37,317 nucleotides of DNA, from assembly GCA_963840855.1 (NCBI GenBank), contig CAWJBB010000057.1, forward strand, positions 1-37,317, in the 5' to 3' direction. This stretch comes from an uncultured delta proteobacterium. GTDB taxonomy: Bacteria; Desulfobacterota; Binatia; UBA9968. Of this stretch, positions 1 to 37,317 are shown piece by piece (position 1 is the stretch's first letter; each line of letters begins with the position of its first letter). A model generated the notes under the pieces. It was not told the DNA's origin. It saw only the letters and a list, made by a program, of their open reading frames with translations, and did not search any database. A program made the translations under genes and the position numbers.

Positions 1-90
1 TTCTTGCGCAAAGTGTTTACGCGTTGAGGGGCGGCTTTTTCGGGTGGCCATGCTGCCACGAAACGCCAGTGCTGGTTGTGACTTCGTCAT
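1..90 (-). CDS. 5' end of a gene running off the window edge (product unknown)
   Basis: The ATG at 90-88 overlaps the TGA of the upstream gene (ATGA coupling). The frame is open for all 30 codons to position 1 (MTKSQPALAFRGSMATRKSR...). Confidence 0.4.
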   Translation of the reverse strand, partial: MTKSQPALAFRGSMATRKSRPSTRKHFAQE

Positions 91-1022
91 TGTTTTCCGC
101 GCGGACGGAACAATTCGACGAGCTTTCGTCGAACCATCTCCTCCCCCCCTGGAAGGAGGTCGAACTTTGTCGTGTTATCGATCCGCTGTAATATCTTTCG
201 ACCTTCGTCGTCTCGATCCATTGACTGCAAGATCTCTTTGAGCCGATTTGTTACCGCCGGCGGCAAGTCCTTACGAACCGAAACGAGGTGGCGCGGAAAG
301 GACTCCGTTTCTGCCATGACGGCCACGCCCGCTCTTGTCTTCTCGTCAAGAGTGGCGTGGTCGTCACTGCTCACGGCTCCCGCCGCCACCCATTTTGAAA
401 GGACCAAACCGACGACGTTGCGATCGGTGGAGCCGAAGATATAGCCAATTTCGCCGGGAGATACCTTCGCTTCGAGGCCGGATTTCTCCGTGAGTCTGTA
501 TCCCTTCTTTAGAAGCAAGACCTTTGGCAGAAAATAGCCTGACGTCGATCCTGGATCCTCGAAGGCGATCATCTTGCCGCGCAGATCTTCAAGACGAGAA
601 ACGCCGCTATCCGTTTTGGTAAAAATTAGGCTTCGATACTCGGCCAAGCCTCCCTTCCAACGGCGGAGGATCAAAACGGCGACACCTTGTTTGTTGATAA
701 GGTAAGTGGGATAAGGGCTCTCCATATAGAAATCGACCGTTTTCTCTTCAAGTAACTTTGCCAACTGTAAGGGTCGAGGAGCTATAACTACTCTTCCTTC
801 AAATTCGGTCGCGGACGAGAGCTTTCGCGCCACATAACGCGCGAATTCTCGAAAATGCTCTTCAATTTCCTTCTGAGATATTTCGGAGACAAGCCCTAAA
901 GAGATCGCCGCGCGCTTGACTGCGCCCGCCGTTTGCGCGGCCTTCGGAGCGCCGGGCGTCAGGACAAGAAAGAGCGCGGCGATCCCGAAAATGAGCAAGC
1001 TATGATGCCTCTGTCGGTTCAT
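87..1022 (-). CDS. PhnD/phosphate-phosphonate-type ABC substrate-binding protein
   Basis: Signal peptide, plus YRSLIF, LEDLRGKMIAFEDPGSTSGYFLP and FPRHLVSVRKDL motifs typical of the Phosphonate-bd family. Confidence 0.85.
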   Translation of the reverse strand: MNRQRHHSLLIFGIAALFLVLTPGAPKAAQTAGAVKRAAISLGLVSEISQKEIEEHFREFARYVARKLSSATEFEGRVVIAPRPLQLAKLLEEKTVDFYMESPYPTYLINKQGVAVLILRRWKGGLAEYRSLIFTKTDSGVSRLEDLRGKMIAFEDPGSTSGYFLPKVLLLKKGYRLTEKSGLEAKVSPGEIGYIFGSTDRNVVGLVLSKWVAAGAVSSDDHATLDEKTRAGVAVMAETESFPRHLVSVRKDLPPAVTNRLKEILQSMDRDDEGRKILQRIDNTTKFDLLPGGEEMVRRKLVELFRPRGKQ

Positions 1023-1146
1023 AATAATAAACTAATTTTGGCCAAGTCTTTCGCGCTGAAAGGAACCGGACGCCCTGTCCGTGCAAACCACGGCTACATA
1101 TAATATAAGCGCGACAGCACTCGCAAGAATAAAAACTCAAGCGCTT

Positions 1147-1698
1147 TCAGCGCGACGGACGCGGGCTCGCTTTGGCGCGATGCTTTGCGATCGCGCGTTC
1201 GAGGTCCGAGAGCTCCTCGCACGGCAAAAGACAGATCTCGCGGAGCGCCGCCAGGTGCTTCTCCGCGCTCTTAAGATCGCCAGTGATAAGATAGGCCTCG
1301 CCGATATATTCGTGCGCGCCGCGATGGCGCGGATTGAGCGCCAGCGCGCGCTTGTAATGTTTGAAGGCTGGTTCGAACTGCCGGAGGTGGCGGTAGGAAT
1401 ACCCGAGGTAGTTGTGCAGGTCGGCATTGTCCGGATCGCGCAGCACTGCCTTACTGAAGCGCCGCGCAGCTTCCTTCCAATCTTTGCGTTCGAGCGCCTG
1501 CTTGGCCGCCGCATAGTCCGGGTCGAGAGCCACAGCTTCGGGATTGGTCACTTCCGGATCTGCGAGACAGGGCAAGTCCATGCCAATGATGAAGCCTGCT
1601 ATCACGATCACGAACGCAAACCCATTCGTCCACCGCCGCAAGACCGGCGTGATCCGCTCACAGGGGAGAATGCACATGTCGCGGATGCGCCTCATCAT
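1147..1698 (-). CDS. Exported tetratricopeptide repeat protein
   Basis: TPRs (DPDNADLHNYLGYSYR, NPRHRGAHEYIGEAYL), an N-terminal hydrophobic segment and a C-terminal CLLPC. The start overlaps the upstream stop (ATGA); the true start may be later. Confidence 0.8.
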   Translation of the reverse strand: MMRRIRDMCILPCERITPVLRRWTNGFAFVIVIAGFIIGMDLPCLADPEVTNPEAVALDPDYAAAKQALERKDWKEAARRFSKAVLRDPDNADLHNYLGYSYRHLRQFEPAFKHYKRALALNPRHRGAHEYIGEAYLITGDLKSAEKHLAALREICLLPCEELSDLERAIAKHRAKASPRPSR

Positions 1699-3257
1699 TT
1701 CGCGAGGTATGCCTTTGCTTGTGCTAGTTCTGCCCGTTCGGTGTCGGCGTTTTTCGCCAACGCAATCAATTTAGCGTAATAATCGCCGGCCTTCTGCCGA
1801 TTGCCCGCAGCAGCGGCGGCGCGCGCGGCGCCCCATAAACCACGGTAGCGATTCGGGGTTTCCTTGAGCGAAGCCTCGTATTCGTGCAATGCTGAATCTG
1901 CTTGCCCTATCTCAAGCAACAGGTCACCGAGCAGCTCGCGCATCGGATAAAGCCGATTCTCCATCGCGACATGCTTGACGCTGGCGTCTTCGCGATCAGC
2001 AGCGGCGCGCATGAGCTTCACTGCTTGATCGCGTGTTCCTTCCGCGTGGGCCACCCACGCAGAGACTGCATAAATCTGCTCTTCCGTGCGCGCCGCCCAG
2101 TACGAGTCGTTGGCTTTCTCCAACGCCCGCTGAAGCGCCTGCATCGCTTCGATCTCGCGTTTGGCGCCCGCGGCATCGCCGCTGCGCGCCATGCCGAGCC
2201 CGCGCGCGAAGCGGGTCAGAGAATCCGCCGCCGGAAACTGCGTCGAAGTCACGGGTAGCGCCGCGGCGCCTTTCCAATCGGCGCGCTCAAGAGCGTAGCG
2301 CGCCGGCATGGCCGCAGTGGCCGTGAAGTTCACAATGGTAACAACGCGCGTGCCGGTGTCGGCCGTTTTCAATGCCTTCTCCATCATCGCCTTGGCTTTG
2401 GCGTCCTGCGCGAGCTGCAGGTGGGCATACACCGTGAAGTCGGACGCATGATAATAGTCCGGCTGGATTTCCAGGGCCGAATGGTTCGACGCGATGGAAT
2501 CGTCCCAGAGCCCTACCATCGAGTAAATATGCGAAGGCATGTGGCGGGCGTGAGATGCAGCCGGGGCGATGCCGGCATAGCGCCGCGCCGCCGCCAATCC
2601 TTTGTCGGCCAGCGGCGGGTAGTCATAGGCGTGGATCAGAAAGTGCGCCACCCCAGGGTGCTGCGGGTCCTGTTTGAGCAGCTTTTCCAATATTGCTGCT
2701 GATTTGAGCTGATTGGCGTAGGTCTTGTCGTTCTTCGATGCGGAAGCCTGGAGGGTCAGCGCGTAAAAAACCCATGTCTCGTAATCATCGGGGTAGCGCT
2801 GTGTCATTCGCTCCATCGCCTTGGTATACGCGAGCATGCGCGCATCAAGCGGCGCCTTGTCGTGATCGCGGTAATAGGCGCTCAACGACTCAATCCAATC
2901 GCGTTCACGCTCCGTTTTCGCCCCGATGGCGCGCGCCTTCTCCAGGGCTTCCCACGCCTGCTGCGCCGTTTTCACTGGCGGCGGTCCGACGAGAGAGTTG
3001 CCAAGCAGATCGAGCGCGATTCCCCAATACGCTATCGCGCAGCTTGGGTCTTGCTGCAGCACTGACTCGAACGTCTTACGCGCTTGAATAAACCAGTACG
3101 AATGGAGCATCGCCAATCCGCGCTCGAACTGGTCCTGAACTTTAGGATCGCAAGAGGTGGAAAAAGTCACTTTGCCGAGCTTCTCTTGCTGCGCCAATGT
3201 TGGTAGCGCCATGACGATGGCGAACATAAGAACAAACCATGTGAGCTTGGTTTTCAT
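1695..3257 (-). CDS. Exported His-motif-rich TPR-like conserved hypothetical protein
   Basis: Start moved to ATG 3257 (MKTKL...), with GGAGG at 3267-3263. Signal peptide, LGKVTFSTSC...FERGLAMLHSYW N-terminus, HPGVAHFLIHAYD and HARHMPSHIY motifs, helical repeats. Confidence 0.8.
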   Translation of the reverse strand: MKTKLTWFVLMFAIVMALPTLAQQEKLGKVTFSTSCDPKVQDQFERGLAMLHSYWFIQARKTFESVLQQDPSCAIAYWGIALDLLGNSLVGPPPVKTAQQAWEALEKARAIGAKTERERDWIESLSAYYRDHDKAPLDARMLAYTKAMERMTQRYPDDYETWVFYALTLQASASKNDKTYANQLKSAAILEKLLKQDPQHPGVAHFLIHAYDYPPLADKGLAAARRYAGIAPAASHARHMPSHIYSMVGLWDDSIASNHSALEIQPDYYHASDFTVYAHLQLAQDAKAKAMMEKALKTADTGTRVVTIVNFTATAAMPARYALERADWKGAAALPVTSTQFPAADSLTRFARGLGMARSGDAAGAKREIEAMQALQRALEKANDSYWAARTEEQIYAVSAWVAHAEGTRDQAVKLMRAAADREDASVKHVAMENRLYPMRELLGDLLLEIGQADSALHEYEASLKETPNRYRGLWGAARAAAAAGNRQKAGDYYAKLIALAKNADTERAELAQAKAYLAK

Positions 3258-3374
3258 ATGCACCTCCGAATTGCGCGTTTTACCGAGGTACGGGTAGCGA
3301 GACACAGTCCGGTCGCTGATGCGGTAGTCGAGATGCGACCGGATCTAGAAATCCAGCCGAAGTGAAATACCGAT

Positions 3375-3404
3375 AAGCTAGGCCGAATCGCTAAAATGTG
3401 TCAA
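3375..3404 (-). promoter_or_regulatory. Putative sigma70 promoter for the TPR operon
   Basis: TTGACA (3404-3399), 18-bp spacer, TAGCTT (3380-3375) on the minus strand. Confidence 0.5.
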
Positions 3405-3471
3405 GGCAAAAAAGTACACTTCCCGGGACTCGCTTCCGGTGTGTTGCGGAGTATCCGATTCATGAGTTAAC

Positions 3472-3480
3472 TGCTATGCT
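3472..3480 (+). promoter_or_regulatory. Putative extended -10 element for the Bug/TctC gene
   Basis: TGcTATGCT about 80 bp upstream of the start codon. Confidence 0.35.
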
Positions 3481-3558
3481 CAGCAGCGCCGAAGAAGCGT
3501 CTTGGTTCACAAAACTATAAGGTCGCTTTTCGATACCGCAACAGTGGAGGAATTTGTG

Positions 3559-4650
3559 ATGGACACGAAAGTTAGGGGCGGCGCGCTCTGTAGGGCAACG
3601 GCTACAGCGATTCAAGGCTCGATCGCCTTATGGGTTTGTCTTTTGCTGCCGACCGGGATTGATCGCGCCTATGGGCAAAGCAACTTTTATCAGGGCAAGA
3701 CCATGACTTACATCGTGGGCCTGCTAGCGGGAGATTCCAATGACCTCTGGTCGCGCGCTGTCACCCGCAACATGGTGAAGCATATCCCCGGACATCCGAA
3801 CGTAGTCGTGCAGAACATGCCCGGGGCAGGCGGTTTGACCGCGGCGAATTATATATACGGGGTGGCGAAACCGGACGGGCTCACGTTCGGCAGCGTTTCG
3901 GCGGGCCACTACTTTCACCAGATCGCGGGCCGCAAGGAGGCACAGTTCGACTGGCGAAAATTCACCTGGATAGGCTCCTCCTCGCCCCATGAATATCTGT
4001 TTGTCATGCGCGCCGACGCGCCGTACAAGTCCATCGATGACATTCGCGCGGCCAGCCAACCCCCTAAGTGTTCGTCTACGGCTCCGGGGTCGGCCAGTTA
4101 CATGACAATAAAGATGCTCGAGGAAGGGCTGGGGCTGAAGATCAATATCGTCACGGGTTACAGGGGTGGAGGGGAGCAAGACCTCGCTATCGAACGAGGG
4201 GAAGTCCAATGCCGGCCCGTAACCACAGCCGCATATCTTGGACGCAGTCCGATGCCGGATTGGGTGAAAAAGGGATTTCTCCGCGTCCTCGTGCAAACGC
4301 CGCGCCGGCGCAATCCAAAACTGCCGGAGGTGCCCACGGTCCATGAGTACATGGATCGCTTTCGCGTGGCGGAAAAAAACCGGCGCGTGGCTCTGGTACT
4401 TCTAGGCACCGACAACTTCGGCAACTTTCCCTCCGCCGGCACCCCTGGCATCCCGGCCGATCGCGCCAAGATTTTGCGCGAAGCCTACGTCAAAGCGCTC
4501 AAAGAGCCGGATTTTCTGGAGGAGGCGAAAAAGCGCTCTTGGGACGTAGATCCCATCGGCGCCGATGAGTTGGAGCGGTTGGCGAAAGAGGTGATCGATC
4601 AGCCGGCGGATATAACCGAACGCATCAAGCAACTTTTCGCAGGCAACTAA
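3559..4650 (+). CDS. Bug/TctC-family tripartite tricarboxylate transporter substrate-binding protein
   Basis: FYQGKT, VVQNMPGAGGLTAANYIY..AKPDGLT and GYRGGGEQDLAIERGEV motifs. GGAGG at 3546-3550 supports a start at GTG 3556 or ATG 3559. Confidence 0.9.
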   Translation: MDTKVRGGALCRATATAIQGSIALWVCLLLPTGIDRAYGQSNFYQGKTMTYIVGLLAGDSNDLWSRAVTRNMVKHIPGHPNVVVQNMPGAGGLTAANYIYGVAKPDGLTFGSVSAGHYFHQIAGRKEAQFDWRKFTWIGSSSPHEYLFVMRADAPYKSIDDIRAASQPPKCSSTAPGSASYMTIKMLEEGLGLKINIVTGYRGGGEQDLAIERGEVQCRPVTTAAYLGRSPMPDWVKKGFLRVLVQTPRRRNPKLPEVPTVHEYMDRFRVAEKNRRVALVLLGTDNFGNFPSAGTPGIPADRAKILREAYVKALKEPDFLEEAKKRSWDVDPIGADELERLAKEVIDQPADITERIKQLFAGN

Positions 4651-4668
4651 TCTAGCAGGCGCAGCACA

Positions 4669-5646
4669 CTAACGGGGTGGAGCGGAAGCCCCCGGCGGCG
4701 GGGCGTTGAAACGATAGTTGGGGTCCGGGTCCACCTTCGGCGCGATAGTGTTGCGCAGCACGCCGATCCCTTCGACCTCGATCTCCACGACGTCGCCTGG
4801 TTCGAGATAACGGGCTGGAAATCCATTGCGCATCGCCTCGCCGATCGACCCGCCGGTAACCGTGCCCGCGCCAAGGACATCGCCAGGAACAATTCGGCTG
4901 TCCCGCGACGCGCGCTCGATCATTGCGCCCCAGGTGTGATACATGATGCCGGCGTTGTTGTCCATCCACTGCACGCCGTTCACTTTCAATGTGCAGCGCA
5001 GGTGCAGGCGGCCGTCGCGAAGAAAGGATGCCAGTTCATCGGTCGTCACGATCCAGGGGCCTAGCGAGCTCGCCGAGTCTTTCCCTTTGGCGGGCCCAAG
5101 ACGCGCCACCATCTCGTCGCGCTGAAGGTCGCGGCAGCTCCAATCATTAAAGATGGTAAAGCCGGCAATGCAGGAGAAAGCGTCCGCCTCGGCGACGTTG
5201 CTGGCTTCCCGGCCGATGACCGTAGCCAGCTCCAGCTCGTAATCGAGCTGATTCGATGCCGATGGGTAGGGCACAGCGTCCTCCGGGCCGAAAATGCGTA
5301 GCGGGTTGGAGAAGTAAAAAATCGGCAGCCGATACCAGGCGTCGGAGAGTTGCCGCGTGCCTCCTGCGCTGGCGTGCCCTTCGTAGACCATGAAGTCGCG
5401 TACCGTTGGCGGCTGCAAGACCGGCGCCCGCAGGCGAACACTGCCCAGTGCTACACCCTGCGAGGCGCGCGCTGAACCCAGGGCTGACTTCAGGCGCGTC
5501 AGTGGATCGCTTGGCAGTTCCAGCAGGGCGCGGACGTCGCGCAGTCCAACCTGCTCGCCAAGCAAATTTGCAGCATCTAGTACACGCTCGTCAACGACAA
5601 CGCCGGCGCGCGGTCCGTTCCCAGAGTCGTAACAAACCAGCTTCAT
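4669..5646 (-). CDS. Fumarylacetoacetate hydrolase family protein
   Basis: LDYELEL, FTIFNDWSCRDLQ, AKGKDSASSLGPWIVT and LEPGDVVEIEVEGIGVLRN motifs. Confidence 0.92.
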   Translation of the reverse strand: MKLVCYDSGNGPRAGVVVDERVLDAANLLGEQVGLRDVRALLELPSDPLTRLKSALGSARASQGVALGSVRLRAPVLQPPTVRDFMVYEGHASAGGTRQLSDAWYRLPIFYFSNPLRIFGPEDAVPYPSASNQLDYELELATVIGREASNVAEADAFSCIAGFTIFNDWSCRDLQRDEMVARLGPAKGKDSASSLGPWIVTTDELASFLRDGRLHLRCTLKVNGVQWMDNNAGIMYHTWGAMIERASRDSRIVPGDVLGAGTVTGGSIGEAMRNGFPARYLEPGDVVEIEVEGIGVLRNTIAPKVDPDPNYRFNAPPPGASAPPR

Positions 5647-5675
5647 GTTTCAGGTAAAGTAGGGCAGATTTACAG
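5608..5675 (+). repeat. Direct repeat copy 1 (FAH 5' end plus upstream sequence)
   Basis: CATGTTTCaggTAAAGTAGGGCAGATTTAcAG (5644-5675) matches 7239-7270 at 28/32. Similarity continues over the first ~13 FAH codons. Confidence 0.85.
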
Positions 5676-5891
5676 CAAAGGCAACGGTGGCGGTTCTTTG
5701 ACGACAGAATGGCAAAATCACGCGTGACTCGAACTGTCTTCCTCGTGAGAAATTGACGATGCCGCGAAGAAAGTCCAGTCGCGGAAGTCTCACCAAAACC
5801 CCGAGTCGATTCTGTTCGTGTATCATGACATCGGAGCCGAGGACATGGTGCCACAGATCTGATAATAATCAGGGTCAAGGAGGGAAAAACA

Positions 5892-6369
5892 ATGGCAGTT
5901 CAGGTACGACGAGTTATCACCGGACATGACGCAAACGGGCGCGCGGTCGTCAAGATCGACGAAGTCTCCAAGAACATCACCTCGAGCCGGCCGGGAGCGA
6001 CGGCGTGCGTGGTCTGGACCACGGAGTCTTTCCCCGTAAACAACACAGGTGACGCCGACGAAGGACTGAGGAAGGTCGGCACGACATTGAAGCAGTGGAA
6101 CCGTCTTTCGCGTTATTGAGTTCGCGCCCGGCGTCGCGCCGCGGAACCACAGGACCGATTCAATCGATTATGCCGTCGTCGTGTCGGGCGAGATCGATAT
6201 GGAGCTCGAGGACTCGGTCGTCCATCTGAAGGCGGGCGACGTGCTCGTGCAGCGCGGCACGATCCACAATTGGGTCAACCGCGGCACCACGCCTTGCGTG
6301 ATGGCTTTCGTCCTCATCGACGCCAAGCCGGTCGAGGTCGACGGCAAAGTCCTCAATGCCGTAGGATAG
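5892..6369 (+). CDS. Cupin domain protein, interrupted by one +1 frameshift near 6093
   Basis: RRVITGHDANGRAVV N-terminus joins GTVFRVIEFAPG..NHRTDSIDYAVVVSGEIDM..GDVLVQRGTIHNW in the next frame. Removing one base gives a 158-aa protein. RBS GGAGG upstream. Confidence 0.8.
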
Positions 6370-6396
6370 CTTGGCCAATACAAAGGACAGACCGCC

Positions 6397-7197
6397 ATGC
6401 GTCTAGGAGGTAAGACTGCCATCGTCATCGGCGCCGGGCAGGGCCCCGGCGAAGGGATGGGCAACGGCCGCGCCACCGTGCTGCGATTCGCTGAAGAGGG
6501 TGCGAAGGTCATGGCTGTCGACCGTGACATCGCCTCCGCCGAGGAGACGGTGGCGATGGTCAAGCAACGGGGCGGCCAGTGCGTCGCCTTCGAGGCTGAT
6601 GTCACTAAGGAAGCGACGCTCGGCGCCGCCGTAGCGGCGGCGCACAAGAGCTGGGGCCGCATCGACATTCTGCATTACAATGTCGGGGTCAGCATCGCCG
6701 GCGGCGATGCGCGGCTGCTCGACTTCACCGAGGATGCTTTTGACCGCATCAGCGCCATCAACCTGCGCGGCGCCATTATGGCCTGCAAGCACGTCATCCC
6801 CATCATGCGACAGCAGCGCGCCGGCGCCATCATCATGATCTCTTCGCTTGCCGCCTTGGAGAACTACCCCTTTGTCGCCTACAAGGCGACCAAGGCGGCA
6901 ATGATCGCCTTTACCCAGCAGGTGGCGATCCAGAACGCCGAGTACGGCATTCGCGCCAATGTGATTCTGCCCGGTCTGATGGACACGCCGATGGCGGTCG
7001 ACACGCGCGCCCGGGCGAGCGGCAAGAGCCGCGCCCAGGTCGCGGCAGAGCGCGACGCCCGCGTGCCGCTGCGGCGCAAGATGGGCACCGCGTGGGACGT
7101 GGCCAATGCGGCACTGTTCCTCGCCTCCGACGAGGCCAATTTCATCACCGGCGTGGCGCTCCTCGTCGACGGCGGTGGCGCGCTCAATATCGGCTGA
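6397..7197 (+). CDS. SDR family NAD(P)-dependent oxidoreductase
   Basis: Gly-rich GAGQGPGEGMGNG, YKATK (YxxxK), IRANVILPG and ANFITG motifs. Confidence 0.93.
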   Translation: MRLGGKTAIVIGAGQGPGEGMGNGRATVLRFAEEGAKVMAVDRDIASAEETVAMVKQRGGQCVAFEADVTKEATLGAAVAAAHKSWGRIDILHYNVGVSIAGGDARLLDFTEDAFDRISAINLRGAIMACKHVIPIMRQQRAGAIIMISSLAALENYPFVAYKATKAAMIAFTQQVAIQNAEYGIRANVILPGLMDTPMAVDTRARASGKSRAQVAAERDARVPLRRKMGTAWDVANAALFLASDEANFITGVALLVDGGGALNIG

Positions 7198-7202
7198 GCC
7201 CG

Positions 7203-7270
7203 GCGCCAACCGGTCACCGAGCCGTAACGAACCAGTTCCATGTTTCGCCTAAAGTAGGGCAGATTTATAG
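7203..7270 (+). repeat. Direct repeat copy 2: remnant FAH 5' end
   Basis: The minus strand from ATG 7241 reads MELVRYGSVTGWR, against FAH MKLVCYDSGNGPR. Offset from copy 1 is 1595 bp. Confidence 0.85.
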
Positions 7271-7276
7271 TATCGG

Positions 7277-8270
7277 TTATCTTCCCCACAGTGAGACGAA
7301 AAAACCTTCCTTGATTAGTTCCTCAACCAGGCTATTGTCGTAGAACTGCTCGGCTTTGGCCAGCTTGGCCTTGGGATTTTTTTTGCCGGACTCGTCCAAA
7401 GTCACCTGAAAGGCTTCGCGCTTGACCAGGGGAACTTTTTCAACGAAGTCATAGGCGTACTGCATGGTGCCTTCGAGCATGGCTGGATCGGTGACCTTGG
7501 TGTAACGGGAGAGAATCGCCTTCGACTCCTCCTTGCGGTTATGCATAAAATGAACTGCCCTGCCGTAAGCGCGCACGAAAGCTTTAGCCTGAGCCCTGCG
7601 CTCGCGCACGAATTTACCCGTTGTCGTGAGGCCCTGATGCACGAAGGGAATCTCCTCTTTGGCTAGATTGGCCAGCATCTTCATGCCGGCTTGTTGGGCC
7701 ACCAAGCCCCATGGGATAGGACATCGCCGCGGCATAGATGGACCTTTTTGAGAGGGCCGCGGCCAACTCCGGCACTCCGCCGATCTGAATGATCGGGACG
7801 TCTCGGACCGGCTCGAGGCCATATTTTTTGAGAAACATTTGCATCGCAAAGTCGGTAGTGGCGCCAAAGCGTGTAACCCCCACAGGCTTGCCTCTCAGGT
7901 CTTGAACGCTCTTGATCTCCGGCGCTGCTATAACATAAAGGGCGACGAAATTGACGATCGCCCCCACCGCCACGAGATCGCCGCCCTGAAGGCCGGTGTC
8001 TACCACGGCTTGGCTGTTAGCGGTGGAAATCGCGACTTCCCCGGCCATCATCGCTTGCGCCATAGTCGATGAGGCGGCGATATAAATGAGATTGGAATCC
8101 AGCCCTTCCTGCTTCAAGTAGCCGGCGTCCTTCATAATCCAGAAGGGGGCCTGAATCGCGGTCACCCCCGAATAGCCGACGACCAGCTTCTGCGCGGAAA
8201 CGACGGCAGGGAGACCAAAGAGCAGAACAAAACCGAGGACGATTATCTTCCAACCGATCAGTCCTGTCAT
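7277..8270 (-). CDS. SsuA/NMT1-type ABC substrate-binding protein, one +1 frameshift in the C4 run at 7707-7710
   Basis: IKSVQDLRGKPVGVTRFGATTDF in the N-part. ...SYPM joins GLVAQQAGMKML...FYDNSLVEELIKEGF when one G is removed (330 aa). RBS AAGGAGG. Confidence 0.85.
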
Positions 8271-8613
8271 AACTCCCTCCTTGCAAGTGAATCAAAAATC
8301 TGAGCCTTGGTCGCGCTTTTTTAAGAACCCGGCTGCGTAAAAAGAGAATCCGTATACCGACACTGTGAAGTTCGGAGACGTAACAGAATCAGGAGACCCA
8401 AATTAAGTGGGTGCGTCAAGACAAGGCCGAAAATAGGACAGGTTCATCACCTGCGTCAAGGGAACGAGGCGAGGCGGAAGCAGGAATTCATACTTGCCTA
8501 TCCCGTCCTTCAGACCGATCACCTTGACCGGCACGAAGCTCGCGTACTACAAGACGGAATACGGCGAAATACTTCCCGCGCCGTGGCAAAATCGAGGAGT
8601 GAAGGAGAACCCC

Positions 8614-9702
8614 ATGGCAACACCAAATCAAGCACGCTCCGGCAACGAACTGGGCGCAAAGACGACCTATCAACTGTTCTTAGAAAAGGAAAGCCTGCCG
8701 GTCGTCCGCGGCTTTCACATCGAAGACATCAATACCGTCGAGCTGCATCCTTGGGCGCGCATGGGCGGGCGCGGCGTGTATCTCAATTTGGAAGGTTCCG
8801 AGGGCGTCAACGACTGTTACATCTGCGAGATCGCGGCGGGAAAATCTCTCGAACCGCAAAAACACATGTTCGAGGAATTGATCTTCGTCATCAGCGGCCG
8901 CGGCGCCACCACGGTGTGGCAAGACGGCGGCAAGAGGCAAACTTTCGAGTGGGGCGACGGCGCGCTTTTTTCGCCTCCGCTCAACGCCTGGTACCAGCAC
9001 TTCAACGGCCAGGGTGACAGGCCCGTGCGTTTACTGGCGATGACCAACGCTCCGACGGTGTTGAACCTCTACCACAACATCGATTTTGTCTTTAACTGCG
9101 ATTATCGTTTTACCGACCGCTATGCCGGCGAAGAAGATTTTTTTAGCGGACAGGCCAAGATTCCCGGCGAAGGCTTCCACGACACCAATTTTATCCGCGA
9201 CGTGCGCAGCTACGAATTACCCGAGCGCAAAGAGCGCGGCGCCGGCGGCAAGATGTTGATGATCGAAATGTCGAACAACGTCATGTCCGCGCATATCTCG
9301 CAATTCCCCGTCGGCACCTACAAGAAAGCCCATCGCCACGGCGCGGGAGCGCATGTGATCATTCTCAAAGGAGAAGGCTTTTCGGTGGTGTGGCACGAAG
9401 GCGATGACATCAAGCGCTACAACTGGCGCGCCGGGAGCCTCATGGTGCCGCCGGAGCGCTGGTTTCACCAGCACTTCAACGTCGGCGGCGAACCGGCGCG
9501 CTACCTGGCGCTGAAGCCCTTTAGCAGCCGAAAGTTTCCGGGACTGCGGAAACAATGGGGCACTTCCGAGAGCGTGAAAATGGGCGGCGATCAAATTGAA
9601 TACGAAGATGAAGATCAGCGCATTCGCCGGATGTTCGAGGAAGAGCTGGCCAAACGCGGCGTGCAGAGCCGGATGGAACCCGTCTATAAAGCCGCCAGCT
9701 AG
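8614..9702 (+). CDS. Bicupin protein (gentisate-dioxygenase-like fold)
   Basis: Start moved to ATG 8614 after AAGGAG. Two cupin motif sets: QKHMFEE...WYQHFN and AHRHGAG...WFHQHFN. Confidence 0.85.
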   Translation: MATPNQARSGNELGAKTTYQLFLEKESLPVVRGFHIEDINTVELHPWARMGGRGVYLNLEGSEGVNDCYICEIAAGKSLEPQKHMFEELIFVISGRGATTVWQDGGKRQTFEWGDGALFSPPLNAWYQHFNGQGDRPVRLLAMTNAPTVLNLYHNIDFVFNCDYRFTDRYAGEEDFFSGQAKIPGEGFHDTNFIRDVRSYELPERKERGAGGKMLMIEMSNNVMSAHISQFPVGTYKKAHRHGAGAHVIILKGEGFSVVWHEGDDIKRYNWRAGSLMVPPERWFHQHFNVGGEPARYLALKPFSSRKFPGLRKQWGTSESVKMGGDQIEYEDEDQRIRRMFEEELAKRGVQSRMEPVYKAAS

Positions 9703-9711
9703 ACACAGGCG

Positions 9712-10785
9712 ATGGGAGTCACAATGTCGGAGGAGCAGACCTTGAAAGAACTGGACGCAAGGCTGTGCAAGCTGAGCGTCGATGGTCTCTGGTCACAACC
9801 GTCGGACGCCGATAAGGCGACTTACAGCAAGGATCCGCACACCACCGTTTTGCCCCATGTTTGGAAGTGGCCGGATCTCTATGACGCGATTCAAACCGTC
9901 GCCAACATGCACGGTCTTGACGGCAAGGCCGAGCGGCGCGTGCTGCGGCTGATCAATCCGGCGTACTTAAATCAACCGAATCGCCGGCAACGCACGACGA
10001 CGCACACGATGCTCATGACGTTGCAACTCTTAAAGCCGGGTGAAGTGGCGCAGGATCACCGGCACAACTTCGCCGCCTTCCGCTTCATTCTTAAAGGTAG
10101 CGGCGCCTACACGATCGTTGAAGGCGAGCAAATTCCGATGCAAGAAGGCGATTTGATCCTGACCCCCTCAATGACCTGGCATGGCCACCGCAATGGCGGC
10201 GAACCGGTGGTGTGGTTGGATGGCCTGGATAATCCGCTGCTATTTTTGCTGCAAACCATTACCTGGGAAGCGTATCCCGGCGGCATTCAGCCGATGAAGG
10301 GTGCCGCGGATCACGGTGCGCCGCGAGTCGGCATAACCAGACCGGTTTGGGAACAGGAGGCTGAGCGCCCGCGTTATAATCTGCACTACAAGTGGACAGA
10401 CACCTACGAAAAGCTCAAGCAGCTGAGCACTGGTCCTGGAAGTCCCTTCGACGGCGTGGCGCTGGAATACGTCAACCCGGAGGGCGGCCACACGATGCCG
10501 ACGATGTCCTGCAGTATCCAGCTGTTACGGCCAGGAGAATCAACCCAGACCCATCGGCATAATTACAGCGCGATCTACCACGCCTTTCGCGGCAATGGCG
10601 TTACCGTGATCAATGGCCAGAAATTCGAGTGGTACCAGGGCGATTGTTTCGTATTGCCGCTGTGGAGCTGGCACAGCCACCACAATCGTTCGGCGCAAGA
10701 CGAAGCGATTCTTTTCTCGGTGAGCGACATGCCGGTGATAAAGGCGCTGAAGCTCTATCGCGAAGAGCCGGGCGAGGGCCGTTGA
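9712..10785 (+). CDS. Gentisate 1,2-dioxygenase-family bicupin
   Basis: AERRVLRLINP, DHRHNFAAFRF..GDLILTPSMTWHGH, WLDGLDNP, LEYVNPEGG..MPT, THRH and SDMPV motifs. Confidence 0.88.
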   Translation: MGVTMSEEQTLKELDARLCKLSVDGLWSQPSDADKATYSKDPHTTVLPHVWKWPDLYDAIQTVANMHGLDGKAERRVLRLINPAYLNQPNRRQRTTTHTMLMTLQLLKPGEVAQDHRHNFAAFRFILKGSGAYTIVEGEQIPMQEGDLILTPSMTWHGHRNGGEPVVWLDGLDNPLLFLLQTITWEAYPGGIQPMKGAADHGAPRVGITRPVWEQEAERPRYNLHYKWTDTYEKLKQLSTGPGSPFDGVALEYVNPEGGHTMPTMSCSIQLLRPGESTQTHRHNYSAIYHAFRGNGVTVINGQKFEWYQGDCFVLPLWSWHSHHNRSAQDEAILFSVSDMPVIKALKLYREEPGEGR

Positions 10786-10889
10786 CAGACTGCCGAAAAC
10801 GCCGTGTGCAACGCCAATTTGTAATTGTCTGCTGGTATGACGATGCGGTACAATGACCCTTGTCGACATAAGATCCGGAGGTCTCGAGG

Positions 10890-12141
10890 GTGGCAACCGT
10901 CAGGCAGATCAACCTTCTCCCGTTTACTTCGTCTACCATGGAACAGCGTTTCGGGTTTCCCCTGAAATTGAGTGTCATACTCATACGATGGCCGGTCGTC
11001 ATCATTTGCACATACTTGCTTTTGTATCCATCGGTGGAACTCATACCGATCTGGTTTTCTTACGGCGCCATTCTTCTTTATATCGCATCGAACGTAGGTC
11101 TCTATTTTTTTCCCGAGGAACGATTTGCCTCGTGGTCGTTCTATTATCCGCTCGTTATCGCGGATACTATCGTTCTAACATTGTCCCTCGTTACCAATGG
11201 CTATTCGGAAAAGGAATTCTACCTGACGTTTTTCGTGGTCATTCTGGGAAGTTGTATTATCGAGGACGCCAAGATCCGAACCATCGTATCGATCGCAGCG
11301 CCGCTTTTTTACTCGGTAACGCTGTTTACAAATGCCGCTGATTTGCATCCGAGCGTATTTTTACGCCTGCCGTTTCTGTTTGTCGTATCCTTGTTTTACG
11401 GATACTTTACCCAATTTATCCGCGATGGAAAGAGCATTCGCGCAAGAGGAGGAGATCAGAAGTCGCGGCCGAAAAGAGATCTTAAACATCGTATCGCATG
11501 AGTTTCGAACGCCTTTGAACGTCATTGCCGGCTACGCGCAAGCCCTGAGGGAGAAAACTTGGGGAGATCTCACGGCTGAACAAGGGGAAGTGCTTGGAAA
11601 GATTCTACGGGAAGGGGACAATCTTACCGGCATCGTTAACGAGGTCTTGGATGTGACCAGGATCGAAGCCGGCGAACTGACGCTCCAGCGGGAACAGGTT
11701 CCTTTGTCGGATTACCTTAGGGAGATAGAGAGGAAATTTGCACCGTCGCAAGAGTCGGTATTGTTGCATTGGGTAATACCCGACGGGCTGCCGAAAATCA
11801 GCACGGATAGGGCAAAACTGACGATCATCCTTCAACACCTGATCAACAACGCAATAAAGTTTACCGTAAAAGGAGATGTCTGGGTTACAGCCCGGACGGT
11901 TAGCCCGCACCAAAGCGTCGAGATCGAAGTCAAAGACACCGGAATTGGAATTCCGCGGGAAGCTCATGGTCTGATTTTCGAGAAATTTCAGCAGGTGGAC
12001 CCATCTAGCACCCGGGCCTATGGAGGTATGGGCCTCGGTCTCTTTATCGTCAAAGTTTTCACCGATTTACTTAGAGGAACGTTGAAAGTCGAGAGTGAAC
12101 CAACCCGAGGCTCGACCTTCACGCTTTCCCTGCCTATCTAG
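10890..12141 (+). CDS. Membrane sensor histidine kinase, one +1 frameshift near 11424
   Basis: The N-part has multiple TM segments. The C-part has the H-box SHEFRTPL, N-box LINNAIKFT, and DTGIGI and GMGLGL G-boxes. Joined length is 416 aa. GGAGG precedes GTG 10890. Confidence 0.85.
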
Positions 12142-12218
12142 CCCGATTATTCATCCATCGACGCTATTGCATAACAGAGTCCAGGCGAATAACCCGAGAA
12201 GCGCGTAGCACGACGCGG

Positions 12219-12316
12219 GTTCAAAGTTCAACGTTCAAGGTTCAAAGTCGCGGACAAAAACCACGCCGCTAACAAAGGCTCCGATAAACGTTGAACATTT
12301 GAACCTTGAACCGAAC
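12219..12316. repeat. Inverted element of tandem 7-mers (GTTCAAN)x4 ... (NTTGAAC)x~4
   Basis: GTTCAAA GTTCAAC GTTCAAG GTTCAAA, a ~43-bp spacer, then GTTGAAC ATTTGAAC CTTGAAC CGAAC. Confidence 0.9.
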
Positions 12317-12335
12317 CTGTCCGGCGACTGGGCAT

Positions 12336-12878
12336 TTACTCCAACGGCTTTTTGCCTTCTGGAACCTGAATATCGAACGCGTTGAGCGTCATTGCGACCA
12401 TCGAATAGAAGCCGATCGCGCTGACGAGTTCAACCATGGCCTGTTCGCCGAACATCGCCATGCCCCGTTGGTAGTTCGCCTCGGAAAGCGACCGGGTGAC
12501 ATTGAGTTCCAGGGTGATGTCGTAGACGACACGTTCGTCCTCGCGGGTGAAATCCGGCGTGCGCCGCGCGCGGATGGCTTCGACGACGTCGGGCGCGATA
12601 CCGTGGTTGAGCGCGTGGGGCTCGTGTATAAACCAGGCGTATTGCGCCGTGGCCGATCGCGCCGCCACCAGGATCATCAACTGAACCAGGCGCCGTTCAA
12701 GCGTCACCCGCGAGGCAAACATGTCCTGCAACCTGAGCGTGCATTCGCCCAGCTCGGCATTGCGCAGCCAGACCGCGAACGGGCCGCGCACCCGGCCGCG
12801 CATCCTTTTTATTTCGTCGTAAATGCGTCGCTGATCGGCAGTGAGTTTAGCTTCGTCGAGGTCTGGCAAGCGTCCCAT
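12336..12878 (-). CDS. Carboxymuconolactone decarboxylase family protein
   Basis: RGRVRGPFAVWLRNAEL, YAWFIHEPHA and MVELVSAIGFYSMVAMTLNAF, typical of the CMD/AhpD-like family. Confidence 0.85.
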   Translation of the reverse strand: MGRLPDLDEAKLTADQRRIYDEIKRMRGRVRGPFAVWLRNAELGECTLRLQDMFASRVTLERRLVQLMILVAARSATAQYAWFIHEPHALNHGIAPDVVEAIRARRTPDFTREDERVVYDITLELNVTRSLSEANYQRGMAMFGEQAMVELVSAIGFYSMVAMTLNAFDIQVPEGKKPLE

Positions 12879-12968
12879 GAATTCGCCCTTTCTGCTCCAT
12901 GATGCTGGCTATCAGTTTGGGTTATACCTGTTCGTGGTTCGTGTTCGAAACCGAGCAGAACCCTGCCA

Positions 12969-16570
<3,602 letters not shown>

Positions 16571-16574
<4 letters not shown>

Positions 16575-16939
16575 GAAAAGAAACCAGATCGTTGCAGAGA
16601 AATTTTCGGAACCGAAGACGGCGGCGGCGCGCTCGCCGCCTGTTCCGCCTGTTTCGACCAAGTCTCCATTGCCGCAGTCGTCTCAGCAACACGCACCTGC
16701 AAAAAATCCGGCTGGTAGTTCTCGAAGCGAACCAGCGCCTGGTAAATCATCCGCACCGGTCCCTTGACCTCGCCGAATTCACAAAAGATGCGAAACGCCG
16801 CCGCCAATTGGATCAGGCCTTCAATAAACGGTTTATTGGCCGCGTCGGTTTCATGATAGAGCGCCTCCAAAACTTCATGGCACTCGAAAAACCGCCGTTC
16901 ATTAAACAGACCAATACCGTCTCGCAGCCGAGCATCCAT
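16571..16939 (-). CDS. DUF309 domain protein
   Basis: GIGLFNERRFFECHEVLEALY...FIEGLIQLAAA motif. Start moved to ATG 16939. Confidence 0.85.
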
Positions 16940-17001
16940 AATGTCGATCCGATGAATGAAATTAACAACTTCCAGCCAGCCGCTCAAGGTCGCGGCCGCT
17001 A

Positions 17002-17069
17002 GAGGTCGAGAATTGAGGATGGCATGAAGCCGGAAGCATGAAGGATGAGGATCGAGAATAGAGGATGGC
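17002..17069 (+). repeat. Degenerate GAGGATC-type 7-mer tandem array (two blocks)
   Basis: GAGGTC GAGAATT GAGGATG GC (17002-17023) and GAAGCAT GAAGGAT GAGGATC GAGAATA GAGGATG GC (17033-17069). Confidence 0.65.
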
Positions 17070-17100
17070 CATCGAGTCTTGAAATTCGGTCTACTTACGC

Positions 17101-17136
17101 GTTTTGAATGGCTGGAACGATTAGAACGACTGGAAC
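17101..17136 (-). repeat. Single arm of four 9-bp ...GAAC units
   Basis: GTTTTGAAT GGCTGGAAC GATTAGAAC GACTGGAAC on the plus strand. Confidence 0.8.
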
Positions 17137-17138
17137 TT

Positions 17139-17249
17139 TCATTTCCTTCGTTGCAGCCACAGCCGCTCGTCATACCGCACCACTCCGGGAATAGACGCGA
17201 CCCAGATACATATGTCGGAGATGGACAGTAACAGAGGTGAAAAACTCAT
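17139..17249 (-). CDS. Possible 36-aa small protein
   Basis: ATG 17249 to TGA 17139 reads MSFSPLLLSISDICIWVASIPGVVRYDERLWLQRRK: hydrophobic N-half, basic tail. No clear RBS. Confidence 0.3.
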   Translation of the reverse strand: MSFSPLLLSISDICIWVASIPGVVRYDERLWLQRRK

Positions 17250-17326
17250 GATCGTGAATCAACGATGTGTCTAACTAACAGAGCCATAGTATATCCACAA
17301 GCAAGCGATGGGACGCTACGCTTGGT

Positions 17327-17426
17327 GTTCAATGTTCAAGGTTCAAAGTTCAACGGGTGGCGGGGCCTTGTTTGAACGGCCAAACTGATATCCCTAACTT
17401 TGAACGTTGAACATTGAACTTTGAAC
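17327..17426. repeat. Inverted element of tandem 7-mers (GTTCAAN)x4 ... (NTTGAAC)x4
   Basis: GTTCAAT GTTCAAG GTTCAAA GTTCAAC, a 44-bp spacer, then TTTGAAC GTTGAAC ATTGAAC TTTGAAC. Confidence 0.92.
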
Positions 17427-17500
17427 GGACGCGTGCCTGTTGACAAAGAGCCACCGACAGTACTACTCGTGACCCCATCACATGCAGGAGGTTATTTTCC

Positions 17501-18625
17501 ATGCGCGTCATCGATGCCGACGGTCATGTCGAAGAGAATCTCGATACTTTCAGCGACAAATATCTCGATCCATCCTATCGCACGCTGCGCCCGCGGGTCA
17601 CCGGGATCGAGGGCCTCGCCTACTGGGTGATCGACGAACAGCTCTATCCGCGCCGCGTAGGTCCCGGCTGCCACAACCTTGGCACGCCTACCAATTATAA
17701 CGGCCAGCTTGCGCCCCACGCGCAAGGCAAGACGGATACCGTCGCCAGTATGGAACTGTCGGACGTCGACGCGCGCGTAAAAGCGATGGACGATGAGGAC
17801 ATCGCCGTTCAAGTCATCTACACGACCCTCTTCCTCGCTTACCCTCTAACCACCAACGTCGGCCTCGCCACCGCGCTCAGCTCTTCGTACAATCGCTGGA
17901 TGGGCGACCGTCTTGGGGGCCACCAACGGATCAAATGGGCGGCGGTGGTTAATCTGGACGACGTCGCCGCGGCCGTTCGCCAGGTGCGCGAAGCCAAAAA
18001 GCTCGGCGCTGTGTCCGTCATGGTGCTCGGCACCGCCGGCGACGACATGCTCGATCATCCGCGGCTCTTTCCTTTTTATGAAGCATTGGTCGAGGAAAAT
18101 CTCGCTCTCGGCGTCCATGTCGGTTGGTCGTGTCCCGCGGTCAATAATCTCTACTCGCATATCTATCCTTCCGGCGTGATCGCTTTTCACGTTCCTTTGT
18201 TAATGGCATTCACCGCGCTGGTGAGCGGCGGCGTATTCGATCGTTTTCCGCTGCTCAGAGTCGTGTTTCTCGAAGCCGGTTGCCAGTGGGTGCCGTTCAT
18301 CATCGAACGGATGCATCACCGCTACAAGAACCAAGGATCGACGTTGAGAAAATTCCTGCCGCAGACTGCGCCGATTCAGCAGCTGCCGGTGATGGAATAC
18401 ATCAAGCGCGGCAACATTTACTTCAGCACCGAAGTGGAAGACGAGATACTGCCGAACGTTTTGAATCTCGTAGGCGAAGGGCAGGTCATCTTCGGCAGCG
18501 ATATGCCCCACGGCGACCGCGAGCGCTGCGCCGCGCGCATGTTACAGGAGCGCACCGACATCGGCGAATCGGCCAAAGTGAGTATTCTCGATAAGAACCC
18601 GGCCAGACTTTACGACCTTTCATAA
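17501..18625 (+). CDS. Amidohydrolase family protein (Amidohydro_2)
   Basis: IDADGHV, GVHVG, GVFDRFPLLRVVFLEAGCQW, FGSDMPH and NPARLY motifs. RBS GGAGG; TTGACA at 17440-17445. Confidence 0.92.
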   Translation: MRVIDADGHVEENLDTFSDKYLDPSYRTLRPRVTGIEGLAYWVIDEQLYPRRVGPGCHNLGTPTNYNGQLAPHAQGKTDTVASMELSDVDARVKAMDDEDIAVQVIYTTLFLAYPLTTNVGLATALSSSYNRWMGDRLGGHQRIKWAAVVNLDDVAAAVRQVREAKKLGAVSVMVLGTAGDDMLDHPRLFPFYEALVEENLALGVHVGWSCPAVNNLYSHIYPSGVIAFHVPLLMAFTALVSGGVFDRFPLLRVVFLEAGCQWVPFIIERMHHRYKNQGSTLRKFLPQTAPIQQLPVMEYIKRGNIYFSTEVEDEILPNVLNLVGEGQVIFGSDMPHGDRERCAARMLQERTDIGESAKVSILDKNPARLYDLS

Positions 18626-18760
18626 AGCACGCCGCATATGCGCCTGGAGGTGTGCTGGTAATGCCGGCGCGTCCTCTCGTTTCCGAGCAATTTCTGCAGC
18701 GCCGTACAAATGATATCGGCTTGAGTTTTGCGTAGCTCGCGCTTATCTTAGCGGCACGTC

Positions 18761-19600
18761 ATGAAAACAATACGGTTGCTGATCGCGGTTGCGTTGTTAG
18801 CGCTCTCCGGATGCGCTGGATACGAATCGGCCGGCGAATTTACCCGGGGGCGGCTAGCGCTCGTGCGCGGCGATCCCAACGGTGCCCTGGGTAATTTCCA
18901 AAGCGTCGCCAACGCCGAGCCGCAATTCGTCGCGCGCAATGGACCGCTGTGGGAAAGCATTTGGACCTACATTGGGCGCGCGCACTACCAATCCGGAAAA
19001 TACCCCGAGGCGAAGGATGCCCTGGAAAAAGGGCTGGCTCAGCAAAAAGGCGACCACATGGGCCGGCTTTATCTCGGGTTGACTCTGGCGCGGCTGCCGG
19101 TTGCGCCGGCGAAAAGCACGGGGTTCTCGGTGCAGGACATCGTCTTCGCTTTGGGTGAAGGCATCGAATCCGAGCGGGTCGCGGCCTTGGCGCGCGAGCG
19201 CGGCGTCGCGTTCGATCTGTCTAGAGAAGCGGAGGGCCAGCTCAAAAAAGCCGGCGCCGACGCGCGGCTATTGGACGAAATCAAGAAGATCCGCGCTGAG
19301 ACCGCGGGCAAAAGCGAAACCCAAACCGCCCGCGCCGCAAAGGAGCTTGCCGTGGCCCTCGCCGGACTGCGCGACGATTTGGACACCTTCCTCGCCAACT
19401 CGCTACAAGGCAGATTCTGGGACCCTGGAGGAGAGTTGCGAAAAGAAATTCGCAACGGCATCGCGCTGCTTTCGGCGCGCGATCAGGACTGGAAGAAAAT
19501 TATTGCCAATGGCGAATGGCTCGGTGAAAATCTCGAAGAAGAAATCGATAAGGCGCGCGAAGATGAATCGAAGGATACCCGGCGCGATCGGTTCCGCTAG
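18761..19600 (+). CDS. TPR lipoprotein with an inserted small helical domain
   Basis: Lipobox LSG-C (Cys18); TPR WTYIGRAHYQSGKYPEAKDALEKGL; central SVQDIVFALGEGIESERV...GVAFDLS...LKKAGADARLLDEI segment. Confidence 0.82.
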   Translation: MKTIRLLIAVALLALSGCAGYESAGEFTRGRLALVRGDPNGALGNFQSVANAEPQFVARNGPLWESIWTYIGRAHYQSGKYPEAKDALEKGLAQQKGDHMGRLYLGLTLARLPVAPAKSTGFSVQDIVFALGEGIESERVAALARERGVAFDLSREAEGQLKKAGADARLLDEIKKIRAETAGKSETQTARAAKELAVALAGLRDDLDTFLANSLQGRFWDPGGELRKEIRNGIALLSARDQDWKKIIANGEWLGENLEEEIDKAREDESKDTRRDRFR

Positions 19601-19668
19601 CCGGGATTATTCACGCGTTAATGCAAACGGACGAGAGAGTGCAGATCGAGTAGCTCTCGGGTGAATTA

Positions 19669-19704
19669 GTTCAAAACGTTTGGAACTATTTGAACTGTCT
19701 GAAC
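19669..19704 (-). repeat. Single arm of four 9-bp ...AAC units
   Basis: GTTCAAAAC GTTTGGAAC TATTTGAAC TGTCTGAAC on the plus strand, 11 bp beyond the TIR gene stop. Confidence 0.75.
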
Positions 19705-19715
19705 CAAACAACTGA

Positions 19716-21296
19716 TCACGGCGAGCAATCGAGCCCCCGATTACCCAATTTTCTTTCCGCGATGCAAGCCCGCCTTGTCTGTTCGAACTCCGCGCCAATT
19801 TCCTGGCTGCTGGGATAGGCAGCCCGCCCCGTCGCCAACTCGGCCATGGCCGCCCTGTAGTCCCCCTGCGCGCGAAAGTTTTTCGCCCGCTTTATGTAAG
19901 GCGCGACCCTGGCCCGTAGCTGTTCCCCGCTCAGTTCAGGCGCTATTGGCCGCGCTTCCGGAGTTTTTGATACCATGGCTTCGGGGGCCGTTTTGCCCGG
20001 TAGATATTCAGTGCTTCTCCGTTGCCGTGGTTTCACGGCAACTTTCGACTGCGGCTCTTTGACGATAAGACGCAGGGGTGCGCTGGTCACGTCGCCGGAC
20101 CGGGCTACGACTTCGGCGTTGCCCGCCCGCCACGCTTCCACTTCGCCCCTGGCATTGACGGATACGACGGCGGCATTATTGCTCGCCAAGACCCATCCGC
20201 TGGAAAGAGTTTTCTCGGTGCCGTCGGAATACTTGCCCGTTACGTTGAGCACGATACTTTCCAGCGGCTCCAGTTCTTTTTTATAAGCGTCTATGGTCAA
20301 CGCTATTAACGCCGGCGCCGGTTTCGACGGCAAGGATTTTACCGCGAGGGTCCAGGCGGAGCTGGAAACCCCGTCGTAGGTAGCGGTGATTTCTGTCGTG
20401 CCCGATTGCAGCGCTGTGACCCGGCCCTCGGCGTCGACCTTGGCCACCCGAGCATTGCTGCTCGACCACTTGATGGCGGTCGTGATTTCGTCTTCCGATC
20501 CGTCGGAAAACCGGCCTCGAAGAGAAAGGGCCAACGTTTCCTCGGGCTTGAGCTCTTGGCGCGCGGCATAGATCCCGAGCTTTAGGACTTTCGGCGCCGG
20601 AACCGGTTCCGCAGTGGATCGCATTGGAACGGGCGCCACCGCCGTGACCGCTTCGTCAGTCACCGGTGCCGAGTCCCGCCACAGCGCAATTACTCCGATC
20701 GCCAAAACAAGCGCAACGCCAGCGCCAGCAATGATCTTCCATGGCACCGCGTTCTTTCCTGACGAATCGCGCTGGGTTCGGATTTCGTGTTCGGCTCTCC
20801 GCTCCGCTCTTTCGACTCCAGTAATTATTACTTCAGTTCGAGTCTGGTTGGCATTCTGTCCGGGCGGAGTTCTTGGCTTGGACTCAAACGTACCAGGCCG
20901 CGCCGGTTTGCCGATAAGCAATTCGATATCGGCGATTAGCTGGCGCGCCCCGAGAGACTCACCTACTCCATCCCAATCAGTTAAGTCCGCAGCCTGGATG
21001 GTGCGAAAACCGACCGGCGGATTGACCGTCTCGATCAGCACCGGCAAGAGCTTCCTACGCATCCGCCCCTCCTCCGCTTCTTCCTTGACCCAATCGCTTT
21101 CAATAGAATGAGACGACCACAAAACCACCATGCAGCGCATGTCGCGCAGCGCCGTTTCGAGCATCCTGCGCCAGGTGCGGCCCGCAGGAATGCGCCGGTC
21201 CCACCAGACCGTCCATCCGGCCTTGACGAGCAGCCTTGACAACCGGCGCGCCACGTCGCGGTCCTCTTTCGCGTAACTCAAGAAAATATCAGCCAT
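19716..21296 (-). CDS. TIR domain membrane protein with two Ig-like (Big_2) domains and a C-terminal TPR-like helix pair
   Basis: TIR_2 at aa 1-128 (DIFLSYAKED, VWWDRRI, SDWVKEE). TM at aa 186-206. Ig-like repeats at aa ~237-320 and ~330-413 (FSDGS..WSSSNARVAKVDAEGRVTALQSGTTEITATY; YSDGT..SNNAAVVSVNARGEVEAWRAGNAEVVA). Confidence 0.88.
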   Translation of the reverse strand: MADIFLSYAKEDRDVARRLSRLLVKAGWTVWWDRRIPAGRTWRRMLETALRDMRCMVVLWSSHSIESDWVKEEAEEGRMRRKLLPVLIETVNPPVGFRTIQAADLTDWDGVGESLGARQLIADIELLIGKPARPGTFESKPRTPPGQNANQTRTEVIITGVERAERRAEHEIRTQRDSSGKNAVPWKIIAGAGVALVLAIGVIALWRDSAPVTDEAVTAVAPVPMRSTAEPVPAPKVLKLGIYAARQELKPEETLALSLRGRFSDGSEDEITTAIKWSSSNARVAKVDAEGRVTALQSGTTEITATYDGVSSSAWTLAVKSLPSKPAPALIALTIDAYKKELEPLESIVLNVTGKYSDGTEKTLSSGWVLASNNAAVVSVNARGEVEAWRAGNAEVVARSGDVTSAPLRLIVKEPQSKVAVKPRQRRSTEYLPGKTAPEAMVSKTPEARPIAPELSGEQLRARVAPYIKRAKNFRAQGDYRAAMAELATGRAAYPSSQEIGAEFEQTRRACIAERKLGNRGLDCSP

Positions 21297-21440
21297 AGCT
21301 TCCCGTCTTAGCCCGCACGGCGCCGTAATAATGCCCTATCGAAGGAGTAATCGGTAGTCCGAGCTGAGGAGTGTCGTCGCGTATTTACCGATTAAGTCAT
21401 GCGCTTGAATAAATCAAGCGCCACTCGTACCGCTTTGCGG

Positions 21441-21530
21441 GTTTAAGCCGTTCCAGCCGTTCAACTCGTTCAAAGGGTGACCTGTCCGAAAATCGTTTTG
21501 AACGGCTTGAACGATTTGAACCCTTTGAAC
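21441..21530. repeat. Inverted element of tandem 9-mers (GTTC.....)x4 ... (.....GAAC)x4
   Basis: GTTTAAGCC GTTCCAGCC GTTCAACTC GTTCAAAGG, an 18-bp spacer, then GTTTTGAAC GGCTTGAAC GATTTGAAC CCTTTGAAC. Confidence 0.9.
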
Positions 21531-21611
21531 GCTCTAATTAGGCTTAGTTTGACCCCGCGGCGACAAGGATGATAAACCATCGGTCATAGATATCTTCCAA
21601 AGGAGTTTCAG

Positions 21612-23096
21612 ATGGCTGGATCATCAACCATTGAGACCGATGTTGCGATCATTGGCGGCGGCGGCGCGGGGATTCCCGCCGCTATCGAGGTTGCGCGGGC
21701 GGGCGGCAAATGCATCGTCCTGGAGCAGGCAAACGAATGCGGCGGCACTGCGGCAATTTCAGGCGGCGGCTGTTGCATCGTCGGCACACCCTTGCAAAAA
21801 GCCCAAGGCATCGAGGACACGCCGGATATCGCCTTTGAAGATTGGGTGAAATGGGGCGGCGGGGCGGCGGACGAAGTGTGGGCGAGATATTATCTCGAGC
21901 ACACGCTGCACGACCTCTATCATTGGGCGGAGAGCTGCGGCGCCAAGTGGGTCGATATGAAAGTTCAGGAAGGCAACCGCGTATTGCGCTGGCACCGGCC
22001 GGACAACAATGGACTGGGATTGATGATCGCGCTCATCAAAACAGCCGAATCAATACCGAACATCACGATCATGACATCGACCAGCGTGGGCCAACTGCGC
22101 ACGAACAATGGCCGCGTCAGCGGCGTCACGGCGAGTAGAAACAATGAAGCCATAGAAATTCACGCCAAAGCCGTCATAGTCGCCACCGGCGGATTCAATT
22201 CCAATCTCGACATGGTTTTGGATCACCGGCCCGAGTTTAGGAAGTTCAAAGTCATGGAAGGTTCCGGCTTCGGCGCCAAGGGCGAAGGCCACAAGATGAT
22301 CAAGGAGCTGGGCGGCTACTTCACCCACATGGAGCAAATCTGGTTCTACGTTTACGCCACTCCCGATTACCGCGACCCAAAGCAAAGACGCGGTTTGGTC
22401 TTTCGCATGGTGCCAGGCTACATCTGGTTCAACCAGCAAGGGAGACGATTTCACAACGAGTCGCTCACCGGCGGCGCGTCGGCGACCCCGGCCCTGCTCG
22501 CGCAAAATCCGCCGCACGCCTGGGCGATTGCCGACACGCCGATGCTGGCAAAGATCGACGTTGCCGATCCTTATTATCGCCGCGGCGACGTCATCGACCG
22601 CGCGAAGGTCGAAGAACTGCTCAACAATTCGCCCTATATCAAAAAAGCCAACACCCTCGAAGATCTCGCCAAGAAAACCGGCGTGGAGGACGTTAAAAAT
22701 TTTCTCGCGGAGATCGAAGAGTACAATAAATGCTTCGACAAAGGTCTGGAGAGGGATCCGAAGTTCGGCAAGTCGCTGAAGCAATCGAAGAAGTTCGACG
22801 CTCCACCCTACTACGCGATTCAAATTTTTCCGCTGGCGCGGAAAAACTTCGGCGGCGTGAAAACCGATCTGCAATGCCGCGTACTGAATAAATATTTCGA
22901 ACCGATCCCGGGCTTGTACGCGGCTGGGGAAGTTTCCGGTATGGCCGGCGGCCATATTAATGGCAAGGCCGGTCTAGAAGGGACGATGCTCGGCCCGTCG
23001 ATCTTCAGCGGCAGGGTCGCCGGCGCCTGGGCTGCTAACGAAGCCGGTTTCGGCCCGGGCTTTGTCGGCAAGCCGAACCGGCCCGAGCTGGACTAA
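21612..23096 (+). CDS. FAD-dependent oxidoreductase (FAD_binding_2; flavocytochrome c flavin subunit/KstD-like fold)
   Basis: DVAIIGGGGAG, GGTAAISGGG, VIVATGGF, NQQGRRFHNE and IPGLYAAGE motifs. RBS AAGGAG. Confidence 0.9.
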   Translation: MAGSSTIETDVAIIGGGGAGIPAAIEVARAGGKCIVLEQANECGGTAAISGGGCCIVGTPLQKAQGIEDTPDIAFEDWVKWGGGAADEVWARYYLEHTLHDLYHWAESCGAKWVDMKVQEGNRVLRWHRPDNNGLGLMIALIKTAESIPNITIMTSTSVGQLRTNNGRVSGVTASRNNEAIEIHAKAVIVATGGFNSNLDMVLDHRPEFRKFKVMEGSGFGAKGEGHKMIKELGGYFTHMEQIWFYVYATPDYRDPKQRRGLVFRMVPGYIWFNQQGRRFHNESLTGGASATPALLAQNPPHAWAIADTPMLAKIDVADPYYRRGDVIDRAKVEELLNNSPYIKKANTLEDLAKKTGVEDVKNFLAEIEEYNKCFDKGLERDPKFGKSLKQSKKFDAPPYYAIQIFPLARKNFGGVKTDLQCRVLNKYFEPIPGLYAAGEVSGMAGGHINGKAGLEGTMLGPSIFSGRVAGAWAANEAGFGPGFVGKPNRPELD

Positions 23097-23160
23097 AACG
23101 GTTGTGCGTCGACCGGATTTATTTCCGGCGAGATTGCGATCCTCTGTATGTGGAGCAAAC

Positions 23161-25521
23161 TTAACCGCTGTCCACCGGCAGGGAAAAATAAAAAGTCGTC
23201 CCCTTGTCCTCTGCGCTCTCGACCCAAATCTTGCCGCGGTGGGCCTCGACGATCATCTTGCAGATGGCTAGGCCGAGGCCGGTTCCCTTCTCAGCGTATT
23301 CTGTTCCGCTTTTAGTTTGATGATATTTCTCGAAGATCCAGGACAGCTCTGCCCGGAAATCCCGACACCACTGTCTTTGACCCAAGCTATAATATTCCCA
23401 TCAACTGCTGACAGCCAACCGAAATTTCACCGCCGGCGCCGGTGAACTTGAGCGCGTTGCTAAGCAGATTGGATATAACCTGTTTCAATCGCCGCCGCGT
23501 CGGCCCTGATTTTCGGCAATGGCTGAGAGGATGCGTTTTTCAGCTGAAATATTTTTCTCCCGCGACCAGAGAAAATACATTGTTAAGGCAATTCTGTACC
23601 AACTGGCCCAGAGTCTATCTCCTTCTTGACGAGATGGACGCGCCCCGCTTCCAAGTGGGAAACGTCCAAGAAGTCGTTGACAATTTGCACCATATGCTTG
23701 GCGTTGTCTTGTATTTTGCCGAGCCACTTCTTTTGTTCGTCGTAATGGACCTCACCCGCCGCATTCTCTCGCAGCAACCCCGCAACTCCGGCAACAGCCA
23801 TGAGAGGGGAACGGAGATCGTGGACAATCATCGCGCTGAAATCCGCCCGGTCTAGGTTGGCTCGTGCCAGCTCTCCCGTGCGTTCCTTCACGAGCCGCTC
23901 TATCATCGCGGTGCGACCCGAGACGACAAGAGAAACGCTCCCAAGACGCCAGTGAAAAGCAGCCCGCCGAAAAGCACGCTCCATACCTGCCATGAGCGTT
24001 GCAGGGCGAAAAATTCCACCGTTTGGATAAACTGCAACACGCCAGCGCCGGTCAGCCACTAAGACCGTGCTGGTTTTTCGTAGCGACGCGAAGTCGGGCC
24101 TGGCTTCCTTAACGCGCTGGCGGAATAGCGTTGAATTAATTTTGAATTCTTATCATCGTCCCAGATCTCCAATTGAACGCCCGGCTCGCGAACCAGCTCC
24201 ACGGACGTAGCCATCAAGTCAGGAACGCGAAACGCTCCACCGACGTAACCGGAAATGATTCCGACGCCGCGCCTCGACGGTGTCATGTGGCGACCCCGGC
24301 CGGTAAACCGGCAGGAATGCAACGACACCCCATTGGTCTTGCGTTTCTCCCAGCAACTTGATCGGAGTGGCCGCTCCGGGCCGAGTCTTCGTCGCGTGCT
24401 CGGCGTAGTCCCTCGGCTATCAGCGGGTTTGCGGCCAAGTCAAAACCTAACGCAAATCGGTTTTCTTTGTACGGGGCCAACGAAGTAGACCGGCGCATAA
24501 TGTTTCGCGGGGTTCGGCTCGCACGAGTCGTCCCTGTGGATCGACTTCGCGAATTTCGAAATCTTCGTAACTCCCGCGCCGGGCGGCTTCTTCAAAGTTC
24601 CTGCGCTCTTGATGGGTTATTATCGGATTCCAGCTCAACCTTTGAATACCGGAAAACGCGATCCATTAAATCTGTTGCATAGACTTCGAATTCCTGCTCG
24701 CGTGACCTGGTCGGAAGCCGCATAAAACTTGATAGAGAGTGGAGGGTCTCCACAGACTCATCGATTTTGTCCTGCAAAATACGCGTCAAGTTATCAGCGC
24801 GCCGCTCGAACTCGGCCTTGATGCGCTGGTCTTCGCGGTCATTTGCATAAACAAAAAGGAGACGACTGTAATCAGCGGCACGTGCAAAGCGGAACGATGA
24901 CCTGGCTTGCGACGCGTTACCCAAAGCTCGCGCGGCTGGGCGAGCCAAACCAAGAGTACCGGCGTCACGCAGACGACACCGAGAGCATCGCCGACCCACC
25001 AGGTAATCCAGTTAACAGGAGCGCTGCGCGAACTCGATGACGCCCGCAGACAATAGGCTCGCAACTCCCCAGGTCGCACTAATCAAGCATGCTGCGGGTC
25101 CCGCCAAGAGCAGAAACAAAACAACCTCACGCTCCTGAGCCAGCGGGTTTGGAAACCCGGCATAACGGCGTACTAGAAACGCTCCTGCCAAAGCTTGCGC
25201 CGTGGCGCCGAGACTCAACACTGGTGCCCAGAAGGATCAGCGGTAAGCTTGAATTGGGCACCGTGCCATGCGGTCTCGATCCCGAGGTTGACGCAAGATC
25301 ACGATCCAATTAGGATACGCCGGCCAGACGCGATACCCGTAGAGGAGAATTCCAACGAGGGCGATACCTGCCGGCGGCCACACCGGGGCGGTATAACCGG
25401 GTGGAATGGCGAGCAGCATAGAGAGCTTGCCGGCGCCATAGTAAGCGGCGGCAAGCGCGAGAATTCTTACAACAGAACGATAGGGATTTCGGAGGAACAG
25501 TTCTCTAAGATGTTTGAGCAT
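23161..25521 (-). pseudogene. MASE1-CHASE sensor histidine kinase broken by roughly ten frameshifts
   Basis: Fragments in collinear order: MASE1 (AIPPGYTAPVWPPAGIAL; WITWWVGDALGV), CHASE (EFERRAD..VETLHSL; ALGFDLAANP), HisKA (IVHDLRSPL), N-box (QVISNLLSNALKFT near 23440-23485), G-box ([24 protein letters not shown]). Confidence 0.8.
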
Positions 25522-25571
25522 TTGCGGCCGTAGTCCCGGCTCACGGTCCTGTAGGGGTGGACATCTGCGAG

Positions 25572-25600
25572 AATGTAGGGGGTGAACATGAATAAGTCAA
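25572..25600 (-). promoter_or_regulatory. Putative sigma70 promoter of the MASE1-CHASE kinase
   Basis: TTGACT (25600-25595), 17-bp spacer, TACATT (25577-25572). Confidence 0.45.
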
Positions 25601-25669
25601 CACTGCAGGTAGCGGGATCGGGTAATCCATCCACCCAACTTTGGCAAAGTTTGCGCGCTCTGGCGCGGG

Positions 25670-25698
25670 TTTACCGATAGGCGGTTTTGCAGTATGGT
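25670..25698 (+). promoter_or_regulatory. Putative sigma70 promoter of the molybdopterin oxidoreductase
   Basis: TTTACC (25670-25675), 17-bp spacer, TATGGT (25693-25698). Confidence 0.4.
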
Positions 25699-25709
25699 CG
25701 AGTTTAGTT

Positions 25710-28109
25710 GTGGAAACCTCTCTAGCGAGTTCTATCTCCCAGATTCGCGGCTACTGCCCCCTGTGCACGGCGCACTGCGCGACCATCGCTACGGTGGAAA
25801 ACGGCCGCGTCACGCGCCTCGACCCGGATCACGACCATCCCAACGGCGGCGTGATGTGCATCAAGGGCAAAGCCGCGCCGGAGCTCGTCTATCACCCTGA
25901 TCGTTTGAATTTCCCTCTCAGGCGCACTCGTCCGAAAAACGATTCTGATCCCGGCTGGCAAAGAGTCAGTTGGGACGAGGCGTTAGACGATATCGCGCGG
26001 CGGCTCCTGGAGATTCGCGAGCGCTCTGGCGCGCAAGCGATGGCTCTCGGTAAGGGAACCAAGAGCGGCACGTCGGTGGATGATGTCGAGCGCTGGCTGG
26101 GCCGTTTCCTTTGTCTCTACGGCAGCCCCAACTGGGTTTCGACCACCCACGTGTGCAACTGGCATAGAGACACCGGTTTCAGTTTTACCTTCGGCACGAG
26201 TCTGCCGACGCCCGATCTGGCGCACAGCAAGACGTTTCTCCTCTGGGGTCACAATCCAAGCTCGACCTCGCTGATCCTCGCTCACGATATTGTCGAGGCC
26301 CGTGCCAGAGGAATGAAAACGGCCGTCGTCGACCCGCGCCGTGTCGGCATTGGCGCCAACGCGGACATGCTTTTGCAACCGCGACCGGGAACCGACGGCG
26401 CGCTCGCGCTGGGCCTAATCCACTGCCTAATGGAAGAGAGCTGGTACGACGCACCATTCGCGCGTCAGTGGACCAACGGCCCGTTTCTGTTGAATACCGG
26501 AAATGGCCAAGTCGTGACCGAGGCGGATCTCACTTTTGAAGGAAGCCCTAACCGAATGGTCGCGTGGGATGAATTCAAAAACACCGCCGTGATCTACGAT
26601 TCAACGACCGGAACTTATGAGTATGACGGCGTGCATCCGGCGTTGTTTGGCACGCGCTCGCTGAGAGGAAAAGACGGCGACGAGATATCGTGCAAGCCTG
26701 TCTTCGAGCGCCTGGGCGAAATCGCGTCGGCCTTTGCGCCGGAAAAATCCGCAACGATAACCTGGGTGCCGCCGGAGAAAGTGTGGAAGACGGCGCTGCT
26801 GCTCGCGCACAACCGCCCCGTGAGCATGTACATGTGGAACGGCATCGGCCAGCACACCAACGCAACACAGACCAGCCGCGCTATCGCATCTTTATACGCG
26901 CTGCTCGGCGACTACGACCGCCAGGGCGGCAATGTGAACTTTCCAAAAGTGCCCACTAACGACGTGAGCGGCAAAGAATTTTTGTCCAGAGAAGCCGCGG
27001 CGATTCGCGTTGGCCGCGAGAAAAAGCCGCTCGGTCCTCCGGCATCGCCCGGTAACTGCGCTGCTTACGATATCTTCACGGCAATTCTGGACGAGAAGCC
27101 GTATCCGATAAAAGCGTTCGTCGCATTCGGCTGCAACCCGGTGATGTCCAACGCGGACCCGCGCCGCGCGCGCGAAGCTCTGCGCAAATTGGCATTCGGC
27201 GTCGCCATCGATCTTTTCATGACACCGACGGCGGAGCTTTGCGACTACGTTTTGCCCGCGACCAGCTTCCTGGAGATGTCCAACATCACCACCGCCTTCG
27301 AGCATCGCCCTTCGGGTAAAACTCATCTGCAGTATCGCCCGGCAGTCGTTGAGCCGCTTGCCGAACGGCGCTCCGACACCTGGATACTTTTCGAATTAGC
27401 CAGGCGCATGGGCATGTCGGAGCATTTTTGGAACGGTGATATCGAGGCTGGTTACGAGTATGAATTGGCGCCAAGCGGAATCACGTTGGAGCAGCTAAAG
27501 AGTGAGCCGGGTGGTATTTCTCGGCCGGCGAATCCCACCTACGAGAAGCACACGAAGCAAAATAAGGACGGCACCCTGCGCGGCTTTGCCACGCCGTCAA
27601 AGCGAGTCGAACTCTACAGTCTCAAGTTCGCGGCGAACGGATATCCCGCAATGCCCGAGTACATCGAGCCGTCGTTAAGTCCGTTGAGCCAACCCGAAAT
27701 TGCATCGGCATACCCGCTCGTGCTGACCAATGCAAAATTCACCACCTACGTTCACAGCCAGCAGCGCGCGCTCACGAGCCTGCGCAAAGCCTCCCCTGAA
27801 CCCACGGCCGATATTCATCCGGAAACCGCGCTCCGTTACGGTGTGAAGAACAAAGAATGGATGGTCGTCGAAAGCCCGCGCGGCGCCGTCAAGGTCAAAG
27901 CGCGCGTGACCGCCAACATCGTCGCCGGTGTCGTCTGTGTCCAGCATGGCTGGTGGCAAGGGTGCAAAGAACTCGAATTGCCTGGATACGATCCGTTTGA
28001 ATCGAACGGTGCCAATCCCGGCACGCTCATCGGCACCGACCTCAGCGATCCCGTCAGCGGCTCTCTGCCGCACCGGTCGTATCTCTGCCGCGTCCGCCCG
28101 GCTCAGTAG
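25710..28109 (+). CDS. Cytoplasmic molybdopterin (bis-MGD) oxidoreductase, acetylene-hydratase-like subfamily
   Basis: N-terminal CxxCxxxC..C 4Fe-4S motif (CPLCTAHC...CIKG), HPDRL, SWDEALD, GSPNW....VC, PGTDGALALG, DLFMTPTA.LCDYVLPA, IHPETA. No Tat signal. Start uncertain; GTG 25710 preferred. Confidence 0.9.
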   Translation: METSLASSISQIRGYCPLCTAHCATIATVENGRVTRLDPDHDHPNGGVMCIKGKAAPELVYHPDRLNFPLRRTRPKNDSDPGWQRVSWDEALDDIARRLLEIRERSGAQAMALGKGTKSGTSVDDVERWLGRFLCLYGSPNWVSTTHVCNWHRDTGFSFTFGTSLPTPDLAHSKTFLLWGHNPSSTSLILAHDIVEARARGMKTAVVDPRRVGIGANADMLLQPRPGTDGALALGLIHCLMEESWYDAPFARQWTNGPFLLNTGNGQVVTEADLTFEGSPNRMVAWDEFKNTAVIYDSTTGTYEYDGVHPALFGTRSLRGKDGDEISCKPVFERLGEIASAFAPEKSATITWVPPEKVWKTALLLAHNRPVSMYMWNGIGQHTNATQTSRAIASLYALLGDYDRQGGNVNFPKVPTNDVSGKEFLSREAAAIRVGREKKPLGPPASPGNCAAYDIFTAILDEKPYPIKAFVAFGCNPVMSNADPRRAREALRKLAFGVAIDLFMTPTAELCDYVLPATSFLEMSNITTAFEHRPSGKTHLQYRPAVVEPLAERRSDTWILFELARRMGMSEHFWNGDIEAGYEYELAPSGITLEQLKSEPGGISRPANPTYEKHTKQNKDGTLRGFATPSKRVELYSLKFAANGYPAMPEYIEPSLSPLSQPEIASAYPLVLTNAKFTTYVHSQQRALTSLRKASPEPTADIHPETALRYGVKNKEWMVVESPRGAVKVKARVTANIVAGVVCVQHGWWQGCKELELPGYDPFESNGANPGTLIGTDLSDPVSGSLPHRSYLCRVRPAQ

Positions 28110-28122
28110 CATAAAAGTTGCC

Positions 28123-28158
28123 GTTCCAAACGTTCAAGCTGTTCCAGTCGTTCACAGA
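28123..28158 (+). repeat. Single arm of four 9-bp GTTC... units
   Basis: GTTCCAAAC GTTCAAGCT GTTCCAGTC GTTCACAGA, starting 13 bp after the oxidoreductase stop. Confidence 0.8.
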
Positions 28159-28210
28159 AGGGGACAGTCCCCCTTCGGAATTGGGACTATCCAAGGACTA
28201 TCCCCTTTTT
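28157..28210. repeat. REP-like GGAC(A/T)(G/A)TCC palindrome cluster, possible terminator
   Basis: AAGGGGACAGTCC (28158-28170) pairs with GGACTATCCCCTT (28195-28207) with one mismatch. A third GGACTATCC lies between them and a T-run follows. It sits between convergent genes. Confidence 0.7.
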
Positions 28211-28221
28211 CAGCGTCTAGT

Positions 28222-28839
28222 TTAGTTCGCGGATTTGAGATCAGCTACCAGCGCGGTGAGGATTTCTTCCAACGCTTGACTCCAGCCTCGCACCAACGCC
28301 TCCGGCGACCGGCGGCTTACATCGACGGTTCTTGCGTAACTTTTTTCCAGGACGATCTGTGATCTTCCGTCCGCCTCTTTAGTCAAGAAAAACTCCATCT
28401 CCAAAACCGCCTTGGGCGCGCTGCCGTTGCGAAAATCCCCGTACAAGCCGCTGACAGCGGCCTGCAAGACATGGGTCGGTTGCAGCTGATTCGACGAGCC
28501 GATGACATGCCGGAACACCTGCGACTGAGCCAAACCCTTGCGCAGCTCCTCGGTAATAAGCGCCGCCGGCGCCACCAAGAACTGGTTATAGAAGTCGGAC
28601 TCGTAGCGCGCGTCCGACGTGCGGTAGACGAAACTTTTTTCTGTGTATCGAGGCGATATCTGCACGTCGGCAACCTCCACGACGCCGTTTCCTGACGTCG
28701 TGGGCGGGTTCACGTTGCGCTTCACCTCGATCACGAAAAAGTGCTGATCGGGATAGCCCCTCTCGAAGCTGACGCAACCGGAGCAAAAAACGAGCAGAGC
28801 CGCTAAGGCATGCGAGCCAATGATGAAACCCGCGTTCAT
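28222..28839 (-). CDS. ABC-type transport auxiliary lipoprotein (PqiC-like)
   Basis: Lipobox CSG-C; FVYRTSD..YESDFYNQFLVAP; last gene of the mla-like operon, overlapping the upstream stop. Confidence 0.82.
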   Translation of the reverse strand: MNAGFIIGSHALAALLVFCSGCVSFERGYPDQHFFVIEVKRNVNPPTTSGNGVVEVADVQISPRYTEKSFVYRTSDARYESDFYNQFLVAPAALITEELRKGLAQSQVFRHVIGSSNQLQPTHVLQAAVSGLYGDFRNGSAPKAVLEMEFFLTKEADGRSQIVLEKSYARTVDVSRRSPEALVRGWSQALEEILTALVADLKSAN

Positions 28840-29882
28840 CGTTCCATGACCTTTGACGGCGGCGGTGGCGCTCCGAACAAGACTTGAGACGGATACTTCC
28901 GAGAATTGTCAGTGATCTCTTTAATATTCTCGGAAACCGCGCGCAGGTTTTGCACCGTCTTCTCGATGTCCCGCTGTTGGCCGGCAAGCAAGCGATTGAG
29001 CCGCACCAGCGTTTGCCTGAGCTGCACGCCCGTTTCCGGTAGATCCGCCGCCACTAAATCCAAGCGCTGGACCAAGCGATTGATGCCTTCGGATGTTTTT
29101 GGCAGCTCGGCCACTAGCTGCGTCAGCGGCTTATCGACGCGCTCGAGAATCTGTCGCGCCGTACCGGCGGCCGCTGCTGTGTCCTGCACGGCATGTTTGA
29201 GGTCAGATCCGACGAGATCTTTCACTTGCCGATTGGTTTCCCTCATTTCGGTGAGCAGAATGTAGGTCTCCCGACCTATCTTTTCGAGATTGGCGCCCTC
29301 AGCCACCTTCATAAGCGTGCTCAAAGATTTTTCGATGCCTTGGCTCAGCTTCTGGAGGTTGATCTCCTCTATATTCCGCAGAATGCGTTCCACGGCCTCG
29401 GCCAATTGCGTGATGCGGCTTTGCCCCGATGGCACGTAGGGATAAATCGGCTCCCAATCGATCGCCAGGGCCGGGTGGCGCGCGGGATCGAGGTAGTCTA
29501 CCTCGAGATAGGCCGTGCCTGTGAGGCCCTGGGCCGCCAATCGCACGCGCAGCCCCTTGCTGATCTCCGCGGCGAAGCCCGGGCCGCTCGCGTCGGGCAG
29601 GGCATCCTGGAACATGGTCGAGGTCAAACCCGCGCGCACCAGCACGTAACGGCGGCGCGTGGAATATTCCGCGCTCGTGAGGGTGATTTGCTCGACTTTT
29701 CCCACCAGCACGCCGCGAAACTTTACCGCGGACCCAACGTCCAAACCCTGCACGGATTCGTCGATATAAGTTTCAATAATGACTTTTTTCTGGAGCAAGG
29801 TGCCGACACCGAGCACGACGACGCCGATCACGCCGATCACCGTAGCGCTGATGACGAATAAGCCGATTTTGAAATAACTCAA
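28836..29882 (-). CDS. MlaD/MCE family protein
   Basis: N-terminal TM, ESVQGLDVGSAVKFRGVLVGKV MCE motif, GLTGTAYLE, coiled-coil C-terminus ending PSQVLFG. Confidence 0.9.
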   Translation of the reverse strand: MSYFKIGLFVISATVIGVIGVVVLGVGTLLQKKVIIETYIDESVQGLDVGSAVKFRGVLVGKVEQITLTSAEYSTRRRYVLVRAGLTSTMFQDALPDASGPGFAAEISKGLRVRLAAQGLTGTAYLEVDYLDPARHPALAIDWEPIYPYVPSGQSRITQLAEAVERILRNIEEINLQKLSQGIEKSLSTLMKVAEGANLEKIGRETYILLTEMRETNRQVKDLVGSDLKHAVQDTAAAAGTARQILERVDKPLTQLVAELPKTSEGINRLVQRLDLVAADLPETGVQLRQTLVRLNRLLAGQQRDIEKTVQNLRAVSENIKEITDNSRKYPSQVLFGAPPPPSKVMER

Positions 29883-29906
29883 CTTCCCGCCCTGATTACG
29901 CGAACG

Positions 29907-30680
29907 TTACCCGGCCTTGCCGTCGTCCGCTAGCCGCAAAAAAAATTGCCGCACCACGGGATCCTCGCTGTGGTCGCGCAATTCCCGCGGGCTTCCCATG
30001 GCGACGATGCCTTTCCTTTTTTTATCCAACATAATCACGCGATCCGCAATCGCGAAAATGCTCGGCAGCTCGTGGGTCACCACGACGAAGGTGATTTTTA
30101 AGCTTCGCGCGAGGCTGAGAACCAAATGGTCCAGCTCCACCGAGGTGACCGGGTCGAGTCCCGCCGACAACTCATCCAGAAACAAAAGTTGCGGATCCAG
30201 GGCCATGGCCCGCGCGATGGCGCCGCGCTTCTGCATGCCGCCGCTAAGCTCCGCCGGCATACGGTCACCGACGCCACCGAGACCGACCCGTTGCAGTTTC
30301 ATCTGCGCGATCAAGCGAATTGCTTCCGGCGGCAGGTCGGTGAATTCCTCGAGCGCCAGCGCGACATTCTCCAAGAGCGTCATGGAACCGAACAATGCGC
30401 CGCTCTGGTACATGACGCCTAATTTTCTCAGGATGCGCAGCCGCGCCTCGCCCTGGGCCGCCGCAATATCTTCGCCGTCGATGAGAATCCTGCCGGCCGC
30501 GGGTTTGTAGAGCCCAATCATATGCTTGAGCAAGGTGCTCTTGCCGGAGCCGGAACCGCCGAGGATAGCAAACACTTCTCCCGCGTAGACTTCGAAGTTG
30601 AGACGGTCCAACACCACTTGACCGTCATAAGCGGCGGTGAAATCTTCCACCTGGATGATCGTTTCGCGCTCCGCAGACAT
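29907..30680 (-). CDS. MlaF-type ABC ATP-binding protein
   Basis: Walker A GGSGSGKS, YQSGALFGSMT, LSGGMQKR, LFLDE and VVVTHE motifs. Confidence 0.93.
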   Translation of the reverse strand: MSAERETIIQVEDFTAAYDGQVVLDRLNFEVYAGEVFAILGGSGSGKSTLLKHMIGLYKPAAGRILIDGEDIAAAQGEARLRILRKLGVMYQSGALFGSMTLLENVALALEEFTDLPPEAIRLIAQMKLQRVGLGGVGDRMPAELSGGMQKRGAIARAMALDPQLLFLDELSAGLDPVTSVELDHLVLSLARSLKITFVVVTHELPSIFAIADRVIMLDKKRKGIVAMGSPRELRDHSEDPVVRQFFLRLADDGKAG

Positions 30681-30686
30681 GGCCGT

Positions 30687-31799
30687 TCAAACCCCTAGAT
30701 AGTAGTATACCACCGAAAAAATGCCGTCGGTGATGGCGATGAGAATAATTCCGCTAACGACGGCGCTGGTGGTCGATTCTCCCACCGCGGTGGCGCCGGT
30801 GCCGGTATGTAAGCCGCGCAGGCAACCGATGGCGGCGACGAGAATGCCGAACACGAAAGCCTTGAGCAATCCGCCGAGCAGCGATCCATAGGTCACGGCA
30901 TACTGGATCTGGTTAAAATAGGTTATCAAGGGAAAGCCCAGTGACAGCATCACCACTGCGCCGCCGATCAGGCCCAATAGATCCGCGAAAATCGTCAACA
31001 GCGGCGTCATCGCGACGGCGGCGACGACCCGCGTAACGACGAGAAAGCGCACCGGATCGAGGCCCATGGTTTTCAGCGCGTCGATTTCTTCGCGGACCTT
31101 CATCGTGCCCAACTCCGCGGCAAAAGCCGAGCCAGAGCGCCCCGCGAGGATGATCGCGGTCATCAGCGGCCCCAATTCGCGCAGCATCGACAGCGCGATG
31201 AGATTGGCCACGAATAATTCCGCGCCGAACTGGCGCAGCGGCACCGCGGCTTGAAATGCCATGATGAGGCCCATAAGAAAGCTGACCAGCGCCACGATCG
31301 GCAACGCGTTGACGCCGGCGGACTCCGCCACGCGCAGCGCGTCGCGCCAGCGCACGCCGCGCGGATGAAGCGCGGCATGGGCCAGCGCCACCGTGAGTTC
31401 GCCAACGAAGCTGATCAACGTGCGCGTGTCGCGCCAGACGTCCACCACCGCAGCGCCGACTTCTTCGGCAAGACCGGCGTGTTGCGGCTCGGCTTCCGTC
31501 AAGCGCGCCAAATCGCCGGGGTCCCAGGCCTCCAACAATTGTTGAAACTCCGGGCGCAGGCCGCGGATTTCGAAATGGCCGTCCGCCTTCTGGCGCTGGT
31601 TGCGCAACTGAACTAAGAGGGCGATCCCCGAACCATCGCAGTATTCGACGCGTGAAGCGTCGAGCACAACGCTCCCCGCGCCGCCAACCAGCTCCGTCGC
31701 CCTACGCCAAATCTTTCCGGTGTTGGCGGAGTCCAACCGTCCTTCGATGGCGAAGGCCACCAGGCCGTCGCGGGTTTCTTGAACGCGCAGGTTAATCAT
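30687..31799 (-). CDS. MlaE-family permease with an N-terminal STAS domain
   Basis: STAS (LDASRVEYCDGSGIALL), plus LRELGPLMTAIILAGRSGSAFAAELGTMKVREEIDAL and VGESTTSAVV. Confidence 0.93.
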   Translation of the reverse strand: MINLRVQETRDGLVAFAIEGRLDSANTGKIWRRATELVGGAGSVVLDASRVEYCDGSGIALLVQLRNQRQKADGHFEIRGLRPEFQQLLEAWDPGDLARLTEAEPQHAGLAEEVGAAVVDVWRDTRTLISFVGELTVALAHAALHPRGVRWRDALRVAESAGVNALPIVALVSFLMGLIMAFQAAVPLRQFGAELFVANLIALSMLRELGPLMTAIILAGRSGSAFAAELGTMKVREEIDALKTMGLDPVRFLVVTRVVAAVAMTPLLTIFADLLGLIGGAVVMLSLGFPLITYFNQIQYAVTYGSLLGGLLKAFVFGILVAAIGCLRGLHTGTGATAVGESTTSAVVSGIILIAITDGIFSVVYYYLGV

Positions 31800-32090
31800 G
31801 ATTGGGCAGAGTCAAAGGCGGCGGAGAATTGCTTCATGGCGAAACGCACGGCAAAGCCAAAGGCGCACTCCGTTCAGGTTTACTCATATTCGCAGGTAAA
31901 GGAATTCGGCGCAAATAGGGTTCACGCCTATCGTACTCGCGTGGCATCGTCATCCACAGACTCAGCAGCGCGGATAGGAGAAGCGCAGGGGGCCGAACGG
32001 CGGAACTGGTATTGATTGACGCTCGAAGGACGGGAGATATATATAGGTAGAGTTTGCGGACACGATCCACCAGCATGGAGGGTTCGACCT

Positions 32091-32441
32091 ATGGCAAGCA
32101 AGGGGTTATGCCACATTGCGCTTAAGACGCGCGATCTGAAAAAGACCGAAGAATTCTACACCGAGGTCTTGGGCCTTAAACTCGCCTTTCGCCATCCGCC
32201 CAGCATGATTTTTCTCACGACGCCGGGGAGCAACGATCTATTGAACTTCGTCAAAAGCGCCAAGCCCGCGTCAGGCAGCCAAGGGTTGAACCATATCGGC
32301 TTCAAAGTCACGCGCGCCGCGCTCAAGCGGATGGAGCAAAATCTCAATGAGAGCAACGTCGAAATCGAAGGCCGGCGCGGCAAAAGCGCCATCTATTTCT
32401 CGGACCCCAACGGCTACCAGATCGAATTCTTTTGTGACTAA
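32091..32441 (+). CDS. VOC (glyoxalase-like) family protein
   Basis: HIALKTRDL..FYTEVLGL, NHIGF and YFSDPNGYQIE motifs. GGAGG before ATG 32091. Confidence 0.9.
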   Translation: MASKGLCHIALKTRDLKKTEEFYTEVLGLKLAFRHPPSMIFLTTPGSNDLLNFVKSAKPASGSQGLNHIGFKVTRAALKRMEQNLNESNVEIEGRRGKSAIYFSDPNGYQIEFFCD

Positions 32442-32470
32442 GCGGAGACGTCCATTCCCTACAGAGCGCC

Positions 32471-33535
32471 TTACGGGTCAAACAGCCCTAACTGCGGCGA
32501 GTTAGAGGGCCGGCGAAAGTGCTCCGTGGAAAATTCCGGCCAGCGCCGGGTAATCCCCGCCTTCCGTATCGCTAGCTGAAACAGCTCCTTCATCTGCTCG
32601 GCGAAGATGCCCTCGCCGCGCATGCGGGATTTGAAATTCGCGTCGTTCAACTTGCCGCCGCGAATAGCGCGGATGCGGTTGAGAATTTTCTCTTTGCGAT
32701 CCGGATAATGTTGTTCCAGCCATTGCTCGAAGAGAGTCTTCACGGCAAACGGCAGACGCAGCGCAACGTAGCCGGCGAAAGTCGCGCCGGCGCTGGCTGC
32801 CGCTTGGGCGATTGCGGGCGCTTCGGCGTCCGTCAGGCCAGGAATCATCGGCGCTTGCAAGTAGCCGACCGGGATACCCGCGTCGGCAAACGTTTTGATG
32901 GCCGCCAACCGGCGCGCCGGCCTGGAGGCGCGGGGTTCCAGCAGCGAAGACAACTTTTGATCCAACGTCGTCAAAGAGATCGCCACGCCGATGCAGTCGT
33001 AACGCGCAAGCTCGGCAAGAATATCGATGTCCCGCGTCGCCAGGTAGTTTTTAGTAACAATGACGACGGGATTGCGGAATTCCAAACAGACTTCCAAACA
33101 GCGGCGCGTTATCTGCTTTTTTTTCTCCACCGGCTGGTAGCAATCAGTCACGCCGCTCATGGCCAGCAGCTGCGGCCGCCACTTCGGACTGGAGAATTCT
33201 TTGCGCAACAAATCCGCGGCGTCTTCCTTCACCATGATCTTGGTTTCGAAATCCAGCCCTGACGAGAAACCAAGATATTCATGAGTCGGGCGCGCGTAGC
33301 AGTAGACACAGCCATGCTCACAGCCGCGGTAGGGGTTGACACTGGCGTCAAAGCCGACGTCCGGGCTGTCGTTGTAAGCGATGATCGACTTGGAACTATC
33401 GGTGAGAAATTGCGTGTGGGGGGAGGAAATCTCGTCGCTCCATTCCGGGGGCTCCGGCACCCGCTCGATGGCCTCGAAGCGATTCTTCGGATTGCTGGCC
33501 GAGCCGCGGCCACGCGTGGGACCCGGGCTTTGCAT
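32471..33535 (-). CDS. PA0069-family radical SAM protein (spore photoproduct lyase superfamily)
   Basis: NDSPDVGFDASVNPYRGCEHGCVYCYARPTHEYLG, TDCYQPVE, LEPRA and C-terminal QLGLF. Confidence 0.92.
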   Translation of the reverse strand: MQSPGPTRGRGSASNPKNRFEAIERVPEPPEWSDEISSPHTQFLTDSSKSIIAYNDSPDVGFDASVNPYRGCEHGCVYCYARPTHEYLGFSSGLDFETKIMVKEDAADLLRKEFSSPKWRPQLLAMSGVTDCYQPVEKKKQITRRCLEVCLEFRNPVVIVTKNYLATRDIDILAELARYDCIGVAISLTTLDQKLSSLLEPRASRPARRLAAIKTFADAGIPVGYLQAPMIPGLTDAEAPAIAQAAASAGATFAGYVALRLPFAVKTLFEQWLEQHYPDRKEKILNRIRAIRGGKLNDANFKSRMRGEGIFAEQMKELFQLAIRKAGITRRWPEFSTEHFRRPSNSPQLGLFDP

Positions 33536-33541
33536 GAAAAT

Positions 33542-33937
33542 TTATCCGGCGGCGGGCGGGGCCACGGCTGCCGGTGTTGCCGGAGCCACGGCCTGCGCGG
33601 TCTTCCTGGCGGACGCGGACTTGGCCTCATGCGCCAGATGACGGGTCAGCCGCTTCTCCAGCTTGATCTTTCTCTGTATCCGTTTGAGTTTTTTCCGGTC
33701 GCCGCTCGCCGCCCGCAACTCCGCTTTCTGTTTTTTGAGCCCGCGAATGTCCAGTTTGATAGCGTGGATCGCGTGGGTATCTTTGAATGATTCGTCGTAG
33801 GTAATTCCCTTGGCGGCGGCGATGGCCTTGATCAGCGCCTCTTTTTCCATGCCGATCACGCCCTGAAGGCTGGTCGCTTCCTTGGCCAATTCGCGCAACT
33901 TCGGCAGCGTGAGTCTCTGAATATCTTTCAATTCCAT
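33542..33937 (-). CDS. Small basic protein with a Rho-N-like helical N-terminus
   Basis: LTLPKLRELAK..GVIGMEKEALIKAI, Lys/Arg-rich coiled coil, Ala/Pro tail. GGGAGG before ATG 33937. Confidence 0.72.
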   Translation of the reverse strand: MELKDIQRLTLPKLRELAKEATSLQGVIGMEKEALIKAIAAAKGITYDESFKDTHAIHAIKLDIRGLKKQKAELRAASGDRKKLKRIQRKIKLEKRLTRHLAHEAKSASARKTAQAVAPATPAAVAPPAAG

Positions 33938-33953
33938 CTGGCAAATCCTCCCT

Positions 33954-33982
33954 TTGACACCCGTCATCTGGTAGCATATTTT
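33954..33982 (+). promoter_or_regulatory. Putative sigma70 promoter of nth
   Basis: TTGACA (33954-33959), 17-bp spacer, TATTTT (33977-33982), 14 bp before the ATG. Confidence 0.55.
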
Positions 33983-33996
33983 CCTCTATAACCAAA

Positions 33997-34698
33997 ATGG
34001 CGACGGCCCGCAAATCCACTTCGAAATCCCTCGCGAAATCGCAGGCGATCAAGAAGATAATCGCGCGGTTGGAAAAAGCTCATCCCGCCGCCAAACTCGA
34101 TCTTGACTTCGCCAATCCGCTGGAGCTTTTAGTCGCTCTCATCCTTGCCGCCCAAGCGCGGGACGACCTCGTCAATCAGGTCACCGAGCAATTGTTCCGG
34201 ACCCACAAGACGGCGGCCGACTACGCCCAAGCGCCGCTGGCCGAACTTGAAAAACAAATCCGCAGGATCAACTTCTACCGCAACAAGTCAAAGTCGATTC
34301 AGAGATGCTGCAACGAGATCGTCGAACGCTTCGGCGGCAAAGTTCCCGATCAACTGGACAAACTGCTCACGTTGCCGGGCGTCGGCCGAAAAACCGCCAA
34401 CGTCGTTCTTGGCAACGCCTTCGGCCGAGACACCATCGGCGTTGATACCCATGTCATGCGTCTGTCACAGCGACTGGGACTCACGAAAAACACCAACCCG
34501 GATAAGATCGAGCTCGACCTCATGCCGCTTGTCCCGAAAAAAAAACGGGTTCGCTTCTGTCATCTGCTGCAATATCATGGGCGGCGCGTCTGCTTGGCGA
34601 AAAAGCCGAATTGCCCGAAGTGCACGATCCGGTCGCTTTGTCCCTATACAGAGAAAACTCCAGGCGCCACGGCAATTCGCGGCGGCCGGCGCATGTGA
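33997..34698 (+). CDS. nth: Endonuclease III
   Basis: HhH LPGVGRKTANVVL, VDTHV, and 4Fe-4S motif CLAKKPNCPKCTIRSLC. Confidence 0.96.
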   Translation: MATARKSTSKSLAKSQAIKKIIARLEKAHPAAKLDLDFANPLELLVALILAAQARDDLVNQVTEQLFRTHKTAADYAQAPLAELEKQIRRINFYRNKSKSIQRCCNEIVERFGGKVPDQLDKLLTLPGVGRKTANVVLGNAFGRDTIGVDTHVMRLSQRLGLTKNTNPDKIELDLMPLVPKKKRVRFCHLLQYHGRRVCLAKKPNCPKCTIRSLCPYTEKTPGATAIRGGRRM

Positions 34699-34808
34699 CA
34701 TGATTCCAGCCGGGATTTGCGCTCCGCGCGCGCCCGATTCGTCGACCTCGGCAGGCCGCCTGCGCCGGCTATACCGGTCCGGCGATTGATGTGTCTGCGC
34801 GTCGCCGT

Positions 34809-34854
34809 GACCGCCGGCTATTATCTGGCGACCGCCGGCTAAGTCTGCTATGAT
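34809..34854 (+). promoter_or_regulatory. Extended -10 promoter with 12-bp direct repeats
   Basis: GACCGCCGGCTA at 34809 and 34830, then TGcTATGAT at 34846-34854. Confidence 0.4.
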
Positions 34855-34898
34855 ACGAGTCCTGTGCAACTCGTATCTAAGCGCATTAAGTTTCGCCA

Positions 34899-35663
34899 AT
34901 GATCGAAGCCTTTCAGCCTCCCAGTCTCTCCGGCCTGATCCGCGAAGCGCGAGGCTTTTTAGAGTTTCCACGGCTCCTGTTTCGTGCCATTGAACTTGCC
35001 CGGCAGCCCCGCGGGCATGGTGAACCCGTTCTCGTCCTTCCGGGTTACCGCGCCGGTGATGCCTCGACGGCGATTCTCAAAAGTTATCTGCGGTTGTTGG
35101 GGTATCACGTCAGCGGCTGGCACCTGGGGCGTAATTGCGTAGACATGCCTGACGTGCTGCCTCGCGTCTTAAAACGGGTTTTTTCGATGAACCGCCGCAC
35201 GAAGCAGCGGGTTCGCATCATTGGCTGGAGTTTTGGCGGCTTTATCGCCCGGGAACTGGCCCGCGAGCGCCCCGACCTCATCCACCGGGTAATCACTCTC
35301 GGCACGCCCGTGGTCGGCGGCCCCAAATACACGGTTTTCGCCACAAAGCTTCGGCGCGACGGAGTCGACCTGGATGCCATGGAAGCTGAGATCGCAGCAC
35401 GCAACAAAATCATGCTGCAAACTCCCGTGACGGCGATTTACTCCCGCGCCGACGCCATGGTCGCATGGCAAGCCTGCATCGACCGCGAAGGACTAAATGT
35501 CGAACACGTGGAAGTCGGCACAACCCACATGGGCTACGGCTTTTCGCCGGAAGTCTATAAGATCATAGCGCAGCGTCTAGCTAATACGTCAGACGAGTCG
35601 TGTGTGCTCGCACCGACGAAAGCTTCGCTGCGGCGGGAACGGCTCCGCTGCCAGCAGCGCTGA
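34899..35663 (+). CDS. Alpha/beta hydrolase (esterase/lipase-like)
   Basis: PVLVLPG, nucleophile elbow GWSFGG, ITLGTP, YSRADAMV and TTHMG motifs. Confidence 0.88.
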   Translation: MIEAFQPPSLSGLIREARGFLEFPRLLFRAIELARQPRGHGEPVLVLPGYRAGDASTAILKSYLRLLGYHVSGWHLGRNCVDMPDVLPRVLKRVFSMNRRTKQRVRIIGWSFGGFIARELARERPDLIHRVITLGTPVVGGPKYTVFATKLRRDGVDLDAMEAEIAARNKIMLQTPVTAIYSRADAMVAWQACIDREGLNVEHVEVGTTHMGYGFSPEVYKIIAQRLANTSDESCVLAPTKASLRRERLRCQQR

Positions 35664-35698
35664 AAGCTGCCCTGCAAGCAGCTCCGCTTTCGACGAGA

Positions 35699-36184
35699 AT
35701 GGATTCAACTTTCTGGTTTTTCATTTTCGCGGTCCTTTTGGCCGCCATCGGTCTAGCCGGCCTGGTTCTCCCCGCCGTACCCGGCGCGCCGTTGCTGTTC
35801 GCCGGGCTTTTTCTCGCCGCATGGGCTGAAGATTTTACCTACGTCGGCATAAAAACCCTCGCAGTTCTCGGAGTGCTTGCCCTGTTAACTTACGGCGTGG
35901 ATTTTTGGGCAACCATGTTTGGCGCAAAGCGATTCGGCGCTTCGAAGCGCGCCATCATCGGCGCGCTGATCGGCGCGGTCGTTGGGATATTTTTCGGATT
36001 ACTCGGGGTTATATTCGGCCCGTTTATCGGAGCGGTGATCGGCGAGCTCAGCGCGCAGCGCGGGCTTCATGCAGCCGCCCGCGCCGGCGTCGGTGCCACG
36101 GTCGGACTCGTCTTAGGCGCCGCGCTCAAGATTGCGCTCGCGTTCACGATGATCGGCGTATTCGTCGTGGCGCGGTTTCTGTAG
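35699..36184 (+). CDS. DUF456 family membrane protein
   Basis: GLVLPAVPGAPL, GAKRFGASK and GPFIGAVIGE motifs. Start moved to ATG 35699. Confidence 0.88.
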   Translation: MDSTFWFFIFAVLLAAIGLAGLVLPAVPGAPLLFAGLFLAAWAEDFTYVGIKTLAVLGVLALLTYGVDFWATMFGAKRFGASKRAIIGALIGAVVGIFFGLLGVIFGPFIGAVIGELSAQRGLHAAARAGVGATVGLVLGAALKIALAFTMIGVFVVARFL

Positions 36185-36188
36185 ACCG

Positions 36189-36581
36189 CTACTCCGCGCG
36201 GGTCGTCAGCTCGATTTTGTAGCCATTGGGATCTTCGAGGAAGGCAATGGCGTTGCTGCTGCTCCCATGCTTCATCGGGCCGGGCTCGCGCACGATCTTG
36301 ACGCCTTTGGCGCGCAACTCAGCGCAGGTTTTGTAGACGTCCGGAACGCCCAGCGCGATGTGCCCGAAACCGTTGCCAATATCGTACGCGTGCGTGTCCC
36401 AGTTGTAAGTCAGTTCGATGACCGCGTCGGTCTCCTCCGAACCGTAACCGACAAAGGCATTGGTAAACCGGCCCGACTCATATTCTCTCTTTTTCAAAAG
36501 TTTCATACCTAGCCCGTCGCAGTAGAATTTGAGACTCTCATCGAGATCATTGACTCGGATCATCGTGTGGACGATTTTCAT
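36189..36581 (-). CDS. gloA: Lactoylglutathione lyase (glyoxalase I)
   Basis: HTMIRVNDL, IELTYNWD..YDIGNGFGHIAL, REPGPMKHG and EDPNGYKIEL motifs. Confidence 0.95.
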   Translation of the reverse strand: MKIVHTMIRVNDLDESLKFYCDGLGMKLLKKREYESGRFTNAFVGYGSEETDAVIELTYNWDTHAYDIGNGFGHIALGVPDVYKTCAELRAKGVKIVREPGPMKHGSSSNAIAFLEDPNGYKIELTTRAE

Positions 36582-36642
36582 AGCTGGCCCCCTTATCCGA
36601 ATGATTTGGCGTCATCGCGCATATTCACCGTGAAAAGCAACT

Positions 36643-37317
36643 TCAGCTCATCGCCCTGGCAAAACCCCGGATCGTATCTTCCCGGCTTCCGCCCGGCGCG
36701 CTATAGGGAATAATCGCGATCTGTTGAATGCCGGTTTTCTTGATGCGCTCGATTTGCGCGCGGCATTCGGCGGCGCTGCCGGCGATGGCGAATTTATCGA
36801 CCAGCCAATCGGGAATCACCTCGGCGTGGTTCGCCGCCTGGTTCATGTGGTGATAGTAGTCGTAGGTCTTGCGGATGTCCGCCAGAACTTTCTGCTCTTG
36901 CGGATCGAGCACGTAGGGCAGCGGGTGGGCGACGACGCGCGCCACATGAGCCTTCACCGCGTCTTTGGCGGGAGCGCCGTCGGAAACCGCACAAGGAACC
37001 CATAAGACCAGTCTGATGTCTTCGGGCTTTCGCCCCGCGGATTTCGCTCCGGCGGCGATTCTTTCTTGCGCATGCGCTATATAGTCATCGGCGATTCCGA
37101 CCAACACGATGATGCCGTCGGCGATACGCCCGGAAAGCTCGAGCATCTTCGGACCGCTGGCGGCGACGTAGATCGGAATTTTGCGTTGGCTCGGGTGTAA
37201 AACGTGAATCTTGCCGCTTTCCAGCTGCACTTCCTTGCCGTCGATGAGATCGCGCATCTGTTGCACGGTGTTCTCGAAGAACGATAGCTTCGCCGGTTTC
37301 ATGCCCATCGTTTCGAC
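36643..37317 (-). CDS. LLM-class (Mer-like) flavin/F420-dependent oxidoreductase, 5' truncated by the window edge
   Basis: IPIYVAASGPKMLELSGRIADG and FAIAGSAAEC motifs; the frame is open to the window end. Confidence 0.85.
   Translation of the reverse strand, partial: VETMGMKPAKLSFFENTVQQMRDLIDGKEVQLESGKIHVLHPSQRKIPIYVAASGPKMLELSGRIADGIIVLVGIADDYIAHAQERIAAGAKSAGRKPEDIRLVLWVPCAVSDGAPAKDAVKAHVARVVAHPLPYVLDPQEQKVLADIRKTYDYYHHMNQAANHAEVIPDWLVDKFAIAGSAAECRAQIERIKKTGIQQIAIIPYSAPGGSREDTIRGFARAMS

What the first reader, a model, noticed from the sequence alone, without database searches (positions are those of the whole stretch)
19716..21296. Receptor-like TIR-TM-(Ig)2 protein: a bacterial analogue of the IL-1R domain combination
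Seen: an N-terminal TIR domain retaining WxxxE (W69-E73), a ~55-aa linker, a single TM helix (aa 186-206), two tandem Big_2-like Ig domains, and a short TPR-like C-terminus with Cys511/Cys524. Established: TIR domains with this Glu can cleave NAD+ or make nucleotide signals when oligomerised (Thoeris ThsB, SARM1, plant TIRs), and animal IL-1 receptors pair extracellular Ig domains with a cytoplasmic TIR. Inference: this is an N-in/C-out receptor (topology inverted relative to IL-1R). Its periplasmic Ig pair may sense a ligand such as a phage, predator or envelope-damage signal and cluster the TIR. No ThsA-type effector is nearby, so the TIR would act alone or in trans.
Basis: partly seen in the sequence, partly recalled or inferred. 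Interest (0 to 1): 0.78.

Follow-up and report, generated by a model that had tools for sequence, protein, structure and literature searches.

The report
Membrane TIR receptor with periplasmic stalk
A conserved gene of uncultured Binatia bacteria encodes a membrane-spanning protein with an apparently NAD-cleaving TIR domain inside the cell and an Ig-domain stalk outside, a receptor-like layout that I could not find described for bacterial TIR proteins.

Summary
Window 19716-21296 (-) encodes a 526-aa protein with six parts:
- an N-terminal TIR_2 domain (E 2e-25) with an intact WxxxE;
- a disordered linker;
- one TM helix (aa 186-206);
- two Big_2 Ig domains;
- a second disordered linker;
- a three-helix TPR-like tip with two invariant cysteines.

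The AlphaFold model and Foldseek hits (LigA, AbTIR) agree.

New context:
- The gene is not in a defence island. It is a single-copy, vertically inherited gene in a conserved block of Binatia genomes, always convergent with a TPR lipoprotein (19 of 20 loci).
- The TIR head is far more conserved (76%) than the ectodomain (about 50%).
- Close relatives lack Ig2 exactly, so the Ig domains look like a stalk rather than a fixed ligand-binding pair.
- The same ectodomain occurs on a CHAT protease head in Binatia.
- The same TIR head occurs on FGE-sulfatase, OmpA, PAN, TPR and other modules behind one TM helix in other phyla.

Best reading: an N-in/C-out receptor that couples a periplasmic or envelope cue to cytoplasmic TIR NADase activity. 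Enzymatic activity, topology, ligand and biological role are all untested. I found no paper describing this architecture.

The parts
19716..21296 (-). Whole gene: TIR-TM-Big_2-Big_2-TPR-like protein, 526 aa plus stop
   Evidence: ORF list and translation. More than 100 full-length homologues at 42-98% identity.
20898..21296 (-). Cytoplasmic TIR domain, aa 1-133
   Evidence: Pfam TIR_2 E 2.1e-25. Best PDB sequence matches are AbTIR and PdTIR. Foldseek hit 7uxu_A, TM-score normalised to the target 0.73. Block-mean pLDDT 67-93, mostly 85-93. Mean identity 76% across 100 homologues.
21078..21092 (-). WxxxE motif, W69-E73 (putative catalytic Glu E73)
   Evidence: Aligned to the W and E of the AbTIR WxxxE motif. 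AbTIR E208A is inactive (passages of bioRxiv 10.1101/2023.05.19.541320). Invariant in 101 of 101 family members. In non-Binatia relatives, E is kept in 39 of 40 and W in 38 of 40.
20742..20897 (-). Disordered cytoplasmic juxtamembrane linker, aa 134-185
   Evidence: pLDDT below 50 over aa 135-183. 15% mean identity.
20679..20741 (-). Single transmembrane helix, aa 186-206
   Evidence: Kyte-Doolittle maximum 2.57. Helix 186-206 in the model. A segment scoring at least 1.6 is present in 101 of 101 homologues.
20340..20588 (-). Big_2 Ig-like domain 1, aa 237-319 (predicted periplasmic)
   Evidence: Pfam Big_2. Beta-sandwich with pLDDT about 96. Foldseek hits to LigA/LigB, S-layer proteins and intimin. 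Retained in all variants.
20061..20309 (-). Big_2 Ig-like domain 2, aa 330-412 (predicted periplasmic; dispensable in close relatives)
   Evidence: Second Big_2 stretch. pLDDT about 94. Absent as a clean in-frame gap in P0007, P0011, P0015, P0026 and L002.
19929..20060 (-). Disordered, Pro-rich linker, aa 413-456
   Evidence: pLDDT below 50 over aa 420-451. 19% identity, 31% gaps.
19719..19928 (-). C-terminal three-helix TPR-like domain with invariant C511 and C524
   Evidence: Helices 457-476, 480-493 and 498-516, pLDDT 94-97. Weak TPR hits. Exactly two ectodomain Cys in 100 of 101 homologues. The same domain, with both Cys aligned, is present in the CHAT-headed P0254. No solved homologue by sequence.
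18761..19600 (+). Convergent neighbour: TPR lipoprotein (279 aa, lipobox LSGC), candidate periplasmic partner
   Evidence: TPR_2 E 5.7e-7. A homologue lies directly downstream and convergent in 19 of 20 orthologous loci. All 17 neighbour ORFs examined show a Cys-containing signal-peptide end, 13 by the strict lipobox pattern. Pairwise distances correlate with those of the TIR protein, r = 0.90 over 13 loci. Complex prediction gives weak support only.

Best explanation
This is a single-pass inner-membrane receptor of a Binatia (Binatota) bacterium with N-in/C-out topology.

Layout:
- Cytoplasmic side: an AbTIR-like TIR domain that looks enzymatically competent, joined to the membrane by a flexible 50-residue linker.
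- Periplasmic side: a flexible stalk of one or two Big_2 Ig domains, ending in a small TPR-like domain that is probably locked by a C511-C524 disulfide.

Proposed mechanism (all steps inferred):
1. The distal tip, possibly together with the conserved neighbouring TPR lipoprotein, reports an extracytoplasmic state. That state could be a bound ligand, or loss or distortion of an envelope contact.
2. This changes how the protein is spaced or clustered in the membrane, or exposes the linkers to proteolysis.
3. The TIR heads then self-associate. In solved bacterial, plant and SARM1 TIRs, self-association is what forms the active site.
4. The assembled heads cleave NAD+, either depleting it or producing an ADPR-derived signal that acts in trans.

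Shown here: the architecture, its conservation, the synteny, the modular swapping of heads and ectodomains, and the retention of catalytic residues.

Inferred: the topology, the disulfide, the enzymatic activity, the activation step and the biological role. I judge the role more likely to be an envelope-linked stress or cell-fate decision in a core pathway than a mobile anti-phage gene.
For: Architecture and fold.

Catalytic competence:
- The best PDB sequence matches are the NADases AbTIR (E 6.2e-7) and PdTIR, with W69/E73 on their WxxxE motif.
- AbTIR E208A is inactive (passages).
- E73 is invariant in 101 of 101 family members and kept in 39 of 40 relatives outside Binatia.

Topology:
- There is one TM in 101 of 101 members, and exactly two ectodomain Cys in 100 of 101.
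- Fold matches are to extracytoplasmic surface proteins.
- Relatives carry OmpA, PAN, FGE-sulfatase, PEGA or CarboxypepD_reg modules after the TM.
- The Mla genes in the window fit a diderm envelope.

Receptor-effector modularity:
- P0254 has a CHAT head, a TM and the same ectodomain (36% identity, E 8e-49, both Cys aligned).
- 12 CHAT+Big_2 clusters were listed.
- The CHAT head is fused to the same range of C-terminal modules as the TIR head.
- In the TIR-head tree, FGE-type ectodomains need 3 changes, while the 21 Big_2-type heads form one group with support 98/89.

Core-gene status:
- Conserved flanks across the 20 loci compared: lipoprotein 19, FAD_binding_2 17, DUF309 13, Mo-oxidoreductase 13, Mfd 12.
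- There is one locus in each of 22 MAGs.
- Distances track the flanks: r = 0.71 with FAD (0 of 2000 permutations as high) and r = 0.94 with Mfd (6 loci, 14 of 2000).
- The TIR is 76% conserved against about 50% for the ectodomain.

Lipoprotein link:
- Adjacency survives a nearby rearrangement of the amidohydrolase gene.
- r = 0.90 with the TIR protein.
- The lipoprotein is absent from the 58 other loci.
- Complex prediction: weak support. Score 0.45, best of 3 controls 0.00. The mark was reached by 58 of 80 solved complexes and 2 of 110 mismatched pairs. At 0.60 or under, it was reached by only 7 of those 80 and by both mismatches that passed. The runs agree in at least 70% of contacts, and the partner's pLDDT is at least 80. 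My own alignments were used, so the counts hold only roughly.
Against: - No activity, topology or binding was measured.
- The positive-inside signal is modest. K+R within 15 aa is 3 against 1 in this protein. Across the family the N-side exceeds the C-side in 49 of 101 members, is lower in 17 and ties in the rest.
- The complex score falls in the band that the tool says is more often wrong than right unless the guess was likely beforehand.
- Conserved adjacency could simply reflect conservation of the whole block, and correlated distances are expected for any two vertically inherited genes.
- The TPR assignment of the tip is below the Pfam cut-off in this protein.
- No effector or signal receptor was found in the window, and no neighbour family recurs in 40 non-Binatia loci. 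A signalling (non-depletion) mode therefore has no identified receiver.
- 8 of 40 non-Binatia relatives lack a TM at my threshold. Some are fragments, and two carry WD40 repeats (L051, L052; KD maxima 1.44 and 1.56, just under the cut-off).
- The C511-C524 disulfide could not be checked on coordinates.
Confidence: 0.5

Rival explanations
1. It is a stand-alone anti-phage (or anti-predator) abortive-infection protein. The ectodomain detects phage adsorption, injection or envelope breach, and the TIR then depletes NAD+ and kills or arrests the cell. The mechanism is the same as in the main reading; only the biological role differs (dedicated immunity).
For: - PADLOC hits of the TIR part to defence TIRs: SAVED_TIR 8.2e-12, PDC-S66 6.3e-11, Aga TIR 8.5e-9 and weak ThsB.
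- In E. coli, single-protein TIR systems defend, and one system includes a TM (PMC11350192: passages, section 6).
- TIR and CHAT heads are both classed as cell-suicide effectors in conflict systems (PMC8195603, passages).
- The ectodomain and the lipoprotein evolve about 3 times faster than the flanks (mean p-distance 0.51 and 0.44 against 0.15).
Against: - The gene is not in a defence island; its neighbours are Mfd, oxidoreductases and Mla.
- It is single-copy, syntenic and vertically inherited across 22 MAGs, unlike typical patchy, mobile defence genes.
- The TIR head is under strong constraint (76% identity).
- Only TIR-part matches were found in PADLOC, no complete system.
- NCBIfam Thoeris and retron-TIR models score far below their cut-offs.
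Confidence: 0.2
2. The membrane tether is mainly an inhibitory leash. Regulated proteolysis in the disordered linkers (as with anti-sigma factors) releases the TIR head into the cytoplasm, where it oligomerises and becomes active. The ectodomain serves as the protease-sensitive or partner-protected module rather than as a ligand-induced clustering device.
For: - Three long, poorly conserved disordered linkers flank the TM and the tip (aa 135-183, 208-229 and 420-451).
- For amoeba TirC, removing the TM helix unleashes toxicity, and its authors speculate about proteolytic release (PMC13142454, passages).
- The variable number of Ig domains is tolerated, as expected if exact geometry matters little.
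Against: No protease gene is conserved next to the gene. No cleavage motif was identified. This is pure inference from disorder. It is compatible with the main reading and hard to separate from it by sequence.
Confidence: 0.15
3. The TIR is a non-enzymatic scaffold, as in animal TLR/IL-1R. It recruits a cytoplasmic partner on receptor engagement, or the protein is mainly a structural trans-envelope tether together with the lipoprotein.
For: - Very high conservation extends over loop regions, for example the invariant W31 W32 D33 R34 ... P37 A38 G39 and P94 G96 F97 R98 Q101. This could reflect a conserved protein partner.
- The stalk plus linkers look long enough to cross a periplasm (my estimate, not computed).
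- Weak support for lipoprotein binding.
Against: - The catalytic Glu and the Trp of WxxxE are invariant.
- The closest solved relatives are active NADases.
- The head can be exchanged for a CHAT protease, which argues for an effector rather than an adaptor.
- No conserved cytoplasmic partner gene lies nearby.
Confidence: 0.1

Closest known systems
Bacterial NADase TIR domains (AbTIR of Acinetobacter baumannii, PdTIR of Paracoccus denitrificans)
   Same: The best sequence matches in the PDB (E 6.2e-7 to 3.2e-6) and the best TIR fold match (7uxu_A). The WxxxE motif with the catalytic Glu is aligned.
   Different: The solved constructs are isolated soluble TIR domains (134-184 residues). Here the TIR is the N-terminal head of a single-pass membrane protein with a periplasmic ectodomain. 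This subfamily also has its own invariant motif, P94-x-G-F-R-x-x-Q-x-x-D-L.
Thoeris ThsB and other TIR signalling defence systems
   Same: A TIR of the same superfamily with the catalytic Glu. Weak ThsB_TIR and PADLOC ThsB hits.
   Different: ThsB_TIR scores below its cut-off (19.8 against 21.2). The NCBIfam Thoeris model scores 31.8 against 220. No ThsA-type or other effector gene is adjacent. The gene is not in a defence island. In the TIR-signalling survey passages I read (bioRxiv 10.64898/2025.12.03.692087), TM helices appear in effectors, not in the TIR protein.
Animal IL-1 receptor / Toll-like receptor family
   Same: The same logic of an extracytoplasmic recognition module, one TM helix and a cytoplasmic TIR. 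Ig-fold ectodomain, as in IL-1R.
   Different: - The order is inverted (type II, TIR at the N-terminus).
- The Ig domains are Big_2, not the immunoglobulin superfamily type.
- Pfam TIR PF01582 scores below its cut-off (13.6 against 21.3).
- The TIR is of the catalytic bacterial type rather than the scaffold type.

This is convergent, not homologous, architecture.
CHAT-TM-Big_2-TPR-like proteins of Binatia (e.g. P0254)
   Same: A homologous ectodomain including both terminal Cys (36% identity, E 8e-49). Same single-TM layout and the same bacterial class where named.
   Different: The cytoplasmic head is a caspase-like CHAT protease instead of a TIR, and three segments match the Big_2 region. 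I found no literature on them either.
Prokaryotic metacaspases with TM helices and extracellular receptor domains (Asplund-Samuelsson et al. 2012, PMC3501461)
   Same: A published precedent for a cytoplasmic death-type effector head, a TM and an extracellular sensor domain (the CHASE2 example). FGE-sulfatase, TPR and WD40 are frequent partners (passages).
   Different: That work concerns caspase homologues. In the passages I saw, TIR is mentioned only once, as a linked domain.
Amoeba TirC (TM-tethered TIR NADase of bacterial origin, PMC13142454)
   Same: A TIR NADase held at a membrane by one helix. Removing the helix unleashes toxicity (passages).
   Different: It is eukaryotic, the helix is N-terminal to the TIR, and there is no ectodomain.

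Membership tests
TIR domain, catalytic (NADase-type) bacterial TIR_2 | Pfam TIR_2 match above the gathering score | tested here: met
   90 bits against a cut-off of 28, E 2.1e-25, aa 4-109.
TIR domain, catalytic (NADase-type) bacterial TIR_2 | TIR fold superposable on a solved TIR | tested here: met
   Foldseek hit 7uxu_A (AbTIR): TM-score normalised to the target 0.73, rmsd 2.8 over 137 columns. Block-mean pLDDT of the TIR 67-93, mostly 85-93.
TIR domain, catalytic (NADase-type) bacterial TIR_2 | Catalytic Glu of the WxxxE motif | tested here: met
   W69/E73 align to the W/E of AbTIR. Invariant in 101 of 101 members. The AbTIR E208A phenotype comes from passages.
TIR domain, catalytic (NADase-type) bacterial TIR_2 | NAD+ cleavage activity | not testable with these tools
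   Needs an enzyme assay of wild type against E73A.
Thoeris (ThsB with ThsA-type effector) | ThsB family model above its cut-off | tested here: not met
   Pfam ThsB_TIR 19.8 bits against a cut-off of 21.2. NCBIfam Thoeris_type3_ThcB4 31.8 against 220.
Thoeris (ThsB with ThsA-type effector) | Adjacent effector gene that reads the TIR signal | tested here: not met
   The five neighbouring genes scanned have no effector-type PADLOC hit (only incidental helicase-model hits for Mfd and one weak hit for the FAD protein). Window ORFs carry housekeeping Pfam domains. No neighbour family recurs in 40 related loci. The rest of the genome was not available.
IL-1R / TLR receptor family | Type I order: N-terminal ectodomain, TM, C-terminal TIR (PF01582-type) | tested here: not met
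   The TIR is N-terminal and the ectodomain C-terminal. PF01582 scores 13.6 bits against a cut-off of 21.3.
Big_2 bacterial Ig-like domains | Pfam Big_2 above the cut-off, and an Ig-like beta-sandwich fold | tested here: met
   54.9 bits against 22.8, two stretches. LigA 8gyr E 5.9e-17; LigB 2mog TM-score normalised to the target 0.75.
TPR repeat proteins (C-terminal domain) | A TPR model above the gathering score | tested here: inconclusive
   In the window protein TPR_14 scores 14 bits against 23.5. An orthologue reaches TPR_11 at 27.1 against 26.8 (L018). The model shows three helices. There is no solved homologue; the best PDB hit has E 0.15.
Single-pass N-in/C-out (type II) membrane protein | One TM helix, no cleavable signal peptide, extracytoplasmic C-terminal part | tested here: inconclusive
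   One hydrophobic helix, and the N-terminus is a folded TIR. Indirect support comes from the Cys pair, surface-protein folds and OmpA/PAN relatives. The positive-inside bias is modest. No dedicated topology predictor or experiment was available.
Mobile anti-phage defence gene (defence-island resident) | Patchy distribution, variable context, defence neighbours | tested here: not met
   The syntenic block is conserved across the 20 loci compared. There is one locus per MAG. Distances track the flanks. The Big_2-type heads form one group in the tree.

The most novel reading that the evidence does not exclude
This gene is the best-anchored example of an unrecognised, widespread class of bacterial outside-in death-domain receptors. 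In this class a strongly conserved cytoplasmic effector head (a TIR NADase, or interchangeably a CHAT protease) is wired through one TM helix to exchangeable periplasmic sensor modules: Big_2-TPR, FGE-sulfatase, OmpA, PAN, PEGA and others. In Binatia it would have become a fixed, vertically inherited core pathway that works with an outer-envelope TPR lipoprotein to turn an envelope or extracellular cue into NAD+-derived signalling or cell suicide. That would be a prokaryotic functional counterpart of TLR/IL-1R-type transmembrane TIR signalling.
Probability: 0.35. Interest if true: 0.85.

Novelty: new variant of a known kind. Interest (0 to 1): 0.68.

Why it matters
In the papers I read, bacterial TIR proteins appear as cytoplasmic sensors or effectors of phage defence, or as secreted virulence factors. 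The E. coli TIR survey states that TLR-like features such as transmembrane domains seem absent from bacterial TIR systems (PMC11350192, passage).

A phylum-wide, core-genome, membrane-spanning TIR with a periplasmic ectodomain would show two things. First, extracytoplasmic sensing can be wired directly to TIR chemistry in bacteria. Second, the same sensor chassis can drive either a TIR or a caspase-like head.

It also gives a tractable test case of how membrane geometry controls TIR oligomerisation, since TIR(1-133), E73A and forced dimerisation are all easy to make. And it suggests a role for NAD+-derived signalling in envelope surveillance outside classical defence islands.

Tried and rejected
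- Representative-library search with the whole protein: 43,977 hits, with the listing dominated by giant Big_2 repeat proteins. It was useful only because it surfaced P0254.
- NCBIfam: nothing above any cut-off for the TIR protein, and no hit for the lipoprotein.
- Atlas: the whole protein finds its own 64-member Binatota cluster. The C-terminal half with TIR families excluded gives no usable hit.
- Fold of the lipoprotein: a confident all-helical model, but only generic TPR matches, all with E above 1e-3. No functional lead.
- Search for a neighbour gene family recurring around 40 non-Binatia TIR-TM-X genes: none. The two large clusters are antisense ORFs over the TIR gene itself.
- ECF-sigma-like promoter motif GAAC-N15-18-CGT upstream of the orthologues: 4 of 21 loci, three of them one closely related subclade. 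The window has none, so I rejected it as a general feature. The consensus sigma-70 and terminator scan gave nothing interpretable.
- Rfam on the window: 0 matches.
- First Mantel attempt: it used single HSPs and kept only 7 TIR sequences (one comparison had n = 3). It was superseded.
- CHAT head against all held loci and the window: only one weak hit (L044), so no CHAT paralogue lies in the fetched regions.
- PF26918, a precomputed label on many homologues, is not in the local Pfam copy. It occurs only on Big_2-bearing members of the TIR and CHAT families, so it models some part of the shared ectodomain, but I could not see which part.
- Literature searches found no description of a bacterial TIR-TM-Ig or TIR-TM-periplasmic-sensor protein. 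One search (TIR_2 with Big_2) returned 0 papers. One search (five phrasings of transmembrane or membrane-anchored TIR) returned 18 papers, and none of the 17 listed concerns bacteria. Searches were loose: their min_terms setting allowed hits lacking the key term, and none of the 12 papers listed in each held Binatia/Binatota or 'bacterial Ig-like'. Subscription-only papers and supplements were not searched.
Full report
**What is there**

Window 19716-21296 (minus strand) is a 526-aa ORF.

- Pfam finds TIR_2 at aa 4-109 (E 2.1e-25) and two Big_2 stretches (E 8.3e-15). It finds only a sub-threshold TPR signal at aa 467-500.
- Hydropathy shows one strongly hydrophobic segment, aa 186-206 (maximum 2.57). 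Cysteines occur only at positions 55, 511 and 524, and W69 and E73 are present.
- An AlphaFold2 model on a 101-sequence alignment (mean pLDDT 78.2) gives a confident TIR (1-133), a disordered linker (135-183), a helix (186-206), a second disordered stretch (208-229), two beta-sandwiches (237-319 and 330-412), a third disordered stretch (420-451) and a confident three-helix domain (457-516).
- Foldseek against the PDB matches the tandem sandwiches to Leptospira LigA (E 5.9e-17), S-layer proteins, intimin/invasin and NUP210-type Ig domains. It matches the TIR to AbTIR 7uxu_A (TM-score normalised to the target 0.73, rmsd 2.8).

**Is the TIR catalytic in type?**

- By sequence, the closest solved proteins are the NADases AbTIR (E 6.2e-7, 1.3e-6) and PdTIR (3.2e-6). 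W69 and E73 sit on the W and E of their WxxxE motif.
- Passages of the AbTIR structure paper (bioRxiv 10.1101/2023.05.19.541320) state that E208A abolishes NAD+ hydrolysis, and that W204 and E208 turn inward to bind the substrate analogue.
- E73 and W69 are invariant in 101 of 101 family members.
- ThsB_TIR and PF01582 score below their Pfam cut-offs. NCBIfam Thoeris and retron-TIR models score far below theirs. PADLOC matches only the TIR part.

Activity itself is untested.

**Who has it, and where**

- The homologue search returned 487 proteins at E<=1e-3 among the candidates scored. More than 100 are full length at 42-98% identity. The few named ones are from Candidatus Binatia.
- The Atlas places the query in a 64-member Big_2+TIR_2 cluster whose commonest phylum is Candidatus Binatota. 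It also names PF26182 as Ig_NUP210_5th.
- A genome scan gave 80 loci. 22 are of the full TIR-Ig type, one per MAG. They carry the labels Binatia (9), 'uncultured delta proteobacterium' (7), Thermodesulfobacteriota (2), Deltaproteobacteria (2), Verrucomicrobia (1) and Chloroflexota (1).
- I compared 20 of these 22 with the window's genes, leaving out the fragments L004 and L017.
  - The TPR lipoprotein of window 18761-19600 lies directly downstream and convergent in 19 of 20 loci. The exception, L001, ends inside the TIR gene.
  - FAD_binding_2 lies upstream and divergent in 17 of 20. Two of the three misses have under 700 nt of upstream sequence.
  - DUF309 is present in 13, the Mo-oxidoreductase in 13 and Mfd in 12.
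  - The flanks are 75-97% identical to the window's, so all these MAGs belong to one lineage whatever their labels say.
- The window itself carries housekeeping genes (Mfd, the Mla system, oxidoreductases, radical SAM, an HhH-GPD glycosylase) and no defence genes.

**Inheritance and constraint**

- Pairwise protein distances of the TIR protein track those of FAD_binding_2 (r = 0.71, 13 loci, 0 of 2000 permutations as high) and of Mfd (r = 0.94, 6 loci, 14 of 2000). They track the lipoprotein most tightly (r = 0.90, 13 loci, 0 of 2000).
- Mean p-distances are 0.51 (TIR protein), 0.44 (lipoprotein), 0.15 (FAD) and 0.20 (Mfd).
- Within the protein, mean identity to the query is 76% for the TIR, 51% and 48% for the two Ig domains, 53% for the tip and 15-19% for the linkers.
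- In a maximum-likelihood tree of 64 TIR heads, the 21 Big_2-type rows form one group (support 98/89) nested among other TIR-TM proteins. Rows left out: L017, L042, L059 and L061 (fragments), and 13 of the 18 most distant loci.

This is the pattern of a vertically inherited core gene with a fast-evolving envelope-exposed part. It is not the pattern of a mobile defence gene.

**Topology**

No topology predictor or experiment was available, so N-in/C-out is inferred from the following:
- The N-terminus is a 185-residue folded-plus-disordered region with no signal peptide, and there is one TM helix in 101 of 101 members.
- The fold matches are to surface proteins.
- The only conserved Cys pair lies after the TM, with exactly two ectodomain Cys in 100 of 101 members.
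- TIR needs cytoplasmic NAD+ (established knowledge).
- In relatives that share the TIR head, the module after the TM is OmpA, PAN, FGE-sulfatase, PEGA or CarboxypepD_reg.

The positive-inside bias is only modest.

**Stalk versus sensor**

Relatives 81-86% identical to the query (P0007, P0011, P0015), together with P0026 and L002, lack exactly Ig2 as a clean in-frame gap. The CHAT-headed sister shows three segments matching the Big_2 region. The tip domain with its two Cys is constant. I therefore read the Ig domains as a stalk of variable length, and the tip as the functional end.

**Modularity**

- P0254 (807 aa) has a CHAT domain (aa 103-341), a hydrophobic helix, Big_2 repeats and the same tip. 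P0001 221-524 aligns with P0254 531-807 at 36% identity, E 8e-49, with both Cys aligned.
- Its homologue search listed 12 CHAT+Big_2 clusters, some named Candidatus Binatia. It also showed the CHAT head (about 70-76% identical over about 45% of the query) fused to FGE-sulfatase, TPR, PEGA, CarboxypepD_reg, WD40, SH3 and other modules.
- Conversely, of 40 non-Binatia loci with a closely related TIR head, 32 have a TM at my threshold, 39 of 40 keep the Glu and 38 of 40 keep the Trp.
- 37 of those 40 were scanned with Pfam; the short ORFs of L032, L045 and L060 were among those left out. Their C-terminal modules include FGE-sulfatase (3), TPR (4), alpha/beta-hydrolase (2), CarboxypepD_reg/DUF4493 (2), OmpA, PAN, caspase, pentapeptide with several TM helices, ankyrin and WD40 (2, just under the TM threshold).
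- FGE-type ectodomains need three changes on the TIR-head tree, which indicates shuffling.
- No neighbour gene family recurs around these 40 genes.
- Of the 18 most distant TIR loci, 13 encode soluble proteins without a TM, mostly about 385 aa, and 5 have a TM at about residue 160-210.

**The lipoprotein**

- All 17 neighbour ORFs examined end their signal peptide in a Cys, 13 by my strict lipobox pattern.
- The family has 240 hits and parallels the TIR family.
- It is absent from the 58 other loci.
- Its model is confident and all-helical (pLDDT 87.7), but it matches only generic TPR structures.
- A complex prediction of the ectodomain (aa 230-526) with the mature lipoprotein gave weak support. 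The score was 0.45 and the best of 3 controls 0.00. The mark was reached by 58 of 80 solved complexes and 2 of 110 mismatched pairs. At 0.60 or under, it was reached by only 7 of those 80 and by both mismatches that passed. The runs agree in at least 70% of contacts, and the partner's pLDDT is at least 80. My own alignments were used, so these counts hold only roughly.

I treat the partnership as a hypothesis with odds of roughly 40%.

**Mechanism and comparison**

The best-supported reading is an N-in/C-out receptor that couples a periplasmic or envelope state to oligomerisation, or release, of a catalytic TIR head. The downstream effect would be NAD+ depletion or a diffusible ADPR-derived signal.

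- It works like TLR/IL-1R in logic, but it is not a member of that family. The order is inverted, the Ig domains are Big_2, the TIR is of the bacterial catalytic type and PF01582 scores below its cut-off.
- It is not Thoeris. There is no effector, and the family models score below their cut-offs.
- The nearest published precedent for the layout is among caspase homologues: metacaspase-TM-CHASE2 (PMC3501461, passages).
- The Aravind-lab papers treat TIR/FGS combinations as intracellular conflict systems (PMC8195603, passages).
- The E. coli TIR survey reports one TM-containing system, and remarks that TLR-like TM features seem absent in bacterial TIR systems (PMC11350192: passages, section 6).
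- The TIR divergence survey describes Ig-TM-TIR only for animal receptors (PMC7075850, passages).

My searches found no description of this architecture. Subscription journals and supplements were not covered.

**Limits**

- Only one genome scan was allowed, so three things stayed unchecked: the context of the CHAT paralogues, a full presence/absence census in Binatia, and the rest of this genome (possible trans-acting effectors).

Noticed in passing
window 23161-25100 (-): A MASE1-HisKA-HATPase_c sensor kinase is split over at least three ORFs in different frames: 23161-23385 holds the HATPase_c C-terminal half, 23583-24059 holds HisKA, and 24786-25079 holds a MASE1 piece. In L007, L010, L012, L021 and L072 the two kinase fragments tested (HisKA and HATPase_c) hit closely adjacent stretches, consistent with one gene there. 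This is either a frameshifted pseudogene or assembly errors.
   Followed up: partly
window 18761-19600 (+): A TPR lipoprotein (lipobox LSGC) with a long C-terminal helical region that has no Pfam family. It is restricted, as far as seen, to the same lineage as the TIR-Ig gene and is always convergent with it. Its fold gives only generic TPR matches.
   Followed up: yes
P0254 and P0387-P0397 (not in the window): A sister family in Binatia has a CHAT protease head on the same TM-Big_2-TPR-like ectodomain. The conserved CHAT head is also fused to FGE-sulfatase, PEGA, TPR, WD40, SH3 and other modules. A few proteins carry both CHAT and TIR (P0447, P0461).
   Followed up: partly
L014-L061 (non-Binatia loci): A broad TIR-TM-X class is found in Acidobacteriota, Gemmatimonadota, Pseudomonadota and Chlorobiota, with Clostridia among the more distant loci L074-L076. 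The N-terminal TIR head is highly similar, one TM lies at about aa 145-240, and the C-terminal modules vary. Several members end in a Cys pair (L016, L020, L028, L049, L053, L055, L056).
   Followed up: partly
L006, L013, L042: The orthologous TIR gene is truncated (448, 386 and 103 aa). L006 and L042 are long-contig 'MFD' MAGs. These may be indel errors or real pseudogenes.
   Followed up: no
L022, L024, L042, about 50 nt upstream of the TIR start: An ECF-sigma-like GAAC-N15-CGT motif is conserved in this one subclade only (4 of 21 loci overall, against a shuffled mean of 0.9). It is absent upstream of the window's gene.
   Followed up: yes
L014 (Pyrinomonadaceae MAG), 20-1429: A relative with two TIR_2 stretches before a hydrophobic segment at about aa 299, i.e. 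a tandem-TIR version of the class.
   Followed up: no
window 28222-31799 (-): A complete Mla-type lipid transport cluster: STAS-MlaE fusion, ABC ATPase, MlaD and an ABC_trans_aux lipoprotein. It indicates a diderm envelope.
   Followed up: no
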